From the IMG/VR virus record IMGVR_UViG_3300046463_000164: DNA of 64,000 bases; one strand, 5' to 3'. Within the stretch, counting starts at the first letter, position 1, and each line of letters starts with the position of its first letter. A model generated the notes under the pieces. The model was not told where the DNA came from. It searched no databases and worked only from the letters and a program-made list of their open reading frames with translations. This document shows positions 1 through 64,000 of the stretch, in pieces. Made by a program: the position numbers and the translations under genes. The DNA comes from a virus.

Positions 1-1
1 T

Positions 2-277
2 ACAGCCTATACGGTTCCAGCGAGCACGACAGCTACAGTTATTGGATTCAGCATTGCTAATAATAGCCCCACGGCTGTAATTTCGGTTAATGTACAGTTG
101 AAACGCGGCGCTACTTCTTACAACTGGGTGCCGCCAGGCGCTAATATTCCGGTGGGCGGTTCTCTTCAGGTAGTTGGACAAGAAGGTAAAATGGTTCTAG
201 CTGCGGGTGACTTGCTAACGGTCACTCCTGTTGGTGGAACTGTAGATACTATCGTTTCTGTATTGGAGCAATCTTAA
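2..277 (+). CDS. Partial (5'-truncated) virion structural/tail-associated protein
   Basis: Open frame from the window start, TAYTVPASTTATVIGFSIANN...VSVLEQS*, stop TAA 275-277, directly before the fibre genes. Confidence 0.7.
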   Translation, partial: TAYTVPASTTATVIGFSIANNSPTAVISVNVQLKRGATSYNWVPPGANIPVGGSLQVVGQEGKMVLAAGDLLTVTPVGGTVDTIVSVLEQS

Positions 278-278
278 T

Positions 279-1379
279 ATGAGCTTTCTCGGTAATGGCG
301 TAGGACGCCAAATGATTATGCCGGGCCAAATCTCTCCCGGTGCAGTAGGATATCCTCAGTTGGATACCACGGTATCAACGCCTCTGGTGGGACGTAATCG
401 CATCATCAATGGCGATATGAGAGTTGCTCAAAGAAGCTCAGCGGCATTTGCTTCAGGCGCCAACGGATATGCCGGACCCGATCGGTGGTTTGTGGGCAAT
501 ACTGGAACCGGAGGAACTATTCAGCAACAAGTAGGGGCATTCACCATTAATGGTGTATCAACTAGTGATTGTGCCCAAATTGCTACCGTAGCCTCAACAA
601 ATATGACTGGCGGCAATTATATCTCTGGTATTACTCAAGTTATTGAGGGATATAATTGTTTTGATCTATTGGGACAGAATGTTACAGTATCCTTTTGGTT
701 TTATGCTACTGCGACAGGACAATATTCTGTTACACTAAGAGATTATACTGCTACGAAATCTTGCGTAATTCCTTTTACATATAATGTAGCAAATACCGGT
801 CAGTATGTTTCAGTGACATTTCCTGCCCTACCAACTAGCATGGTTGTACCGAATTCAAGTGCTGGAGGACTTTGGTTGAACATTGGATCGTTGAATAACG
901 GTACATACCAGACCTCTAATACAGGAACATGGCTATCGGGTAACTATTTTTCAGCAACAGGCAATGCGAATTGGCCTGGTACTATCAATGCTATTATTGC
1001 CGCGACTAATGTTCAATTGGAAGCTGGGAGCGTCGCAACGCCGTTCGAAAGACGCAGCATTGCTCAGGAATTGGCTTTGTGTCAGAGATATTACTGGGCA
1101 GCTACGATCCAAGTTGTCGGGACCATGATTTGTAATGGATCAGGCAACGCAAGCACCGGGTATCTACCATTCCCAGTACAAATGAGAGTGGCACCATCCG
1201 TGGGGTATGCAAGTGGTTCCTTCACGGTTCAACCGGGAGGCGCTTCTGTTACAGGTTACACATTAAGTTCTAATACCAACGGGTTTATTCTATCGCTTAC
1301 AACTGCTGGCGGTCTAACCATAGGCAGTGCATATCAGATGGTTGGTGGAAATGGACTTAGTGCGTCTGCTGAGCTATAA
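279..1379 (+). CDS. Tail fibre/receptor-binding protein, paralog 1
   Basis: RNRIINGDMRVAQR ... QLEAGSVATPFERRSIAQELALCQRYY ... SAEL motifs typical of phage fibre carbohydrate-binding-like modules; G/S/T-rich. Confidence 0.75.
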   Translation: MSFLGNGVGRQMIMPGQISPGAVGYPQLDTTVSTPLVGRNRIINGDMRVAQRSSAAFASGANGYAGPDRWFVGNTGTGGTIQQQVGAFTINGVSTSDCAQIATVASTNMTGGNYISGITQVIEGYNCFDLLGQNVTVSFWFYATATGQYSVTLRDYTATKSCVIPFTYNVANTGQYVSVTFPALPTSMVVPNSSAGGLWLNIGSLNNGTYQTSNTGTWLSGNYFSATGNANWPGTINAIIAATNVQLEAGSVATPFERRSIAQELALCQRYYWAATIQVVGTMICNGSGNASTGYLPFPVQMRVAPSVGYASGSFTVQPGGASVTGYTLSSNTNGFILSLTTAGGLTIGSAYQMVGGNGLSASAEL

Positions 1380-1395
1380 AGAATAAGGATCAATT

Positions 1396-2640
1396 ATGTC
1401 AATTCTAGGAAATGCGCCTAACCTATCAACTATGCGAACGCTGGTTGAAGGTCAGGCATATAATAATCAAACTGAAATTCCTGTGCCGGGCGGATTTAAC
1501 TCTGGTATGCTTGACGTTGTAGTTGGTGGTGCCGATCTAGGTATGGCAGACTACGATGATAGTAACGGAATGAGTGTGAAGCTTAAAGTGCCTATGTCTT
1601 CGGGCACTCAGTTCAAGATCGTTGCTTGGACACCAAACCAAACTGTTGTGCATGCTGGCGGACAACTTGCTGGATTCCGTAACCGTATCATCAATGGTGA
1701 TTGTCGTATTGTTCAAAGGGTATCTGCAGCAGTTACAACCGCAGTTGGTGGAATTTATGGCGGTCCTGACCGTTGGCTCACTGCCAACACCGCAGGCGGA
1801 CAATATACGCAAGCCGCAGGAACGATTGCCTTTGGTGGAATCAACAGACCAGCAATCGTTCAAACAGTAAATACTGCAGCAACTACCGCAAACTTGACTA
1901 ATACATATTGGTATGGTATCTGTCAACGAATTGAGGGATATAACGCTTTTGATATGCTAGGTCAAACCGTCACGTTGTCGTTTATCTTCCTATCAAACGT
2001 TTCGGGAACTTTTAGTGCTTGTGTGAGGGATGGGGCTTTTGCACTTACTTGCGTCCAAACATTTACTGCGGTCGCTAACGTAGCTCAGAAGGTATCGCTT
2101 GTATTCAATATTCCATCAAACGCCAGCATTCCAGCCAACAATACTATGGGATTTGATATTTCCATCGGTACGCTAAGTTTCGGTGGTACGTGGTCAACTT
2201 CCACCCTCAACACTTGGATGTCAGGTGTTGCTAATGGATATTCAGGATCTACTAACTGGGCAGCAACAGTTGGCAACTTTATTGCAATTACAGACGTACA
2301 ATTTGAATTGGGCGCTATCGCTACCGACTTTGAGCGTAGGTCTTTGGATACAGAATATAACTTATGTAAAAGATACTTCCAAAGAGTAAAGATTGATATT
2401 GAATCTTATCAGGCAGCCAGTCAAAATGCCATCTGGACTATCAACTATCCGGTTACTATGAGAGCTGCGCCGACTCAAACGTTATGGCAAGGCATGTCGC
2501 CATCATATGGTGGGGCTATTGCAACTCCCCCAACATTCAATATGACAGCATATTCTATCGGATGTACTGCTCCTATGACCGCTACTGGCGGCACCTGGTT
2601 TGCTGTGGGATACGATGTGGCTCTCAGCGCTGAACTATAA
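1396..2640 (+). CDS. Tail fibre/receptor-binding protein, paralog 2
   Basis: Same RNRIINGD...ELGAIATDFERRS...CKRYF...SAEL architecture with an extra N-terminal domain. Confidence 0.75.
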   Translation: MSILGNAPNLSTMRTLVEGQAYNNQTEIPVPGGFNSGMLDVVVGGADLGMADYDDSNGMSVKLKVPMSSGTQFKIVAWTPNQTVVHAGGQLAGFRNRIINGDCRIVQRVSAAVTTAVGGIYGGPDRWLTANTAGGQYTQAAGTIAFGGINRPAIVQTVNTAATTANLTNTYWYGICQRIEGYNAFDMLGQTVTLSFIFLSNVSGTFSACVRDGAFALTCVQTFTAVANVAQKVSLVFNIPSNASIPANNTMGFDISIGTLSFGGTWSTSTLNTWMSGVANGYSGSTNWAATVGNFIAITDVQFELGAIATDFERRSLDTEYNLCKRYFQRVKIDIESYQAASQNAIWTINYPVTMRAAPTQTLWQGMSPSYGGAIATPPTFNMTAYSIGCTAPMTATGGTWFAVGYDVALSAEL

Positions 2641-2649
2641 GGAAATTAA

Positions 2650-3594
2650 ATGTCAACAGCACAAAACCTGGCAAATCTTAGCCAAGTATATACGGCAGGA
2701 CCGTTGAGTCACCGTAATAGATTCATCAACGGCTGTATGAGAGTATCTCAGAGAGGCTCTGTTGCGCTACCTTCTAACGGGATAACATATTCAGCGGCAG
2801 ATAGATGGTATGTTTATACTCAATCGGCAGCAACCAACTCTTTTAATGACTGGGCTTGTCCCGTATCTCAAAACGCATTAAGAGTTCCGGGTGTCGCCGG
2901 GAACGCTAGTTTGGTTATAGGTCAAAAGATTGAGTCTGCTAATATCGCAGACTTAGCTGGGAAGCAAATTACCATCAGCGGCTGGGTGTCAACTCCCGTC
3001 ACAACAGTGCCTACGGTGGTATTATATTACCCAACCAATACCAAAGATGATTTCAGTGCAGTTACAGTTATATCAAGCTCCCCGATATTATCATCAATTA
3101 CTCCGTCAAGTTGGAATTATTTTAGTTTCACAACAACTTTACCAACACAAGTCACCAATGGTCTAAAAGTAGAGTTTGCTTTTGGTGCAATAACTTCAGG
3201 CACTGTGGCTATAGGCGGCATGCAGCTTGAAGCTGGTCCTGTGGCAACTAACTTTGAAATTAGACCCTTTGGATATGAACTAGCATTGTGTCAGCGCTAT
3301 TATCAATCAATATCAACAAGCGGAGCGGCATTCAATGGAGTTACAACTTCGTCTAATACCGCATATTCTTTTGGTGCCACTCTATTCGTTCCCATGAGAA
3401 TAGGTCCAACCTGTAGTCTAACCGGCACTTGGTCTCTAACCGCTCCGGCTGGGCCCTCAGGAACAGTATCTGTTGTCGCCCAGACCAATTGTAACTATTA
3501 TTTGCAGGCTTCAGGCGGAACATATACTGCAGGGCAAACTTGCTATTTCGGATCAACGGTTGGATCTTCGATCAATCTATCTGCAGAGCTATAA
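2650..3594 (+). CDS. Tail fibre/receptor-binding protein, paralog 3
   Basis: RNRFINGCMRVSQRG ... QLEAGPVATNFEIRPFGYELALCQRYY ... SAEL. Confidence 0.75.
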   Translation: MSTAQNLANLSQVYTAGPLSHRNRFINGCMRVSQRGSVALPSNGITYSAADRWYVYTQSAATNSFNDWACPVSQNALRVPGVAGNASLVIGQKIESANIADLAGKQITISGWVSTPVTTVPTVVLYYPTNTKDDFSAVTVISSSPILSSITPSSWNYFSFTTTLPTQVTNGLKVEFAFGAITSGTVAIGGMQLEAGPVATNFEIRPFGYELALCQRYYQSISTSGAAFNGVTTSSNTAYSFGATLFVPMRIGPTCSLTGTWSLTAPAGPSGTVSVVAQTNCNYYLQASGGTYTAGQTCYFGSTVGSSINLSAEL

Positions 3595-3627
3595 ATATAT
3601 TTTGAATATCAATTCAGGAACAAACAA

Positions 3628-4206
3628 ATGACACAACTATATCGTGAATCCAAAAGCCACATTGATGGATCACTAATCGGCATCTTCCGCACTTCTGATA
3701 ATGCGCATATCCCTTTGGATGAGGGCAATACTGACTATGCGGCTTATCTTCAATGGGTAGCTTCGGGGAATACTCCTGACGCAGACCCATTATTTTCATT
3801 GGATGCTATCAAGGATCGTAAATGGGAAGACATTAAGAATCAAAGGGATGCTCGCAAGTCTGGCGGTGTTCTAGTTGGCACGCACTGGATCCATACTGAT
3901 GATTCTAGCCGCATCCAATGGATCGGAATAAAAGATACTGCGCGCGACTTGATCGCCGCTGGCGGTAAGATGACCGATGCTATTCCCATGCAAGGTCAGA
4001 ATCTGATGTGGAAGACAATGTCTGGCGATTTCGTGCTTGTCACGATTCAACTAGCCTTTGATGCGGTGCAAGCAACTAAGGATTTGGATGCCATTCTATT
4101 TGCATCTGCTGAATCTAAGCGAGCAGCTTTGTATGCTTCGACAACTCCAGAAACATTTGACACCACAACAGGTTGGAATAAAACCTACGATGAATCTGTA
4201 GCGTAA
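3628..4206 (+). CDS. Tail fibre assembly chaperone (DUF4376-like)
   Basis: IPLDEGNTDYAAYLQWV, IKNQRDARKSGG and WKTMSGDFV motifs; follows the fibre genes. Confidence 0.7.
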   Translation: MTQLYRESKSHIDGSLIGIFRTSDNAHIPLDEGNTDYAAYLQWVASGNTPDADPLFSLDAIKDRKWEDIKNQRDARKSGGVLVGTHWIHTDDSSRIQWIGIKDTARDLIAAGGKMTDAIPMQGQNLMWKTMSGDFVLVTIQLAFDAVQATKDLDAILFASAESKRAALYASTTPETFDTTTGWNKTYDESVA

Positions 4207-4208
4207 TG

Positions 4209-4238
4209 AAAGGAGACACGATATCGTGTCTCCTTTTT
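4209..4238 (+). terminator. Rho-independent terminator
   Basis: AAAGGAGACACG-ATAT-CGTGTCTCCTTTTT hairpin followed by a T run. Confidence 0.8.
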
Positions 4239-4246
4239 GCTATCCA

Positions 4247-4253
4247 CTAAATA
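4247..4253 (+). promoter_or_regulatory. Late promoter motif CTAAATA (representative; further copies at 10396, 14283, 16816, 19724, 20675, 20883, 43756, 51817)
   Basis: Recurs in intergenic DNA ahead of virion genes; analogous to the T4 TATAAATA late promoter; gp33 co-activator is encoded in the window. Confidence 0.75.
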
Positions 4254-4296
4254 AACTATATGATTGATAACGACACCTTCCTTCAAGGAATAGGAT

Positions 4297-7200
4297 ATGC
4301 AAAAGACAAACACTAATGTTTCCCCAATCTTCGATGACTTCGATGAAACAAAGAATTACCATCGTATTCTTTTCAATGCTGGGAAGGCAGTACAAGCTCG
4401 TGAACTAACGCAGGCTCAAACCATCCTTCAGAATCAGGTTGAGAGAATTGGTAAGCACTTGTTTACTGAAGGATCGATGGTTGTTCCTGGCGGCATTAAG
4501 GCAATTGAATCTCAAGATTACGCTAAGATCACTTTGAACACCGGCTCGTCATATACCGATTTTGCTGGCGTTTCTGATCTGTTTGCTAAGTCTACAACAA
4601 GCGGAGTAGTATTCCAGGTTTCAAAAACGTTCGATGTTGACGGTACTGATCCTGTGACGCTGTTTATCGATCTGCTAACACCGGGTTCTAATCAAGAAAA
4701 GACTTTCACCATCGGTGAGACGATTCAGATTTACACTCACGCAAGCAACGGCGCTGAACAAGCACTAGCCTTGGCAACACCTACTGAGTTGGGTGAAGGC
4801 GCTTGGATCAAGGTTCAAGCGGGTATCTATTTCGTCCGTGGTATGTTCATCCGCACCGACGATCAAGACTACGTTGTGTCTAAGTACACAACCAGCCAGA
4901 CTAAGAAGGTAGGTTTCCACGTTACTGAACAAATCGTAACAGCGTCTGACGATCCATCTTTGTACTCTAACGCTAACGGCTTTCCTAATCAGAATGCTGA
5001 AGGTGCGTCGCGTCTAAAGATTACCCTAGTATTGACTGGCCTGGATATCGATGCGGTCGATCCGGACTTCATTGAAATCGCCCGTTTTGACGGCGGTTCT
5101 TTGTCGTCTCAAATCGACTACACCAGCTACTCGATCATCGAACAAGCTATTGCTCAACGCACCTACGAAACCAGCGGCGATTACATCGTGTCTGATTTCG
5201 GTATGGATATCAAGGAACATTTGAAGACCGGTACCAACGGTGGCGTGTATGATGCAGCTAGTGGTGGCGATGCAACGAAGCTAGTGGCGGCTATGAAGCC
5301 AGGAGTTGGATACGTTAAGGGTTATCGTGTAGAGAACATCGGCATTCAAAATGTTCCCTTCGACAAGGCTCGTGATACTGCATTCTTGAACAACGCGGCT
5401 TACACAGCTGACTACGGTCAATATATTCTATTGACAAACGTTAAGTCTTTGCCGGATATCGACATTAAGAAGCAAATTCTGCTTCTGGATTCTACGTCTG
5501 CTCAGATTGGTACTGCTCGTGTTCGTGCGATGCGTTTGGATGGTTCATACTACCGTCTATACATTTTCGATCTGAACTTCAACTCGGGTAAGGGCGTGTC
5601 CGACGCGACGAAAGTGAAATACACTGATTCGTCTAGTTTGTTCACTGCTGATATTGTACTACCTGCTACGATGTACAACACTGGATCAAGCACGTTGCTA
5701 TTCAAGCTACCTGTTCCGGCTATCAAGTCGTTGTTCCAGACTGGTGTTGGTGGAGATACGTCTTACACGGTTTTGCGTACATTCAACTTGACGACAGACT
5801 CTAATGGTAACGTTTCGGCTTCTGCCAACGCCAACGAGTTCTTCGGTCCGGTCGATAACATCAGCTACATGATCGGTTTGACCGGTGTGGCTAACGTTGG
5901 TACTCTGTTTAATCCTTTGACGTGCGTCACCCTCAGCGGAACTATTGCTGGGACTACGATGACGGTGGCTCTAGGCGCAGGAAATGCTAACAAGGCGATC
6001 AAGGTTATTGCTCCGATTCTGAAGAATCAGACTACGCAAAAGACCAAGACTTTGTTGACTGTGACGGATGAAGTTATCAGCTTCCCTGGCACTAACCAAC
6101 AAGCTATGTCTAAGGCGGATATCTACAAGATCATTTCGGTCACGGATAGCACGACCGGCGCTGATTTGACTTCTCAATTCAGCTATGATAACGGTCAACG
6201 CGATAACTGGTATCAGAACGGTAAGTTGATCCGAGTAGATGGACAGTTGGTGATTCAAAGTGTCAAGGTAACGTATCAGTACTTTGCTCATTCTGCTGGC
6301 GATTACTTCTCGATTGACTCATATGTGGGTCTAACTCGTGATGGTATTCCTACGTACAACAACAGCAATCTGGGCGACTTCATCGATTTCCGTCCTTTGA
6401 AAGACGCCAGCGGCAACTTTACATCTTCTACGGTGTACGGTGAAATCATCAAGCCGGGTGACACTATCAGAGCGGACATCACGTATTACTTGCCGCGTGC
6501 TGACCTTATTGTCGTAAACTCTAAGGGTGAGTTCAAGAACGTGCGTGGAATTCCTAGCTTGAAGGCTACGGTTCCTGATACTCCGGCAGATGCTATGAAG
6601 TTGTATGAGTTGTATTTGAACGCATATACTTCTACAACGGCTGACGTATCCATCAAGTCTGTGGACAACCGCAGATATACGATGCGTGATATCGGTAAGC
6701 TTGAGAATCGTATTGCTAACGTTGAGTACTACACCACTCTATCTGCGCTAGAATCAAAAGCTAACAAGGTAGAGGTACTAGACCCGACTACAGGTAACAA
6801 CCGCTTTAAGAACGGTTTCGCAGTAGATGGCTTCACAGACTTTAGTTTGGCGGACGTTAATGCTACCGACTGGTCTGCGTCTTTGGATTTGAATGTAGGA
6901 CAGCTGAACCCGGCTTTCGCTGAGAACGGCGTTGATATGGCAATGAGTTCGTTGTCTGCGGCAACTAAGCGCACGACCGTCTTTATGCCTGCATATACCG
7001 AAGTTGCTGCGGTTTCTCAACCGTATGCCACGACGACTATTAACATCAACCCTTATGCAGTATATGGTTGGATCGGTTCTATCAATCTAACTCCTGATCG
7101 TGATTACTGGACTGACGTATATTACAACCAGCCTATCATCATCAACAACACGATTGATTACACCGGCGGTCAGCCTCAAGGAACCTTCTGGGGTTCTTGG

Positions 7201-9105
7201 ATCAAGACTACCCGCGATATGTTGGGTGGACACAAGGCTTGGGCTTCGTCTCAGTATGTGCAGTATCAATATCAGTATCAAACAACGGTATATACTCAAG
7301 ACTTCAGTTCTCAAACTGATAACTTGGTGTCTACGTCGATCATTCCGTTTATGCGTTCGATTCCTATTACCATCAAGGGTACTGGTTTCCGTCCGTTCAC
7401 GCGTTTGTATCCGTTCTTTGATAACGTCAACATTACGGTTGACTGCAGACCTACCGCTGGTAACTTTGGTGATGCTCTGTATACTGATGCTAACGGTACG
7501 TTGAATGCGATCTTCCAGGTGCCTTGCCGCGCTGATCGTAGATTTGCGGTGGGAACTTCGGTATTGGTTTTGACTGATGATCCTTCTAACACCAACGATC
7601 CTAACGTGATGACTACTTATGGCTCGACAACCTTCAGCTCAGGCGGTATTGCTGAAACACGTCAGGTCACGGTTACGAACACTAAGGTATTGACGGCCTC
7701 TACGGTTGCCGTTCAGACTGGCGGAGTTCAGTATATTGACCCAATTGCACAAACGTTCATTATGCCTTCTAAGGGCGGTTCGTATGCAACCAAAATCAAT
7801 ATCTACTTTGCTACTAAGTCAACGACTGTTCCGGTTACGTTGCAGTTGAGAACGGCTAACTCAGGTCTGCCTACCTCGACAGTTCTTGCTCAGGTTACGT
7901 TGTTGCCTAGCCAAGTTAATACGTCTGCCAACGGTACGGTTCCGACATCGTTTGTGTTTAATGATCCTGTGTATTTGTTGGAAGGTTCTGAATATGCTAT
8001 CGTGCTGACAGCTGACACTCAATCCTATAACGTGTATATTGCACGCCAAGGACAGAATGTTATCGGTTCCGCTATGGCGTTGTCTAAACAAGCCTACACT
8101 GGCGTGTTCTTGACATCTTCGAATAGCTCTACATGGAATCCTGATCAGACAGCTGACTTGAAGTTTGATATCTACCGCGCATCGTTCTCTACAAGCACCC
8201 CTGGTATTGTAGTGTTCGACAACGTAGCTCAAATGAATGTTCCGCTGGCTTTCAACGCAGTCACGACCACGAGCGGTTCTAATAACCTAGTTGTTACTTC
8301 CAAGTCTCACGGTTTGCTAGCAGGCGATAAGGTTACGTTGTATGGGTTTGTAACAGGCAACAACATCAACGCTTCTCAGATCAACGGTGTTCAGTTCACA
8401 GTGTTGGCTTCTGATGTGGATACGTTCACAATTCAGGCTCCTACTGCGGCTAATGCTACTGGTTCGGTTGGTGGAAGCGCTATGACGGCTTCGGTTAATT
8501 CTCCGTTTAACGTGTTCAGCGGTAACGTTGATTCGTTTGTTCCAGATGGTTCTACGTTGTCTTGGGAGTATCAGTACACTTCTCAAACAACGCGAGTTAA
8601 GTCTGGCTGGATCAAGTTTAATCCGGGCGATAACAACACGTTGCCTTCTGAAGCAGTAGTCAGAGGCGCAGGAGACTTCCAATACAGAGCTACGATGACT
8701 ACTACGGTAGATAATCTTGCTCCTAGTATTGAAGCCTCTGGTATCAACGGTATCCTGATTAGCTTGCGGGTTGATGCTACGAAGAAGATTTTCAACTATG
8801 TAACAACGAACATCTTGTTCAACAACCCAACTACGCACTCTAGGTTCTACATTGGCGCTAAGTTGCCGGGTTCTTCGGTAATGAATGTATACATCAAGCA
8901 GATCACTTCTGCGGATCAAGATGTTGCGGCGACAGCGTGGACTCAGTTGACTCCGACTACGCCTGTAACCAACAGCGAGAACTTTGTTGAGTATGAGTAT
9001 GATTATGATGCCAACCTAGTTGGATATAAGGTTAAGGTGGAATTGCTAGGCAGTAACGTCAACCCGCCTCTGTTGTCTGATATCAGAACTATCTCTTTTG
9101 CGTAA
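4297..9105 (+). CDS. Large virion structural protein, VrlC/DUF4815 type
   Basis: N-terminus NVSPIFDDFDETKNYHRILFNAGKAVQARELTQAQTILQNQ and internal NRRYTMRDIGKLENRI, RFKNGFAVDGF, DPIAQTF motifs. Confidence 0.85.
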   Translation: MQKTNTNVSPIFDDFDETKNYHRILFNAGKAVQARELTQAQTILQNQVERIGKHLFTEGSMVVPGGIKAIESQDYAKITLNTGSSYTDFAGVSDLFAKSTTSGVVFQVSKTFDVDGTDPVTLFIDLLTPGSNQEKTFTIGETIQIYTHASNGAEQALALATPTELGEGAWIKVQAGIYFVRGMFIRTDDQDYVVSKYTTSQTKKVGFHVTEQIVTASDDPSLYSNANGFPNQNAEGASRLKITLVLTGLDIDAVDPDFIEIARFDGGSLSSQIDYTSYSIIEQAIAQRTYETSGDYIVSDFGMDIKEHLKTGTNGGVYDAASGGDATKLVAAMKPGVGYVKGYRVENIGIQNVPFDKARDTAFLNNAAYTADYGQYILLTNVKSLPDIDIKKQILLLDSTSAQIGTARVRAMRLDGSYYRLYIFDLNFNSGKGVSDATKVKYTDSSSLFTADIVLPATMYNTGSSTLLFKLPVPAIKSLFQTGVGGDTSYTVLRTFNLTTDSNGNVSASANANEFFGPVDNISYMIGLTGVANVGTLFNPLTCVTLSGTIAGTTMTVALGAGNANKAIKVIAPILKNQTTQKTKTLLTVTDEVISFPGTNQQAMSKADIYKIISVTDSTTGADLTSQFSYDNGQRDNWYQNGKLIRVDGQLVIQSVKVTYQYFAHSAGDYFSIDSYVGLTRDGIPTYNNSNLGDFIDFRPLKDASGNFTSSTVYGEIIKPGDTIRADITYYLPRADLIVVNSKGEFKNVRGIPSLKATVPDTPADAMKLYELYLNAYTSTTADVSIKSVDNRRYTMRDIGKLENRIANVEYYTTLSALESKANKVEVLDPTTGNNRFKNGFAVDGFTDFSLADVNATDWSASLDLNVGQLNPAFAENGVDMAMSSLSAATKRTTVFMPAYTEVAAVSQPYATTTININPYAVYGWIGSINLTPDRDYWTDVYYNQPIIINNTIDYTGGQPQGTFWGSWIKTTRDMLGGHKAWASSQYVQYQYQYQTTVYTQDFSSQTDNLVSTSIIPFMRSIPITIKGTGFRPFTRLYPFFDNVNITVDCRPTAGNFGDALYTDANGTLNAIFQVPCRADRRFAVGTSVLVLTDDPSNTNDPNVMTTYGSTTFSSGGIAETRQVTVTNTKVLTASTVAVQTGGVQYIDPIAQTFIMPSKGGSYATKINIYFATKSTTVPVTLQLRTANSGLPTSTVLAQVTLLPSQVNTSANGTVPTSFVFNDPVYLLEGSEYAIVLTADTQSYNVYIARQGQNVIGSAMALSKQAYTGVFLTSSNSSTWNPDQTADLKFDIYRASFSTSTPGIVVFDNVAQMNVPLAFNAVTTTSGSNNLVVTSKSHGLLAGDKVTLYGFVTGNNINASQINGVQFTVLASDVDTFTIQAPTAANATGSVGGSAMTASVNSPFNVFSGNVDSFVPDGSTLSWEYQYTSQTTRVKSGWIKFNPGDNNTLPSEAVVRGAGDFQYRATMTTTVDNLAPSIEASGINGILISLRVDATKKIFNYVTTNILFNNPTTHSRFYIGAKLPGSSVMNVYIKQITSADQDVAATAWTQLTPTTPVTNSENFVEYEYDYDANLVGYKVKVELLGSNVNPPLLSDIRTISFA

Positions 9106-9168
9106 AACTTAAATAAGAAAGAAGGGACTGAGAGCAATCTCAGTCCCTATTTCCATAGGAGAATTGAA

Positions 9169-9375
9169 ATGATTAGAGTGCAGGATGAGCCTGATCTGGT
9201 TAGAGCCCCTGACGGCACTATTCAGAATATCAATCAAACAGAATATCAAGCCTACATCGCCAGGCGAAAGAGCGTGATGGAAACAAAGAACAGATTAGAT
9301 AACCTGGAAAAGGATATGTCGGGAATCAAAGATTCTCTTGCTACAATTCTCCAGCTTTTGACAGAAAGGAAGTAA
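9169..9375 (+). CDS. Small coiled-coil hypothetical virion protein
   Basis: AGGAG RBS; 68 aa; lies between the VrlC-like gene and gp13. Confidence 0.7.
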   Translation: MIRVQDEPDLVRAPDGTIQNINQTEYQAYIARRKSVMETKNRLDNLEKDMSGIKDSLATILQLLTERK

Positions 9376-9376
9376 T

Positions 9377-10147
9377 ATGAAACGCGTTCAGAGTAGGGCA
9401 GAACTAAAGCATAAGATTCTATTGGGTCTAGGCCACCCATATATCCGTGTTGATCTTTCGGATGAACATATTGATATGGCGATAGATACATCGCTACGTC
9501 ATTTCTTCAAGTATAGTCCTTATGGCTCATTTGAGAACCATTATCTTTATACAATCACAGATCAAGATGTCACCAACGGCTATATTCCGATGCCTCGTAA
9601 TATCGACGCTGTGGTGGAAGTTATTCAAGCTGGTAATACGCTGAGCGATCTATCGTTTGCTACCGCTGAATATCAAATGACGCGCGAAACGTTTATGGCC
9701 GGCATGCGATTCAACAACGTATCTCTAGTGGATTTCGTTACGTTGAGACAGCGCCTAGAGAATACCATGAACATCATTCAAGCTCCATTTGGGTTTGAAT
9801 TCGTTAGATATCAACGTAGATTGATTCCTACATTCACTCTGGTGTCTGGCGGAACTATCGCGTTGAGAGTGTATGAGAACGTTGATCCTGAAGCGGCTGA
9901 CGTGGGTGTTGATCCATCTTTGGTATTGCCTGCTGCCGATCTTTGGGACGATGAGCTTTTGCTATCCTTGTCTACGGCTCAGTGTAAGATGATCTGGGGT
10001 AATATCCTGAAGAAGTTCGGTCAGGTTGTTCTACCAGGCGGGGTTACGCTTGACGGGCAGAAGATGTATGAGGAAGGCAAGTCAGAGTTTGACGGAGCTA
10101 CGAGAGAAATGCTTAACTCAAGTCCTATGGACTTCTTCATGGGGTAA
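9377..10147 (+). CDS. gp13: Neck protein gp13
   Basis: LKHKILLGLGHPYIRVDL, WGNILKKFGQVVLPGGVTLDG, C-terminal PMDFFMG. Confidence 0.9.
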   Translation: MKRVQSRAELKHKILLGLGHPYIRVDLSDEHIDMAIDTSLRHFFKYSPYGSFENHYLYTITDQDVTNGYIPMPRNIDAVVEVIQAGNTLSDLSFATAEYQMTRETFMAGMRFNNVSLVDFVTLRQRLENTMNIIQAPFGFEFVRYQRRLIPTFTLVSGGTIALRVYENVDPEAADVGVDPSLVLPAADLWDDELLLSLSTAQCKMIWGNILKKFGQVVLPGGVTLDGQKMYEEGKSEFDGATREMLNSSPMDFFMG

Positions 10148-10150
10148 TGT

Positions 10151-10399
10151 ATGAGCTATCGTTCAATCTATTCAGGTCAACAAATTGACCTGATTCTAGC
10201 TTCGATTAAGAATAAGTTGGATAACTCTGGAACCTATACTGTGTTGGGGCTACCCGCTTCGGCCACAGAAGGTACATTTGCCTTTGCTAGCAACGGGCGT
10301 AAATCTGGAGAAACCGCAGGAAATGGTACTGGCGTGCCAGTCTACTTCAGCAATGGGGCTTGGCGGGTATTCTCAACTGATGCCGCAGTGATGGCCTAA
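10151..10399 (+). CDS. Small fibre-like protein between gp13 and gp14
   Basis: 82 aa; LPASA..FASNGRKSGETAGNGTGVPVYFSNGAWR resembles a fibre tip domain. Confidence 0.6.
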   Translation: MSYRSIYSGQQIDLILASIKNKLDNSGTYTVLGLPASATEGTFAFASNGRKSGETAGNGTGVPVYFSNGAWRVFSTDAAVMA

Positions 10400-10427
10400 A
10401 TAAGTAATATATATTTGGAGGTTCAGC

Positions 10428-11084
10428 ATGGCTATGAATTTGATGGGGCAATATAAAAGGCCCAATGAGCAAGATTTGGTTGCTGATTTGATTGAAGAAG
10501 CAATCGAACAACGCGGGGTTCAAGTCCGTTATATTCTACGCGACATGCTGAACCCAGACGAATTATTTGGTGAGGCGCCCATGTCCAAGTTTGATAAGGG
10601 ATTTGAGCTGCCTATGTTTATCGAATCGGTGGAGCACTTCAACGGAAACGGTGATGTGTTTGATGAGTTCGGTATTAACAAAATTGACTCTTCCATCTTC
10701 CAGGTCGGAGCTAGAAAGTTCAGAGTGGAAGTAACTTCAGATACTCCTGAAGTTGAAAGACCCAGAGAAGGTGACTTGATCTATCTCCCTTTCTCTGATT
10801 CCTTATGGGAAATCAATAAGGTTAAGATGGACATTAAGTATTACCAACTAGGTCGCAATTACACTTACCGTTTGGTATGTAAGCTGTTCGAATACAGCCA
10901 CGAAGAAGTAAACAACCCAGAAAGCGATTTCACAGAATATTCTACCATCACTGAACTCGATGATGTTGGATTGAAACGCCTATTGGAAGTTGGTCCTGGG
11001 CAAGAGATTGATGAGAATGGTCACATTCAACAGGCTCTTGAACCTTATCGTACAACACCCGCTGACGACGCATTTGGATTCTAA
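10428..11084 (+). CDS. gp14: Neck protein gp14
   Basis: EQDLVADLIEEAIE, RPREGDLIYLP, YYQLGRNY, CKLFEYS motifs. Confidence 0.9.
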   Translation: MAMNLMGQYKRPNEQDLVADLIEEAIEQRGVQVRYILRDMLNPDELFGEAPMSKFDKGFELPMFIESVEHFNGNGDVFDEFGINKIDSSIFQVGARKFRVEVTSDTPEVERPREGDLIYLPFSDSLWEINKVKMDIKYYQLGRNYTYRLVCKLFEYSHEEVNNPESDFTEYSTITELDDVGLKRLLEVGPGQEIDENGHIQQALEPYRTTPADDAFGF

Positions 11085-11086
11085 TT

Positions 11087-11872
11087 ATGAGCGATACAAG
11101 TATTTTTGGTCTTGACCAGTATTTCTACCACGCATCCACTCGTCGCTACGTTGCTTTGTTCGGCACCTTATTCTCTGATTTGTATATCAAGAGAACGTCT
11201 ACTGATGGTAGCAAGGAAGATACCATCAAGGTGCCTATTCAATATGCAACCGGTAATATGTATCTTAAGGCGGCGCAAGATGTTGCTCTGAGAGAGAACA
11301 AGCAGCTCAGTCGTATTCTGCCTTCAATGGCATACTCTCTACAGAATATATACAAAGATGTTAGCCGCAAAACTAACCCGATGAATAGGTTGAAGGGACC
11401 AGCGGTCAGCGCCACTAATCAGAAGCAGTTTCAATACAACCGTGTTCCGTATAACTACATGTTCGAGTTGGTCATCAGAACTAAGAATACTGATGATATG
11501 CTACAATTGGTAGAACAGATTGTGCCCGCATTCGATGGCAACCTTTCTGTGACTATTCAAGATACCACTGGAGTTGATGTGGAGCAGGACATCATAATAG
11601 TGTTGGACGAAATTGCCATGTCTGATGATTATGATGAAGAAATGCAATCTAGATTGATTGAGTATAAGATCACGTTTGAACTAAAGGGCTATCTGTATAA
11701 GAGAACTCAGACAGGATTGGTGATCAAGGAAGTTGACATTCAGTTTGCCGACATTGATGACGCATCATTCATCTACGATGAGCAACCGTATGCTGACAAG
11801 TATCCTATTCAAGCTGAGCAAGATAATCTCAATAAGATGAGCACAGTGTTGGAAGGTCTCGGAGTTCAATAA
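11087..11872 (+). CDS. gp15: Tail sheath stabiliser/terminator gp15
   Basis: YFYHASTRRYVALFGTLFSD, KVPIQYA, QLVEQIVPAF motifs. Confidence 0.9.
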   Translation: MSDTSIFGLDQYFYHASTRRYVALFGTLFSDLYIKRTSTDGSKEDTIKVPIQYATGNMYLKAAQDVALRENKQLSRILPSMAYSLQNIYKDVSRKTNPMNRLKGPAVSATNQKQFQYNRVPYNYMFELVIRTKNTDDMLQLVEQIVPAFDGNLSVTIQDTTGVDVEQDIIIVLDEIAMSDDYDEEMQSRLIEYKITFELKGYLYKRTQTGLVIKEVDIQFADIDDASFIYDEQPYADKYPIQAEQDNLNKMSTVLEGLGVQ

Positions 11873-11886
11873 AAAGGAAAATAAAA

Positions 11887-12459
11887 ATGACTACAATGTC
11901 CGAAAGGTTAAAAGATACCTTGGGTATGCTGGAATCTCGCGGCGTTGAGATCAAGCGTGCTAATAGTACTGAGTTTGATATTGATGAAGATGGAGTGATC
12001 GGCGGACACCCAGGCAGCGGCGGCGGTGCCCTGATCCCCTTCAAACCAAAAGAAGTGGTTACTTCGGTCCCAGAAACAGAGAATTCTGATATTCGGGACG
12101 ACTATATCACTTCAAGAAATATTACCCATACCCTGATTGATATGGCTGGTAGTGCTCTTGAGGGCGCTCTCAGCGTAGCTATTGAAACTCAACACCCAAA
12201 GGCTTACACGGTGTTTAACGAACTAGCTACCACAATGAGAGGTTTGTCTAAGGATTTGCTTGAGATGCAGAAAATCTACAAGGAAATCTCTGCTGAGAAA
12301 GCGGCTAAAGCGGCTGCTGAGAAGGCGGCTAATGTCACTCAGAACAACGTGACCAACATCACCACTAACGCTTCTCTATCTGAAGTGTTGAAGATGTTGA
12401 AAGAAGGCGGTGGTGATCCGACCCCGATTCAAGCGGTTGATGAGGTGATAGATGTTTGA
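11887..12459 (+). CDS. gp16: Terminase small subunit gp16
   Basis: DDYITSRN, HPKAYTVFNEL, NVTQNNV motifs; overlaps the gp17 start. Confidence 0.85.
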   Translation: MTTMSERLKDTLGMLESRGVEIKRANSTEFDIDEDGVIGGHPGSGGGALIPFKPKEVVTSVPETENSDIRDDYITSRNITHTLIDMAGSALEGALSVAIETQHPKAYTVFNELATTMRGLSKDLLEMQKIYKEISAEKAAKAAAEKAANVTQNNVTNITTNASLSEVLKMLKEGGGDPTPIQAVDEVIDV

Positions 12460-14275
12460 GAAGAAAGCGATTCAGTATGCTCCGTTTAAGGATGGTGCGG
12501 GTCATCCTTTTCCGGTTGAAGACATTATGTTGCCGTATAAAGACACCTACAACGGTAATATCCTGATCAAAAAGGCATTTGTCAAATCTGAGCTTTCAAT
12601 GAATCACATCATTGAAGCGGCAAGGTGTGAGAAAGACCCGATTTACTTCATCGAGAACTATTGTCGTATTGTTTCTCTGGATGACGGTATCATTCCTTTC
12701 AAGCTGTTTGATTATCAGAAGAAGATGATCAAAATGTATGCTGAGAATCGATTCAGCTTGACGCTTACTGCCCGTCAGATGGGTAAGACAGCAGCGATGG
12801 CTGCGTTCATTCTTTGGTTTGCCATCTTCCACCCAACTAAGACCATTGCCGTTCTGGCTAATAAGGGTGAACAGGCTCAGGAAATTATGGACCGTATTCG
12901 TATGGCCTTTGAGTACTTGCCTTTCTTCTTACAGCACGGCGTTAAGGTATACAACAAGCGTCGTATCGAGTTCGACAATGGCTCGATCATTTTCTCAGCA
13001 GCAACTTCTGCTTCTGGTATTCGTGGACGTTCTGTTGACCTTTGTTATATTGACGAAGCAGCGTTCATCGAAAACGACTTGACATTCTACGAATCAACTT
13101 ACCCGGTTATTACGTCTGGTAAGGAGTCGCGCGTTATTATGACGACAACGCCTCGTGGTGCTCGTGGTATGTTTTATATGCTTTGGCGGGATTCTCTCGC
13201 AAATAGAAACTACTACACCAGACTTGAAGTTATCTGGGATGCTCACCCGAAACGCGATGAACGTTGGAAAGAAGAAACCATCGCCAACATTGGATATTCT
13301 CGATTCGCCCAGGAGTTCTCTTGTAAGTTCCAAGGGTCTTCAGGCACTCTTATCCCAACCGAAGTGTTGGAAAGAATGCAGTGGATCAACCCTATTCAAG
13401 AAGATGAGTATTTCAAAGTCTACTTGGAATACCAACACAAGCACGTTGAGATTCCTGATCCTGAGGATGAAACTGGCCAAAGGAAAATTAAGGTTGCAAT
13501 GCCTGTTGATCCAACTAAGGACAAGCCAAGAAAGTATCTTGCTATCTCGGACCCGGCTGGGGGATTAGGACAAGACTATTCAGTATGTACCGTATTGGAC
13601 GTTACTGAATATCCTTACAAAATCGCGGCTAAATATAGGAATAACAATATCAGCCCATTGCTGTTCCCGCATACAATTCTAAATATATGTATGACGTATG
13701 GCAATTGTCCTGTCCTCGTTGAAGCGAATAATGACGTAGGCGGTCAGGTTACATATATCTTGTATTATGAACTTGAATACGAGAATATGATTCTAACGTC
13801 TAACTCAGAACGCGCCATCGGCGGATTGAGAGAAGGCGGTAAAGGCAACGCTGCGCTACCTGGCGTGAAGACAACCAAAAAGGTTAAATCCATTGGATGT
13901 TCAAACCTCAAGACATTGCTTGAAAATGAGTATCTGGTTATTGAGGATCAGGAAACTATTGAAGAACTAGGCACATTCATCGCCAAGGGCGCAAGCTACG
14001 AAGCCGATGAAGAATGTCACGACGACACCGTAATGCCATTGGTGTTGTTTTCTTGGTTCATCAAGACCGAGCTTTTCAACGAATATTGTGGTAGTGATAT
14101 CGGCGCTGATCTCTATAGGAGAAACGTCAATATTGCTATGGAAAGTATTCTACCATTCGGCTACATTGAAATTGCAAATAATGAAGTCGTTGAGTATGCT
14201 GCAAATATTGGCGGTCACGCCATGAACGTAACTGAAAATAATATGATGTCGTTTGAACAATGGATGGCCCTGTAG
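12452..14275 (+). CDS. gp17: Terminase large subunit gp17
   Basis: Walker A ARQMGKT, Walker B YIDEAAF, TTTPRG, nuclease motifs DPAGGLGQDYS and HDDTVM. Confidence 0.97.
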   Translation: MFEKKAIQYAPFKDGAGHPFPVEDIMLPYKDTYNGNILIKKAFVKSELSMNHIIEAARCEKDPIYFIENYCRIVSLDDGIIPFKLFDYQKKMIKMYAENRFSLTLTARQMGKTAAMAAFILWFAIFHPTKTIAVLANKGEQAQEIMDRIRMAFEYLPFFLQHGVKVYNKRRIEFDNGSIIFSAATSASGIRGRSVDLCYIDEAAFIENDLTFYESTYPVITSGKESRVIMTTTPRGARGMFYMLWRDSLANRNYYTRLEVIWDAHPKRDERWKEETIANIGYSRFAQEFSCKFQGSSGTLIPTEVLERMQWINPIQEDEYFKVYLEYQHKHVEIPDPEDETGQRKIKVAMPVDPTKDKPRKYLAISDPAGGLGQDYSVCTVLDVTEYPYKIAAKYRNNNISPLLFPHTILNICMTYGNCPVLVEANNDVGGQVTYILYYELEYENMILTSNSERAIGGLREGGKGNAALPGVKTTKKVKSIGCSNLKTLLENEYLVIEDQETIEELGTFIAKGASYEADEECHDDTVMPLVLFSWFIKTELFNEYCGSDIGADLYRRNVNIAMESILPFGYIEIANNEVVEYAANIGGHAMNVTENNMMSFEQWMAL

Positions 14276-14326
14276 GATACATCTAAATATTACTAGGTTG
14301 AACTTTAACAAGATAAAGGAAGATTT

Positions 14327-16189
14327 ATGCTATTTTTATCGCCTGCTGTCCTTACTTCTGAGGACGATCAAACCCTATACACCACGCAGGTAGCCAATAA
14401 AGTTGGCGCTATTGCTGGTGCCTTCCAATGGGGTCCAGTAGATGCCCCTACACAAATCACAAACGGCGAAAAGGAATTTGTTGCCAAATTCGGCATTCCT
14501 GACAACGTAACGTATCCGTATGTAATGCCTTTGCTAGACTTCTTCTCATACAGCAAGGCTGCATGGGTTGTTCGTCAAGTGGGTGCTGCTGCGCGTAACG
14601 CATTCCCTACAGGTCAAACGGCTGAACTCGTGAAGAACGATGACGCATTTGACGCGGGCAATTTCACAGGTTCTGACTTTATCGCCAAGTATCCTGGAGT
14701 TGCTGGTAACGGTCTTGCTGTCGTAATTATCGACCAAGCCCACTTCGATGGTCATGAACTAGCTAACCAATTCACGTATGTTCCCATCGCTTCTGCCGGT
14801 GAATATGCTATCGCTGTGGTTGATACCACGGGATATTGGACTGGTACGGCTCAAAAGAAACAAAAAGAAAGCCTATATGTAACTGGCTCTGCTACGGCAA
14901 GCGCGACGATCACTGTATTTGGTGTTCCTGTTACAGTTGCTGCTAATGATACGGCTTCCGCAGTTGCTGCTAAGATTGCTGGTACTGCTGGCATCGTTGC
15001 ACTATTCGATTCTGTAGTTGCTAACGGCAGCATCGTTACCTACGTTGAGAAAACTGCTGGCTACTCTACGGTGACTCCTGCTCCTGCGGCTCAAAATGGC
15101 GTGGCTTTCGCTACTACGATTGTTGATCCAGGTTCTCTAGGTGGCGTTCTAGAGAAGTATGAATTGATGACGTCTAATCCTGCTGCTCGCTTTGCCGACG
15201 GCACAACTCAGTACTATGTGGACGCTATCAACAAGGGTTCTAAGTACATCCGAGTTGGCGACAAGTCAATTGCTCTTTCTAACCGCACAGTGGTTCTAGC
15301 TGGTGGTGTGGATGACCAAGTGGTTAACGTCACAGAAGGTTTCCAGCTATTCGCCAACCGTGAAGCATATGATATTCAGTTCCTAATCGCTCCTGCTGTT
15401 AGCGAAGCTGAACAAAAGGCGATCATCGACGTTGCTGAAACTCGTATGGATTGTATGCCTTTCGTGGCTCCGATGTTGGCTGACGTTGTGAATAACCGTG
15501 GTAATGAAGTAGCTTCTGTTCTAGATTGGCGTCAAAACCGTCTAAACAAGGACTCTAATTACTCATTCGCAGTCGACAACTGGGGTTACATGTACGACAA
15601 GTACAACGATGTGTACCGTTGGATTCCGGCTACTGGTGGTACGGCTGGTATCTTCGCGCGCACGTTCGTTAACAACGATCCTTGGATTAGCCCGGCTGGT
15701 CTAACGCGCGGTAAGTATTTGAACTACACTAAGATGGCTTGGTCTGCATCTGAAGATGACCGTAACGCTTTGTACCCATTCGGTATCAACAGCATTGTTA
15801 CGTTCCCGTCTGATGGTATTGTCCTTTACGGCGATAAGACGTTGACTCAACGTCCTTCTGCTTTCAGCCGCGTGAACGTCCGTTGGGCATTCATCGTTGC
15901 TAAGCAGAGTGTTGCTGCTATGGCACGTTACTACTTGTTCGAACTAAACGATGCTAGCACTCGTGCTCAATTCGTGAATGCGGCTACTCCGTTCTTGCGT
16001 AACATGAAGAACCGTCGCGCGTTTGAAGATTTCCGTGTGATTTGTAACGCCGACAATAACGATGCCGATACGCGCTTGCAAAACAAGTTTGTTGTTCAGT
16101 TGCTATTGAAGCCTACTTACTCTATCAACTGGGTGATCTTGAACTTGTCTGCTATCCGTCCGGACGTGGCATTTACAGAAAACTCTTAA
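14327..16189 (+). CDS. gp18: Tail sheath protein gp18
   Basis: FLSPAV, AGAFQWGP, PWISPAGLTRG, YGDKT, SAFSRVNVR. Confidence 0.95.
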   Translation: MLFLSPAVLTSEDDQTLYTTQVANKVGAIAGAFQWGPVDAPTQITNGEKEFVAKFGIPDNVTYPYVMPLLDFFSYSKAAWVVRQVGAAARNAFPTGQTAELVKNDDAFDAGNFTGSDFIAKYPGVAGNGLAVVIIDQAHFDGHELANQFTYVPIASAGEYAIAVVDTTGYWTGTAQKKQKESLYVTGSATASATITVFGVPVTVAANDTASAVAAKIAGTAGIVALFDSVVANGSIVTYVEKTAGYSTVTPAPAAQNGVAFATTIVDPGSLGGVLEKYELMTSNPAARFADGTTQYYVDAINKGSKYIRVGDKSIALSNRTVVLAGGVDDQVVNVTEGFQLFANREAYDIQFLIAPAVSEAEQKAIIDVAETRMDCMPFVAPMLADVVNNRGNEVASVLDWRQNRLNKDSNYSFAVDNWGYMYDKYNDVYRWIPATGGTAGIFARTFVNNDPWISPAGLTRGKYLNYTKMAWSASEDDRNALYPFGINSIVTFPSDGIVLYGDKTLTQRPSAFSRVNVRWAFIVAKQSVAAMARYYLFELNDASTRAQFVNAATPFLRNMKNRRAFEDFRVICNADNNDADTRLQNKFVVQLLLKPTYSINWVILNLSAIRPDVAFTENS

Positions 16190-16234
16190 TATTGAAGGGG
16201 AGTAAATCTCCCCTTCCTTTGAAAAGGAAATAAA

Positions 16235-16762
16235 ATGCAGATTTCTCAAATTCGCCAAGCCGTTCGTTCTGGTCTAGTCCGTACTAACCGCTGGCGTGTC
16301 ACGGTGAACCTACCTGGTTATGCCGGTAGTCAAGCGGATGCTTCACAAGCCTCTCTACTTGCTCGTACAACTAGCACGCCTTCATCTGCTATTGGTGTAA
16401 TCGAGCTAACGTGGGGCGGACGTACATTGCCGGTTCCTGGTGATCGTACCTATGAAGAATTCACTGTTACGTTCATCGGCGTCAATGATATGAACGTGTA
16501 CAATGCATTCCAGAAGTGGTCTGAAAACATCAACGGTTCTGACTCTAATACGGGTCTAACCAGTCTTGATAACATCATGAACGACATCACGTTGGAACTA
16601 CTAGACGTGAACGACAATGTTACAAAGACTTTCGTTCTACATGACTCTTGGCCCGCTACGGTTGGTCAGATGTCTATGGATTCGGGCGAAATGGATGGCT
16701 ACGCTCAATATGATGTAACTTTCCGTTATGTCAACTACAGCCAGCCTAACGTAACGCTGTAA
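16235..16762 (+). CDS. gp19: Tail tube protein gp19
   Basis: RTNRWRV, WGGRTLPVPGDRTYEEFTVTF, WPATVG; follows the sheath gene. Confidence 0.93.
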   Translation: MQISQIRQAVRSGLVRTNRWRVTVNLPGYAGSQADASQASLLARTTSTPSSAIGVIELTWGGRTLPVPGDRTYEEFTVTFIGVNDMNVYNAFQKWSENINGSDSNTGLTSLDNIMNDITLELLDVNDNVTKTFVLHDSWPATVGQMSMDSGEMDGYAQYDVTFRYVNYSQPNVTL

Positions 16763-16775
16763 TCTTCAAATAAGA

Positions 16776-16799
16776 AAGGGACTCTAACGAGTCCCTTTT
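16776..16799. terminator. Terminator hairpin after gp19
   Basis: AAAGGGACTC-TAAC-GAGTCCCTTTT. Confidence 0.7.
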
Positions 16800-16848
16800 G
16801 ATTTGTGGGTTAGCCCTAAATACTAATACTACATTAACGAGGGCAATT

Positions 16849-18522
16849 ATGGCACTCCAATCATCTATTCGCAATGGCTTCTCCCGCTTGTTTCTAGGCA
16901 CGGAAGTTGCTAATCCAGAGCGCGAAGAAGAACAGAAAATCATCCAAAAACAGACCCTGGTGGCTGTTGAAAACGATGATGCATCCGATCTTATTGACGT
17001 TAACCATTACTACACTACCGGCTTTGCTAATCAGCTGGATATGCGTAATCAGGCTGAAGTCATCAATGAATATCGCTCTATGGTCATCCACTCTGAGGTG
17101 GATAGAGCAGTGGATGATATCATCAATGAAGCTGTTACCGCAGACGCTGACGAAAGCCCTGTTGTTATCAGTATCAAGGATATTCAGGAAGGATTGGCCC
17201 AAGAAACGAAAGATAAGATTATCAAGGAATTCAACTACTTGATTCGCTTGTTGAAATTCGATCTTCGTTCTTATGAAATCTTCAAGCAGTTCTATGTCGA
17301 TGGTAGACTCTACTACCACAAGATCATTGACCCTCAGCGCCCCAAGAAGGGCATTCTGAAGCTGGTTAATCTAGACTCTCGTTCAATCAAGAAGGTTAAA
17401 GAGATTGCAACTGAGACCGACCCTCAAACAAAGATCGATCGCATTGTAGATACTCGCTCATACTTCTTGTATGACCCGACCTACGCGACTTCAGCATCAA
17501 ACGATACCGGTGTTCGCTCTAACCTAGTCTCTCGCGTAGAGCAGGCTCTGGAACTGAGCCTAGACACGGTAGCATTCGTGCATAGCGGGATTATATCGGG
17601 TGATGCTGGTAACGTTATCCTAGGCCACCTAGAGAAGGCTAGAAAGCCTCTAAATAACCTCCGTATGCTAGAGGATGCCTGCGTAATCTATCGTATTACG
17701 CGTGCGCCTGAACGCCGCATTTTCTATGTGGACGTTGGTACGCTTCCTAAGAAGGGTGCTGAGGAATACATGATGAGCCTGATCAATAAATACCGGACTA
17801 AACTGGTATATGACGGCACAACGGGTAAGGTTAAAGGCAATTCTCACCAAGTCTCCATGATGGAAGATTATTGGTTGCCTCGTCGTGAAGGTGGACGCGG
17901 TACTGAGATTGATACTCTACCTGCCGGCGAGAACCTAGGCCAAATTGAAGATTTGCGTTACTTCCAGAAGAAACTGCTTGAGTCGCTGAACGTGCCTAAG
18001 TCGCGTCTGGAAAGCGAAGCTACCATTTCTATTGGTAACCGCGCTACGGAAATCAACCGTGATGAAATTAAGTTCAACAAGTTCGTTCAACGTCTACGCC
18101 GCCGTTTCAACGGTTTGTTCCTAGACCTTTTACGCACTCAGTTGATTTTGAAGGGCATTACGACTGCGGATGACTGGGAAGAAATTGTTCTACCATCACT
18201 CTCATTCGACTATGCTTCTGATGAATTCGTCAAAGAAGAACAAGAAGCACAAATTATGGAAGGCCGTCTAAATGCCCTCCAGCAAGCTGATGAATACGTT
18301 GGTAAGTATTTCTCTAAGCGTCAAGTCCAGAAGAAGATTCTGCGAATGACTGATGAAGAGATCAAGGAAACCGCTGAAGAGATTGATGAAGAGATCAAGG
18401 CTGGTGAGTATCTATCGGCTCAAGATCAAGCTGATATGGATGCTGGTATCCATGACGACCAACTAGATGCGCAGATTAAGGTTGCTAAGGCAACTAAACC
18501 TCCTGCCCCAAGTAAAAAGTAA
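16849..18522 (+). CDS. gp20: Portal protein gp20 (start moved to ATG 16849)
   Basis: FYVDGR, YRITRAPERRIFYVDVG, MEDYWLPRREGGRGTEI; GAGG RBS and late promoter 16816 upstream. Confidence 0.97.
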   Translation: MALQSSIRNGFSRLFLGTEVANPEREEEQKIIQKQTLVAVENDDASDLIDVNHYYTTGFANQLDMRNQAEVINEYRSMVIHSEVDRAVDDIINEAVTADADESPVVISIKDIQEGLAQETKDKIIKEFNYLIRLLKFDLRSYEIFKQFYVDGRLYYHKIIDPQRPKKGILKLVNLDSRSIKKVKEIATETDPQTKIDRIVDTRSYFLYDPTYATSASNDTGVRSNLVSRVEQALELSLDTVAFVHSGIISGDAGNVILGHLEKARKPLNNLRMLEDACVIYRITRAPERRIFYVDVGTLPKKGAEEYMMSLINKYRTKLVYDGTTGKVKGNSHQVSMMEDYWLPRREGGRGTEIDTLPAGENLGQIEDLRYFQKKLLESLNVPKSRLESEATISIGNRATEINRDEIKFNKFVQRLRRRFNGLFLDLLRTQLILKGITTADDWEEIVLPSLSFDYASDEFVKEEQEAQIMEGRLNALQQADEYVGKYFSKRQVQKKILRMTDEEIKETAEEIDEEIKAGEYLSAQDQADMDAGIHDDQLDAQIKVAKATKPPAPSKK

Positions 18523-18531
18523 AGGACTAAT

Positions 18532-18876
18532 ATGGAAAAGCAAGACATCATCAATTCGTTTCTGTCTAAAGACGCGGACAAAGTAACCGAAGCCAAAGCT
18601 GCTCTAAAGTCGCTTTTGACTGCTCGTATGACTCAGTTCCGTTCGGACTCTTCAAAATTCATCGCTAAATCGCTGTTTGAATCTGGCATGACTTTTGTTC
18701 CGCCTGGTATTAAGGTTGGTGACTATGGCGTGAATGCTGCCGGCGCTAAGGTTGTGGTCACACAAGTCCTAGGCGATGGTATGCTAGAACTGAAGCATAT
18801 TGAAGGCGGCACTCTATACAAGGCCGCTGGAGATTTTACCCCTGAAGGCGGAACGCCGCCTGGTAAAGGAGCGTAA
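18532..18876 (+). CDS. Prohead core protein (gp67/68 position)
   Basis: Lies between portal and protease; internal LFE-S resembles a gp21 cleavage site. Confidence 0.6.
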   Translation: MEKQDIINSFLSKDADKVTEAKAALKSLLTARMTQFRSDSSKFIAKSLFESGMTFVPPGIKVGDYGVNAAGAKVVVTQVLGDGMLELKHIEGGTLYKAAGDFTPEGGTPPGKGA

Positions 18877-18879
18877 GCT

Positions 18880-19497
18880 ATGATGTTCCTACGCGAGTGG
18901 GCGCCAAATATGGAAACCCTTACCGAGCAAACTGCTGAAGGTAAGGTTCTGTATTTGGAAGGTCCAATGATCATGACCGAAAAACGTAACCGCAACGGTC
19001 GTATCTATGAAAAAGCAATGATGGAAAGCTCAGTCGATACTTACATCGAGAGCTATCTAAAGGCCAATCGTGCTATTGGTGAGCTAAACCATCCTGACTA
19101 TCCGTTCCCTAATATCAAAGAAGCGGCTGTCTATATTGAGTCTCTATCTTGGCAAGGGACTGATGTTATTGGAAAAGCGCGCGTACTAAATAATATTCAC
19201 GGACAACAAATCAAGTCTCTAGTGGAAGCAGGTTTCCGCATGGGGATGTCTACTCGCGGTCTTGGTAATGTCGTAGAACGTTCCGGCCAAAAGTATGTCA
19301 CAGAATATATGCTCAACGCCATCGACGCGGTTGATATGCCTTCGGGACAAAACTGCTATATGAACGCATTGAAGGAATCTACTGAGTGGGTTCAACAAGG
19401 CGGAATCTGGGTTGAGAAAGAGAACCAAGAAAAGGCTCAGGCTCTGTTCTTGGAGAAATTCGAACAATTGATTCACGAAATCAAGAAGGCTAAATAA
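18880..19497 (+). CDS. gp21: Prohead protease gp21
   Basis: NRNGRIY, AIGELNHP, GMSTRGLG, DAVDMPS. Confidence 0.95.
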   Translation: MMFLREWAPNMETLTEQTAEGKVLYLEGPMIMTEKRNRNGRIYEKAMMESSVDTYIESYLKANRAIGELNHPDYPFPNIKEAAVYIESLSWQGTDVIGKARVLNNIHGQQIKSLVEAGFRMGMSTRGLGNVVERSGQKYVTEYMLNAIDAVDMPSGQNCYMNALKESTEWVQQGGIWVEKENQEKAQALFLEKFEQLIHEIKKAK

Positions 19498-19715
19498 TGG
19501 GTATCTTCAAAGACCTATATGAATCTGCTGGCGGTTCAGTGCCACAGAAGCGTACATTTGTTGTTCATGTTACCCCAAAAGGTAAATCTGAACCTGAAAC
19601 ATATGAACATGAAGCTTATAGCCCACGAAGCACTGTAAGGCATCACCAGGCTGAAGGTAATACGCTACATAAGATTGTTGATAAACATACTGGCGAAGAT
19701 GTTACCAACGAATAA
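19497..19715 (+). CDS. Putative capsid internal protein
   Basis: 72 aa, N-terminus MGIFKDLYE-S resembles a T4 capsid-targeting sequence; lies in the head operon. Confidence 0.55.
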   Translation: MGIFKDLYESAGGSVPQKRTFVVHVTPKGKSEPETYEHEAYSPRSTVRHHQAEGNTLHKIVDKHTGEDVTNE

Positions 19716-19764
19716 GTTGGCGACTAAATACTCTCTATAAACGAATTACCCGAAAGGAACCAAA

Positions 19765-20667
19765 ATGGAACTACTAAAAGCCCTTTTTGAAAACGCTGAA
19801 CTACCTGCAGATTTCAAAGAAAAGACCACGACTCTTTTCGAAGCTGCTGTTGACGAAAGCGTCAAGGCTGAACTCGTCAAGATCCAAGAATCATATGATG
19901 CAAAGCTAGTTGAAGCTAAGGCTGCATTTGCTGCTGATGCCGTCAAGACTGTTGATGCTCTAGTTGAAGAAACCGTCCTAGAATGGGCCAAGGAAAACGC
20001 AGTTGCTCTAGACTCTGAAATCAAGGGTCAGATCGCTGAGTCGTTCCTACAAGGTCTAAAGGGCGTGTTTGAAAAGGCTGATATCGAACTAAGCGGCGAT
20101 ACGGCTGGTAAGGAATTGGTTAAGCTACAAGAGGCTAATGCTGCTCTATCGGCTGAAGCTGCTGCAACTAAGCAAGCTCTAGTTGAGGCTCAAGGCGCTC
20201 TATCTCAGATCAAGCGTAAAGAAGTTATTGCACAAGTTACTGAAGGTCTAGCTGACACGCAAATTCATCGCGTCACTAAGCTATTGGAAGCATTCGACTT
20301 CAAGACTGAAGACGACTTCCGTAACAAGGCTGCTCTAGTTGTTGAAGCTGTTGGTGGTAAGGCCATCAAGGGCACTCACGATGCAGACGGCGTTATCGTT
20401 GCTGTAACTGGCGATACGACTCCTGTTGCTACTAGCAAGATTGACTCTGCATCTACGGGTGTAGAAAATCCTGAAGGCGTGCTAGTTACCAAGCCAGCTG
20501 GTGCTGAAAGCGGTGCAAATGGAGCAAACGCCTCTGCTGAAGGTGCAGACGGTAAGGGCGCAGTTGTGAAGGATCCAGTAACAGAAGCGTATAACCACGC
20601 ACGTGACACATATGCGCCTCACTTCGAAGCAGATATGGTTGCCGAAACCCTAAAGCTGTTCAAGTAA
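19765..20667 (+). CDS. gp22: Prohead scaffold/core protein gp22
   Basis: DFKEKTTTLFEAAV, EWAKENAVAL, AESFLQGLKGVF; acidic coiled coil. Confidence 0.92.
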   Translation: MELLKALFENAELPADFKEKTTTLFEAAVDESVKAELVKIQESYDAKLVEAKAAFAADAVKTVDALVEETVLEWAKENAVALDSEIKGQIAESFLQGLKGVFEKADIELSGDTAGKELVKLQEANAALSAEAAATKQALVEAQGALSQIKRKEVIAQVTEGLADTQIHRVTKLLEAFDFKTEDDFRNKAALVVEAVGGKAIKGTHDADGVIVAVTGDTTPVATSKIDSASTGVENPEGVLVTKPAGAESGANGANASAEGADGKGAVVKDPVTEAYNHARDTYAPHFEADMVAETLKLFK

Positions 20668-20923
20668 TCCGTATCTAAATATCTTTTGAGGCGATAGGGA
20701 AGTACAAGACTATCGCACGGGGAGCAAACACTCCCCGTTTATGTTTCGATTCAATCTCCTGCTTAGAGAACTAAGTAATAGTAGATATGAATCAAAAGGG
20801 AGCGCAAACCTCCCTTTATAAAATTCTCTTTGAGCTTGGACTCGATTAGAAACCTATGAGGATGGCGTTTGCAAAACATCCTCTAAATATAGTTGTATGT
20901 TAAAACTTTAATAGGAAATACAA

Positions 20924-22219
20924 ATGGCACTCGTCACTGAAGAAATGCTAAACAAGTGGAAGCCTGTTCTAGAGTCCACCGACTCACAATCAGCTGCTGA
21001 ATTGAACCAACAAAAGATCGCTGCTCGCCTCTTGGAAAACCAAGAAGCATGGTGTAAGTCTAATCAGCAATTCCTATTGGAAACTGCTGCTTCTACGAAC
21101 GCTACTGGCACTTCTGTTGCTACGTGGTCTCCCGTTCTTATCAAGATGGCAAAGCGTTTGCCTCCGATGCTTATCAGCATGGAATTCTTCGGCGTACAAC
21201 CGCTAAAGACTCCTGATGGTCTAGTATTCGCAATGCGTTCGCGTTATACGAACCAAACCGGCGCTGAAGCTCTATTCAACGAAGCTAACTCTGCATTCTC
21301 TGGTGCAGGCGCGCAAGCTGGTTCTATGACCGGTCTACCGAAGGACTACATCACAACGGGTACGCCTGCTGTTGATCCTACAACTGGTACCGGTATGTCT
21401 ACGGCTACTGCTGAATCTCTAGGGTCTACGACTCCTTGGGCGCAGATGGCTTTCAGCATCGAAAAGACGACCGTGTCTGCAAAGGCTCGTGGTCTATTCG
21501 CTGACTACACGCACGAACTACGTCAAGACATGCAAGCTGTTCACGGTCTTGAAGTTGACTCGATCCTAAGCGAAATGCTAGTGACCGAAATCCAAGCTGA
21601 AATGAACCGCGAATTCATCCGCACGATGTTGATCGCTGCCAAGTACGGCGCAGCTGGTGCAACTAAGGCTGGTCTATTCGACGTTACCGTTGATACTGAC
21701 GGCCGTTGGATGATGGAACGTTGGAAGGGTCTATTGTTCCAAATCGAATTGGACGCTAACGCTATCGCGATTGATACGAAGCGTGGTAAGGGTAATCGTT
21801 TGCTAGTTTCTCCTAACGTTGCTTCTGCTTTGGCAATGGCTGGTGTTCTAGAATACAACCCTAACCTAGCAACCTCTATCAAGGTTGATTCTACGTCTAG
21901 CACGTTCGCTGGTGTTTTGGCTAACGGTATGCGCGTACACATCGACCCGTATGCTGATCGCGAGTTCTACTGCGTTGCATACAAGGGCGCTAACGAAATG
22001 GACGCTGGTATTTTCTACAGCCCGTACACTCCGTTGGAAATGTACCGTACTGTTGGTGAAGACAACTTCAATCCGCGTATGGGTTTCAAGACCAGGTACG
22101 CTATCAGCGCCAATCCTTTTTATAAACAGGATGCGTCTGGTACGCCCGCTACTGGCGCTGGTCTTGGTCAAGGTGAGAATGGATTTTACCGGAAAGCGGT
22201 CGTGACTAAACTATTTTGA
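20924..22219 (+). CDS. gp23: Major capsid protein gp23
   Basis: KWKPVLE, GVQPLKTPDGLVFAMRSRY, EMNREFI, DAGIFYSPY, FNPRMGFKTRY. Confidence 0.97.
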   Translation: MALVTEEMLNKWKPVLESTDSQSAAELNQQKIAARLLENQEAWCKSNQQFLLETAASTNATGTSVATWSPVLIKMAKRLPPMLISMEFFGVQPLKTPDGLVFAMRSRYTNQTGAEALFNEANSAFSGAGAQAGSMTGLPKDYITTGTPAVDPTTGTGMSTATAESLGSTTPWAQMAFSIEKTTVSAKARGLFADYTHELRQDMQAVHGLEVDSILSEMLVTEIQAEMNREFIRTMLIAAKYGAAGATKAGLFDVTVDTDGRWMMERWKGLLFQIELDANAIAIDTKRGKGNRLLVSPNVASALAMAGVLEYNPNLATSIKVDSTSSTFAGVLANGMRVHIDPYADREFYCVAYKGANEMDAGIFYSPYTPLEMYRTVGEDNFNPRMGFKTRYAISANPFYKQDASGTPATGAGLGQGENGFYRKAVVTKLF

Positions 22220-22268
22220 GAAATGAGGGTTTCGGCCCTCATGCTCCGAGTAGTTAAGCAATAAATGG

Positions 22269-22299
22269 AAAAGCCCTCAGGAATCCTGAGGGCTTTTTT
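22269..22299. terminator. Bidirectional terminator after gp23
   Basis: AAAAGCCCTCAGG-AAT-CCTGAGGGCTTTTTT. Confidence 0.85.
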
Positions 22300-22300
22300 G

Positions 22301-23164
22301 TTATACTCCGTGGGTCTTTTTGAGATGAACGTTTAATCTGGCTGTGGTTGTCTCCATTCTACATATAGTACAAGAGGCTCGAATTCTAGGATATTTTCCT
22401 TTGTTGCCGGTTATATCCTTTCTGAGACTCTTGTCTCCCGTACACTTACCTTCTCCGTGGTATGCAGCTAGATTGTTGACCGCAGTATTTTCTCCGCAAT
22501 GAGGACAATCAACTCTATCTCTCTTCAATCCTTGAGCCTTGATATTGGCCGCAGATTTCTTACGACCTAACTTAAAGGATTCGTCGCTCACAGCCGCGCG
22601 TGCCTTCCTGGCCACCTCTTGTAAATCAGGACGGTTTAAGGCTGTCTGCCTCATGGCTTCGCTGTACGCTTTCCTAAACTCGGGATCGGTCTCAAGCTTC
22701 TTTTTGAGACCCTCTATCATCAAATCTCCATGCGCCTTCTTTTCTTCTGGCGATTTGGAATCCCAATGATCCTGAACAGCTTGTTTGAGTCTGGCCAGTT
22801 CTTCGGGCGTTCTCTCGCTTGTATTACCATCACCGCCTTTAGTGATGTTACAAAGGATACCTCCTTTATCATAAGCCTTTCGGCCCAGGAAGGCAATCAT
22901 GAATATCTCTAGTTCAACCGCTTGTTCCTTAGAGATACCGATATCAACTATCTCAACTTCAGGCTCTAATCCATTCTTCAGAATCATTTGAATGGTGCGG
23001 TTCTTGTGGGGATTGTAACCAACCTCTCCGCCAGAGGCTTCCTTCTGATGTACCAAAGGTCGTCCGTCTGGATTATCGTAGATACTCAATCCCACATAGA
23101 AAATCTTGTTTCTGCCAGAGGAATCAACCTTTAACGGGTTCCTCAATAGATATACCAAAGCCAT
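22301..23164 (-). CDS. Free-standing GIY-YIG-type homing endonuclease
   Basis: LVYLLRNP...FYVGL, LEIFMIAFLGR, LCNITKGGDG; C-terminal CPHC/CTIC zinc motifs. Confidence 0.8.
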   Translation of the reverse strand: MALVYLLRNPLKVDSSGRNKIFYVGLSIYDNPDGRPLVHQKEASGGEVGYNPHKNRTIQMILKNGLEPEVEIVDIGISKEQAVELEIFMIAFLGRKAYDKGGILCNITKGGDGNTSERTPEELARLKQAVQDHWDSKSPEEKKAHGDLMIEGLKKKLETDPEFRKAYSEAMRQTALNRPDLQEVARKARAAVSDESFKLGRKKSAANIKAQGLKRDRVDCPHCGENTAVNNLAAYHGEGKCTGDKSLRKDITGNKGKYPRIRASCTICRMETTTARLNVHLKKTHGV

Positions 23165-23207
23165 AGCATCCTCCTTTTAGCCTATTATACCCTAAAGCAC
23201 TAAAAAG

Positions 23208-23236
23208 AAAAGCCCTTCATTTCTGAAGGGCTTTTG
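23208..23236. terminator. Bidirectional terminator
   Basis: AAAAGCCCTTCA-TTTC-TGAAGGGCTTTT. Confidence 0.85.
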
Positions 23237-23238
23237 CT

Positions 23239-23526
23239 TTATGTCAACACTACATAACTATTGCCATGACGCCGCCATACCTCTCGAATCTGCTTGATAG
23301 TTCCTTTCTTGAGCAAACGAAACAAATCTACATCTTCCCTAGTCTGGAGGCAATACTTGCGATTCACCGGCAACTTACCCATGATCAGAATGTGATCAAT
23401 AATCGCTTTCTTTCTCTCTGTTCCGGGTGTCATGCCCTGCCAGGCAAAAGCAGGGTATTCTACACAGACAAACTTACGAGCGGGCGCGTGCGCGGACTTC
23501 TTCAAACTTCGGGACATAGTCAACAA
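23239..23526 (-). CDS. Hypothetical protein
   Basis: 95-aa ORF co-oriented with nadV and ending at the terminator. Confidence 0.6.
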   Translation of the reverse strand: MLTMSRSLKKSAHAPARKFVCVEYPAFAWQGMTPGTERKKAIIDHILIMGKLPVNRKYCLQTREDVDLFRLLKKGTIKQIREVWRRHGNSYVVLT

Positions 23527-24913
23527 ATCCGTCGCTGAAATAACGCCTCCAACCCTTCTGCGATTGGAACACCGTGTAGTCCGATGTCACAATCAAATCG
23601 TCGCCATCGTACTGCGTATGAGCCAGACCAGTCAACGACTTCTTGCTTGCGTCTGTCTTAGGTTCCTTCAGAAGATTGACCCAAACTCCACCGCCCAAAC
23701 GAGCCGTTGCCTTCATCGAGAAGCTGAACTCATCGCGGCCAGGACCATGAGTCAAACCGCCGCCCATACCAAACGTCAGATTATCCAGCGAGTACCCAGA
23801 CTTGACCAGATTGTCCAGAATCTTCACCAGAGAATCTTGGTTGATGCCGTCACCCTGGATAACGCGAACTGAAGGATGCAGCGTTTTGAATCCCATGGCG
23901 TTATCAGTAGAACCAAACTTCTCATCAAGCCATTCGATCACTTGAATAGGCTTGGTCATAGGATCGCCCGAATCAGGCCGTGCAACGAGAACGCCGCCAG
24001 ATGCAACAATACGTTCCTTCAGACGTTCTCCCAGATATTCCTTGACAAAACGTTCATCATCATACGTATCAATCACAACCGATTGCAACGGAATGCCGAT
24101 GCCGCGTTGAGTACGCTTAACCGCTTCTTCCAGACGAGTAACCGACATCTCAGCTGCACCAAAGTCATCCTTGGTCTTAGCATCCGAGTGCGAGCACATT
24201 ACGCTATGCTCCGTCGCGTCAACCGAACTGAGATAGTTCTTGCTGGTGCGATACAGCTTCTTGATATAGCGACCGGCGCTGAGACAGTCAGAACCGCTGA
24301 ACAACGTGCCGTGAGCGATTGCTGCCAAAATCGCGCCATCTTCGCCATCTGCACCGCGATCACCAAAGTTATGCAGCTTGTATTCCAGCAGTTCCTTAGT
24401 AGAACCGGTGAGTGCAGTAACTTCCTCAAGCTCTTTGTAGCAGTAGCGGCTGATCGATGCAACTGTGGTCATCTTCCACATGATACGCTGAACAACCGTT
24501 TCAACATAGGAAACCAACCAGAAGAAGCGCGGGTCAGTATTCACAATACCCAGAATCGGAGTGTTGGGTTTGACAACCGTACCTTCCTCAACTCCGTAGA
24601 CATCCAGAGGCAGACGACCGTCAAACTCACGGACGATGGTTTCCCAATCTTTACGGTTGAACTCATAACCGTAGGCATTGACTTCCAGTTCGGCTTCGTC
24701 AATCATTTCTTGAGTAATACGAACAGCAGCCAGTTCAGCCGCCACAAACGTTGCGCCGGTGGCAACAATTTCCTTCGTATATGCAGAACCCTTGCGAGGC
24801 ACCACCGTCGAGTAGATGAATTGAGTATCATCCGGATACTCAGCGAAGTGATGCAGCTTGTAGCTATCGCACAGAAGAATGAAGTTTGCCGCAAGAATCG
24901 AATTCAAAGACAT
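23474..24913 (-). CDS. nadV: Nicotinamide phosphoribosyltransferase (Nampt/NadV)
   Basis: DSYKLHH, LHNFGDRG, ATEHSVM, SVVIDTYD, VARPDSGDP, VIQGDGI, FGMGGGL motifs. Confidence 0.95.
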   Translation of the reverse strand: MSLNSILAANFILLCDSYKLHHFAEYPDDTQFIYSTVVPRKGSAYTKEIVATGATFVAAELAAVRITQEMIDEAELEVNAYGYEFNRKDWETIVREFDGRLPLDVYGVEEGTVVKPNTPILGIVNTDPRFFWLVSYVETVVQRIMWKMTTVASISRYCYKELEEVTALTGSTKELLEYKLHNFGDRGADGEDGAILAAIAHGTLFSGSDCLSAGRYIKKLYRTSKNYLSSVDATEHSVMCSHSDAKTKDDFGAAEMSVTRLEEAVKRTQRGIGIPLQSVVIDTYDDERFVKEYLGERLKERIVASGGVLVARPDSGDPMTKPIQVIEWLDEKFGSTDNAMGFKTLHPSVRVIQGDGINQDSLVKILDNLVKSGYSLDNLTFGMGGGLTHGPGRDEFSFSMKATARLGGGVWVNLLKEPKTDASKKSLTGLAHTQYDGDDLIVTSDYTVFQSQKGWRRYFSDGFVDYVPKFEEVRARARS

Positions 24914-24924
24914 TATTATTTTCC

Positions 24925-26010
24925 TTACATACCCAAAAGAAGATTATCCAACTGTTGCAGTTCCTTCTCAACCTTCACGAAGTGCTTCACCATGAAGATG
25001 TGATCATCATACGTTTCAGCGGCGATATCATCCAACCGTTGTTGGTGAACCCATTCATATCCAGCCGCGTCATCAGCCGGATAGATTTCAGGGAAGTCAT
25101 CAAACATATCAGTGATATCGAAATACACTCCCAACGTACTACGGGGAATACCCATTGCCCGATGCGGGTCATCGAACAGCTTAGTTGCCTTGATACATTT
25201 CTCCAAGGCATCAGGCGGAATATTCGGGCGGCATTCCTCATAAAATTCACGAATCGCAGCTTGTTGGAAAGTCTCATCGCGGTTCTTAAACCCGCCAGGA
25301 GTAGCCTTGCAGCCTTTACCCGGAACGCGAGCGCGGATGATGAACAAGAAGTAATCGCGCCAACGAACAATCGCATCCGCACAGCTGAAGTTCAACGTTT
25401 CCTTATACGGATATCCAGAGAAGCGCAAAGCCTCATCTTGATAATACTTCCACTCTTGCTGTAGGTCCATATTGAAAGGCAACGAATTCAGATATTGAAT
25501 AGTCGCGTAGGGAACTTCTTTGTGCATCTTATTCAGCAGCAAATCTGTCTGATACCCATCAAACCAAGCCTTACGCAGCGTCGTTGCGTCCATGCTACTC
25601 TTGGCTGGTGTAATGCCTTGTTTCCATTCCGGAAACATCTTCAGGTAGAACGTCGATTCATCCTTGTCGCTACCATACAGCGTAATCGTATCTTCCCAAC
25701 GGGCTTGCGAATTCACATTCATGCGAACCATTTCTGCCCAAGCATCGTTGTCAAGAGGATCATCAGGCAGCGGCTTAAACACAAATCTAACTGATGGCGG
25801 AATCTCATAATCCGCCCAGATGTTCTCAGAAATCAGTTCTTCCCGCTGCTTTACCGTGAGGGGATTCTTGATCGACACGCGACGATTGCTAGAGCCTAGC
25901 AGGATGATCACCACATCGTTTTCCAGCGCTGCACGACGCACATGGTCGTGATGTTCATTATGATAGCCTTCAAAACGACCAATCAATACACCAATACGCT
26001 TACTCATCAA
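24925..26010 (-). CDS. natV: Bifunctional NMN adenylyltransferase / Nudix hydrolase (NatV/NadM-Nudix)
   Basis: IGRFEGYHNEH (HxxH), GSSN..KNPL, DATTLR; Nudix box PGGF...ETFQQAAIREFYEE; ADDA. Confidence 0.92.
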   Translation of the reverse strand: MMSKRIGVLIGRFEGYHNEHHDHVRRAALENDVVIILLGSSNRRVSIKNPLTVKQREELISENIWADYEIPPSVRFVFKPLPDDPLDNDAWAEMVRMNVNSQARWEDTITLYGSDKDESTFYLKMFPEWKQGITPAKSSMDATTLRKAWFDGYQTDLLLNKMHKEVPYATIQYLNSLPFNMDLQQEWKYYQDEALRFSGYPYKETLNFSCADAIVRWRDYFLFIIRARVPGKGCKATPGGFKNRDETFQQAAIREFYEECRPNIPPDALEKCIKATKLFDDPHRAMGIPRSTLGVYFDITDMFDDFPEIYPADDAAGYEWVHQQRLDDIAAETYDDHIFMVKHFVKVEKELQQLDNLLLGM

Positions 26011-26288
26011 TCAGTCACTCCGCTACGAAAATAAAACGCGCCATCTTCAAAACCATAATCTTCTCGATCTTTCCATTCTTTGGCCGGAATGAAAGGGCGG
26101 ATCGCATTTTTGATCGCATCTCCATGTTTCCTTCGGCTAGCAATAGGATCGCCGCCTACGTGCCAAATAATATCGCGGAGGAAAATCGCTTCTTCAACTG
26201 TCAAATTGAGTTGAATGAATTCCTCATCAACAACCTTTTGTACCGGAATCAATACTTTACTGGCTTCAGCCATTTTTACATTCTCCAT
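26007..26288 (-). CDS. Hypothetical protein
   Basis: 93 aa, first gene after the early promoter at 26305-26332. Confidence 0.7.
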   Translation of the reverse strand: MENVKMAEASKVLIPVQKVVDEEFIQLNLTVEEAIFLRDIIWHVGGDPIASRRKHGDAIKNAIRPFIPAKEWKDREDYGFEDGAFYFRSGVTD

Positions 26289-26304
26289 CGTTAAGGATAC
26301 ATCT

Positions 26305-26332
26305 ATTATACCCTAATATGCGAAAAAGTAAA
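26305..26332 (-). promoter_or_regulatory. Early sigma70-type promoter TTTACT-N16/17-TATAAT (copies: minus 28296-28324, 35299-35327, 40365-40393; plus 43696-43724, 48600-48628, 49530-49558, 53692-53720)
   Basis: Eight near-identical intergenic copies with correct spacing; resembles the T4 early promoter -35 GTTTAC. Confidence 0.8.
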
Positions 26333-26398
26333 GAAAAATGCCCTGAGATTTCTCCCAGGGCATAAGTACATAAATGAAAAGTTTGTTATGAAGAAGAT

Positions 26399-26472
26399 TG
26401 GCGGGCCGTCGAGGAATCGAACCCCAGTAACTGGATTTGGAGACCAGCGTAATACCACTATACGAACAACCC
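26399..26472 (-). tRNA. tRNA-Trp (CCA)
   Basis: Cloverleaf, anticodon loop CTCCAAA, encoded CCA end. Confidence 0.9.
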
Positions 26473-26478
26473 ATAATT

Positions 26479-26553
26479 TGGAGTCACATGCGGGAGTCGA
26501 ACCCGCCTTACCTGATAGAAAGTCAAGTGTCCTAACCAATAGACGAATGTGAC
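26479..26553 (-). tRNA. tRNA-Glu (TTC), U at position 37
   Basis: Stem CTTGA/TCAGG, loop CTTTCTA, CCA end. Confidence 0.85.
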
Positions 26554-26595
26554 ATAGACTGTTTCTTGTTTGGGTACAGTTAAACCCATAGTAAT

Positions 26596-26736
26596 CGGAG
26601 GGATGAGCGCGGAATCGAACCGGCCCAACTGGAGATCAACCCAGTACTCTACGGCGTCCATGTCAAATATATTGTTTCTCCGATGCGGCCAGCGCTAGCA
26701 GAAAAGGTTCCGCAATATAAGTGTGTAGATCATCCC
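26596..26736 (-). ncRNA. 141-nt tRNA-like structured RNA
   Basis: Acceptor-like stem GGGATGA/TCATCCC, GGTTCGATTCC T-loop, internal stems TCTAC/GTAGA, TATATTG/CAATATA and ACTGG/CCAGT. Confidence 0.65.
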
Positions 26737-26745
26737 ATTGAAACT

Positions 26746-26823
26746 TGGTGGACCGTGTCGGATTCAAACCGACCTGTATCCTACTTGCAAAGCAGGTGAC
26801 CACGTCTAGCAGTCCCACAGCCC
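26746..26823 (-). tRNA. tRNA-Ala (TGC)
   Basis: Loop TTTGCAA, G3:U70 pair, CCA end; T-loop TTTGAAT. Confidence 0.88.
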
Positions 26824-26841
26824 ATATTACTACTTAATCGT

Positions 26842-26917
26842 TGGCAGGGGTGGTAGGATTCGAACCTACGATAACCGGGTCAAAGCCGATTGCCTTGGGC
26901 CTCTAGGCGACACCCCA
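26842..26917 (-). tRNA. tRNA-Gln (TTG)
   Basis: Loop CTTTGAC, CCA end. Confidence 0.9.
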
Positions 26918-27002
26918 ACTGAAGGAAGTTGGCTGTTATCGGGAATCCACTTCCCAACACAATCCAGTTCTTAGTGGATACAGATAACTTCCTTTTAAAC
27001 TT

Positions 27003-27078
27003 TGGTGCCCGGTGTCTGATTCGAACAGACAACCCACTGCTTACAAGGCAGTCGCTCTACCGTTGGAGCTAACCGGGC
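27003..27078 (-). tRNA. tRNA-Thr (TGT)
   Basis: Stem ACTGC/GCAGT, loop CTTGTAA. Confidence 0.92.
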
Positions 27079-27150
27079 ATTAGAGAGTCCAAATTATTTA
27101 ACGTTGCTGTCCTCTACAAGCCCACAACGCTTCCCATCCCGATGAGAATT

Positions 27151-27237
27151 TGGTGCCAAGGGCCGGATTCGAACCGGCACGCCCTTTCGAACGGCGGATT
27201 TTGAATCCGCTGCATCTACCTATTACACCACCCTGGC
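27151..27237 (-). tRNA. tRNA-Leu (CAA)
   Basis: Loop TTCAAAA, long variable arm. Confidence 0.92.
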
Positions 27238-27242
27238 AATAC

Positions 27243-27327
27243 TGGTGGGCGAAGTGGGACTTGAACCCACACGTCTTTCGACACTGGCTTCTAAGACCAG
27301 CGCGGCTGCCAATTACGCCATTCGCCC
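27243..27327 (-). tRNA. tRNA-Leu (TAG)
   Basis: Loop CTTAGAA, long variable arm; matches frequent CTA codons in late genes. Confidence 0.92.
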
Positions 27328-27432
27328 AAATTAGTGGAGAACCAGTTAACTTCGGGGAAACTGGTGCCGCGATTATCTCCTCAAACGGTCTTCATTTACC
27401 GCCACTGGTGGCAAGGCAAATTCTTTTAAACT

Positions 27433-27519
27433 TGGTGGGTGCAGTAGGATTCGAACCTACAACGTTTCTTAAGTAACTGATTTACAGTCAGCGCCCTTCA
27501 GCCATTTGGATACACACCC
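27433..27519 (-). tRNA. tRNA-Tyr (GTA)
   Basis: Loop CTGTAAA, long variable arm. Confidence 0.92.
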
Positions 27520-27528
27520 ATAAAACTT

Positions 27529-27605
27529 TGGTCACCCTGGAAGGATTCGAACCCTCACCACCTGGTCCCAAACCAGGCATGCTAACCGTTAAACACTACA
27601 GGGAG
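27529..27605 (-). tRNA. tRNA-Pro (TGG)
   Basis: Stem CCTGG/CCAGG, loop TTTGGGA. Confidence 0.9.
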
Positions 27606-27707
27606 ATAGTATTACTACTTAGCACATTTCCAAAGCAGGTCGCAACTCCTACGTCGCTGGGTACTAAACGACCCAGTATCCTTGCTCGCTAGAAGATTTG
27701 GAAAACT

Positions 27708-27785
27708 TGGCTCTCATCATGGGAATCGAACCCAATCTTAAAACCCGTATACCAGGCTCGTGCTTACCATTTACACCATCAGAGA
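27708..27785 (-). tRNA. Atypical/pseudo tRNA (loop GGTATAC, nominal TAT)
   Basis: D arm, T arm and CCA present; acceptor stem only 4 bp; G at 33. Confidence 0.5.
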
Positions 27786-27795
27786 ATTGAAACTT

Positions 27796-27871
27796 TGGTC
27801 CGCAGGGCTAGAATCGAACTAGCGACACCAGGCTCTTCAGGCGAGTGCTCTACCAACTGAGCTACCTGCGG
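27796..27871 (-). tRNA. tRNA-Phe (GAA)
   Basis: Loop CTGAAGA; anticodon stem has two mismatches. Confidence 0.8.
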
Positions 27872-27876
27872 ATATT

Positions 27877-27948
27877 TGGTTGCGGGCATAGGAATCGAAC
27901 CCATTCCCTGCTGGCTTATGAGACCAGAGTCCCCCTTGGGAACCCGCA
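27877..27948 (-). tRNA. tRNA-Met (CAT), initiator-like acceptor, shortened D arm
   Basis: Loop CTCATAA; TGCGGGT/GCCCGCA-ACCA; only 72 nt. Confidence 0.75.
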
Positions 27949-28193
27949 ATTAAACTTTCAATATTTTTGATAACTAGCCGCAGGCCGCCACAACATCGGC
28001 CATCATTTTCTAGAAATTTTCGCGCGTCTAGGGTTGGGAGTTTAAATCCCATTAGGGTATTTGCGACTTGGGGCATACTTGGCGCCTCACCAGAGGACTC
28101 GAATCGAACGGTTCGCCTTTCTCATTCCATTAGATTATGCATAAATCTGCCGGAAGGATTTCAACCTTGCTCGTAGCTAATTACCAAAAATAT

Positions 28194-28272
28194 TGGCTCC
28201 GCATCTGGGTAACGATCCCAGCTAGTCATTGATTAACAGTCAAGTCCGTGCACCATGCTCGAATTCTGCGGA
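28194..28272 (-). tRNA. tRNA-Asn (GTT), non-canonical T-loop
   Basis: Loop CTGTTAA; T-loop ATCGTTA; G73 and CCA. Confidence 0.8.
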
Positions 28273-28413
28273 ACTGTCTTACTACATAAACATCTATTAT
28301 AACGGTTTACATACAAAAAGTAAAGCGTTATAATATGAATTAGTGCCGTACTTCACTATGTAACCCCTAGAACACACTTAGTGGGAAGCGGTATACAATC
28401 GGCTAGATTACTT

Positions 28414-28490
28414 AGGGGTGACTACTGGGACTTGAACCCAGACTTACCAGATTCACTGTCTGGTTCTCTACCAAATTGAGATATAGCCAC
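28414..28490 (-). tRNA. tRNA-His (GTG), A33, 3' end CCT
   Basis: GTGGCTA/TAGTCAC acceptor with C73; loop CAGTGAA. Confidence 0.78.
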
Positions 28491-28524
28491 ACCTAAGCAA
28501 TCGTAAAACTACTTAGGTCAAACT

Positions 28525-28776
28525 TTAGGTATCAGTCTTTGCTTTAAATGCAACACCAGCGGCCAAACCGCCTAGTCCTGCCATCATAGCACCGAATCCT
28601 GTACCAAATGTTACATAATCAAGAGTTCCTGTTTTATAGATAGAGACAATGCCTCCAGCAACAAAAGTAGGAATACCGGTGGTGGAAAGGGCCGCACCAG
28701 CTACTCTAAAAGGACAATAAGAAGTGCCGTTATTTTCAGTCAGGCAATCTTTGATCAGTTTTACTAACGATCCCAT
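28525..28776 (-). CDS. Small membrane protein (two hydrophobic, Gly-rich segments; possible holin-like)
   Basis: 83 aa with two predicted transmembrane stretches. Confidence 0.6.
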   Translation of the reverse strand: MGSLVKLIKDCLTENNGTSYCPFRVAGAALSTTGIPTFVAGGIVSIYKTGTLDYVTFGTGFGAMMAGLGGLAAGVAFKAKTDT

Positions 28777-28945
28777 TATTCATCCTCAAAAACCAAGCAT
28801 CATCGCATTGCGGATATTGCTTTAGAAAATCCGCATTAGCGCGTTGATATGTTGTCTCAATTACTGATGGATGCGCTCCCTCTTTGATTAGAGTCCCTAG
28901 AACCGAAGTGCTAGCAGCTACCATATCTTTGTAACGATACATCAC
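28736..28945 (-). CDS. Hypothetical protein
   Basis: 69 aa, AGGA RBS just after tRNA-Gly. Confidence 0.6.
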   Translation of the reverse strand: MMYRYKDMVAASTSVLGTLIKEGAHPSVIETTYQRANADFLKQYPQCDDAWFLRMNNGIVSKTDQRLPD

Positions 28946-28955
28946 ATTTCCTATT

Positions 28956-29029
28956 TGGAGCAGGTGACAGGATTCGAACCCGTCTCAACGGAGTGGAAGT
29001 CCGCGGCACAACCTCTATACCACACCTGC
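28956..29029 (-). tRNA. tRNA-Gly (TCC)
   Basis: Loop CTTCCAC, U73 and CCA. Confidence 0.92.
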
Positions 29030-29103
29030 ATAAATTTGCATCTACAAACCCTAGGCGGTCGTTATTAACCAATCTAGGTTGAATATTTGTAGATGACTAT
29101 ATT

Positions 29104-29178
29104 TGGCGGCTAGTAGGGGAATCGAACCCCTATGTTCGGATAGACAGTTCAACATAATAACCGTTATATGAACTAGCC
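29104..29178 (-). tRNA. tRNA-Asp (GTC), U at position 37
   Basis: Loop CTGTCTA, G73 and CCA. Confidence 0.85.
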
Positions 29179-29194
29179 ATTCTTTCTTACAAAA

Positions 29195-30010
29195 TTACTT
29201 AGTCGCTGCGCAAACAGCCTTTTTATCGGCGGTGAACTTTGCGATATCATCAGGCCACACCGACTTTGCGGCTACAGCCTTATTGCCAGGAACCGGGAAA
29301 GTAATTCCAGTATCCTTTTCAATCTTTGATTCCGGTACCAGATACGGCGTCATATCGTTTTTGATAGACAAAGCCTGATGAGGGAACTCAAAATCCATTT
29401 CTTCCTTAGTCGCTGTATCAATCACGATTTTATAGAAAGCGTGCGGCACAACAACCTTATTAGGACCAATTGTCTTGTCTTGCGGACCATAGATCGGACC
29501 AGTATAGACTTGCATCGTATGCTGACGATTAAACGCCCAACCACGCACATTTGTCTCTAGCTCTTCCCAGATACCCGCATTAAACGGATGGATCTGCGGT
29601 GCCATATTAGACAATAGAAAACTTTCCTTGTCCACATTCAAATCCCAAGCCATATCAGCATTATTAGCCAAATGGCCCTTATCATATCCGCTGTTAGTGT
29701 AGTCTTTCAACTCAGCGCGCTTTCCAACAGGAAGCAAAGGATCAGGAATGAAACTATCTTGACGCGGAACACAACCTTCTGAATGCTTCGGAGTCAACGT
29801 ATATGCAACCCAAACCGGAATCTTGGCAACATCGTCATGCTTCAAAACATATGCTTTATGGCACAACTGAGTACCGACTACCTTATCTGTAGGTAGACCC
29901 AACGGGGCTTCTACCGAAGCGATGGCGCAGGGCGTAGAGGCTGCATAAGATGCCGGAGCGCTCACTAGAGTCGATACGGCGATTACTAATGCTGCTAGAA
30001 ATTTCTTCAT
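29195..30010 (-). CDS. Secreted DNA/RNA non-specific endonuclease (NucA/EndoG family)
   Basis: Signal peptide MKKFLAALVIAVS..ASYA; PVWVAY, GYDKGHLA, SFLLSNMAPQ..FNAGIW..LE, VPHAFYK motifs. Confidence 0.9.
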   Translation of the reverse strand: MKKFLAALVIAVSTLVSAPASYAASTPCAIASVEAPLGLPTDKVVGTQLCHKAYVLKHDDVAKIPVWVAYTLTPKHSEGCVPRQDSFIPDPLLPVGKRAELKDYTNSGYDKGHLANNADMAWDLNVDKESFLLSNMAPQIHPFNAGIWEELETNVRGWAFNRQHTMQVYTGPIYGPQDKTIGPNKVVVPHAFYKIVIDTATKEEMDFEFPHQALSIKNDMTPYLVPESKIEKDTGITFPVPGNKAVAAKSVWPDDIAKFTADKKAVCAATK

Positions 30011-30033
30011 CTTTATCCAAAGTTTGTTAAAAT

Positions 30034-30178
30034 CTGGCGGGTTACTATCGTCCCGCAGGCACCTTCAAGAGCACCAGGTTAGGCTTCTCTTAAGCATATC
30101 GTATCCCCAAGCGTCCGAGGGGAATCAACTGTAACTTCAGTTTACATTATCACGGATTTCACAGCCCGTTTCCTGCCG
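30034..30178 (-). ncRNA. Candidate structured RNA upstream of the nuclease gene
   Basis: Stems ACGGG/TCCGT, TGTAA/TTACA, TCCCC/GGGGA, TTAAGAG/CTCTTGA, GCGGG/CCCGC followed by CA. Confidence 0.45.
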
Positions 30179-30187
30179 ATTGTACTC

Positions 30188-30571
30188 TTACGACCAATCC
30201 CACATATGGCTCTTGGGATTCTCAAAAACCATCGGCTCATAATTATCAGGGTCTTTCATATACTTGATCAACTCCTGCTTATTGTGAGACCGCAATTCTA
30301 TTTCACGATTTTGGCGAAACCAACGGCTGGGAGTCCAAGCATTCTTGGAGCGACTTTCGCCATGGATTCGTTTGTATTCGTGGTTTCTTTCTTGTTCAGA
30401 CATAGGACGAAAGAATTCTTCGGTTCTGCCCCAAATCCAACAATCACCTCCATCCTTTTGATAGTATTCATAATCGGAAGTGGTATAGAAACCGTTGGTC
30501 TTACGTCCCTTGTTATCCCAGCTATTACGTTGTGTATCTTCGAAATTTTTACGTCGAAAGGTTCTGCTCAT
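30188..30571 (-). CDS. Hypothetical basic/aromatic protein (MSRTFRRK type)
   Basis: 127 aa; its GGAG RBS lies inside a hairpin. Confidence 0.75.
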   Translation of the reverse strand: MSRTFRRKNFEDTQRNSWDNKGRKTNGFYTTSDYEYYQKDGGDCWIWGRTEEFFRPMSEQERNHEYKRIHGESRSKNAWTPSRWFRQNREIELRSHNKQELIKYMKDPDNYEPMVFENPKSHMWDWS

Positions 30572-30635
30572 TTAGTTTCTCCATATATGTTAACTTACAT
30601 ATATGAGAAGCCTTGTAATGATGAACAATAAACAT
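30549..30635 (-). CDS. Putative 28-aa leader peptide MFIVHHYKASHICKLTYMEKLNEQNLST
   Basis: Strong AGGAG RBS; runs through the hairpin that hides the RBS of the next gene. Confidence 0.4.
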   Translation of the reverse strand: MFIVHHYKASHICKLTYMEKLNEQNLST

Positions 30636-30647
30636 AAATCTCCTAAT

Positions 30648-30737
30648 TGGCGGAAGCAGTAGGATTCGAACCCACGGACCCAGTGAAGAGTCGCCAGTTT
30701 TCTAAACTGGTGCAATCGACCGCTCTGCCATGCTTCC
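30648..30737 (-). tRNA. tRNA-Ser (AGA)
   Basis: GGAAGCA/TGCTTCC, G73, long variable arm, stem CCAGT/ACTGG, loop TTAGAAA. Confidence 0.88.
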
Positions 30738-30744
30738 AGTAAAA

Positions 30745-30999
30745 CTACTTAGCCACTTGTCGTTGAACATGCTGATTTGCATGCGCTTTCGCTTCGTGCT
30801 CGCTATCAAAATGATAGTCGTTTTCCTTGCCGGTGTACTTACCGTCCACGTAATGCGTTACTCGGTACTTGTCGCCAGTAGGTTTGACCTTGGCTTCATG
30901 TTGAGCTCCACCGCGTCTTTGTGCCGTAGCAGTATGTACAAAACCGTGTTGATCAGGCTCAGTTTGTAAGCCTTCGTGTAAATCTGCAAACTTACCCAT
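30745..30999 (-). CDS. Putative capsid internal protein (IP-like)
   Basis: 84 aa, His-rich, N-terminus MGKFADLHE-G; lies within the tRNA cluster. Confidence 0.6.
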   Translation of the reverse strand: MGKFADLHEGLQTEPDQHGFVHTATAQRRGGAQHEAKVKPTGDKYRVTHYVDGKYTGKENDYHFDSEHEAKAHANQHVQRQVAK

Positions 31000-31013
31000 C
31001 TGAACTCCAAATT

Positions 31014-31089
31014 TGGTACCAGGGGCAGGATTCGAACCTGCGACAAACGGATTATCGGTCCGCTACTCTACCAACTGAGTTACCCTGGT
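31014..31089 (-). tRNA. tRNA-Ile (GAT), C33
   Basis: Stem GCGGA/TCCGT, loop CCGATAA. Confidence 0.88.
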
Positions 31090-31109
31090 ATTGTAAAATT
31101 ACTTAGTAC

Positions 31110-31184
31110 TGGTCCCGCGTCAAGGAATCGAACCTCATTCTGACGGTGAACATACCGCCCATCCTACCAATAAACGAACGCGGG
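31110..31184 (-). tRNA. Atypical tRNA with 8-nt anticodon loop (undetermined)
   Basis: Perfect CCCGCGT/ACGCGGG acceptor, T arm, CCA; loop TATGTTCA. Confidence 0.65.
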
Positions 31185-31191
31185 ATAAAAC

Positions 31192-31303
31192 TGGTGGTAG
31201 TGGAGGAATCGAACCTCAAAATCCCGAATGCAGTATCTCAATCACTGACGCCTGTTTAGTGATCGTCGGGTTCCCAATACTGTAGGCACCTTGCCTAACT
31301 ACC
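31192..31303 (-). ncRNA. 112-nt tRNA-like RNA with expanded anticodon domain
   Basis: GGTAGT/ACTACC acceptor with ACCA, T arm, AGGCA/TGCCT D-like hairpin, CAGTAT/ATACTG stem enclosing an insert. Confidence 0.65.
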
Positions 31304-31311
31304 GTGAAACT

Positions 31312-31440
31312 TGGCCGGAACTGATGGAATTGAACCATCAATTTGTCTTTCACTACTCAGATCGTATCGCACTCTGGCGCCGTTTTAATTTCATTACTTC
31401 CCAATACACATGGGATTCCTTACCACTTGGATAAGTTCCG
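31312..31440 (-). ncRNA. 129-nt tRNA-like RNA with ~55-nt variable region
   Basis: CGGAACT/AGTTCCG acceptor with GCCA, D arm, TCCCA/TGGGA arm (loop TGTGTAT), GATGG-TTCAATT-CCATC T arm. Confidence 0.7.
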
Positions 31441-31446
31441 TAAACT

Positions 31447-31522
31447 TGGTCGAGATAGGTGGAATCGAACCACCGACACGCGGAATATGAATCCGATGCT
31501 CTACCTACTGAGCTATATCTCG
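31447..31522 (-). tRNA. tRNA-Met or Ile2 (CAT)
   Basis: Loop TTCATAT, canonical cloverleaf. Confidence 0.85.
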
Positions 31523-31524
31523 TT

Positions 31525-31608
31525 TGGAGGGTAGAGAGGGATTTGAACCCACGAACCTTGCGGACCGGGTTTGCAATCCGGCGCTTTTGACCTCTCAGCC
31601 ATCTACCC
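31525..31608 (-). tRNA. tRNA-Cys (GCA) with extended variable arm
   Basis: Loop TTGCAAA, U73; variable hairpin CC-GCAA-GG. Confidence 0.85.
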
Positions 31609-31618
31609 CTCAGTAAAA

Positions 31619-31807
31619 CTACTTAGTTGCTGCTTGCTCGCGTGACTTATCGTTCGGGCCGCGCTTCTTTGCGGTATACAAACGCTTCGCTGGATCCTTG
31701 CCATGAGCAGGCTTAGTTTGCTTCGGACCCTTTTCGCCGCGCTTATGCATTGCCGTGATTTGCTTTGCTTCAGCGCGCTTCTTAACATTCTTACTTTGAC
31801 GAGACAT
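31619..31807 (-). CDS. Small, very basic hypothetical protein
   Basis: 62 aa, K/R-rich, AGGT RBS. Confidence 0.65.
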   Translation of the reverse strand: MSRQSKNVKKRAEAKQITAMHKRGEKGPKQTKPAHGKDPAKRLYTAKKRGPNDKSREQAATK

Positions 31808-31842
31808 AATAACCTGTATTGTAGTTTAAACGAAAGCTTGTA

Positions 31843-32529
31843 TTACTCAAGCAACAAACACTTATACCGCTTATGATGATTGGCTCTGCCTTTGGCCACA
31901 TCACACATACGAGGAAAATTTAGACCTTGTTCCTTGCAGAACCTAGTCAAGTTTTCAACGATTACTTCATCGCCGTCTGGAGTTATTATCTTCCACAACT
32001 TTGATGCAGCTTTGACTATATTACTAATATTCCGCTTAGAATAATCCCTAATGGAATTTAGGTTAGATTTTCCAATCTTATCCTTATGCTCTTCCGACAA
32101 CTTCCTACCTGACATCGAGTCAGATATTTTCTTTTTGGTTTCTTCAGAATGACTCTTACCAAAAAGAGGATTGTTTTCGCCGGTTGCCGCCTCAGACAGT
32201 TTCTTTCGAGTTTCGGCTGAAGGATTCGAACAACCCTCTCCGCCGTCAGTTCCATTTGTTAACGGACCAAATCCCAAATCTCTGCGACCATATTCAGCAA
32301 TCCAGAAAACTTCCCACATCTCAGCATCATCTGCCGACAAATGCATATTCAAGAATTCTACAAGGATATACTTACCTTCACGTATAGCCTTTCTGATCTT
32401 CTTGTTTTTAAATGAATCTGGATTTCCGTCTTTGCCGCCAAGATGATCCCAAGCCCTTCTCTTAATACCCTTTCCTACATAAAATGGCTTGGGATCATCT
32501 TCAATTCTAAGTTGATATACATAAAACAT
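31843..32529 (-). CDS. GIY-YIG-type homing endonuclease with NUMOD3 repeats (start moved to ATG 32529)
   Basis: FYVYQLR..PFYVGKG..RAWDH, LTNGTDGGEG, HSEETKKKIS; AAGAGG RBS. Confidence 0.85.
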   Translation of the reverse strand: MFYVYQLRIEDDPKPFYVGKGIKRRAWDHLGGKDGNPDSFKNKKIRKAIREGKYILVEFLNMHLSADDAEMWEVFWIAEYGRRDLGFGPLTNGTDGGEGCSNPSAETRKKLSEAATGENNPLFGKSHSEETKKKISDSMSGRKLSEEHKDKIGKSNLNSIRDYSKRNISNIVKAASKLWKIITPDGDEVIVENLTRFCKEQGLNFPRMCDVAKGRANHHKRYKCLLLE

Positions 32530-32547
32530 ATTACCTCTTAAAATAAA

Positions 32548-32867
32548 GAACTCATGATACGCCAGCCTGGAGCACACCTCGGGGTCAATTCAATGATCAC
32601 CCACCACACTATACCCAGGATTTAAAAGATCGTTCAGACTTAATAACTTGAAAGTTGAGACTTAAACTTTAGAAATTTAATCTTTGAATCTTTAGCTTTA
32701 ATCGTTGAACTTTAAGAGTATTTGTATAGTCCCTTTCGGGCCACTATATTAATTGTCCTTGCGAGGATAAAGGTCGCAGTTCAATAGTCGATTTTGGCTC
32801 TCGCGGTTTAACGTCCAAGCGAGAAGGGACGCCGAAAGTTTTGAAGCGTTCAGCGTACCATGAGTTC
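32548..32867 (-). ncRNA. ~320-nt structured RNA with internal ~7-nt tandem repeats
   Basis: 16-bp terminal stem GAACTCATGGTACGCT/GGCGTATCATGAGTTC, internal hairpins, about 12 YYNAA(A)G-like units. Confidence 0.75.
32626..32715 (-). repeat. Degenerate 6-8-nt tandem repeat array (consensus near TTYAAAG)
   Basis: TTAAAG TTCAACG ATTAAAG CTAAAG ATTCAAAG ATTAAAT TTCTAAAG TTTAAG TCTCAAC TTTCAAG TTATTAAG TCTGAACG. Confidence 0.8.
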
Positions 32868-32886
32868 AGTTTTACTACAAAACTAC

Positions 32887-33519
32887 TTAGTCGGCCAGTT
32901 CAATCTCAGTCCGAGCATTAGACTCGCTCAGGACGAAATCAACTTCCGTCACAAAATCTTCATACTCACGACGAAGCACCGCGATTTGATCCACAATCTT
33001 CTTCGGGTCCAAAAGTTTGGCTTCTTGCTCGCCCTTAACTGCCTTCGCAATCAGGTCGTGCTGCTCTGCCGTAACTTTGCCCTTATCGTTACCGTATGCC
33101 GCCATCACACGCTTTTCAACGTCAGCTTCAACACGAGCATTCTGGTTGTTAGCCTGAATCGTAGCGCTGTTATACTGCGCTTGTAGCGTATTGATCAGAC
33201 GCTCGGTGTACTGGATCGAACTCTTACGTTCAATAGCTTCAGCAACCGTCATCGTCGCGCCGCTGATCGAAACTTGTGTTTTCGAGTTAGCAACGATAAT
33301 AGCTCGCTTAATGGCATCACGGCGCTTGATCAAATCCCCAACTTGCTGGTATGACGCTTGAATAGTCTTTTCCAGTTCATCCTTCGAAACCGCAGCATTC
33401 AGCGGGACTTCCTTGCTACCTCGCACAACAGCAACATAGGTTCCTTGAGCGATCGCATTTTGAATACGGCTGTCAAGGGTCTTCAGTTCAGCCAAACCGC
33501 GCGTTACAGTAATCTTCAT
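32887..33519 (-). CDS. All-helical coiled-coil protein of unknown function (DIP1984/septicolysin-like, by recall)
   Basis: ITVTRGLAELKTLDSRI, MTVAEAIERK, LLDP, VDFVLSESNARTEIE motifs; strong RBS; host-like codon use. Confidence 0.85.
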   Translation of the reverse strand: MKITVTRGLAELKTLDSRIQNAIAQGTYVAVVRGSKEVPLNAAVSKDELEKTIQASYQQVGDLIKRRDAIKRAIIVANSKTQVSISGATMTVAEAIERKSSIQYTERLINTLQAQYNSATIQANNQNARVEADVEKRVMAAYGNDKGKVTAEQHDLIAKAVKGEQEAKLLDPKKIVDQIAVLRREYEDFVTEVDFVLSESNARTEIELAD

Positions 33520-33571
33520 ATTTTCCTTTCTTCTCTTCAGTATAGGTACTTAAACCCGTTAAAATTCAGCG

Positions 33572-33958
33572 TTAAACGACTTTTTTGCCCATCATCTTTA
33601 CGATCTCAGGATCGGAAACGACAACGTAATTCGATTTATGCATTGGCATCACAGTGAACTTACGTTCAGCCGCTTCAGCCTCTCGGCGATTATACTCTTC
33701 AACCCCGATTTCTTCAATCATTTGTTTACGCAACTCATACTTCTTATCCGAAGCTTGAGGCACCTCAGCAGGGCGATTAGGCTTAACCAATCGATCTGCA
33801 TGCATTGCTAGAGCACCGCTAATACCAGCGGCTGGATTACGATTACCAAAAGACGGTCGCATAGGTTTCGTTACTAGAGGTTTGGAGTGGCGTTCCAGGA
33901 GTTTATCCCATTCAGACGCCAACTCACGTTGCTTCGCATTCGGCTTACGTTTCTTCAT
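33572..33958 (-). CDS. Hypothetical protein of T4-like phages
   Basis: Basic N-terminus and C-terminal MPMHKSNYVVV motif; start moved to ATG 33958. Confidence 0.7.
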   Translation of the reverse strand: MKKRKPNAKQRELASEWDKLLERHSKPLVTKPMRPSFGNRNPAAGISGALAMHADRLVKPNRPAEVPQASDKKYELRKQMIEEIGVEEYNRREAEAAERKFTVMPMHKSNYVVVSDPEIVKMMGKKVV

Positions 33959-33965
33959 ACAACCA

Positions 33966-34361
33966 TTAACGACGTTTGTTGAACCCACCAAAGTTCGAGC
34001 TAGTCTTCACCGGCTTAGACAGAGACAACTTAGGCGCTGGAGCAGCCACAGGCGCTACAACCGGGGCATGATTCACAGTGACGTTCTTTACAACCTTCTG
34101 CTGAATGATCGTCGTATGATTAACAGGCGCAGGTGAGGCGGCAGCGTTCCGGGTCGATAGCTTACCGGCCATAAAGCCAGCAGCCCCGCCTAGGAGCGCT
34201 CCGGTGAGAACGCCGCCATTATTACTCTGAGCAGGAGCAGAGACATAAACCGGCTGCTGAACTCCCGCATTCGGGTTTTGCGTCTGATACTGAGGATAGT
34301 TGTTATCGTGGCAAGCAGCCATAGAAACAGCCATCAGTGCAGCAAGGAAAATCTTCTTCAT
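33966..34361 (-). CDS. Lipoprotein with glycine-zipper segment
   Basis: Signal/lipobox MKKIFLAALMAVSMAA-C; GGVLTGALLGGAAGFMAG. Confidence 0.8.
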   Translation of the reverse strand: MKKIFLAALMAVSMAACHDNNYPQYQTQNPNAGVQQPVYVSAPAQSNNGGVLTGALLGGAAGFMAGKLSTRNAAASPAPVNHTTIIQQKVVKNVTVNHAPVVAPVAAPAPKLSLSKPVKTSSNFGGFNKRR

Positions 34362-34390
34362 TATTGTACCTTGAACTTTGATTGTTAAAC

Positions 34391-34603
34391 TTACGAAATT
34401 GCTCCCAACATATTCTTCAGTGCCAGCATTTCGCCGCGAATGTTATGTAGGTTTTTGATCGCGGAGGACTCGGACAGAACCCCATTGCTATGGTAGCAAG
34501 CCGCGATACAAGCTAGCACATCGCTGGCGGTCTTTTCGACCAGCTTCAGAACATCCAACGACAACGGCACATCAGCCCCGGTCTTAGTCAGATTGAGACT
34601 CAT
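34391..34603 (-). CDS. Hypothetical protein
   Basis: ATGA overlap with the upstream gene stop. Confidence 0.6.
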   Translation of the reverse strand: MSLNLTKTGADVPLSLDVLKLVEKTASDVLACIAACYHSNGVLSESSAIKNLHNIRGEMLALKNMLGAIS

Positions 34604-35055
34604 TCGTAGACGACATCCTGTGCAGAGGCAATACCACCAACCTTCAGCCACGCAAACTTCTTATCCTTGTCGATGCGAGCCAGACGCGAAGCTTCAGCCT
34701 TAGCCAAGTCTTCAGTGTTGTGAAGCGAAGGATTAGCGGACGCAGAAAACGCGCCAGTAGTCTTGTTCACAGAACCAACAATCCAAAAACCACGGCGAAT
34801 CGGACCAGTATTAATCATAGTAGGTTTAAACATTCCTTTAATTTTGTGCAGCTCAACAGAGCCACGAAGTTCACTCAAAGTAAAAAATCTACGATTGCCA
34901 TCATTATACAAAGTATAACCTTGCTCATGACGGTCATTCATTTCCAGACTACGATACGCCCCGTAGGGCGTCTTGTGATACGAAATAACCTTAAGAGTTT
35001 CCGATTCCAAATGATACTTCGGAAAACCCTTAATCGAGATCAACTCATTCATCAC
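34600..35055 (-). CDS. Hypothetical protein
   Basis: 151 aa, GAGGT RBS. Confidence 0.75.
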   Translation of the reverse strand: MMNELISIKGFPKYHLESETLKVISYHKTPYGAYRSLEMNDRHEQGYTLYNDGNRRFFTLSELRGSVELHKIKGMFKPTMINTGPIRRGFWIVGSVNKTTGAFSASANPSLHNTEDLAKAEASRLARIDKDKKFAWLKVGGIASAQDVVYE

Positions 35056-35198
35056 ACCTCATATTAGAAATATCCAGTTTGGACTTCGATTCCAAAACCT
35101 CCCGATTTAAATGCGGGCATACTTTCCATTTATACTACTGGATGTTACCGAGACAATCATATTCAATAATTTTGATTATCTCGACCTTTGCGCAATCA

Positions 35199-35275
35199 TG
35201 GCGCGCCGGAAAGGAATCGAACCCTCAACCTGGGGAGTAGAAATCCCCTGCTCTATCCAGTTGAGCTACCGGCGC
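35199..35275 (-). tRNA. tRNA-Arg (TCT)
   Basis: Stem GGGGA/TCCCC, loop TTTCTAC; directly behind an early promoter. Confidence 0.93.
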
Positions 35276-35345
35276 TTCGTTTAACTTAACATACAGCTAT
35301 TATACCCGCATACTATGCTAAAGTAAAGCGTTTACATCTGAATCT

Positions 35346-35516
35346 TTAGAAGCAGAACCAGCCGTTACATTTGATACACTTAACTCCACCGCCTGGTTGC
35401 GATACTTCTTCATGTTTGCAATTAGGGTCAGCGTCCCATAGTGCTAAATTGGGAAAATATTTGTTCGTGATTCTAGACAAATTCTCTTCAATAGGGTCTT
35501 TATCTCTTTGGGTCAT
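35346..35516 (-). CDS. 56-aa Cys/His zinc-binding protein (absent from ORF track)
   Basis: MTQRDK...LWDADPNCKHEEVSQPGGGVKCIKCNGWFCF*. Confidence 0.65.
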   Translation of the reverse strand: MTQRDKDPIEENLSRITNKYFPNLALWDADPNCKHEEVSQPGGGVKCIKCNGWFCF

Positions 35517-35991
35517 ATTCCACCACAGTTATTGATAACCTTGGGCTAGCACCGTTAATAATTCCTTCAATAGTTTCCCAATCGCCGCCAGCCAACCCAG
35601 CCCCGATCCTAGGAATTCCAACCAGTGCATTATCTTTATCCACATCTTTGTCTATAAAGAACCGAATTTGGGAATCCAGTCCAGCAAATACTTCTTTGAT
35701 GCTCTTATTCAGAACATCTTGATCCTCAATACCAGGATAGAACTGGGTGTAGGCATTTACAATTAGGCCGAACGCCGTCCATGCAGTAGTAAATGTACCT
35801 AGTTTATTCCTATCTCCATGTTTGCTATGCTTCACATCTTGACTAAAAGCTACGGGAAATTGCTTCGAAATCTGAGCAGCAATACCAGCTCCCATCGTAT
35901 GGAAACAGTTACAGCCGTGCACAATCGCATCAAATTCGCCATCTTTAAACAGCTTCAACAAATCGCCCTTCACAGTCTTAACTATCGGCAT
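35500..35991 (-). CDS. Macrodomain (ADP-ribose binding/hydrolase) protein, T4 Tk.4-like
   Basis: VKGDLL, IVHGCNCFHTMGAGIA, NAYTQ, PRIGAGLAGGDW. Confidence 0.92.
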   Translation of the reverse strand: MPIVKTVKGDLLKLFKDGEFDAIVHGCNCFHTMGAGIAAQISKQFPVAFSQDVKHSKHGDRNKLGTFTTAWTAFGLIVNAYTQFYPGIEDQDVLNKSIKEVFAGLDSQIRFFIDKDVDKDNALVGIPRIGAGLAGGDWETIEGIINGASPRLSITVVEYDPKR

Positions 35992-36037
35992 ACTTCGCTC
36001 TATGTAAAATTCGAATAAAGAGATTATACCCTAATTT

Positions 36038-36793
36038 CTAGAACATAGAGAATAAATCAGCTGATTTCGCGGCTTCCTTTTCTGACTGGATTACTCGGAA
36101 TTCCTTGATCTTCTCAGCAAGCAAGAGCATGTAGTCACGACGATCACGCACAAATACTTGGGCCTCTGAAGCTTTCTCAACTGAGATAATGATCACCAGT
36201 TTCTCAGCTTTCAGACCATACAACTCTTCAAGCATTATAGAATAGCAGGTTGCCTGAAGGAAATAGTTGGTAATGAACTTAGCCAACTTCTCTTTCGTAG
36301 CAGTCTTAAAGTCGATGATAGCCAACTCACCCTTGTACTTGGCGATACAGTCAACTCGACCAGCAAGTCCCATCTTCTTAGACCACATAGGCAATTCAAG
36401 CCCATAGACATCATCGACGTGAATCCGCATCACGCGTTCAATCTGACGATACATGAATTGATAATCGCCGGCCTCTTCAGGCTTAGGATTATTCTTGAGA
36501 AGATATTCAAGTGCCAAGTGGACGCCGGTTCCGCGAGTTGTGCAACGCTCTGACTCAGCATGTGCCTTATCTAGACCCCCAAGCCTTTCTGCCCATCGTT
36601 CGAACCAGCCGTCATCCTTCTCAAGAGAAGCGAGGAAAGTGGTTACTGACGGATATCTTGAACCGTCTGGAGTTACATACAGACGGCCTGTGGGCGAATC
36701 TATATTATAGCAATGATATTCCTCTAGGAAACACTGCCGAAATTTCTTGTCGGCAGTATTCTTGCGAGCTTTTACAAGATCAAATGACGGCAT
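36038..36793 (-). CDS. PD-(D/E)xK exonuclease (Cas4/RecB-like fold)
   Basis: YPSVTTFL, RGTGVH, AGRVDCI, IIDFKT, YFLQATCY. Confidence 0.88.
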   Translation of the reverse strand: MPSFDLVKARKNTADKKFRQCFLEEYHCYNIDSPTGRLYVTPDGSRYPSVTTFLASLEKDDGWFERWAERLGGLDKAHAESERCTTRGTGVHLALEYLLKNNPKPEEAGDYQFMYRQIERVMRIHVDDVYGLELPMWSKKMGLAGRVDCIAKYKGELAIIDFKTATKEKLAKFITNYFLQATCYSIMLEELYGLKAEKLVIIISVEKASEAQVFVRDRRDYMLLLAEKIKEFRVIQSEKEAAKSADLFSMF

Positions 36794-37094
36794 CAGGAAT
36801 ATACTTCAAACTGTAATATTTACCTTGCTTGTGAAAGTAGAAACGACCTTCCAGAACCCCACGTATCATATATTTGATATTACCTTCGAATTCTCCCTGT
36901 GCCATGTAGAAATTGCAACCATTACCATCCTTGAAAAGAGCTACATTGGAAGTATATTTCAGAATCTGATCAAACTCAAACCTACCTATGAACGGGCCAT
37001 TTTGTTCAAAATAAATGCTATCTCTAACATAGTCCGAATGTTTCATATTGCCGTCTTTATCGAACGGAACACTAATCTTTTTAATGACCGCCAT
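36780..37094 (-). CDS. Hypothetical protein
   Basis: 104 aa, overlaps both neighbours in the operon. Confidence 0.7.
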   Translation of the reverse strand: MAVIKKISVPFDKDGNMKHSDYVRDSIYFEQNGPFIGRFEFDQILKYTSNVALFKDGNGCNFYMAQGEFEGNIKYMIRGVLEGRFYFHKQGKYYSLKYIPDAVI

Positions 37095-37626
37095 TCTTCA
37101 CAATCTCCAAAACTTCGTCATAGTGGTAAGGGGCCATCAACCTATCCTTGCGGGTATCCACTCCAACATCCAGACGGTTGGGGAGTACACGGCACTCGTG
37201 GTGGGTGTCTCCATGCAAGTGGCCATGAAGATGGATCGTACCGTGTCGCATTTCTCGCCAGTTCTCGATAGGAAAGTGACACAATACTAGGTATTGATCA
37301 CCGATCTTGATATGGTCATAGTCCTTCATAGATGCAAAGTAACCGGACAGACTACGGAGAGTCTTGCCATCATGGTTGCCCATGATCAACTCGATATTGC
37401 CATTAAGGCGACCCAGTACTTGGGCTGTCTTGGCATAACTACCAAAGCTGACATCACCCAGATGATAAACCCTGTCATGAGGCTTAACTCTCCCATTCCA
37501 AGATTGGACCATCAGTTCCGTCATCTCATCTGCGTCTTTACCGGCTCTTGTGTCAGGACAAAACTCCTGGATTCGCTTATGAAAATAATGCGTATCGCTT
37601 GTGAACCAGGTATCATACAAATTCAT
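37081..37626 (-). CDS. Calcineurin-like metallophosphoesterase
   Basis: TSDTH, HLGD, GNHD, LCHFP, HGHLH, DVGVD. Confidence 0.92.
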   Translation of the reverse strand: MNLYDTWFTSDTHYFHKRIQEFCPDTRAGKDADEMTELMVQSWNGRVKPHDRVYHLGDVSFGSYAKTAQVLGRLNGNIELIMGNHDGKTLRSLSGYFASMKDYDHIKIGDQYLVLCHFPIENWREMRHGTIHLHGHLHGDTHHECRVLPNRLDVGVDTRKDRLMAPYHYDEVLEIVKNGGH

Positions 37627-38546
37627 TTATCCTCCAGAAAGCCTCGGATGATATTGATCCGTGCTTGTTCATCTAATGTCAAAAACTCTGCCTTGTTCTC
37701 AAACAGGAAGTCGATCAGAGGGTAAAACTCCTCATCAATTCGCTGCTTAGCCTGATGATTGCTATCAGACAGAATACCTTCTAGCAACTTCTTCTCTCCA
37801 GCACGAGCTAGGAATTTGGTGATTAGATAATATGGAGACTTGATCTTCAAAGCCTTACCTGAGCTATTACCATATACCATAAATCCTTCGTGCTTGCATT
37901 CCTTGGCCATCTTCACAACGTCCGAGAAACGCATATTCAGATACGACTCAGGACGTTTACAATCCCAATGGAAGGCAAGGTGGTCCAATACACCCTCCAT
38001 AATAGAAACTGTTTGTCCATTGTAATATACGGTGCCGCCAATAAGCCAAGCGCCCAATTCTTCCTTGATGATATGCGGATCAGTTTCATCGCAAATTTCA
38101 AATATCAAGGTGCAAGGACCAAGCTTCTTGATCTGATTTTCATACTGACTTACATGCTTCTCTACAAGGTCAACAAAATCGCTATCCAAACTGCCAGTAG
38201 TAGAGTAGATGAGATCATCTGATAAATCTGGAGCATAAGTAGCAACTCCCATAAAGCCATTGACCTTACGGACTACAGTGCAAATCTCATCGCGATCAAT
38301 GTCTGTGCCGTTCTCATGATGATTGAACACCTTAGTGAACGGCTTAATGACAACATTGTAATCCTCATCTACTACCAAACCGCGACACTCATTCAAATAT
38401 GGGCTGAGATGCCAAAGGTTATCATAGAATACGCTGTTCTTATACTTGAGAACGAACAGACCGGGATATCGCTTGGACTCCTTCCGAGACACCAGCTTCG
38501 GATTGTTCTCCACAAACTTCTTCAGTTCCAGTCGGTCGATATGCAA
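37623..38546 (-). CDS. rnlA: RNA ligase 1 (T4 RnlA-like)
   Basis: ECRGLV, PFTKVFN, motif I KVNGF, FEI, EGFMVY, KIKSPYY; TTG start with GGAG RBS. Confidence 0.85.
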   Translation of the reverse strand: MHIDRLELKKFVENNPKLVSRKESKRYPGLFVLKYKNSVFYDNLWHLSPYLNECRGLVVDEDYNVVIKPFTKVFNHHENGTDIDRDEICTVVRKVNGFMGVATYAPDLSDDLIYSTTGSLDSDFVDLVEKHVSQYENQIKKLGPCTLIFEICDETDPHIIKEELGAWLIGGTVYYNGQTVSIMEGVLDHLAFHWDCKRPESYLNMRFSDVVKMAKECKHEGFMVYGNSSGKALKIKSPYYLITKFLARAGEKKLLEGILSDSNHQAKQRIDEEFYPLIDFLFENKAEFLTLDEQARINIIRGFLEDK

Positions 38547-39003
38547 TTACTTTCTCCATAAATTCTTCGTGTGGCTCATAACGAGCCCGCATCTTGGCCA
38601 TAACATCTTCAGGAACGCCGTGAATACTACCATAGCCGTTATCCAACATACTGAATACCGCAATATCCTTGTTCAGCAGTTTAGCGAACCGGATATAGGG
38701 TTTAGCATCTTGGTACGACAGATTTGTGTTGGACACTATCACTGTCTCATCTTGAGCCAAGAAGGCTTCCGCCGTCTGTAGGCACCAACGATGTGCTCTG
38801 GATAGATTTTCGAATTCAAAGTTGTAAGAGCGGTCGGCATTACGATACCAGTACATATCCGCTTCAATATGAATACATCGATTAGCGCGAGCCAAATCCT
38901 TGGCCAGGGTTGATTTACCTGAGCCGGGAATACCGCGAATCAAAATCAGACAACCATCTTCAGCGGCGTGGTCTAAACCGCCGCTCACTTCATAATTTAT
39001 CAA
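38440..39003 (-). CDS. P-loop kinase (polynucleotide-kinase-like, AAA_33)
   Basis: RGIPGSGKSTLA, EADMY, AHRWC, VSNT, SIHGVP. Confidence 0.85.
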   Translation of the reverse strand: MINYEVSGGLDHAAEDGCLILIRGIPGSGKSTLAKDLARANRCIHIEADMYWYRNADRSYNFEFENLSRAHRWCLQTAEAFLAQDETVIVSNTNLSYQDAKPYIRFAKLLNKDIAVFSMLDNGYGSIHGVPEDVMAKMRARYEPHEEFMEKVIAYRPTGTEEVCGEQSEAGVSEGVQAISRSVRSQV

Positions 39004-39004
39004 G

Positions 39005-39445
39005 TTACAGTCCCAACATCATACGTCTAAAATCCAGCGCATTCTTGATATCGAATCCACGCTGACGCAATTGACCCTTGGCGTCCTCAAGGAACTTGAC
39101 AATACGTTCTGATTCCTTCACCAGTTCTCGCATTTCAGTGACCAGAGGGTCAACATTCATATAGTTTGGAATATCGGTCTTCAGAACCGCTTCAACCAAG
39201 GGTTCCTTGCGATAAACTTCAGATGTTTCCTTACCTGCGTAGTAGCGCTGACGCTTAAACTCAAGCTTGTGCAGTGCCTTCATCAGTTCCGAAAGCTGTC
39301 TTGACTTCTGGATATAGATACGGTTGAGCGAGGTAAAAATTTTGGGGCCTCTGATTGCTTCTCCATCGAGATCATCAGGGTTGATAGTAAGAAGGCGATC
39401 AACCTCCTTTTCAATATCTTCATACGACATTTCCTTGTAGTCCAT
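39005..39445 (-). CDS. uvsY: Recombination mediator UvsY
   Basis: RYYAGK, LKTDIPNYMNVDP, RGFDIKNALDFRR C-terminus. Confidence 0.88.
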   Translation of the reverse strand: MDYKEMSYEDIEKEVDRLLTINPDDLDGEAIRGPKIFTSLNRIYIQKSRQLSELMKALHKLEFKRQRYYAGKETSEVYRKEPLVEAVLKTDIPNYMNVDPLVTEMRELVKESERIVKFLEDAKGQLRQRGFDIKNALDFRRMMLGL

Positions 39446-40335
39446 TACGCCTTTTCCTTCAACTTAACTTCGGCAACAACTTGTTTGACCAGCTTCAACA
39501 GCTGCTCTTGTGAAATCTGATACTCAACTTTACCCGGATTGAGATACGCGCCGTATGCGCTGATCAAACGCTTGCCTTCAAACTTCTGAAGAATCAAAGC
39601 GTCAACTTCCTTTTCCAGGCGGTCGCGTTCATTCGCTTCTTTAGTTGCAAAAGAAAGCACGCCAGATTCGCGTTGAGAATTTAGACGAGACTTAACAAAC
39701 TCCAGACCTTTCGCAGTCAGCTTTGCGACATTCGATTCACGCTGTCCATTGTCATCAATAATGACCGGACGCGTGCCGTAGCCATTTTCCTTGAACCAAG
39801 AGTTCCAGTATAGAGCATTGTTACCCTTATACCGGCTTGCGTATCCCTCAGATACCAACCAATTAGACAGTTGCTGTACCGGCATACCCAGTTGCCCAGC
39901 TGCTTCCTTCACTCCGATGATATACGGAAACACAAGGGTGGTAGTTGCAATCTTGTTAGCAGGTTTAACCTTCGTCGGGGCAACAGTACCAGTATTCTTC
40001 TTGGCCCAATCTGGGACGTAAGATAGGTCGTGGTATTCCTTCGGCTTGTTCGATTCTTCAACGATAGTCTCAGCAACCTTCTTAGCCCAAGCAACGAACG
40101 GAATCAGACCAGGAGTCTTGCTTGCGTCCTTTGCCACTTTGTTGAGAGACTTGACAGTCAGGTAGATCACGCCGTCGATTACAGTTTCACGACGCTTGCC
40201 CTTAGTATGATACCGCAGAGAACTTGCTCGTGAGAATCCTGCTGCATATGCCGCGTCAAGAAGATTGAATACTACCTTGTCGTCTTGATATTTGATGCGA
40301 ATGTCATTACCATTGTAACTACGAATGTAATCCAT
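39445..40335 (-). CDS. Bro-N plus KilA-C/ANT antirepressor-like DNA-binding protein
   Basis: N-terminal YNGNDIRI..VFNLLDAAYAAGF; internal GVKEAAGQLG..LSNWL..GY, KLTAKGLEFV. Confidence 0.7.
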   Translation of the reverse strand: MDYIRSYNGNDIRIKYQDDKVVFNLLDAAYAAGFSRASSLRYHTKGKRRETVIDGVIYLTVKSLNKVAKDASKTPGLIPFVAWAKKVAETIVEESNKPKEYHDLSYVPDWAKKNTGTVAPTKVKPANKIATTTLVFPYIIGVKEAAGQLGMPVQQLSNWLVSEGYASRYKGNNALYWNSWFKENGYGTRPVIIDDNGQRESNVAKLTAKGLEFVKSRLNSQRESGVLSFATKEANERDRLEKEVDALILQKFEGKRLISAYGAYLNPGKVEYQISQEQLLKLVKQVVAEVKLKEKA

Positions 40336-40404
40336 TTCAATCCTTAAGTTTATCGGAAAATCGTATTATACCTTATAGTATGTAAAAAGTAAAGCTGTAA
40401 AATA

Positions 40405-40795
40405 TGAAACCCCGAATGGTTAGTTCGGGGTTTGTTTAAAGCTATCTCAATAGCAAATATGTATGATCAAATCTCTAATCTATTCTAATTCCTCTATACC
40501 CTCAGCATGGTGGACAGAAAGGATAAGATGGCCCATGCCCGATTAAGGGCACAGAACCACTATCCTAAGCAACTCATATACGGAGCCACATCAGGCCAAG
40601 GGTTAAGATATTTTCCCTTAGTAGTCACACCCTCTTGCGCTGTCATAATATCATAACAGTCGAGCCCCCAGGGTCACACCGGACAAAACAAAGTCCTAGA
40701 TTGCGGGGATGGCTTCGCTCGAAACACAGTAAGCCGTAAAACAACCTGCGCGCTGCCGTCTGCATACCGACCACGCAAGTCTACTAATTTAGACT
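40405..40795 (-). ncRNA. Candidate ~390-nt structured non-coding RNA
   Basis: Own promoter (40800-40828) and terminator (40408-40433), no ORF of 60 aa or more, many nested stems. Confidence 0.55.
40408..40433. terminator. Terminator hairpin
   Basis: AAACCCCGAA-TGGTTAG-TTCGGGGTTT. Confidence 0.8.
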
Positions 40796-40799
40796 ACAG

Positions 40800-40828
40800 A
40801 TTATACGGCTATTTCACATAGAAGTCTA
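40800..40828 (-). promoter_or_regulatory. Sigma70-type promoter TAGACT-N17-TATAAT
   Basis: Near-consensus boxes with 17-bp spacing, pointing into ORF-free DNA. Confidence 0.7.
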
Positions 40829-40848
40829 GAGCCTAAATTAATTTACAT

Positions 40849-41115
40849 ATGAAAGGAAACGAAATGAAACGTGATACCCGCAAGGCCATGAATTACCTGA
40901 AGCAACGAGTGGTGGACTTTTTCTTCGTCTACTTCGATCAGAAAACTTCCAGGAAGGTTTTCAACCGCCCTGAAATCGCTATCCCGATGATCAAAACGGC
41001 GATGTTGGATGGAAGTCCTAATAAGACTCGCCTAACCATCTACGCATCTGCCCTACGCGATGCTGTTGAGTACGAACGCCTACGCCTAGCCGACTCAGCA
41101 GAAACGGCAGGATGA
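40849..41115 (+). CDS. Hypothetical protein
   Basis: 88 aa, after CTAAATT motif at 40833. Confidence 0.7.
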   Translation: MKGNEMKRDTRKAMNYLKQRVVDFFFVYFDQKTSRKVFNRPEIAIPMIKTAMLDGSPNKTRLTIYASALRDAVEYERLRLADSAETAG

Positions 41116-41154
41116 GCTGCTAGTCACCCTACGTCACACTATAAGGAATAAAGA

Positions 41155-42660
41155 ATGACGGATATAGTTATAGAACGCGCTAATGCGTCCTTCATACGCG
41201 TGTACACTGATGATAACGGTATTCGTCAGGACATTGAAGATCACTTCTCGTATCAAGAACCCGGCTTCGTGAAAAATAAATGGACGAAGTGGAACGGACA
41301 AGTTCGCCTATTTAAGCGGCGCGGAAATACCCTACCATATGGCTGTCTACATATGCTGTTGGAACTAGCCAAGACAAACGGCTGGAGCTTCGAACTAGAC
41401 ACGGCTTTCAAGAACGATATCTCAGCGGTTAAGCGAGAGGAAATTGAAGACTGGGTCAAGACTCTGGATATACATACAGGCGGTATGCCTATTGATCCGT
41501 ATGACTATCAGATGGATGCTTTATATCTCGGAGTCCGGTTTGGTCGTTACGTTGCACTAGCGGCTACGTCTGCGGGTAAGTCTCTGATTGCCTATTTGTT
41601 GACTCGCTACTATGAAATGTTGAGCAATGAAGACGGTAAGAAGATTCTGATTATCGTCCCTTCTCAGATGTTGGTGGATCAGCTATATTCTGACTTCCAA
41701 GATTACTCTAGCGCCAACGGATGGAAGGTTCATGATATGTGTCACAAGATCATGGAAGGTAGACCGAAGAACGCAAATAAGATGATCTACATTTCGACAT
41801 GGCAATCTATCTATGAAGAAGATGAGGAATACTTCAAGCAGTTTGGTCGCGTCATCAACGATGAGGTTCACTTAGCCAGCGGCAAGTCGATCACAGCTAT
41901 CATGAATAACTGCACCAACGCTTATCAGCGTGTAGGTATGACCGGCACGCTTAAGGCTGAAAAGATTCACCCTATCTTGGTCATGAGCCTGTTTGGTCCT
42001 ATCAAGCGAGTAGTCACAACTAAGCAGTTGATTGATGCCGGGCGTGCCACGGAAGTCTATATCAAGATGTTCCAGTTGAACTACGATAAGACGGAATCTG
42101 AGTATGTCGCTGAATGCAGCTATCAAAAAGAGCTTGAGTTCATCATAGGACACAATCAGAGAAATAAGATGTTGGCTAGTCTTATGTCAAGCGTTAAGGG
42201 TAATACCCTTGTTATGTTTGATCGGCTAGAGCACATCGAGAATGTGAAAGCGTTTCTCGATAAGATTCCTCACGGCAAGAAGGTCTATGTCATCACCGGA
42301 GCGGTGGACCGTGACGAGCGAAACGACATTAAGGCTATTGCTGAGCAGGAAGATGGCGTAATCGTGCTAGGCACGCGCGGATGCGTTTCGACCGGGCTAT
42401 CTATTAAGAAGCTAAGAAACCTCATCTTCGCTCATCCTAGTAAGTCCATCATTACGATCCTTCAGGCAGTTGGTCGTATTATCCGACTCCATGATGAGAA
42501 GGGTAGCGCCCACGTCTATGATCCTATTGACAACTTCTCCTTCGACGGTAAGCCTAACTATGCACTAAAGCACGCATTGGAACGTTGGCAAATCTATAAG
42601 GATGCTGAGATGCCGATTGAGTTCAAATCAATAGCTATGAAGCCTCACGTAGAAGCATAA
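41155..42660 (+). CDS. uvsW: UvsW SF2 DNA/RNA helicase
   Basis: WNGQVRLF, PYDYQ, ATSAGKS, STWQS, DEVH, GMTGT, QAVGR. Confidence 0.95.
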   Translation: MTDIVIERANASFIRVYTDDNGIRQDIEDHFSYQEPGFVKNKWTKWNGQVRLFKRRGNTLPYGCLHMLLELAKTNGWSFELDTAFKNDISAVKREEIEDWVKTLDIHTGGMPIDPYDYQMDALYLGVRFGRYVALAATSAGKSLIAYLLTRYYEMLSNEDGKKILIIVPSQMLVDQLYSDFQDYSSANGWKVHDMCHKIMEGRPKNANKMIYISTWQSIYEEDEEYFKQFGRVINDEVHLASGKSITAIMNNCTNAYQRVGMTGTLKAEKIHPILVMSLFGPIKRVVTTKQLIDAGRATEVYIKMFQLNYDKTESEYVAECSYQKELEFIIGHNQRNKMLASLMSSVKGNTLVMFDRLEHIENVKAFLDKIPHGKKVYVITGAVDRDERNDIKAIAEQEDGVIVLGTRGCVSTGLSIKKLRNLIFAHPSKSIITILQAVGRIIRLHDEKGSAHVYDPIDNFSFDGKPNYALKHALERWQIYKDAEMPIEFKSIAMKPHVEA

Positions 42661-42662
42661 GC

Positions 42663-42692
42663 AAAAAGCCCCTCAGAATCTGAGGGGCTTTT
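42663..42692. terminator. Bidirectional terminator
   Basis: AAAAAGCCCCTCAG-AAT-CTGAGGGGCTTTT between convergent genes. Confidence 0.85.
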
Positions 42693-42711
42693 ATTTTGAT
42701 AATATAGTGGA

Positions 42712-42906
42712 TCACCCTAAGTCTAACATGCCCTTTTGTTTCTTAAGTCTTTCAGCCTGATCATCCAGATCGCGTTGAATGAATAGCAATTTAACGTCTA
42801 GCTGCCAAGGGGTCATGTTCATTATCTCGTAGAGATTCATATTGTGATCCCTAACCAGCACATGTTGTAGTTCCAAGCGATCTATGAGCTGGCCGCCAAT
42901 AATTAT
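42712..42906 (-). CDS. gp51-like baseplate/tail assembly chaperone segment (-1 frame of gp26)
   Basis: Open frame ...LVRDHNMNLYEIMNMTPWQLDVKLLFIQRDL...; MxPW motif; no convincing start of its own. Confidence 0.65.
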   Translation of the reverse strand: MIIGGQLIDRLELQHVLVRDHNMNLYEIMNMTPWQLDVKLLFIQRDLDDQAERLKKQKGMLDLG

Positions 42907-43652
42907 TGAAAAACTTCTTGAACAGAGTTAAACTCGATTTCGTGTACATGTCCGCATTTACTACAAGTCAACTTCTGCTCATAATGCAGATGAGGCATCG
43001 TAGAAAAGAATTTGTCATAAACTTCCTTCTTTTGCATTAGGGTTAGCTGATTCCAAAAATCTCTAAGTTGATCTCTAGTATATTCGTCAGCGTTATATAC
43101 ATTTTCGGCATCGAAGATAGATTCAATACAACTGATGATAGTTTCGATTTCATCGCTGGTATCCGCATCGGCGCTTTCTAGTACAGCAATGCTAGGATAG
43201 CGGAATTTAATACCAATGGGATCGGACACGATGATGGTATTTGTGTGTTCAGCTTCCTCGACAATCTTGAATTCACGAATGTCGATATTAACTGGCATTG
43301 TGTTGTTACATTTGACGGTAACGTCCCCTTCGTCAGTAGTGTTTACAATATCATTGGTGCATAGATATTGTTGCTCAATGATTTCGCCCACCGAATTCTG
43401 ACGTAGGCGCAGGAAGATTTCCTCAATTAGAAATAGCGGTAGTGAATCTACGTCCACATTTGGAGTTTGGCAGCAGGCTTGTACAATCTGCTTGATAGCT
43501 TGCATCTTTTCTCGTTCATCTTCCGCATCCTTGACCTGGATTAGAATGTCTTCCAATCCCACGGTGAAAGGAGTTAGCAAAATCTTTCCTTTAGGTAGAT
43601 ACTTGCTTTTGACTTCGAAAGTCTTTTTTGGGATGATAGGTAATGCGTTCAT
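42903..43652 (-). CDS. gp26: Baseplate hub assembly chaperone gp26
   Basis: LP..PF TVGLEDILI, IFLRLRQNSVGE, GIKFRYPS, FFSTMPHL, CSKCGH. Confidence 0.88.
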   Translation of the reverse strand: MNALPIIPKKTFEVKSKYLPKGKILLTPFTVGLEDILIQVKDAEDEREKMQAIKQIVQACCQTPNVDVDSLPLFLIEEIFLRLRQNSVGEIIEQQYLCTNDIVNTTDEGDVTVKCNNTMPVNIDIREFKIVEEAEHTNTIIVSDPIGIKFRYPSIAVLESADADTSDEIETIISCIESIFDAENVYNADEYTRDQLRDFWNQLTLMQKKEVYDKFFSTMPHLHYEQKLTCSKCGHVHEIEFNSVQEVFQ

Positions 43653-43805
43653 TTAAATCCTTCATTAATGGCGTCTGAAATAATTTAGGGCGATATTTAC
43701 TTCACATACTATGCTCGGTATAATATAGTTTTTTATAGTCGATGTATCCATTTACCTAAATATTCGGCTAAGAGCAATTCCCAATTTCAAAGGTAAAGTG
43801 ATGAA

Positions 43806-44807
43806 ATGAATAAAGCAATTCCTAAAATAAAAACGCCCACCGAGTCCTATACGAACAAGGACTACCCTGAGGCAATAGAATACGCAGCAAAGCAAAATAG
43901 CGTTTTTTGGCTCCACGATGAAGTAAAGGTTGAGAAAGATAAGCAAGACCTGCTAGTTAATATGATCCCTTCTGAAAAGCATGGGGTCATTTCCGTTTCT
44001 AGGCTGTTCACTAAGTATGAGTTGTTTGTGGGTGAAGAGTGGTGGGGTGATGTCGTCGCTAAACGATACCCGCGCCCTGAAATCGCACGTATGGCTAGTG
44101 CCTTCGCTTTCTTCGAACTCAACGTCCACGCCCCATTCTATGCCAAGCTAAATGAAGAGCTAGGTATCGCAACAGACGAATTCTACACCTCCTATGTCAA
44201 TGATCCGGTTCTACATGACCGAATGACCTTCATTGGAGCTATGCTAGAGAATGAAGATGAGCTACTATCGCTAGCAGCATTCACGATGCTTGAAGGCGCG
44301 GTGCTATATTCATCCTTTGCGTTTCTTAAGCATTTCCAGAGCAACGGTAAGAATAAGCTGATGAACCTAGTTCGCGGGATTAACTTCTCTGTACGCGACG
44401 AAAATCTACACTCCGAGGCTGGTGCTTGGCTATTCAAGAAAGTACGCGACGAACTTAAACTTACCAAAAAGCAACTACATGCTCTGGTCGCTAAGATCAA
44501 TGCATGCGCGCTAAAGGTATTTGATCATGAAAGTCGTATCGTAGATATGATTTTCGAACAAGGGGATATTCCAGGAATTACCTCAGATGATTTGAAAGCG
44601 TTCGTGAAGCACCGTATCAATTTCTGTTTATCTAACCTAGATATTGAGCCGGTATTTACTGCAGCAGAAACCGTGAATTCTATCGAAGAATGGTTCTACA
44701 AGGGAATCAACGACTTTCAATTCAACGACTTCTTCAGCGGCGTGGGCAATCAGTATAATCGTAATTGGGAAAAGACAGCATTTGTTTGGAAAGGTAAAGC
44801 GCTATGA
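43806..44807 (+). CDS. nrdB: Class I ribonucleotide reductase beta subunit
   Basis: FWLHDEV, ELNVH, EGAVLYSSF, RDENLH, DFF...Y. Confidence 0.95.
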   Translation: MNKAIPKIKTPTESYTNKDYPEAIEYAAKQNSVFWLHDEVKVEKDKQDLLVNMIPSEKHGVISVSRLFTKYELFVGEEWWGDVVAKRYPRPEIARMASAFAFFELNVHAPFYAKLNEELGIATDEFYTSYVNDPVLHDRMTFIGAMLENEDELLSLAAFTMLEGAVLYSSFAFLKHFQSNGKNKLMNLVRGINFSVRDENLHSEAGAWLFKKVRDELKLTKKQLHALVAKINACALKVFDHESRIVDMIFEQGDIPGITSDDLKAFVKHRINFCLSNLDIEPVFTAAETVNSIEEWFYKGINDFQFNDFFSGVGNQYNRNWEKTAFVWKGKAL

Positions 44808-46489
44808 GCATTTATGAAGAATTGAGTACAGAGCGCAAGAAGCTCCAAGCAGAAGGGCTTTTGCCTAGTTGGTATAGCACCGGTGGCTATCAGATGTTCA
44901 AGGACCGTTATCAATATGACGCACCGACTCCTAGACATCAATATGAGCGTATCGCTCGCACGGCAGCTAAACATACAAATAATCCAATTCGTTGGGAACG
45001 TAAGTTTTTTGAAATCCTATGGAACGGCTGGCTAAGCCCTTCTACCCCTGTTCTTGCTAACATGGGTACTAATCGGGGTATGCCAGTTTCATGTTCGGGT
45101 CAGTATATTGATGACTCAATCTACGGCTTTAAGGCGGCTGAACTAGAAACCTGCGTATTGACACAAGAAGGCTTCGGGACTTCTGGTTATCTTGGAGACA
45201 TTCGTGCTCGCGGTTCAAAAATCTCTCGTGGCGGTAAAGCAAGCGGGGTTCTTCCGGTCTATAAAGACTTTGTACAGGCGATGCGCGATGTGGCTCAGGG
45301 TACTGCCCGCCGTGGCGCTTGGGCTGGATATATTGAACCGACACACGGCGATTTTTATGAATTGGCAGCCTTCATTAAGAATAATCCTGATGACGCTAAT
45401 ATTGGTTGGTGTATCACCGATGCTTTTATCGAAGGACTAGACAACGGCGATCTAGACTTCTTGGATCGTTATCAGACCGCGATGGTTCTGAAGATGATCA
45501 CCGGCAAGGGTTATTTCTTCTTCCCGGATAAGGTCAATCGTCTACGTCCCATTGCATATGTAACTCATGATCTATTCGTCAAGGCTAGTAACCTGTGTTC
45601 TGAGATTGCACTATTCAGCGATGCTGACCACTCGTTCACTTGTGTATTGAGTTCGATGAACGCGGCGAAGTATCATGAATGGAAGCACACTGATGCGGCT
45701 TATGTAGCAACGGTATTCCTGGATTGCGTCTGTGCCGAGTTCCTAGAGAAAGCCCGTGGAATTAAGGGTCTGGAGAATGCGGTACGCTTTACTGAAAAGG
45801 GTCGTGCTCTTGGTCTAGGCGTTGCTGGGTTCCATACATATCTGCAAGCTAATAGCATTCCGTTTGATAGTTTCGAAGCTATTCAGTTCAACGATGAGTT
45901 GTTCAGTCATATTCGCGGTCAAGCTGATAAGGCTACCCGCGATTTGGCTAAGGAATTTGGAGAACCGGAATGGTGCGAGGGTCTGGGAATTCGTAATACT
46001 CACCTCATGGCAATTGCCCCGACAAAATCGACTGCGTTGATCATGGGCGGTATTTCTGAAGGTATCAATCCTGATCCGGCTATGACTTTCACGCAGCTAA
46101 CGGCCGCAGGTGAGGTTGATCGCGCTAATCCTATCCTACTAGAGTTGATGAAGCAGAAGGGCGTCTATGACGATGCTCATATGCTAGAACTAGCAAAAGC
46201 TCAAGGTTCAGTTCAGGCGGTTGACTGGCTGACGGATCATGAGAAGGAAGTGTTTAAGACTGCGTTTGAAATTAATCAACGTGCTATTATCTCGATGGCT
46301 TCGGCTCGTCAGATGTACGTGGATCAAGGCCAGTCTGTGAATCTGTTCTTCGATGCGGACGAAGATGAAGCGTATATCTCTGAGATTCATGAGATTGCAT
46401 TCAAAGACCCGTTCGTTACCAGCCTGTACTATAACTACAGCAAGGCTGGTATCGTTGCATCGCGCGGCGAGTGCGTCGCCTGTATGTAA
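44804..46489 (+). CDS. nrdA: Class I ribonucleotide reductase alpha subunit (short, no ATP cone apparent)
   Basis: PSTPVLAN, VSC, SNLCSEI, AIAPT, DQGQSVN, SLYY, C-terminal CVACM. Confidence 0.95.
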   Translation: MSIYEELSTERKKLQAEGLLPSWYSTGGYQMFKDRYQYDAPTPRHQYERIARTAAKHTNNPIRWERKFFEILWNGWLSPSTPVLANMGTNRGMPVSCSGQYIDDSIYGFKAAELETCVLTQEGFGTSGYLGDIRARGSKISRGGKASGVLPVYKDFVQAMRDVAQGTARRGAWAGYIEPTHGDFYELAAFIKNNPDDANIGWCITDAFIEGLDNGDLDFLDRYQTAMVLKMITGKGYFFFPDKVNRLRPIAYVTHDLFVKASNLCSEIALFSDADHSFTCVLSSMNAAKYHEWKHTDAAYVATVFLDCVCAEFLEKARGIKGLENAVRFTEKGRALGLGVAGFHTYLQANSIPFDSFEAIQFNDELFSHIRGQADKATRDLAKEFGEPEWCEGLGIRNTHLMAIAPTKSTALIMGGISEGINPDPAMTFTQLTAAGEVDRANPILLELMKQKGVYDDAHMLELAKAQGSVQAVDWLTDHEKEVFKTAFEINQRAIISMASARQMYVDQGQSVNLFFDADEDEAYISEIHEIAFKDPFVTSLYYNYSKAGIVASRGECVACM

Positions 46490-46551
46490 GCTAAATCATA
46501 GTACGAGGGGAGAGATTATCTCTCCCCAATTTTAAACTAATTGTAAAGACG

Positions 46552-46971
46552 ATGACTAATAAAGTTAGAGCACTCAAAGAGATTTTTGCTAAGATTGACC
46601 CTAATACGGAACTGCAAGTTGGCGATAGTCCTACTGGCTCGGGTCGTATTGTTTATGGTCCTTTCCCATCGTTTATCTTCCTAGTTGAAGAAGATGAGAA
46701 AGAACCCATCCGTGCTCTTGTACACGTTAATGCCGACGCGCCTAATCTGATCTATATGTTTAATGCATTCAGCAGCGAGTTGGATATTTCTTTTGATGGT
46801 CCTTTCGCCGTAGATGGAGACACCGGCGCTTTGATTCTGGGACCTGATGCCTACAAGAAGAAAGAGGATAACATTCTGATGTTTGCACAACAAATCCTTG
46901 AGCGCCGTAGGAACGAAAGAGAAACCGCATTGATTGTGCCTGACGAAAAGAAGATCGTCATTGCTCAGTAA
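46552..46971 (+). CDS. Hypothetical protein
   Basis: 139 aa ORF in the operon. Confidence 0.75.
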   Translation: MTNKVRALKEIFAKIDPNTELQVGDSPTGSGRIVYGPFPSFIFLVEEDEKEPIRALVHVNADAPNLIYMFNAFSSELDISFDGPFAVDGDTGALILGPDAYKKKEDNILMFAQQILERRRNERETALIVPDEKKIVIAQ

Positions 46972-46980
46972 GGATTTGAT

Positions 46981-47226
46981 ATGCTGACTGTATACTCGAA
47001 AGACGCATGCGCGCAATGTCTACAGCTGGAGAATCTGTTGAAGATTAAAGGCAAGACGTTTGAAGTAAAGAAGTTGGATAAGGATTACACTCGTGAAGAT
47101 TTGACGGCTATCTTTGAAGCTGCAGGTCAACCGATGCCGCGTTCATTCCCCATGCTATTCAACGGCTCTACGTTCGTTGGCGGCTTTAATGAAGCCCGCG
47201 TGGCGGTAATGACTGGAAAGCTATGA
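46981..47226 (+). CDS. Glutaredoxin
   Basis: VYSKDACAQC, RSFPM, FVGGF. Confidence 0.9.
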   Translation: MLTVYSKDACAQCLQLENLLKIKGKTFEVKKLDKDYTREDLTAIFEAAGQPMPRSFPMLFNGSTFVGGFNEARVAVMTGKL

Positions 47227-47366
47227 GTCTCCTTAAGTTTGAAATGACTTGCCATAATGAAGAATGCGGCAAGACGGCTATTGTGTTAGTCGATCCGGAA
47301 GAATCCCAAGCTCCTAATATTTGTCCTTTCTGCGGTTCAGAATCCTCTGAGGATACATCAGACTAA
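47223..47366 (+). CDS. 47-aa zinc-ribbon protein (absent from ORF track)
   Basis: MSLLKFEMTCHNEECGK...ICPFCGS; ATGA overlap with the glutaredoxin stop. Confidence 0.7.
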   Translation: MSLLKFEMTCHNEECGKTAIVLVDPEESQAPNICPFCGSESSEDTSD

Positions 47367-47392
47367 GTTCTCTGTATACCAACGGAGAATTT

Positions 47393-47950
47393 ATGATCAT
47401 CGCAGGAATTGATTACAGTTACACCAGCCCCGCTATTTGCGTATTTGATACGACGAAAGAGCTAAAGTTTGAAAATTTGAATTTCTATAATATCAACGGC
47501 ACTAAGAGTCGCGCCGGACAATATGGCGGGAATATCCAAATCAAACTATTCCGGGATTATGAAACGCAAGAAGAACGATTCAGAAACATCTGTAATTGGG
47601 CTTCAGGCATTCTAATCCATCACGGAGTTAAAGAGGCTTGTATTGAGGGTTATGCTCTAGGTGCAAGTTCAGGACTAGTGTTCCAGATTGCTGAGAATGC
47701 TAGTTTGCTGAAGCAGTATATGGATTTGAATGATATCAAGTTTGCTACTCCTGCTCCATCCCAGGTGAAGAAGAATTTCACCGGGAAAGGAAACGCAAAG
47801 AAAGATGTCATGGTGGAGACGTTCCAGAAACAACTATCAGTAAAGATTCACGAGATTCTAGGTGTCAAAGAAATGGCCAAGCCCATTGATGACATTTGTG
47901 ACTCTTATGCTGTAATGAAGTGTCACAGTTTTTTCACAGAGGTAAAATAA
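47393..47950 (+). CDS. RuvC-like Holliday junction resolvase
   Basis: IAGIDYSYTSPA, IEGYA, PSQVKKNFTGKGNAKK, DICDSY. Confidence 0.85.
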   Translation: MIIAGIDYSYTSPAICVFDTTKELKFENLNFYNINGTKSRAGQYGGNIQIKLFRDYETQEERFRNICNWASGILIHHGVKEACIEGYALGASSGLVFQIAENASLLKQYMDLNDIKFATPAPSQVKKNFTGKGNAKKDVMVETFQKQLSVKIHEILGVKEMAKPIDDICDSYAVMKCHSFFTEVK

Positions 47951-48459
47951 TGAGCGGAGCATCATCAGCTTTCACACAAGGTTATCTAACTGACCGACAA
48001 GCAGCAAATATTAAACGGCGTGACTTAGACTTGAGCGAGCTAATTGAGCTTTGCGCTCAACCTGAGAAGTTTGAAGATAGGGTTGCTGCTGTGCAACGCT
48101 ATAGCGCTATCTATCCCGAACTGAAGTATTTCCTCATTGTAGCCTATTTCTATCGGGACGCTTTCAGCGACATCTTGTCTATTGGTCCTTTAGATTGGCA
48201 ACCGTCTAATGTGCCGAAGGGTGGCAGCGTAGAGACTCTGAAGAGTATGTGGCGACAAGTGAACCGTATGTATGATACGTTTCCTACGGGACCAAGAACT
48301 AAGAGAGCAGTGGCTCACCAGTTGCTACCGTCCTTGCATAAAGACGACGCTAAATTATTGGCTGAAATTATTCAAGGTAAATACTATAGGAAGGAACTCA
48401 ACGAGTCAGTTGTAGCTGCGGCCTTTCCAGGGGACGTGCCTCAAGACCCAAACGCATAA
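47950..48459 (+). CDS. Hypothetical protein of T4-like phages
   Basis: ATG at 47950 with GAGG RBS; LLPSLHKDDAKLL..VVAAAFP motif. Confidence 0.75.
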   Translation: MSGASSAFTQGYLTDRQAANIKRRDLDLSELIELCAQPEKFEDRVAAVQRYSAIYPELKYFLIVAYFYRDAFSDILSIGPLDWQPSNVPKGGSVETLKSMWRQVNRMYDTFPTGPRTKRAVAHQLLPSLHKDDAKLLAEIIQGKYYRKELNESVVAAAFPGDVPQDPNA

Positions 48460-48703
48460 AGCCAGCTTTGAGGACTCGACATTTTGAATTCTGGCGTCGA
48501 GTCAAATTGAAGTTATTCAAAGCTGGCTAGAATCATAATAAAAACCAACCAAACCGGGGAAACGTAAAAGTTTCTCCGGTTTTCCATTTTTATCGGCGCT
48601 TTACTATGTTCGTATAGTAGGGTATAATCTAATTTTACATAATCCATATTTTAAGGCAATCTAGCGAAATCAAAATCTATCATAATTAATAAAGGAGTAG
48701 TAT

Positions 48704-49201
48704 ATGCTTGCCCAATTCAAGGCGATGATAGTATCAATGTTTATGGCAGTTAACATCGGCGCATCTCAGCCACCAGCCATAAACATGGACAATATAGATA
48801 ATCTCAAAGAAGTAGCTTGCCTATCGCAAGCTGTTCACGGCGAAGCCGGTAATCAATCCATGGAAGGAAAGATTGCTGTAGCCTATGTGATTATCAACCG
48901 TACAAAGAGCAGCAATTTCCCAGACGATGTATGTGCGGTAGTAAGACAGCGAGGTCAATTTGACTTTCTCAAGAAGGTCACTTGGATCAAGGAAGATAAA
49001 CCAGGCGTAAAGAAACAAATGGAGGAATCGATCAAGGCATCTTTGGTGGCTTGGCAAGGGGATCGAGCAGACCCGACTCATGGGTCTTTGTATTTCGTCA
49101 ACCCTAAGTTAGCCACTGACAAGAATTGGCTTGTTCACTATAAGGTGACTGCTAGGATCGGGGATCATGCTTTCTATCGTCCTAGACGGTCGGACATGTG
49201 A
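48704..49201 (+). CDS. Cell wall hydrolase (SleB/Hydrolase_2)
   Basis: CLSQAVHGEAGNQ..GKIAVAYVIINR..FPDDVCAVV..QF, DPTHGSLYF, IGDHAFY. Confidence 0.92.
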   Translation: MLAQFKAMIVSMFMAVNIGASQPPAINMDNIDNLKEVACLSQAVHGEAGNQSMEGKIAVAYVIINRTKSSNFPDDVCAVVRQRGQFDFLKKVTWIKEDKPGVKKQMEESIKASLVAWQGDRADPTHGSLYFVNPKLATDKNWLVHYKVTARIGDHAFYRPRRSDM

Positions 49202-49273
49202 CCTTCGTCTTACGATAGCTAAAAAGGGGTCTATAATAGGATAAAAGAACGTAACTTTTAGGGGAGCACGACG

Positions 49274-49510
49274 ATGGCAAAGATTGAGTTATCCCATGAA
49301 GAGGTTTCGGCATTAGAAAGTATTCTCAAGCGTTGTCTGCGCGAGAATCACGAAATGATCGAGAAGATGCCATCACTTGGTATCAAGCTACAAAGGGAGA
49401 ACGAAGAAGTAGGCAAGGTAATACAAAAACTTCTGATAATTCCCCGTAACTCTAAACCCATGCCGTTGTATTCTATCTCCGAGTTCAATAACAAGCTGAT
49501 TATCAAATAA
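49274..49510 (+). CDS. Hypothetical protein
   Basis: 78 aa, GGAG RBS. Confidence 0.65.
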   Translation: MAKIELSHEEVSALESILKRCLRENHEMIEKMPSLGIKLQRENEEVGKVIQKLLIIPRNSKPMPLYSISEFNNKLIIK

Positions 49511-49595
49511 TAAAATTCAGCTGCCCTACTTTACTTCATACATACTCCATAGTATAATAGTATCTGTTGTTTAGATAACTAACTATGGAGTATGA

Positions 49596-50528
49596 ATGGA
49601 ACACGGTTTTAAGAGCAAGTCAATTCGTAAGATTCTGAAGAATAAGATTGGCGATTGGATTAAGTCGGTTGACGATAAAGACGTACAAAGGCTACTGCGC
49701 CGTGACGTTATTGTTACCGGCGGTTCTATCGTTTCGATGTTGATGGGCGATGAGATCAAGGACTTCGACATCTACTTCAAGACGAAGGAAACGACAGAAG
49801 CTATTGCCGAGTATTACTGTAAGACTTTCACACGTCTGAACGGCGATCACGGCATGCAGCCCGTTGTAGAGGTTGATGAAAATGGCCGTGTTCAGATTCA
49901 CGTCCAAAGTCACGGAGTAGCTCAAGCGGATGACGCTGAAGATACCCCTGAATTCGCATATGAAGAAGGTCTTGGCGAGGGTGGTGCAGACGCAGTAGCT
50001 GATTACATCCTTAAGCCTCAACAAACCGAGGAAGCAAAGAAAGAACGCTATCGCCCGGTTTTCCTAAGCGCCAATGCTATTACCTTGACGGATAAGATCC
50101 AATTGGTGATTCGTTTCTATGGCTCTCCTGAAGAGATTCATAAGAATTACGACTTCGAGCATTGCAAGAACGTGTATGATTACCAAACTGATACTTTGGA
50201 TCTGCGCGCTTCGGCTCTTGAATCCATTCTCAGCAAGACCCTGAACTATACGGGTTCCCTATATCCGATTTGTAGCCTGTTCCGTATGCGCAAGTTTATT
50301 GAGCGCGGCTGGCGTATCTCGGCAGGGGAAATCCTGAAGATGGCATGGCAAGTCAACGATCTGGACCTTACAGATGTTAACGTTGTTAAGGATCAGCTGA
50401 CTGGATGCGACCAGGCGTACATGAATCATTTGCTGATTGTTATGGCAAAGGCGCGGGAAGAAAACCCGGAAGTTAAAATTGACTCGCTGTATATCGTGGA
50501 ACTAGTTGACAAGGTATTCAATCAATGA
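49596..50528 (+). CDS. Putative nucleotidyltransferase-fold protein
   Basis: VTGGSIVS..IKDFDIYF (GG/S...DxD), IQLV, YDFEHC, RMRKFIERGW. Confidence 0.65.
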   Translation: MEHGFKSKSIRKILKNKIGDWIKSVDDKDVQRLLRRDVIVTGGSIVSMLMGDEIKDFDIYFKTKETTEAIAEYYCKTFTRLNGDHGMQPVVEVDENGRVQIHVQSHGVAQADDAEDTPEFAYEEGLGEGGADAVADYILKPQQTEEAKKERYRPVFLSANAITLTDKIQLVIRFYGSPEEIHKNYDFEHCKNVYDYQTDTLDLRASALESILSKTLNYTGSLYPICSLFRMRKFIERGWRISAGEILKMAWQVNDLDLTDVNVVKDQLTGCDQAYMNHLLIVMAKAREENPEVKIDSLYIVELVDKVFNQ

Positions 50529-50749
50529 GCCAAGTTTGGATAGTAGTATTTCCGCGTTCTGATAAGACTAAGCTGGATTTAGTTCTGGCTTGGGATTATG
50601 AGTTCAGGGATTATTGCATCGCCTCCCGTAAAACATGGCCGTATGAGGGCAAGGACGAAGCTATTGCTTATGGCGTAGAGTTGGCCGATAAGCATAATCT
50701 CCAATGCGTGGGGGATTTGTTTGAACATCAAGAACATTATTTGGATTAA
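50525..50749 (+). CDS. Hypothetical protein
   Basis: 74 aa, ATGA overlap. Confidence 0.7.
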   Translation: MSQVWIVVFPRSDKTKLDLVLAWDYEFRDYCIASRKTWPYEGKDEAIAYGVELADKHNLQCVGDLFEHQEHYLD

Positions 50750-50751
50750 GT

Positions 50752-51006
50752 ATGCCATTGTATGAATATAAGTGCGAGAAGTGTGAGCATACCTTCTCGG
50801 ATGTTTTGAAGATTGCAGACCGCAATCAACCTAAAGAGGCTCCCTGCCCTAACTGTAAAGAAACGGGTGGTATTGATCAAGTGATAGGTTCTCCGCGTAT
50901 CGTTGCTGGAGTGGGCGATTTCCGCAAGGGAGTTCCAGACGTGTTCAAGGACCGTCTGCGGGAGATTAAGAAAACTGCTGGAAGGACAAGTACGATTGAC
51001 GTATAA
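50752..51006 (+). CDS. FmdB-family zinc-ribbon protein
   Basis: MPLYEYKCEKCEH...CPNC. Confidence 0.9.
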   Translation: MPLYEYKCEKCEHTFSDVLKIADRNQPKEAPCPNCKETGGIDQVIGSPRIVAGVGDFRKGVPDVFKDRLREIKKTAGRTSTIDV

Positions 51007-51202
51007 CAAATCTGATCAGTTTTATTCGAAACAAATTGGTCCCGTATTATGTGCTTGTATGGGACCGGTTCATGGTGAACCCTTGTGTCCTTGTAGTATG
51101 AGGAACGCGGGTTTGCCTATGTCCAAAGAGCATGCAGAAGCTGCGGGAATAGATAGAGAATCCCTAGAGATTTTCTTCAAGAACTGGCAGGAGCGTGCAT
51201 GA
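50996..51202 (+). CDS. Small Cys-rich hypothetical protein
   Basis: CACMGP..EPLCPCSM; probable TTG start at 50996. Confidence 0.55.
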   Translation: MTYNKSDQFYSKQIGPVLCACMGPVHGEPLCPCSMRNAGLPMSKEHAEAAGIDRESLEIFFKNWQERA

Positions 51203-51519
51203 ATGACTGCTCCGAATATGATTACGGAATCAAGAAAATGGTAATCTCTCTTGATTACGACGACACATACACCCGCGATCCCCGTCTATGGGACGCCTTC
51301 ATTACAGCTGCTAAGGCTAGTGGTCATACTGTGTATTGCGTTACAATGCGATATCGTAAAGAAGGCGCTGATGTAGTTCGCACCCTCACTGGCAAGGTGG
51401 ACAATATTTTCTTCACCGAACGCCGAAATAAACACGACTTTATGTTTGAACAAGGTATCTCAGTCAACGTATGGATTGACGATATGCCGTGGTTCATCCT
51501 TCATGACGCAAGGAAGTAA
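51199..51519 (+). CDS. Minimal HAD-superfamily hydrolase
   Basis: ISLDYDDT, VTMR, VWIDDMP. Confidence 0.8.
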   Translation: MNDCSEYDYGIKKMVISLDYDDTYTRDPRLWDAFITAAKASGHTVYCVTMRYRKEGADVVRTLTGKVDNIFFTERRNKHDFMFEQGISVNVWIDDMPWFILHDARK

Positions 51520-51520
51520 A

Positions 51521-51784
51521 ATGGAAAACGTAGTTGAAGCAACTCCCGTGGCGATTCCTTCGTCTGAAGAGTTTTCGCTTGAAGTGGAAAGCCGGGCGTG
51601 GTCGGATAAGGATGAAGATTCCTATATTTATCATACCACTCAGTATATTGAAGAACTGGGTCTTGAGCCCGAAGATGGTAAGAAGCTGATCAGCCCTTCA
51701 TTGTTTGATAAGATCAAAAATGAAGCAATGCAGCTGCGTCTACTGAAAGAACGTAACACCACTAGCTCTGTGATCGGGTTCTAA
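51521..51784 (+). CDS. gp33: Late transcription co-activator gp33
   Basis: FSLEVE..SYI..YIEELGLE..KLISPSLFDKIKNEA..LRLL; precedes gp32. Confidence 0.8.
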   Translation: MENVVEATPVAIPSSEEFSLEVESRAWSDKDEDSYIYHTTQYIEELGLEPEDGKKLISPSLFDKIKNEAMQLRLLKERNTTSSVIGF

Positions 51785-51926
51785 GGTATAATATGTGTCT
51801 GGCGTAAAAAGCCAGACTAAATAAACGTATAGCGGCAAGAGAAGGTCAGAAGCTCATTGCTCGTTCCATCCTAAAAGAAAGAATGACATTCTATGAAACT
51901 AAAATTATTGTAAGCGAGATATAAAC

Positions 51927-52961
51927 ATGGCTGTAGATTTTAACGCACTACGTGCACGTAAAGGTTCAAACTTCCAAGCTCTGCAACAAAAGCTGGAAAA
52001 GACTGGTCAAAATGGCGGTGGATTCAAGAAAGATGAACGCATTTGGAAGCCGGTTCGTAATGCAAAAGACAACAAGTCTGTGAATATTATCCGATTCCTG
52101 CCTATTCCGTTTGTGGATGAGGTTGGTGTCGAAGAAGGTAAGTACAAGGCTGAAGACCTGACTCCGATGGCTAAGATTCTGAGCCACGGTTTCCAAGGAC
52201 CGAAGGGTTGGTACATCGAAAAGTCGCTTCAGACGTTCGGTGAAGACTGTCCTGTTCGTGCCTATGATGGCCCGCTTTGGGGTACTGCCAAGAAGAACAA
52301 TGATGAGATTCTTAAGAATGCTCTGAAGAAGCGTTTGCCGAGCACGACCTATTACGCCAACGTTCTCATTATCAAGGATGGTACGAATCCTGAGAACAAC
52401 GGTAAGGTTATGATCTATGAATTCGGTGAGACGATTCGTAAGATTCTTGAGAAGTGTAACAAGCCTGAGTTTGATACTGATCCGGTGTTTGACCCGTTCG
52501 ATATGTTCGAAGGTGCAGACCTGATCTTGAACTTGACGTACACGAAGAAGAAGATTGGTGAGAAGGAAATCGACGCGCCGAATTTTGATAGCGTCAAGTG
52601 GGGTCCGCAAGGCCCGTTGGCTGGTGGTGATGAAGCTGAAATGGAACGCATTTGGAAGGCATCGCATTCCATCGCTGAGTTCTATGATCGTAAGAACTTC
52701 AAGACCTACGACGAACTGAAGGCAAAGTATGAGAAGGTTATGGGTATTGGTGCCGAAGGCGGTTCTGATGTTCCCGCAGCCGGTAAGCCTAAGACTGCAG
52801 AGCAAATGCTTGATGAAATGACTGGCGGCTCGAAAGAAGCTCCTGCTGAACAAGCTAAGTCAACTCCTGCTCCGTCTGTCGGAAAGACTGCTGACGCAGC
52901 GCCTTTGGCTGGCGATTCGGATGAAATGGCTGAGTTTGAGCGCCTCCTACAAGGTATGTAA
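51927..52961 (+). CDS. gp32: Single-stranded DNA-binding protein gp32
   Basis: DERIWK, IIRFLP, HGFQGPKGWYIE, YYANVLIIKD, PFDMFEGA, acidic tail. Confidence 0.95.
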   Translation: MAVDFNALRARKGSNFQALQQKLEKTGQNGGGFKKDERIWKPVRNAKDNKSVNIIRFLPIPFVDEVGVEEGKYKAEDLTPMAKILSHGFQGPKGWYIEKSLQTFGEDCPVRAYDGPLWGTAKKNNDEILKNALKKRLPSTTYYANVLIIKDGTNPENNGKVMIYEFGETIRKILEKCNKPEFDTDPVFDPFDMFEGADLILNLTYTKKKIGEKEIDAPNFDSVKWGPQGPLAGGDEAEMERIWKASHSIAEFYDRKNFKTYDELKAKYEKVMGIGAEGGSDVPAAGKPKTAEQMLDEMTGGSKEAPAEQAKSTPAPSVGKTADAAPLAGDSDEMAEFERLLQGM

Positions 52962-52974
52962 TATGTAAAACAGA

Positions 52975-53001
52975 AAAGCCCTTCCTCACGGAAGGGCTTT
53001 T
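52975..53001. terminator. Bidirectional terminator
   Basis: AAAAGCCCTTCC-TCAC-GGAAGGGCTTTT. Confidence 0.85.
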
Positions 53002-53002
53002 G

Positions 53003-53680
53003 TTATTTGTGCTTACAGTTATCGTTATGCCATCGCTTAAGGTTTCCTGCAGTACACTCAGTTCCGCAATGAATACAATTATATCTTTCTTGATTACGGC
53101 AAGACTCGCTCATCTTGTTTTTAACTTCTTCAGATACGACCTTATCCTTCAGTTTAGCTAGGCTCTCTGGAGTATGTTTTCTTCCCTTGAATGGAGATTC
53201 GATTTTCCTTTCTAATCTAGTTTTGGAAATCTTGTCCTTAGTTTCCTGATCTCTAGGAATGCCTTTATTCCATGCTTCTACGCCCATACGATTTTCAGAC
53301 ATCCTCCTTTTCTCATCTTCAGTTCTTGGGATACCCTTGTTCCAAGCCGGGATGCCGCTTCTTGTTTCTGATATTCTGGTTTTCTGTTCCTCAGTCAATA
53401 ACCCATTGGTTCCGCCTTCTCGCATATTATACGTATCTGGTCTATCGCAGAATTCTAAAGTGACAATCTCAGCTTCTGCTATATTGGCCAATTCTCTTGT
53501 ATCGAATGTACTTATAATTTCCTTGGTAAAGTTATCTAACCCATACTTATTATGAGCCCTGATGATAGCGACGCCAGACCCCATATATTTGTCTTCATTT
53601 GGATCACATTCACATGATCTGACTCCAACATAAATCTTGCTGTTTATGTTATTTGTTATCTGATATACATAATGGTTCAT
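53003..53680 (-). CDS. Seg-like GIY-YIG homing endonuclease
   Basis: YVYQITNNINSKIYVG, YMGSG, YGLDNFTKEII, YNMREGG, repeated AWNKGIPR. Confidence 0.9.
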   Translation of the reverse strand: MNHYVYQITNNINSKIYVGVRSCECDPNEDKYMGSGVAIIRAHNKYGLDNFTKEIISTFDTRELANIAEAEIVTLEFCDRPDTYNMREGGTNGLLTEEQKTRISETRSGIPAWNKGIPRTEDEKRRMSENRMGVEAWNKGIPRDQETKDKISKTRLERKIESPFKGRKHTPESLAKLKDKVVSEEVKNKMSESCRNQERYNCIHCGTECTAGNLKRWHNDNCKHK

Positions 53681-53759
53681 ATGGATAAGCCTTTACTTTA
53701 TATGTAAAATATAGTATGATAGGATTAACTTAACTAACCCTAGTGGATGGAATATTTAG

Positions 53760-54311
53760 ATGGGTATTATTGCATGCGACGTGGATTTGACGGTCGTTGA
53801 TTCGCTAACACCTTGGATGGACTGGTTCAAACAGTTCACGGATAAGCCAGTATTGAATTTGACTCGGACCTATGATTTGGTCACTGAGATGAAAGAGATT
53901 CTGGTTGCCGATGGTCTGAAGAACTATGTAGACCCGATATCATTCTGGCGCAAGCCGGATTTGTATGACAAGTTGGAACCGGTGGAGGGTTCTGTAGAAG
54001 CGCTTAAGCGAGCCCATGATAATGGACAAACTATCGTATTTGTGAGTTCATGCTTCCCAGAACACACCCAGTCTAAGATCAATTTTCTGAAACGTTGCTT
54101 CAATTTCTCAGACGGTTTTATCGCTACGCACGAAAAGCATTACGTTGCTTATAGCGAGTTGATCGACGATAAGCTGGAACATATGGCTCTCGGATTCGAG
54201 CATCGCTATATGGCCAGCCATATCTTGTTCACTGGAATTCGTGCGGATGGTTTCGAGAAGGACCGCGAGCCGTATGAACAGATGAATAGTTGGGATGATT
54301 ACTACCGCTAA
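53760..54311 (+). CDS. 5'(3')-deoxyribonucleotidase-like HAD protein
   Basis: ACDVDLTVVD, PVEGSVEAL, FVS, LIDD. Confidence 0.8.
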   Translation: MGIIACDVDLTVVDSLTPWMDWFKQFTDKPVLNLTRTYDLVTEMKEILVADGLKNYVDPISFWRKPDLYDKLEPVEGSVEALKRAHDNGQTIVFVSSCFPEHTQSKINFLKRCFNFSDGFIATHEKHYVAYSELIDDKLEHMALGFEHRYMASHILFTGIRADGFEKDREPYEQMNSWDDYYR

Positions 54312-54340
54312 ATTTCGTTTTTAACCTACCCAATATAGAT

Positions 54341-55414
54341 ATGAAACATAGATCACGCGATGTATTCTATTGTGACGTCAGAAAAGATGTGATCAAGGCG
54401 GCTAATCCGACTTTGAATGAGGATGTGCTAGCAAACCTATACGAGTTCATCCACGACCGTTACGAGATTCATAAAAAGAAGGATGTTGAGAAGCTGCCTG
54501 CTCCCTGGACGGATAATCCGATTTTCCTACAGGTAAAGTTCACCAACGTTCGTAGAGAGCATGACCGCGAATCTCGCAACGTTATTGATAATATCTGTAA
54601 GGCTGAAGCTAGTCTGAAGGATCGATTCTTCAATATCATTCTGATGCGATTCTGGAATAAGTTTGAATCCTACCAGATCGCAACAGGCGGCAAGTTGCTG
54701 AAGTTTCCTCTGAGCGATGAGGACTTCGAAGCATGCAACAAACGGATTGCAGACAACGAAGCCCATACCTGGTGGAGTGGCGCATACTACACCTGTCCGG
54801 TTCGTAGCTGGCTTGAACGAGTCCATTTTGAGAAGAAGATTCCTACCAGTGAAATCAACTTCGATCAGTCTCCCATCTACTTCGCAAAGTACGCTTTGAC
54901 TGATGAACTATGGGAGAAGATGGTTGCTGCGGAAAGCCCGAAGGAACTGTTTGACTTGTTGACTGCTATTCCGTGGATGGGTAAGTTCCTTGTATACCAG
55001 TGGTTCGTAGATTTTACCTATTGTGAGGATTATTGGTTTAGCGAGAATGAGTACACGGTATCTGGTCCTGGTTGCACTAAGGGCGTTGACTTGCTGTTTA
55101 AGGACCGTGACGGAATGACTCACGAGGAATGTTTGTTCTGGATGCGTGATAATCAGAACAAAATGTTCAACAAGTTTGGTTATAATCCCACAGAGCTATT
55201 CAGCGATTTGGAAGGGTTCGACCGTCACATCAATATCATGAGCTTTGAAAATCTCATGTGTGAACTCCAGAAGTTCCAGAAGTGTAAGGCAGCTATTGTC
55301 GCAGGTAAGAAGCCGAGAGGTAAGGCCAGCTATGACGGCCTTGGAGTTAAGACCGCAAAGAAGGCCAAATCAACGGCTGTTGATAAACCAGTTAATTTGT
55401 TTGAAGGGTTTTGA
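54341..55414 (+). CDS. 5-hmdU DNA kinase / aGPT-Pplase1-like thymidine hypermodification protein
   Basis: FIHDRYEIHKKK..PAPWTDNPIF..KFTNVRREHDR, GKFLVYQ..D, GPG, ENLMCE..K. Confidence 0.8.
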   Translation: MKHRSRDVFYCDVRKDVIKAANPTLNEDVLANLYEFIHDRYEIHKKKDVEKLPAPWTDNPIFLQVKFTNVRREHDRESRNVIDNICKAEASLKDRFFNIILMRFWNKFESYQIATGGKLLKFPLSDEDFEACNKRIADNEAHTWWSGAYYTCPVRSWLERVHFEKKIPTSEINFDQSPIYFAKYALTDELWEKMVAAESPKELFDLLTAIPWMGKFLVYQWFVDFTYCEDYWFSENEYTVSGPGCTKGVDLLFKDRDGMTHEECLFWMRDNQNKMFNKFGYNPTELFSDLEGFDRHINIMSFENLMCELQKFQKCKAAIVAGKKPRGKASYDGLGVKTAKKAKSTAVDKPVNLFEGF

Positions 55415-55692
55415 TGAGTAAGAGTTTGTTTGTTTTAATTTCTGATGGCGGCGATGGTAGCTACTATCCTAGATTCACATTGAATGTAGATTTGGTGGTT
55501 AAGCTGCAAGCAGCTTATGATGCCAATTTAATGACTTACGAGAATGGAATTGGTTGTGACGGGGACGGATTCCACTATGCGGCCATCCAGGTGCCGGATG
55601 ATGCAACTTATGAATCTCTTGGCATCACATATCCCATATCTGATACTTATGCGGATAAGTTCAAATCTGACGGCGAGGAAGTAGATGAGTAA
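55411..55692 (+). CDS. Hypothetical protein
   Basis: Acidic 93 aa; ISDGGDGSY. Confidence 0.7.
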   Translation: MMSKSLFVLISDGGDGSYYPRFTLNVDLVVKLQAAYDANLMTYENGIGCDGDGFHYAAIQVPDDATYESLGITYPISDTYADKFKSDGEEVDE

Positions 55693-56278
55693 GAATGCTT
55701 TTCAAGATCACCTTGCGGTGATTGACCTTGAGACCCTGGCGGTAGGCAGCGATGCTCCTATCCTATCGTTGGGGTTAACAGTTTCCCGGTATGACGACAC
55801 ATCGCAGACTTTTGATACTCTAGTGCAGAATGGTCTGTACTTGAAGTTTGATCTCAAAGAGCAGCTTGACCGTGGCCGCAAGGCGTCTACCCGCGTAGTG
55901 AAGTGGTGGTATGAACAATCGGTTGAAGCTCGAAAGGTTTTGATACCTAATCCTGCGGATATATCCCTTTATGGGGTAGGTGATCAGATCCAGGAATTCT
56001 TCAAATCGAAGGGCATCGACATCAAGAAGGTTGATTGGTACGACCGTAATTGCTTCGATCTTTCAAAGCTTCAGTATCTGTTCGAGGAAGATTTGAACCA
56101 GGACGTGATTTGGAACTACCATAACACGTTCGATGTCGCAACGGCTTTCCGGTTCTTAGGATTTGATCGGTATGCGGGCGTTAGGGTTAGCGACTTCCCC
56201 GGTGCGATCTATCACAACGCCCTACACGATGCTGCTGTAGATCATATGCGAATTTTCAAGGCTCTGCACTCAGAATGA
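55685..56278 (+). CDS. dexA: DEDDh 3'-5' exonuclease (DexA-like)
   Basis: IDLETL, WW..QS, NCFD, HNALHDA. Confidence 0.85.
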   Translation: MSKNAFQDHLAVIDLETLAVGSDAPILSLGLTVSRYDDTSQTFDTLVQNGLYLKFDLKEQLDRGRKASTRVVKWWYEQSVEARKVLIPNPADISLYGVGDQIQEFFKSKGIDIKKVDWYDRNCFDLSKLQYLFEEDLNQDVIWNYHNTFDVATAFRFLGFDRYAGVRVSDFPGAIYHNALHDAAVDHMRIFKALHSE

Positions 56279-56430
56279 ACCACTATAGAGTGAAGGTTTT
56301 TATTCCAGATGATATGGGGTGTGGTACAACCACATACTTCGGAAGACACGCCGAAAGCGCTCAAGAGGCTATGGAGTCAGTGGCCGAAGATAATCCAGAC
56401 ATAGAAGTGATTCAGGCAATTCTCAGCTAA
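56275..56430 (+). CDS. 51-aa hypothetical protein (absent from ORF track)
   Basis: MNHYRVKVFIPDD...QAILS*; ATGA overlap. Confidence 0.55.
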   Translation: MNHYRVKVFIPDDMGCGTTTYFGRHAESAQEAMESVAEDNPDIEVIQAILS

Positions 56431-56481
56431 ATTAGTATGAGGGTGAAGAAAATACCCTCACACAATTAACCGGAGAATTGT

Positions 56482-57105
56482 ATGAAGTTAAGAAAGTTTT
56501 CAGCCAACAAACCCGCTGCACACCTTCCTGTGAGCATCGAGGATATCAAGTCATATTCTCCTATCGGATACGAGGCTCAAGTTGTTCCGCCTCTAGTCAT
56601 ATACATCTATGATGAAATCGGTCCAGAAGTTGATTATGTAGATTTTGTCCACGCCCTGCGTTATGCGCCAGAAGGACAAGAAATTACAATCCACATCAAC
56701 TCTCCAGGCGGTAATCTCAACTCTTGTCTATCTATCATCAATGCGATTGATGCCTCTGCGGCTAATATCACAACTGTGGTTGACGGGGAAGCTGCGAGCG
56801 CTGCGGCAATGATTTGGTTGTCTGGTCATAACAAAATCATCGCTTCCACCCACGTTTGCGTTATGCTTCACGGCGCGAGCACCGGATTTGGTCATGCAAA
56901 GACCGCCGACATTAAGAATAGCACAACTGCGACAGAACGAATCGTTGAGTCTCTGTTGGATGATCTTACTGAAGGATTCTTGACTGACGATGAACGTTCT
57001 GATATCCGTAAGGGTGTTGACGTCTATCTAACCGGCTCTGATATTGTTGCACGTATCATTACGGATGACAGCGATGAAGTAGATCCAAATACGGAAATTG
57101 AATAA
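56482..57105 (+). CDS. ClpP-like serine protease
   Basis: IYDEIG, IHINSPGG, AASAAA (catalytic Ser), MLH. Confidence 0.85.
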   Translation: MKLRKFSANKPAAHLPVSIEDIKSYSPIGYEAQVVPPLVIYIYDEIGPEVDYVDFVHALRYAPEGQEITIHINSPGGNLNSCLSIINAIDASAANITTVVDGEAASAAAMIWLSGHNKIIASTHVCVMLHGASTGFGHAKTADIKNSTTATERIVESLLDDLTEGFLTDDERSDIRKGVDVYLTGSDIVARIITDDSDEVDPNTEIE

Positions 57106-57631
57106 ACTTAAAAACAAGTTCGTGTTCGCGCACATGAAGGCGGCACGCAGCTATGCTGATGAATTATCTTACTGTGTAAGATTGAAGGTGGGTGCGCTTA
57201 TTGTAAAAGATGAGCGTATGATCTCATTTGGGTATAATGGGATGCCTTCCGGAGAACCAAATGTTTGTGAGCTTGATGATGGCACAACAAATCCTAGGGT
57301 AAGACACGCTGAACCTAATGCTTTGCGTAAGCTCATTAGATCAAACGAGTCTGCGGTTGGATCGATTATGTTTATAACCGATTCTCCTTGTCCTAACTGC
57401 GCAATTGATATTTTTGAGGCTGGTATCGCAGCCGTTGTTTTTGAACGCGAATATCGTGATGTTTCCGGCATTCGATTCCTTCTAAGCAAAGGAGTCAAAG
57501 TGTTTCGCGTAGATACTGAAAAGCGTAATATTTTCGAATTTCAACGCGCTATACAGCCGGTGGATGATGGCCAATCATTCCGTATGGGATTGATGGTATC
57601 TCTATTGACTGGCGACAGTATCTGTTTTTAG
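57098..57631 (+). CDS. cd: dCMP deaminase
   Basis: SYCVRLKVGALIV, GYNG, HAE, PCPNC. Confidence 0.9.
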   Translation: MNKLKNKFVFAHMKAARSYADELSYCVRLKVGALIVKDERMISFGYNGMPSGEPNVCELDDGTTNPRVRHAEPNALRKLIRSNESAVGSIMFITDSPCPNCAIDIFEAGIAAVVFEREYRDVSGIRFLLSKGVKVFRVDTEKRNIFEFQRAIQPVDDGQSFRMGLMVSLLTGDSICF

Positions 57632-57660
57632 ATGTTGTAATAACCCATTAAAGGATTGAC

Positions 57661-58431
57661 ATGGGAAAGAAGATGCGCAGAGCTTCAACAAGAGAAGAAC
57701 GTGACCCGCGAGGTCTACCAAGGGATAGCCGTGGTGCCCTATTGGACCCAAGAGAAGTCGCGACAACGTATGACCGCACCCCGAAAGCAAGACCTAGCTT
57801 TCACCTTCAGCCTAAGAATGAAAAACAAGAAGAAATGATTAAGGCTATTAATAGTAGCTCAATCGTTATCGCTGAAGCACCCGCAGGTTGTGGTAAGACG
57901 TTTATCTCAGGTAGTATGGCTGCCAAATTCCTCGCTGAAGGATCGGTCGATAAGATCATTCTAACGCGAGCAAATGTACACGTTGGTAAATCTCTAGGTA
58001 TGTTGCCTGGCTCGGTAACGGATAAGATGGAACCGTTGCTAGCCCCAATCCTGGCAGTACTGAGAGAGCGTATGGGCGATGGTCTGTATGGCTACAACCT
58101 AGCTAAGCAGAAGATTGTAATGCAACCGATTGAATATATTCGCGGTAATTCTTTCCGTGATACATTCTTGATCATCGATGAGGCACAAAACCTTACCGTT
58201 GAAGAAGTGCAAGCCCTGGTAACACGCTATGAATCGGGTCGCATTCTATTCCTGGGCGATAATTTCCAAACAGATATCAAGGGTTTGAACGGACTTGATT
58301 GGTTGGAAAAATTCTCAAATCGCCATGAGCTTAATTATCCAGTGATTAAGTTTGGACTAGAACACATTGTTCGTAGTTCGCTGGTCAAGGAATTCTTGAC
58401 AGCTTTGTATAGCGAATTGAAACAAAAATAA
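57661..58431 (+). CDS. phoH: PhoH-family ATPase
   Basis: PAGCGKT, LGMLPG, IRGNSF, IDEAQN, LGD..QTD. Confidence 0.95.
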   Translation: MGKKMRRASTREERDPRGLPRDSRGALLDPREVATTYDRTPKARPSFHLQPKNEKQEEMIKAINSSSIVIAEAPAGCGKTFISGSMAAKFLAEGSVDKIILTRANVHVGKSLGMLPGSVTDKMEPLLAPILAVLRERMGDGLYGYNLAKQKIVMQPIEYIRGNSFRDTFLIIDEAQNLTVEEVQALVTRYESGRILFLGDNFQTDIKGLNGLDWLEKFSNRHELNYPVIKFGLEHIVRSSLVKEFLTALYSELKQK

Positions 58432-58449
58432 AATACATTCGTTGTAAAG

Positions 58450-58475
58450 AAGCCGCCTATCAAGGGCGGCTTTTT
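58450..58475 (+). terminator. Rho-independent terminator
   Basis: AAGCCGCC-TATCAAG-GGCGGCTTTTT. Confidence 0.8.
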
Positions 58476-58520
58476 GCGTTTCTAAATTAAGATATATAAT
58501 TCCATCTATAGGGACGCAAT

Positions 58521-58865
58521 ATGCTCAAGGATTTCAGAGACGAGAACAACGATATTGTTACTATGTTTAGAGGCACTGATGCCTCGCATAAGTTTCAATA
58601 CACTCTAGACAGCGGATCGGTATTCATCCCTGGACAATATACTATTGTTTGCGAAGGTAGACTTGCCTACGCAAGTGAGACACCAGATTTCACATTCGAT
58701 GTTACTTCAGAACAAGTAGAAGGTCAATGGTATATGACCATCAAATTTCCAAAGACTGATATCACAGCCAGCGTGCGTGAGAACAAGATATATTGGAAAG
58801 TATTGGCTGCCGATTCTACCGGTAACACTTTCGTCATCAATTACGGCGAGGTATGGTTGAGATGA
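58521..58865 (+). CDS. Hypothetical (probably virion) protein
   Basis: 114 aa, beta-rich, after CTAAATT at 58482. Confidence 0.7.
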   Translation: MLKDFRDENNDIVTMFRGTDASHKFQYTLDSGSVFIPGQYTIVCEGRLAYASETPDFTFDVTSEQVEGQWYMTIKFPKTDITASVRENKIYWKVLAADSTGNTFVINYGEVWLR

Positions 58866-59821
58866 TTCCAATGACAAATAATCAGTTCCTCTATGGAATT
58901 GTTGAAGACGTCATGGATCCATATCAGCTTGGTAGACTACGGGTTAGGTGGATTGGTATTCACTCAGAGGATTTGACTGTATTGCCTACCTCGTTGCTTC
59001 CGTGGTGTCAACCTCTAGGAACAATTAACTCAGCGTTTATCTCCGGTGTTGGGGTTGCCCCTGTCGGAGTGGTTCCTGGCACAATGGTATTCGGCCTGCC
59101 GGCTGACGACGGAATGCAAGAATTTATCATTCTGGGCACCCTAGGCGGAAACCGTTCATTCTTCAATGGTGGTAAGGTGGGATTTAATGATCCTAGCGGC
59201 AACTATCCTAGAGCGGGAGTTACTGGTGATGTCAACATCAAGGCAGGCGGCAATGGGGATACAGGCTCAAGTTTCAATGTGAGTAACAACGTTGTATCTT
59301 CTACGATTCCGGGGTCAACTGATCCTGAAGTTCCAGCTAAGGTATTGGATCCAAATGCATATAAGGATACTCCTTGGATGCCTATTGCCCAATCTCAGCT
59401 AGGGATTAATGAGGCGGACAACCCTGATACTATTAAAATCTATCACCAAATCGGTGGCGGGCTTATGAGAGAACCTACCGTTGCTTGGTGTGCATCTTTC
59501 GTTGGTTGGTGTCTAGCTCAGGTAAATATCAATGGTACCAGAAGTGCTTCTTCAAGGTCTTATTTGAATTATGGTCAGTCTGTGGGTACGACAAACGTGC
59601 CGTTCGGAGCCATCGCGATATTTGGAGTGCCCAACTCTGGGTCTGGTCACGTAGCTTTTGTGTCTGCGGATAATGGAACAAGCTTGACCTGTATTGGTGG
59701 GAACCAATCTGATAAGTCTCTGCGTTCTGGCGGTATCGTGTCTAAGACAAATATTCCAAAGAATGGCAAGAGTCTAGTTTTATTGGGATGCGTGATGCCG
59801 ACCAACCTACAAGGAAAGTGA
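58853..59821 (+). CDS. gp5: gp5 N-terminal OB domain fused to a TIGR02594/NlpC-P60-like peptidoglycan hydrolase
   Basis: GIVEDVMDPYQLGRLRVRWIGIH..LPW, GFNDPSGNYP; then PWM.IA..LG, AWCASFVGWCL, GHVAFV, GGNQSD. Confidence 0.85.
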   Translation: MVEMIPMTNNQFLYGIVEDVMDPYQLGRLRVRWIGIHSEDLTVLPTSLLPWCQPLGTINSAFISGVGVAPVGVVPGTMVFGLPADDGMQEFIILGTLGGNRSFFNGGKVGFNDPSGNYPRAGVTGDVNIKAGGNGDTGSSFNVSNNVVSSTIPGSTDPEVPAKVLDPNAYKDTPWMPIAQSQLGINEADNPDTIKIYHQIGGGLMREPTVAWCASFVGWCLAQVNINGTRSASSRSYLNYGQSVGTTNVPFGAIAIFGVPNSGSGHVAFVSADNGTSLTCIGGNQSDKSLRSGGIVSKTNIPKNGKSLVLLGCVMPTNLQGK

Positions 59822-59822
59822 T

Positions 59823-60212
59823 ATGGCAAATTCATACACATACAGAGATTTTGATCTAAGCTTCAACACTCATCCGGTGACGGGTGACTTGGTTATGAAG
59901 ACAGATATTTCATCTATCTTGCAATCTATTCGTAATCTAGTCATGACCGCTGCCGGAGAGTTCCTTTGGGCGCCTGATATGGGTGGCGGGGTTAGCGAGT
60001 TGCTATTTGAACCTAACGATAACATGATGCGCATGCAGCTGTATGATAGGATCAAGACAACTATTGATAGATTCGAGCCTAGAGTGGAGATTGTGACTCT
60101 AGACATTCAAAGATTTGAGAACGGTTACGGCATCTATATCAACTTGACGTTCTATGCTCTTAACTATCCGCAAGTGATTAACGAAACTATACCAATCAAG
60201 AGATTAAGATAA
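59823..60212 (+). CDS. gp25: Baseplate wedge protein gp25
   Basis: YRDFDLSFNTHPVTGD, SIRNLV, LLFEP, FEPRV. Confidence 0.93.
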   Translation: MANSYTYRDFDLSFNTHPVTGDLVMKTDISSILQSIRNLVMTAAGEFLWAPDMGGGVSELLFEPNDNMMRMQLYDRIKTTIDRFEPRVEIVTLDIQRFENGYGIYINLTFYALNYPQVINETIPIKRLR

Positions 60213-60213
60213 A

Positions 60214-63200
60214 ATGCAATTTAAATCAGGACAAATAAACAAGATTCTAGGGTGCGGAGCGGCTACTGAAGCTAAGTGGCTTGATGCGATTAACGCTGCT
60301 TGCGCACAATATCAAATTAACACCAAGCTTCGCCTAGCAGCCTTCATTGCTCAGGTGGGGCATGAGTCTGGCCGTCTATCTGCGGTTAGCGAAAACTTGA
60401 ACTACTCTGCCAAGGGTCTACAGGGAACTTGGCCTAGTCGTTTTGATGCAACTCTAGCGAATACCTGTGCTCGCAATCCTGAGAAGATTGCTAACGTGGT
60501 ATATAGCGATCGTATGGGTAATGGTTCGGTGAATTCTGGGGATGGCTGGAAGTACCGGGGTCGTGGACTAATCCAATGCACCGGTAAGTCTACCTACAGC
60601 GCTTTCTCTCAATCTTGCGGCACTGACTGCGTCAGTAACCCTGATCTGCTAACTCAACCTGCTATGGCAGCTATGAGCGCTGGTTGGTTCTGGAATTCTA
60701 AGGGGTTGAACGCTTATGCTGATCGTAGCGATATGGTCTCTATCACCAAGAGAATTAACGGCGGTCTAAACGGTCAAGACGACCGTATGGCACTATACAA
60801 GATTGCTTTGATTGTATTGTCTGATGAAGAGCCTACGGACGACGCAGTAAAAAAAGTTGAGCCGACACCGGATACGACAGCGCCGGTGTCGGAGCAAAAG
60901 ACCCCCGCTGCTCAAAACACTTCTATCATAGAACCAAAAGCTGCCAGCAACACTGGCAAGTATCCTTGGAACTTGGTAACAGAATCTCGCTCTGGCCACT
61001 TCAGTGAAGTTGATGATACTCCTGGAGCAGAGCGTTTGAACATGACGCATCGTACTGGAACCTATTGGGAAATTAACCCTCTAGGAACATTTACGATCAA
61101 ATCAGTTATGGACCATTATGCAATTGCTCAAGGGGATTCTTATGGTCATGTTGCGGGTAACTACACTCAACAAGTGAAGGGTCAGTCATACCGTCAAACC
61201 GATGGCGATATGATCTTCAAGGCAAGCGGTAACTACTTCATCGGCGCTCCAAAAGTTCAGATGAATACCGGTATGCTGGCGGTATCTGGAGAGATCAATT
61301 CTCCTGCCATCAATGCTTCTATGTTTGGAGGTATGAGCGGCGGATTCTCTTACGGTGATATGTTGTCCCGTGAGGCTCTGGTTGCCTACGATCTTAGGGA
61401 TGGCGGAGCGCCGATGTTGGGCGGTGCGCTAGGCTTTACAGCCGGATCAAGCAGCGACCCGTCTGCGGCCGGTTCTGCTGACTCTCAACTCACTAATAAT
61501 CTATCCAAGCAATCTCCTAGTGGTAGAAAGTGGGTGACTAACGGAGTTCCTGCTACACAGACTACGTTGGCTCCGGGCAACACTTCGGCAACTGGCGGGT
61601 TGAATGATCTAAGCGGAGGTTCTTCTGCTGCTGGTACAACTACATCGGCTACTTTATCGGGTGATGGAACCAGCTCAGGCTTCTCTAGCTCTGATCCCGA
61701 TATCCCTCCATCCAAGGGAACTGGATTCCGGGTTTCCGATTTGGCTGCGGTAGGTATTGGAGCGGCTGGTGTTGCGGCAGCAGTTAGTTCTTTGATCAAG
61801 AATAACGACCCTGATCCTGCGGTGGCTAACGCTATGGCAACGGCAGTGGGTAACATCAATACTCAAACGTATGCGGCATCTAATCAAACTCCTGTGTTCA
61901 TTAAACACGTAACCTTTGATAAGCCAATTCTATTGAGTCAGTCTGTTCCGGGTTCTGAGCCTGATCCTACATTGTATGTTAATAACCTTCATACAATTGT
62001 TGATCCTGTTACTGGAGTCGGTAAGCTGCATATTAGCGATGGCACTTCTTGGAATGTTGTTAATGATCCTTCAGAGTCTAAGGCTTATACTGATTCTCAA
62101 GTAGCAGCAGTAGCGGTCGATTATAACAATAAGATTCTGTCGGAAGCAGCGGCTAGAACGGACGCCATTTCTGCGGCTATCCTACAGGAAGCAACTGATA
62201 GAGGCGCAGCGGTTACGGCTGAAGCGACAGCTAGACAAGCCGCTGATAGTTCTCTATCTGATTTGATCACGACGCTGACGGCTTCAACCGATGAAAATGC
62301 AGCAGCGATTCAGACTGAAGTTCAAGCTAGAACGGATGCGATTACTGCCGAAGCTACGGCTAGACAAAATCTAGCTGCGATAGTTGGGGATAATACCTCT
62401 GCTATCTCGACAGAGGCAACGACTCGTGCTAATGCAGACTCGGCAAACGCTCAAGCCATTCAGACTGTTACTTCCAGAATCAACAATGGAAATGCAGCTT
62501 CGTTTGCTCCGTATCAGACTTGGCCTTTTAACAACGTAACCGGTAGTTGGACTGCAACTCACGCTACGTTTGCTATTTCTGGCGGATATGGTTTATTGAC
62601 TTCTACGGCTAATGACCCTAACTTTTTGTCTCCGATAATCAGTATCAACGGAGCCTCTTATAACAAGGTCAGAGCAAGAGTCAAGAGAACAGGCGGTTCT
62701 GGTTGGGATGGTACATTGTATTACGCAACAGCCGGTCACGGATTTTCTTCTTCGTATATGGCAACTATCACTGCTGATCCGGGAATGGCTGATTGGTACG
62801 TTCTAGAGTGGGATATGACAAATCTTGCTGCTGGAGGTTCTGATTGGTCTTCAAGCACGATCACTCAACTCCGTATTGATTTGGGTTCTAATACAAGCGC
62901 TTCTGATGTATTCCAAATTGATTGGGTAGCAGTGGGATCGAGAGCAGCCGGTGTAGATGGTTACAGTTTTGCAACTGTCCAGACTCAGGCAACCACTAGC
63001 GCAACTGATGTGAATAACATCAAGGCACAGTGGGCGATCAAGACTAATGTTAACGGATATGTTTCTGGTATCGCATTGGTTAATGATTTGATCAATGGTA
63101 ATCCGACATCCAGCTTTGCGGTTCAGGCTAGTGTGTTTAAGCTAGTAAGTCCGGACAACAGCAAGGTGGCTACACCTTTCACGGTTGATTCTAACGGTAA

Positions 63201-63396
63201 TGCAAACTTTACTGGGGTAATTAATGCGGCGGGAGGTGTGTTCAGCGGAACTGTGAACGGAACGTTGTCTGGTCCTAGTGGTAGTATCGGCTTGCTGAGA
63301 ACCACATCAACTGGACAGAGAACTGAAATCGACAACAACGGGATTCGTACTTACGATTCCAATGGTACTTTGAGAATTAGATTGGGGATTTGGTAA
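60214..63396 (+). CDS. GH19 lysozyme + gp5 C-terminal spike region + coiled coil + J-like central fibre tip
   Basis: AAFIAQVGHESG, ENLNYS, DGWKYRGRGLIQCTG, TKRINGG; YPWN..ESRSGH..EVDDTPGAER..HRTGT; EATAR repeats; WAIK..NGYVSGI..F, C-terminal LRIRLGIW. Confidence 0.85.
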   Translation: MQFKSGQINKILGCGAATEAKWLDAINAACAQYQINTKLRLAAFIAQVGHESGRLSAVSENLNYSAKGLQGTWPSRFDATLANTCARNPEKIANVVYSDRMGNGSVNSGDGWKYRGRGLIQCTGKSTYSAFSQSCGTDCVSNPDLLTQPAMAAMSAGWFWNSKGLNAYADRSDMVSITKRINGGLNGQDDRMALYKIALIVLSDEEPTDDAVKKVEPTPDTTAPVSEQKTPAAQNTSIIEPKAASNTGKYPWNLVTESRSGHFSEVDDTPGAERLNMTHRTGTYWEINPLGTFTIKSVMDHYAIAQGDSYGHVAGNYTQQVKGQSYRQTDGDMIFKASGNYFIGAPKVQMNTGMLAVSGEINSPAINASMFGGMSGGFSYGDMLSREALVAYDLRDGGAPMLGGALGFTAGSSSDPSAAGSADSQLTNNLSKQSPSGRKWVTNGVPATQTTLAPGNTSATGGLNDLSGGSSAAGTTTSATLSGDGTSSGFSSSDPDIPPSKGTGFRVSDLAAVGIGAAGVAAAVSSLIKNNDPDPAVANAMATAVGNINTQTYAASNQTPVFIKHVTFDKPILLSQSVPGSEPDPTLYVNNLHTIVDPVTGVGKLHISDGTSWNVVNDPSESKAYTDSQVAAVAVDYNNKILSEAAARTDAISAAILQEATDRGAAVTAEATARQAADSSLSDLITTLTASTDENAAAIQTEVQARTDAITAEATARQNLAAIVGDNTSAISTEATTRANADSANAQAIQTVTSRINNGNAASFAPYQTWPFNNVTGSWTATHATFAISGGYGLLTSTANDPNFLSPIISINGASYNKVRARVKRTGGSGWDGTLYYATAGHGFSSSYMATITADPGMADWYVLEWDMTNLAAGGSDWSSSTITQLRIDLGSNTSASDVFQIDWVAVGSRAAGVDGYSFATVQTQATTSATDVNNIKAQWAIKTNVNGYVSGIALVNDLINGNPTSSFAVQASVFKLVSPDNSKVATPFTVDSNGNANFTGVINAAGGVFSGTVNGTLSGPSGSIGLLRTTSTGQRTEIDNNGIRTYDSNGTLRIRLGIW

Positions 63397-63719
63397 TGGG
63401 CTTAGGTCTTGAAGTTTATAATGCCAGCGGAGTAAAGACCTTTCAATCTGGAGATTATCTCCCCAGATATCAAGGTAGTTTCTTCACAGGTCAATACAAC
63501 GGATCATATACTGACAATAACTTATTGGATCCCACCGGTACTCCATTTGTTATGTATTTTCCTACCACGACTCCAATCACCTCAACCTATGGTCAGGGAG
63601 GTTGGCCCGCGAAGGTATCAAGATCAGGAGCGACCATCAGTTGGGTCTTTGACCCGTCTATCCTTCAGGGACCGGATGGTGGTTGTTGTAATGGCTACAT
63701 CATATATGGTCTGAGATAA
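63390..63719 (+). CDS. Small tail-tip accessory protein (type found after J-like fibres)
   Basis: MGLGLEVYNASG...IYGLR pattern. Confidence 0.65.
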   Translation: MVMGLGLEVYNASGVKTFQSGDYLPRYQGSFFTGQYNGSYTDNNLLDPTGTPFVMYFPTTTPITSTYGQGGWPAKVSRSGATISWVFDPSILQGPDGGCCNGYIIYGLR

Positions 63720-63998
63720 TCAGAGATATTGGTTAGTAATATCAACAATGAACATGGGCGAGCCATATGGTTGAGTAAGCAAGAAGCTGTTGCTGAAAGC
63801 ATTACAATATGGCGTTCCCGTTCCCGCATCCCCTTCTGTGGTAGCATAACAAGGGTTATTGCCGTTATTCACTAGGAAGGTCTGGAAGTATTGATCGTTA
63901 GACCCTTGGTGTAGGGTATAAGAATAAATCTTTGGTAGACAAATACCTACTGCGATCTTTTGGTTGATACTTCCGGATGCAAGTGTAGTAGATGCCGG
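63720..63998 (-). CDS. Partial ORF entering from the right edge (tail-tip accessory-like C-terminus)
   Basis: Open frame ...QPYGSPMFIVDITNQYL*, stop TGA at 63720-63722. Confidence 0.55.
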   Translation of the reverse strand, partial: PASTTLASGSINQKIAVGICLPKIYSYTLHQGSNDQYFQTFLVNNGNNPCYATTEGDAGTGTPYCNAFSNSFLLTQPYGSPMFIVDITNQYL

Positions 63999-64000
63999 TG

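What the first reader, a model, noticed from the sequence alone, without database searches (positions are those of the whole stretch)
32548..33519. Candidate new ribonucleoprotein system: coiled-coil protein gene followed by a 320-nt RNA with about 12 heptamer-like repeats
Seen: 20 nt after the stop of the 210-aa helical protein (the stop lies in a CTAAGTA motif), an RNA begins whose ends form a 16-bp stem (32852-32867 with 32548-32563). Inside are GC-rich hairpins (TCTCGC/GCGAGA, TCC-TCGCAA-GGA, TATAGT-GGCCC-GAAA-GGG-ACTATA). An unstructured ~90-nt tract of 6-8-nt units follows (TTAAAG, TTCAACG, ATTAAAG, CTAAAG, ATTCAAAG ...), then AAATCCTGG, whose CCTGG pairs with CCAGG near the 3' end. The ~7-nt period is not a codon pattern and is not CRISPR-like (no spacers). 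Inference: each repeat binds one protomer of an oligomeric ring or filament of the adjacent protein, so the RNA acts as scaffold, ruler or antitoxin-like partner (compare TRAP or type III toxin-antitoxin repeats). Its position in an anti-defence island next to the tRNAs suggests a role in host takeover or counter-defence. The protein recalls DIP1984/septicolysin-like families, but this is from memory and unverified.
Basis: partly seen in the sequence, partly recalled or inferred. Interest (0 to 1): 0.88.

Follow-up and report, generated by a model that had tools for sequence, protein, structure and literature searches.

The report
Knotted heptad-repeat RNA with partner protein
Right behind a small helical-protein gene this phage encodes a real, doubly knotted 320-base non-coding RNA with a fixed row of about a dozen A-rich 7-base units; the same pair recurs in phage T5, hundreds of other phages, giant-virus bins and bacterial chromosomes, and its function is unknown.

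Summary
Window 32548-32867 (- strand) holds a 320-nt RNA with five parts:
- a 17-bp closing stem;
- an H-type pseudoknot;
- two variable hairpins;
- an unstructured array of about 91 nt with a 7-nt period;
- a conserved 3' hairpin domain, which forms a second pseudoknot with the junction after the closing stem.

A covariance model of the 3' domain hits exactly once, downstream of the homologous gene (phrog_1491; T5.085 in T5) and on the same strand. This holds in 61/61 phage sources and 77/80 bacterial loci. Searching with the RNA motif alone led back to the protein gene.

The AA peaks of the array sit at the same distances from the 3' helix in phages and in bacteria (-15 to -94). It is therefore a fixed-geometry platform, not a loose sponge.

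Only the first 86 nt of a sister subfamily are catalogued, as the orphan Rfam motif RAGATH-27. The window copy does not hit that model, and I found no paper on it. The element is unannotated in 440 T5-like genomes.

The protein is a DUF6847/DIP1984-like helical bundle and is predicted to self-associate. A protein-RNA particle is the most likely reading, but binding is untested and I could obtain no expression data. The anti-defence and toxin-antitoxin readings are not supported.

This scan has reported the same family before on other DNA.

The parts
32887..33519 (-). Gene for the 210-aa helical partner protein (phrog_1491; T5.085 family; distant DUF6847/DIP1984-like)
   Evidence: ORF. phrog_1491 E 4.5e-63. 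39% identical to the homologue in a T5-like phage. AF2 pLDDT 91. Best PDB match 3kdq.
32548..32867 (-). Whole 320-nt non-coding RNA, from the 5' strand to the 3' strand of closing stem P1
   Evidence: MFE z -4.0. Same architecture in 98 aligned homologues. No Rfam family at the gathering score.
32851..32867 (-). P1, 5' strand (17 bp with 32548-32564)
   Evidence: Read. P1 found next to the 3' domain in about 80% of 98 homologues. Terminal pair shows 6 pair types and is 89% paired. Duplex energy mean -23.0 against -14.7 for mismatched partners.
32548..32564 (-). P1, 3' strand, directly after the conserved GC of GGCUG
32843..32849 (-). Junction after P1; 5' strand of pseudoknot 2 (ACGCUUC)
   Evidence: Pairs with GAGGUGU at 32574-32580. 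Family-wide median is 7 bp against 4 bp for mismatched partners, with 58 distinct helix sequences. Window against L005 shows a U-G to G-U swap.
32798..32833 (-). H-type pseudoknot 1. Stem 1: 32827-32833 with 32810-32816. Stem 2: 32819-32825 with 32798-32804.
   Evidence: A pseudoknot of 11 bp or more at the same offset occurs in 73% of 73 homologues against 24% of shuffles. Stem sequences differ between lineages.
32725..32767 (-). Two variable hairpins (32756-32767 and 32725-32748)
   Evidence: Replaced by different hairpins at the same place in L005. Some cyanobacterial copies carry tRNA-like inserts here.
32624..32714 (-). Single-stranded array with a 7-nt period: about 12 strong A-rich units plus 1 weak one, in a fixed register with the 3' helix
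   Evidence: AA peaks at -15, -22, -29, -36, (-44 weak), -51, -59, -66, -73, -80, -87 and -94, the same in phage and bacterial sets, ending at -94. No internal structure.
32566..32623 (-). Conserved 3' hairpin domain. AAAUC, then outer helix 32615-32619/32566-32570; helix b 32608-32610/32571-32573; inner hairpin 32599-32602/32582-32585 with a 13-nt loop; 3' strand of pseudoknot 2 at 32574-32580.
   Evidence: Model R1 scores 57 bits, E 5e-11 on the window. Outer helix 98.9% paired in 94 distinct sequences, 125 double-change cells against 34 in shuffles, 0/500 shuffles as high.

Best explanation
The locus is a self-contained two-gene module: a small helical protein (T5.085 family) and a roughly 320-nt non-coding RNA.

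The RNA is probably transcribed as the 3' extension of the protein's mRNA. No promoter- or terminator-like site lies between the two.

The RNA folds into a compact core made of a long closing stem, two pseudoknots and a conserved 3' hairpin domain. From this core a fixed-length single-stranded loop of about 91 nt protrudes. The loop presents about 12 A-runs at exact 7-nt phases.

The most likely mechanism is a protein-RNA particle of defined stoichiometry. Several copies of the cognate protein, probably as symmetric dimers, would read the A-runs, which is the same logic as TRAP on its triplet array. The particle would act in RNA or translation biology linked to supernumerary tRNA gene arrays.

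Shown: the RNA structure, its conservation, the fixed array geometry and the gene-RNA linkage.
Inferred: co-transcription, protein-RNA binding, the array as the binding platform, and the link to tRNA biology.
For: - Model R1 of the 3' domain hits once, on the + strand, 200-600 nt after the gene in 61/61 phage sources, including 13 not in the seed. There is no other hit with E<0.1 in 449 kb.
- The same holds in 77/80 bacterial loci.
- Reverse test: the RNA motif alone gave 37 viral loci. 28 have the gene 196-555 nt upstream on the same strand, and one (L201) has it elsewhere on the same contig. Of the rest, two are chance matches and five have too little upstream DNA.
- Covariation supports the outer 3' helix, P1, pseudoknot 2 and pseudoknot 1.
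- The AA phases of the array are identical in independent phage and bacterial sets and stop at -94. The array is unstructured.
- The pair occurs in phages, giant-virus bins, cyanobacterial tRNA arrays and as a stand-alone locus in Firmicutes. The adjacent protein is therefore the one partner present in every setting.
- Self-association is supported by the model, not shown. Four copies gave score 0.52 against best control 0.01. That mark was reached by 20 of 30 proteins solved as pairs and 1 of 23 solved as single chains. The runs agree in at least 79% of contacts and the partner's pLDDT is at least 80.
- No promoter- or terminator-like site lies between gene and RNA.
Against: - There is no expression or binding data.
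- The protein family is near-neutral to acidic (pI about 5-7 in most of 42 members), which is unusual for a protein that coats RNA.
- The predicted interface is symmetric, so it gives no ring or filament that would match 12-13 sites.
- The base after each A-run differs between lineages (G, U or C). I did not test whether this tracks the protein.
- Translational knock-down of T5.085 had no fitness cost in T5 on a laboratory host ('Not Fit'; PMC11879866, supplementary files 8 and 16).
Confidence: 0.45

Rival explanations
1. The RNA works mainly on a universal cellular component such as tRNAs, the ribosome or a translation factor. The A-run loop is a scaffold or decoy for that component, and the neighbouring protein is a chaperone, enzyme or regulator rather than the array's ligand.
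For: - The pair sits among tRNA genes here (19 tRNAs), in many related phage loci and inside cyanobacterial arrays of 13-23 tRNAs.
- Some cyanobacterial copies carry tRNA-like inserts.
- Long tRNA arrays are induced by translational stress in Anabaena (PMC8421152).
- The protein is not basic.
Against: - Firmicute copies have no tRNA gene within 2.5 kb.
- I found no complementarity between the heptads and conserved tRNA loops when reading by eye; this was not tested formally.
- The strict gene-RNA linkage still has to be explained.
Confidence: 0.25
2. It is a cis-acting 3' UTR or processing element. It would stabilise or terminate the protein's mRNA, or direct processing of the polycistronic tRNA transcript, with no function in trans.
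For: - It starts 19 nt after the stop codon with no promoter-like site in between.
- In some loci a tRNA follows within about 30 nt.
Against: - 230-400 nt with two pseudoknots and a fixed-phase array of about 12 units is far more than stabilisers or terminators need.
- The architecture is kept while protein identity falls to 35-40% and across phages, bacteria and giant-virus bins.
- In L201 the RNA and the gene are not adjacent; the intervening DNA holds another ORF.
Confidence: 0.1
3. It is a toxin-antitoxin-like or counter-defence pair. The repeats would neutralise the adjacent protein, as in type III systems, or would be a decoy for a host nuclease.
For: - A repeat-bearing RNA lies next to a small protein gene.
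- The phage early/accessory region holds other accessory genes. One example is a 163-aa ORF that I read as a macro-domain protein from its sequence, without testing it.
Against: - The protein is a helical bundle, not a ToxN/AbiQ-type fold.
- The gene order is protein then RNA, and the units are 7 nt rather than about 36 nt.
- The pair is conserved across many Lysinibacillus and Bacillus species among housekeeping genes and occurs in giant-virus bins. This argues against a bacterium-specific defence target.
- I did not scan the PADLOC library.
Confidence: 0.07
4. It is a remnant or part of a mobile element: a group I intron, or cargo of the adjacent GIY-YIG homing endonuclease.
For: - A weak Intron_gpI match: 14.6 bits, E 0.52.
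- A GIY-YIG/NUMOD3 endonuclease gene starts 19 nt after the RNA.
Against: - The intron score is far below the gathering score of 50.
- The protein gene is complete: profile positions 4-209 of 211 are covered.
- The close relative L004 (93% protein identity) has the RNA but no endonuclease gene.
Confidence: 0.02

Closest known systems
RAGATH-27 RNA motif (Rfam RF03100; orphan candidate sRNA, function unknown)
   Same: In the sister locus L032 the 86-nt model matches the first 86 nt of the element: the P1 5' strand, the CGAAAAC junction and the pseudoknot-1 region. The score is 56.3 bits, E 4.6e-7. L032 shares the protein, the 3' domain and the array with the window.
   Different: - The Rfam model annotates one hairpin only.
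- It covers neither the closing stem's partner strand, nor the two pseudoknots, the heptad array or the 3' domain.
- It scores below its own gathering score (76.1) even in L032.
- It gives no hit at E<=10 on the window and none at gathering in 20 loci.
- No paper in the library contains the name.
TRAP and the (G/U)AG triplet array of the Bacillus trp leader (own knowledge)
   Same: Short purine-rich sites regularly spaced in single-stranded RNA, in a fixed number. This is the logic of a multivalent protein-RNA complex.
   Different: TRAP is an 11-mer ring of beta-strand subunits that reads triplets spaced 5-6 nt apart in a 5' leader. Here the protein is a helical bundle, the period is 7 nt, the sites are A-runs, and the array is a closed loop inside a knotted RNA. 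Binding is untested.
tmRNA-SmpB and Y RNA-Ro particles (own knowledge)
   Same: A stable RNA whose 5' and 3' ends form a closing stem, with pseudoknots or a large internal loop, a dedicated small protein partner, and a location near tRNA genes or tRNA-like modules in phages.
   Different: There is no tRNA-like acceptor/T-arm with CCA and no tag reading frame. No Rfam tmRNA or Y-RNA match falls on the element. The protein is unrelated to SmpB or Ro.
Type III toxin-antitoxin systems (ToxIN, AbiQ/antiQ; own knowledge)
   Same: A repeat-containing RNA encoded next to a small protein gene on mobile DNA.
   Different: Those repeats are about 34-36 nt, lie upstream of the toxin gene and are cut by it. 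The toxin is a beta-rich endoribonuclease. None of this holds here.
DIP1984 / DUF6847 proteins (PDB 3kdq, Corynebacterium diphtheriae; function unknown)
   Same: - Best structural match: Foldseek E 2.8e-3; VIA Z 10.0, rmsd 7.0, 150 of 152 residues aligned.
- Atlas DUF6847 cluster at TM 0.57/0.66.
- Weak Pfam hits in 12 of 42 members.
   Different: About 60 residues longer. No Pfam hit for the window protein itself at E<=0.1. The profile against the 3kdq sequence gives only E 0.067. Whether DUF6847 genes carry such an RNA was not examined.

Membership tests
RAGATH-27 (RF03100) | Covariance-model score at or above the gathering score (76.1 bits) | tested here: not met
   No RAGATH-27 match at E<=10 on window 32300-33100 and none at gathering on the whole window. 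Sister locus L032 scores 56.3 bits.
RAGATH-27 (RF03100) | Same 5' architecture: strand, CGAAAAC-type junction, then a hairpin/pseudoknot | tested here: inconclusive
   The window has P1, then AACGCUUCAAAAC, then pseudoknot 1 in the same order as L032. Homology is inferred transitively through the shared protein, array and 3' domain, not by direct alignment.
Heptad-array RNA family defined here (model R1 plus architecture) | 3' domain AAAUC-helix ... helix-GCUG directly before the P1 3' strand | tested here: met
   R1 scores 57 bits, E 5e-11 at window 32562-32633 (-).
Heptad-array RNA family defined here (model R1 plus architecture) | A-runs at -15 to -94 from the 3' helix with a 7-nt period | tested here: met
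   Window tract 32624-32714. Family profile. The window has A-runs at all 11 tested phases.
Heptad-array RNA family defined here (model R1 plus architecture) | Lies directly 3' of a phrog_1491/T5.085-family gene on the same strand | tested here: met
Type III toxin-antitoxin | ToxN/AbiQ-type endoribonuclease toxin | tested here: not met
   The AF2 model is an all-helical bundle with a small sheet. No such match among the PDB hits.
Type III toxin-antitoxin | Tandem repeats of about 34-36 nt upstream of the toxin gene | tested here: not met
   The units are 7 nt and lie downstream of the gene.
TRAP-type regulation | (G/U)AG triplets spaced 5-6 nt apart and bound by an 11-mer TRAP (MtrB) ring | tested here: not met
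   7-nt period with AA(R) sites. No MtrB/TRAP Pfam hit.
DUF6847 / DIP1984 (PF20935) | Pfam gathering-score match | tested here: not met
   The window protein has no hit at E<=0.1. 12 of 42 family members hit weakly, best E 0.0053.
DUF6847 / DIP1984 (PF20935) | Shared fold with 3kdq | tested here: inconclusive
   3kdq is the top hit, but Z 10 (rmsd 7.0, 150 aligned) lies within the range helical bundles can reach by chance. Atlas TM 0.57/0.66.
Group I intron (RF00028) | Covariance-model score at or above 50 bits, and an interrupted host gene | tested here: not met
   14.6 bits, E 0.52. The upstream gene is full length.

The most novel reading that the evidence does not exclude
A widespread, self-contained ribonucleoprotein particle that nobody has described, found in phages (including T5), giant viruses and bacteria. 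A doubly pseudoknotted RNA holds out a closed single-stranded loop with about 12 A-runs at exact 7-nt phases. The loop assembles a defined oligomer of DUF6847-like protein dimers. The particle would act on tRNA or translation biology, as an accessory of horizontally moving tRNA gene arrays.
Probability: 0.35. Interest if true: 0.9.

Novelty: categorically new. Interest (0 to 1): 0.8.

Why it matters
T5 has been a model phage for seventy years. Even so, 440 T5-like genome records leave this gap of about 360 nt essentially unannotated. Its partner gene carries a label ('tail fiber protein') that sits oddly with a gene in the tRNA region.

A large structured RNA with two pseudoknots, a fixed-phase repeat loop and a dedicated protein would be a new class of RNA-protein module. 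It is shared by phages, giant-virus bins, cyanobacterial tRNA arrays and Firmicute chromosomes.

It also offers a concrete handle on an open question: what the non-tRNA cargo of mobile tRNA arrays does. It is directly testable in T5/E. coli and in Bacillus.

The Rfam entry RAGATH-27 could be extended from 86 nt with one hairpin to the full molecule with its partner.

Tried and rejected
- Near-identity DNA search of the phage collection found nothing, so the phage has no close relative in GenBank.
- Rfam gave no family at gathering on the window or on 20 loci. RNase P, tmRNA, Y RNA, 6S, ROOL and GOLLD gave no match on the element even at E<=10.
- I considered that AAAUCC...GGCU resembles helix P4 of RNase P RNA (from memory). 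I rejected it because the topology is wrong (a local hairpin, not a long-range helix) and there is no covariance-model hit.
- I considered the units as RNase E sites or Hfq (ARN) sites (from memory). I set this aside because the pair also occurs in Firmicutes and giant-virus bins, and the period is 7, not 3.
- I considered the units as complements or mimics of the 7-nt anticodon or T loops. Reading by eye showed no consistent match.
- Internal pairing of the array found no covarying diagonal.
- My first DNA pattern was off by one base and returned mostly chance matches. It was corrected.
- PDB sequence searches found nothing significant, and NCBIfam found nothing.
- Literature searches for T5.085, RAGATH-27, DIP1984/DUF6847 and T5 non-coding RNA found no description of the element.
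- PMC5737381 holds no text on RAGATH-27 and no supplement is held for it.
- I did not attempt a test of co-evolution between the protein and the heptad type.

Full report
THE LOCUS

The window comes from a tRNA-rich lytic phage: 19 tRNA genes, all on the - strand. It has no close relative in GenBank phages.

The finding covers the 210-aa ORF 32887-33519 (-) and the 320 nt behind it. The next ORF downstream (31843-32529, start MFYVYQL) is a free-standing GIY-YIG/NUMOD3 homing endonuclease. The 244-aa GTG-started version of that ORF, which overlaps the RNA, is a listing artefact.

The closing stem P1 is 17 bp, 32851-32867 with 32548-32564. The element folds better than all 100 dinucleotide shuffles (z = -4.0).

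The repeat tract has a strong 7-nt period. The autocorrelation of A at lag 7 is 0.30 and at lag 14 is 0.23, against -0.08 in coding sequence. The tract has no structure of its own: MFE z = -0.5 and no covarying diagonals.

IS IT CONSERVED WITH THE GENE?

The protein is phrog_1491 (E 4.5e-63). tblastn finds it in 743 phage records, from Salmonella, Escherichia, Pseudomonas, Vibrio, Bacillus and other hosts.

A distant blastn of the RNA hit unannotated gaps right behind homologous genes in Seunavirus and T5-like phages. Those genes are 36-39% identical to the window protein.

I fetched 80 viral loci and built covariance model R1 of the 3' domain. It hits exactly once in each of 61 sources, always on the gene's strand and 200-600 nt after the stop. 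Thirteen of those loci were not in the seed. No other hit below E 0.1 appears in 449 kb.

An independent set of 80 bacterial loci gave 77 such hits. Two of the three misses are truncated loci.

For the reverse test I searched viral contigs with an RNA-only pattern and got 37 loci:
- 28 have the gene 196-555 nt upstream on the same strand.
- Two are chance matches in GC-rich coding DNA.
- One (L201) has another ORF in between but carries the protein gene elsewhere on the same 61-kb contig.
- The rest lacked upstream sequence.

ANATOMY

The parts, from 5' to 3' in window coordinates, are:
- P1.
- A junction (AACGCUUCAAAAC here; CGAAAAC-type in most relatives).
- H-type pseudoknot 1: stem 1 is 32827-32833 with 32810-32816, and stem 2 is 32819-32825 with 32798-32804.
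- Two variable hairpins.
- The array, 32624-32714.
- AAAUC.
- The 3' hairpin domain: outer helix 32615-32619/32566-32570, helix b, and an inner hairpin with a 13-nt loop.
- GC, then the P1 3' strand.

Evidence for each helix:
- The outer helix is 98.9% paired in 94 distinct sequences. It has 125 double-change cells against 34 in shuffles, 0 of 500 shuffles reach this, and slid controls collapse. My first seed was chosen on pairing, so one search is circular for percent paired. The model-aligned set is less so, but it still leans to the structure.
- P1's terminal pair shows six pair types. P1 duplex energies average -23.0 against -14.7 kcal/mol for mismatched partners.
- Pseudoknot 1 reaches 11 bp or more in 73% of 73 sequences against 24% of shuffles, at a constant offset.
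- A second pseudoknot joins the junction to the 3' side of the 3' domain. The median is 7 bp against 4 bp for mismatched partners, 7 bp or more occurs in 53% against 10%, and there are 58 different helix sequences. In the window this is ACGCUUC (32843-32849) with GAGGUGU (32574-32580). L005 carries a U-G to G-U swap there.

THE ARRAY

I aligned the sequences without gaps on the 3' helix. The A-runs then peak at -15, -22, -29, -36, (-44, weak), -51, -59, -66, -73, -80, -87 and -94. The peaks are the same in 48 phage and 50 bacterial sequences, and the signal stops at -94.

The number and phase of the units are therefore fixed while protein identity falls to 35-40%. The unit reads roughly AA(R)-U-N-U-Y. 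The base after the A-run is G in most lineages and U or C in some.

A fixed-geometry single-stranded loop anchored at both ends in a knotted core argues for a defined complex. It argues against a generic sponge.

WHAT IS KNOWN

- No Rfam family reaches its gathering score on the window or on 20 loci.
- With permissive thresholds, RAGATH-27 (RF03100, 86 nt, one annotated hairpin) matches the first 86 nt of the element in sister locus L032. The score is 56.3 bits against a gathering score of 76.1, E 4.6e-7. That lead came from earlier reports of this scan, and I verified it.
- The window copy gives no such hit.
- No paper in the library contains 'RAGATH-27' or 'T5.085'.
- In T5 the element fills the gap between T5.085 (annotated 'tail fiber protein', 43505-44143) and a promoter at 43067-43141.
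- That gap is essentially unannotated in 440 T5-like records: no RNA feature, and only a few records call short hypothetical ORFs or a promoter there.
- T5.085 was 'Not Fit' in CRISPRi-ART and its function was classed unknown (PMC11879866 supplements).

THE PROTEIN

- AF2 gives a confident model (pLDDT 91): long helices with a small four-stranded sheet at one end.
- The invariant residues are N78, the run M90-E97, K99, L197 and N201.
- The best structural match is 3kdq, an uncharacterised C. diphtheriae protein (Foldseek E 2.8e-3; VIA Z 10.0, rmsd 7.0, 150 aligned).
- DUF6847 appears weakly in Pfam and in the Atlas at TM 0.57/0.66.
- The family is near-neutral, pI about 5-7.
- Four copies co-folded with score 0.52 against best control 0.01. 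That mark was reached by 20 of 30 proteins solved as pairs and 1 of 23 solved as single chains. The runs agree in at least 79% of contacts and the partner's pLDDT is at least 80. The interface is symmetric, along the long helices. This supports self-association but does not show it.

CONTEXT

- Besides phages, the pair lies inside cyanobacterial arrays of 13-23 tRNA genes. These are the horizontally moving 'L-arrays', which in Anabaena are induced by translational stress (PMC8421152). That paper does not mention this RNA.
- In Bacillus, Lysinibacillus and Brevibacillus the pair stands alone among housekeeping genes: a methyltransferase, permeases, a subtilase and an S-layer protein.
- Four of the motif-only hits are on giant-virus metagenome bins.

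The only partner common to all these settings is the adjacent protein, apart from the universal translation apparatus.

INTERPRETATION

The best-supported reading is a self-contained protein-RNA module whose array is a multivalent platform, most simply for the cognate protein. I put this at about 0.45.

Rivals:
- The array binds a universal cellular component, with the protein as an accessory (0.25).
- A purely cis-acting 3' UTR or processing element (0.10).
- A toxin-antitoxin or counter-defence pair (0.07).
- An intron or homing-endonuclease remnant (0.02). The last is refuted by L004, which has the RNA but not the endonuclease.

VERDICT

This is a real, widespread and essentially undescribed RNA-protein module. 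Only an 86-nt fragment of a sister subfamily is catalogued, and that as an orphan motif. This scan has reported the same family several times on other genomes. My independent tests agree with those reports. They add the fixed-phase layout of the array in two independent collections, the reverse (RNA-first) linkage test, and the stand-alone Firmicute context.

Noticed in passing
window 31843-32529 (-): A free-standing GIY-YIG + NUMOD3 homing endonuclease gene starts 19 nt after the RNA. The close relative L004 (93% identical partner protein) lacks it and runs from the RNA straight to the 62-aa ORF that sits at 31619-31807 in the window. This is a presence/absence polymorphism typical of homing.
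   Followed up: partly
window 31110-31184 (-): ARAGORN calls a tRNA-like gene with an undetermined two-base anticodon ('gt'). Rfam's tRNA model does not report it at gathering, so it may be a degenerate or unusual tRNA.
   Followed up: no
L099, L106, L126, L128, L140, L161, L163 (cyanobacterial loci), variable region of the RNA: The region between pseudoknot 1 and the array contains tRNA-like segments with D-arm- and T-arm-type sequences. An example is GGUUCGAUUCC followed by an acceptor-like strand. A tRNA or tRNA mimic seems to be inserted in the RNA.
   Followed up: no
L178, L195, L197, L205 (IMG/VR contigs named GVMAG): The RNA 3' motif and the partner gene (36-42% identity where full length; only a C-terminal fragment was seen in L205) occur on giant-virus metagenome bins. 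The module therefore also occurs on contigs binned as giant viruses of eukaryotes.
   Followed up: partly
L201 (IMG/VR 3300028591_000236): Here the RNA has a hairpin inserted in the array and is preceded by an unrelated ORF instead of the partner gene. The partner gene lies elsewhere on the same 61-kb contig (55174-55794, - strand); my estimate of about 2.3 kb away on the same strand is a guess, because L201's position in the contig was not reported. This is the only case seen where the two are not adjacent.
   Followed up: partly
L055:2645-2732 and L045:4607-4674; L036:1415-1691: Other catalogued RNAs sit close to the module in related phages. A skipping-rope RNA (61 bits) lies just upstream of the partner gene, an int-alpA RNA lies downstream, and a group I intron (64.8 bits) is nearby.
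   Followed up: no
L011 and L014 (IMG/VR 3300024999_000029, 349 kb): One 349-kb contig carries two copies of the gene-plus-RNA module about 157 kb apart.
   Followed up: no
NC_005859 (T5) 40848-41566: The T5 record annotates a 719-nt 'RNAX, stable RNA with unknown functions' next to tRNA-Arg, about 1.6 kb from the element. It does not annotate the element itself.
   Followed up: no
L088:4158-5054 (Brevibacillus porteri): A weak AbiEii-type nucleotidyltransferase gene (E 1.6e-6) lies about 0.8 kb downstream of the module. I saw it in this one genus only.
   Followed up: no

Follow-up and report, generated by a model that had tools for sequence, protein, structure and literature searches.

Time and again, large RNAs of bacteria and phages whose folds are intricate and conserved have proved to have unexpected roles. 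ROOL and GOLLD form RNA cages, and HEARO became the guide RNA of IscB. At the T4 origin ori(uvsY), a promoter-driven R-loop primes replication and is removed by UvsW. The nearest catalogued relative of the phage RNA described here is RF02932, which is entered in Rfam as Betaproteobacteria-1, a candidate sRNA that represents the first 120 nt of one branch. A literature search returned no paper on Betaproteobacteria-1 as an RNA, on RF02932, or on a matching phage RNA. ROOL and GOLLD are reported to occur in phages close to tRNAs (PMC5737381), in a paper whose main text does not contain the name Betaproteobacteria-1.

The stretch of DNA analysed here (the window) comprises 64,000 nt of the IMG/VR virus record IMGVR_UViG_3300046463_000164, and is part of a T4-like phage whose genes around the RNA were named by PHROG searches. 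The RNA was placed by the earlier note between uvsY and uvsW, and this setting is right: a UvsY-like mediator is encoded at 39005-39445 (minus) and a UvsW-type helicase at 41155-42660 (plus). Two reading frames are to be added, namely a 296-aa ORF (39445-40335, minus) between the RNA and the uvsY-like gene, and an 88-aa ORF (40849-41115, plus) which precedes the helicase gene. The 296-aa ORF has weak similarity to antirepressors of the ANT/KilAC type, matching phrog_63 with an E-value of 1.6e-5 and Pfam ANT with 19.7 bits, which is under the Pfam cut-off. Near the uvsY-uvsW region PHROG also named genes for a baseplate hub and for an RNA ligase. The best named matches to the UvsW protein come from Ralstonia phage RSP15 (50.5%) and Delftia phage PhiW-14 (44%), and because these are its closest named relatives, the host of the phage is probably a betaproteobacterium. 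RSP15 has in the same place, upstream of a small ORF and uvsW, an unannotated gap of some 530 bp (L001:3155-3686, equivalent to NC_030948.1 48448-48979), which has no similarity to the window RNA and no match in Rfam. Elsewhere in the window ARAGORN located a cluster of 19 tRNA genes (26399-35275, minus); for the one at 31110-31184 it returned no anticodon ('tRNA-???').

The ends of the RNA were placed from consensus promoter and terminator signals. A promoter scan found the sigma-70-type sequence TAGACT-N17-TATAAT at 40828-40800 (minus), and the -10 box stands at the same position and distance in four out of four relatives that carry the RNA (L002, L003, L147 and L148). A terminator scan found an intrinsic terminator hairpin with a U tract at 40433-40407 (minus). 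The two signals enclose about 387 nt without a conserved ORF, the longest frame within the gap being no more than 49 aa, so that the original description of a promoter firing into ORF-free DNA which ends at a terminator is borne out. Beyond the terminator the next gene has a predicted promoter of its own, TTTACT-N17-TATAAT, at 40393-40365 (minus).

Folded as a single sequence, the RNA reaches -128.9 kcal/mol (z = -3.26), a value not equalled by any of 100 shuffled sequences. A homologous stretch occupies the same place in the four uncultivated relatives just named, whose UvsW proteins are 77-83% identical. The window RNA is 83% identical to that of L003 and 71% identical to the core of that of L002; the part conserved in all four is the first 300 nt or so of the transcript. 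RNAalifold, applied to the five sequences, gave 83 pairs, 31 of them changed on both sides. For the final structure model three pseudoknots were placed by hand and the pairs were then counted in the five sequences: the model has 74 pairs, with 96.2% of cells paired and 27 of the 74 pairs changed on both sides. It was matched by none of 500 shuffles, and when the 3' partners were slid by 1-3 columns the pairing fell to 34-46%. The core comprises six hairpins and three pseudoknots; the helix substitutions within this phage group are compensatory, and the G-U pairs make the structure specific to the minus strand. Together with the dedicated promoter and terminator, the folding energy and the two-sided changes uphold the proposal of an independent structured RNA. 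Reading frames of 28-49 aa do occur on both strands of the gap, as a small protein-coding gene would require, but they are broken by gaps of 1-2 nt in the alignment of the relatives; such a gene, or a structure arising by chance, is hard to reconcile with compensatory changes and a strand fixed by G-U pairs, and can for practical purposes be dismissed.

The elements of the fold, all on the minus strand, are as follows. Hairpin P1 (40743-40781) has an outer stem that covaries and an inner stem, UGGUCG/CGGC-AG-CG, that is invariant and contains an AG bulge; this is the signature of the wider family described below. Two 5' strands lie in the loop ACUGUGUUUCGAGCG of hairpin P2 (GGCUU/AAGCC, 40711-40735), namely that of pseudoknot A (GUG, 40725-40727) and that of pseudoknot B (UCGAGC, 40717-40722). 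The P3 domain (40660-40707) has an outer stem CCC/GGG and an inner stem GGAC/GUCC, after which come ACCCU (40670-40674), the 5' strand of pseudoknot C, and then GCUCGA (40660-40665), the 3' strand of pseudoknot B. Hairpin P4 (CUGUUAUGA-UAU-UAUGACAG, or CTGTTATGA/TATGACAG in the DNA; 40640-40659), five of whose eight pairs change on both sides, is followed at 40622-40639 by an invariant joiner CGCAAGAG and then by AGGGU and a second GUGUGAC; the AGGGU at 40629-40633 is the 3' strand of pseudoknot C. Hairpin P5 (AAGGG/CCCTT in the DNA, 40596-40621) shows two-sided changes in seven of its nine pairs, and leads to an invariant GGCUCCG with a small hairpin GGCUC/GAGUU (40571-40587). The long hairpin P6 (AGGATA..GTGGTTC..GTGCCC in the DNA, 40521-40565) has the invariant segments GGUUC and UGGGCCA. 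The conserved core ends at 40496-40513 with CCACCA and then GCUGAGGG; the CAC of CCACCA (40510-40512) is the 3' strand of pseudoknot A.

The three pseudoknots are documented to different degrees by the phage sequences. All six pairs of pseudoknot B (UCGAGC/GCUCGA) are formed in every sequence (100% paired), one of them occurring in three forms, GC, UA and AU. Pseudoknot C is ACCCU/AGGGU in the window, ACUCU/AGAGU in L002 and AUCCU/AGGAU in L148. For pseudoknot A three invariant pairs are possible in the phages, one of which is broken in L002. The duplicated GGTGTGAC already remarked upon in the earlier note is present, its copies flanking the strands of the covarying pseudoknot ACCCU/AGGGU. 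As GGUGUGAC, the duplication lies at 40673-40680 and 40624-40631 (minus), where it flanks both strands of pseudoknot C; pairing there would leave a symmetric GUG/GUG internal loop, and in the relatives the element is kept as GGURURAY and RRURURAC.

Six pairings had been proposed for this RNA from the single sequence. Five of them, P2 (GGCTT/AAGCC), GGAC/GTCC, P4, P5 and P6, are supported by covariation. The sixth, a long-range pairing of CTTGCG with CGCAAG, is not supported: P1 is formed by CTTGCG and a nearby CGCAGG, and L002 changes the 5' side of P1 to CCTAGG, with a local CCTAGG partner, while GCGCAAGAG, an invariant joiner, stays as it is. The purine-skewed, AT-rich 3' tail is likewise present in the window (about 40495-40434, minus, 30% G+C) and is not conserved: it is absent in L002, where the RNA leads directly into the next ORF with no terminator between them, and in L148 its place between the RNA core and the terminator is taken by an 87-aa ORF with no family match (L148:2520-2783, minus).

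The sole Rfam signal of note was an end-to-end match to RF02932 at 40663-40781, scoring 23.1 bits against a curated gathering cut-off of 49.4; L002 gave the same match in the same relative place at 22.2 bits. Because a score of 23 bits lies below the cut-off of 49, the phage RNA is to be regarded as a relative, and not as a curated member, of RF02932. Checking Rfam with Infernal and homologues for covariation, as had been advised, thus gave a sub-threshold kinship and a fold that covaries in four relatives. Otherwise, Rfam searched at E-values up to 10 yielded chance-level matches to sRNAs and snoRNAs only, and no known ribozyme family. ARAGORN, which found the 19 tRNAs elsewhere in the window, found no tRNA, tmRNA or tRNA-like domain at the RNA locus. 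The 3' CUCCACCA is like the acceptor end of tRNA-Ala or tmRNA, but no T arm adjoins it, and a tRNA or tmRNA identity was rejected.

RF02932 and the phage RNA share a 5' hairpin with the invariant UGGUCGG ... ACGGCAGC and a second hairpin with a CUGUG loop (ACUGUG in the phage RNA), and both are stand-alone units with variable neighbours. They differ in P3, in that the third hairpin of RF02932, GGUGGCGAAG..AGCGCC, is absent from the phage RNA and CCCGCAAUCUAGGAC...GUCCGG is found there instead. The phage RNA also has additional P4 and P5 hairpins, which give it a length of about 300 nt against about 235 nt, and it is carried by a lytic T4-like phage. A pattern made from the shared 5' hairpin was scanned across 185,579 genomes. 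Apart from some matches within coding sequence, taken as chance, the scan recovered two groups of RNA. The first comprises true members of RF02932 (104.6 and 80.9 bits), from the genera Paraburkholderia, Caballeronia, Cupriavidus and Burkholderia; the second comprises about 20 RNAs of approximately 290-300 nt which match no Rfam family and have the same motif order. This second group is drawn from Acetobacteraceae, other Alphaproteobacteria, a Rhizobiaceae genome, Flavobacteriaceae and other Bacteroidota. A further 30 or so were found with this pattern in IMG/VR viral contigs.

Throughout the family the 5' hairpin UGGUCGG/ACGGCAGCG is invariant (the first-hairpin motif GGuCGG...ACggCAGC occurs in 17/17 sequences), and the order of elements is P1, P2, three pseudoknots, P4, an AAG.AG joiner, P5, GGCUCCG, a long P6 and YCACC(A). 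The uncatalogued RNAs of about 290 nt (L220-L322 and L325-L354), which are found by integrases, tRNA genes and phage modules, follow the same order as the phage RNA. They differ from it in the internal loops of P3 and P6, in having AAGAG as the joiner where the phage RNA has AAG-N-AGC, and in a member-specific repeat after GGCUCCG and CACCA which is nearly lost in the T4-like group. Pseudoknot A in bacteria joins GUG(GG) of the P2 loop to a 3' (CU)CAC, with all five pairs in 12/12 members; in the phages it is putative. By manual reading, pseudoknot B has its equivalent in the bacterial members as GGCGUC/GACGCC, and pseudoknot C as GGUUCG/CGAACC, GCUCG/CGAGC, GGUGG/CCACC, GACUG/CAGUC or GUCAG/CUGAC; on this reading, pseudoknot C covaries in the phage and the bacterial group alike.

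The 5' and 3' parts of the RNA contribute differently to this kinship. A covariance model of the 5' domain (R1), for which RNAalifold gave 12 pairs, was trained on 23 family members that do not belong to the T4-like group. It recognises the window RNA (38.8 bits, E 1e-9) and the four relatives, and nothing else in the window; there is some circularity in this result, since the hairpin pattern that is the main basis of the match had also served to collect the training sequences. In nhmmer profiles, similarity between the groups is seen over the 5' 60 nt only. With MAFFT and RNAalifold the middle parts of the phage and bacterial RNAs could not be aligned, and the 3' domain alone gave no consensus; the equivalence of P3-P6 between the groups is accordingly a manual reading. 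That the 3' half is akin to that of the bacterial RNAs is suggested by ordered motifs and a matching architecture: AAG(N)AG, GGCUCCR and YCACC, which were picked after inspection of both groups, are ordered and spaced in the phage RNA as expected, and 7 of 50,000 shuffles reach that. Those RNAs of Paraburkholderia, Caballeronia and Burkholderia that are true members of RF02932 extend past the 120-nt model to GGCUCCG and CUCCACCA, and since they continue beyond it, the Rfam entry covers the 5' part of one branch only. Searching 50,697 named phage records by blastn with the window RNA and two other family members gave no match, and a metagenome scan gave only a contig that was already in the comparison. 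Judged by these sequence comparisons, the phage RNA is long and diverged for a member of a superfamily whose RNAs measure about 240-300 nt; in Proteobacteria and Bacteroidota, this superfamily is spread over lytic phages, prophages and integrase-borne islands. The suggestion of a new class of ncRNA is in this respect half right: the wider family is barely catalogued, and the 5' third of one branch was already present as RF02932.

Most members of the family carry a segment of 8-12 nt twice in the same orientation: it follows GGCUCC(G) and appears again behind YCACC(A), at a distance of 50-100 nt downstream, so that the two copies flank P6; examples are L330:1978-2121, L327:898-1036, L283 and L221. 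Identity between the copies averages 7.2/13 within a member against 3.6/13 between members, a value reached in none of 10,000 permutations, and close relatives alter both copies together (GGUGCAU in L283 against GGGGCAU in L221, L226 and L276). The twin repeat could represent an alternative pairing, twin processing sites or template-jump repeats. It is weak across the T4-like group and marginal in the window RNA, because only UGAG is shared there. These observations are relevant to the idea that the RNA is a ribozyme or self-processing RNA, in which the knotted core would be catalytic and the repeats after GGCUCC(G) and YCACC(A) would be twin sites of processing or ligation on either side of P6. 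In its favour are the three pseudoknots, the large number of unpaired nucleotides that do not vary, and the concerted change of both repeat copies. The reduction of the repeat to UGAG in the window RNA and the failure of any known ribozyme family to match, even at the most permissive threshold used, speak against it, and we consider it unlikely.

The surroundings of the RNA vary greatly over the family, and no constant protein partner was found. Several bacterial loci have the order tRNA, integrase, small ORFs and RNA, and near-identical copies in Paraburkholderia have unrelated neighbours. In viral contigs the RNA comes after primase (with helicase upstream in L335), after Erf and exonuclease, or after NinG, and also before terminase, Mom or vWA-like genes. 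A complete relative of 170,684 bp (G005) has a second, diverged copy 89 kb from the first (L360:1470-1830, at 153.6 kb of the G005 contig, plus), with its own terminator and a TAGACT-N17-TATAAT promoter; in this copy ACUAUGGG replaces ACUGUG, pseudoknot C is ACUCA/UGAGU, and the strand is opposite to that of neighbour genes of early type without assigned function. More distant complete relatives with the same uvsW region, namely RSP15 and three complete phages of about 165 kb (UvsW 44-46%), have no copy of the RNA anywhere in the genome. In an alphaproteobacterial island (L238:5000-6320) only the 5' 130 nt or so of the RNA are present, which may represent a shorter form, or else a truncated copy; on one side there is an integrase accompanied by an int-alpA RNA, and on the other a DUF7146 primase-like gene, after which there is a Fic gene.

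This distribution bears on whether the RNA might be a cis-acting leader or switch, whose fold would sense a factor and whose alternative repeat pairings would set read-through into the 296-aa Ant-like ORF and uvsY. Most members do have an ORF on the same strand about 40-250 nt downstream, and two identical segments vying for one partner would be the usual logic of an attenuator. A leader or cis role is possible in some relatives, because in L002 the RNA meets the next ORF with no terminator in between and in L148 an ORF precedes the terminator. The window RNA, on the other hand, is isolated from the next gene by a strong terminator and a separate promoter. The downstream genes are moreover unrelated between members (Mom, vWA-like, small-terminase-like or without assigned function), and convergent genes face the RNAs of L353, L331, L245, L219 and L263. 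As a general account of the RNA, a cis-acting leader is thus decidedly unlikely.

A second alternative, put forward in the earlier note, is that the RNA primes replication, either through an R-loop of the kind known from T4 ori(uvsY), formed by the transcript in the AT-rich tail, or through a fold like that of ColE1 RNA II, with UvsW removing the product. The gap occupies the map position of ori(uvsY) between genes that PHROG identifies as uvsY and uvsW, its promoter fires into non-coding DNA, and a purine-rich tail of low G+C content lies downstream of the fold. Elsewhere in the family, members are found directly after primase or helicase genes (L060 and L335), by the primase-like gene of L238 and by a replication initiator (L263), and the two copies in G005 could be two origins. 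The tail is, however, the sole candidate for an unwinding element, and is the very part that is missing from L002 and given over to an ORF in L148. What is conserved at the locus is a folded, triple-pseudoknotted RNA core and not the flanking DNA, whereas the T4 origin is distinguished by a DNA unwinding element and an R-loop primer needs no such core. The promoter is also of sigma-70 type and not of MotA type, inspection of its sequence revealing no TGCTT-type MotA box upstream of the -10 box or near -30. Nor is the family tied to the uvsY-uvsW locus or to origins: other members precede terminase or Mom genes or adjoin integrases, the second G005 copy runs opposite to genes without assigned function, and RSP15 and the three complete relatives of about 165 kb do without the RNA altogether. 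The GC-skew check that had been suggested shows a sign change near 41100, which coincides with the switch in gene direction. A role as origin primer is accordingly very unlikely.

Besides the sigma-70-type promoter, a second possible signal precedes the RNA. The sequence CTAAATT (CTAAGTA in the relatives) lies at 40786-40792 (minus), 5-11 nt before P1, and is a candidate phage-specific promoter. CTAAGTA is found 9-20 nt upstream of six tRNA units in the window, those of tRNA-Pro, His, Asp, Ser, Ile and Cys (27616-27622, 28510-28516, 29196-29202, 30746-30752, 31100-31106 and 31620-31626, respectively, all minus), where it is usually followed by (g/a)ttttac. CTAAATA is frequent elsewhere on the plus strand (27 CTAARTA sites against 17.3 expected). 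The CTAAGTA-type motif is probably a phage-specific promoter, and because CTAAGTA or CTAAATT precedes both the tRNA units and the RNA, the structured RNA may be made from the tRNA-type phage signal in addition to its sigma-70-type promoter. Such a link to tRNA genes, together with a complex fold, carriage by phages and prophages, predicted self-expression from its own promoter and the want of a partner gene, recalls ROOL and GOLLD, and raises the question of whether this is likewise an 'ornate' RNA which assembles with itself into multimers without any protein partner. The window RNA is half the size of ROOL or GOLLD or less, and has no sequence similarity to either and no match to their models, so that self-assembly of this kind seems very unlikely.

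The explanation that best accommodates these observations, to which we attach a probability of roughly 60%, is that 40793-40407 (minus) is the gene for a free, trans-acting, pseudoknotted ncRNA of the superfamily related to RF02932, with a role directed at the host. The RNA would be transcribed from the sigma-70-type promoter, and perhaps also from the CTAAGTA-type motif, and would end at the intrinsic terminator; its first 300 nt or so are predicted to fold compactly, the six hairpins being locked by the three pseudoknots. The folded RNA would then act in trans on a component common to all the host bacteria, as a scaffold, decoy or catalyst directed at the host and not as a cis element or replication primer. 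Action in trans is proposed because the sequences of the helices do not vary from Bacteroidota to Betaproteobacteria, although the neighbours change, and the trans-acting RNA that the earlier note had offered as its second option is probably correct on these grounds of distribution and conservation, which are also what points to the host.

It is tempting to go further, and to suppose that the family is a programmable or catalytic RNA of mobile DNA, in which the twice-written 8-12 nt would be a guide, a processing site or a strand-exchange switch, or else that the CUCCACCA-like 3' end acts as a tRNA or tmRNA decoy for host enzymes or defence toxins. We offer this as a tentative suggestion with a small chance of being right; if it is true, T4-like phages would keep multiple diverged copies in order to cover different targets.

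For the uvsY-uvsW gap itself, the tempting reading as an RNA-primed origin loses support. The family is found in several phyla and on mobile DNA of many kinds, and yet it has been catalogued only as a 120-nt 'sRNA' motif. Large lytic phages keep the RNA in more than one copy, and with their defined promoters, lytic cycle and multiple copies, the T4-like members would provide a tractable setting in which to find its role.
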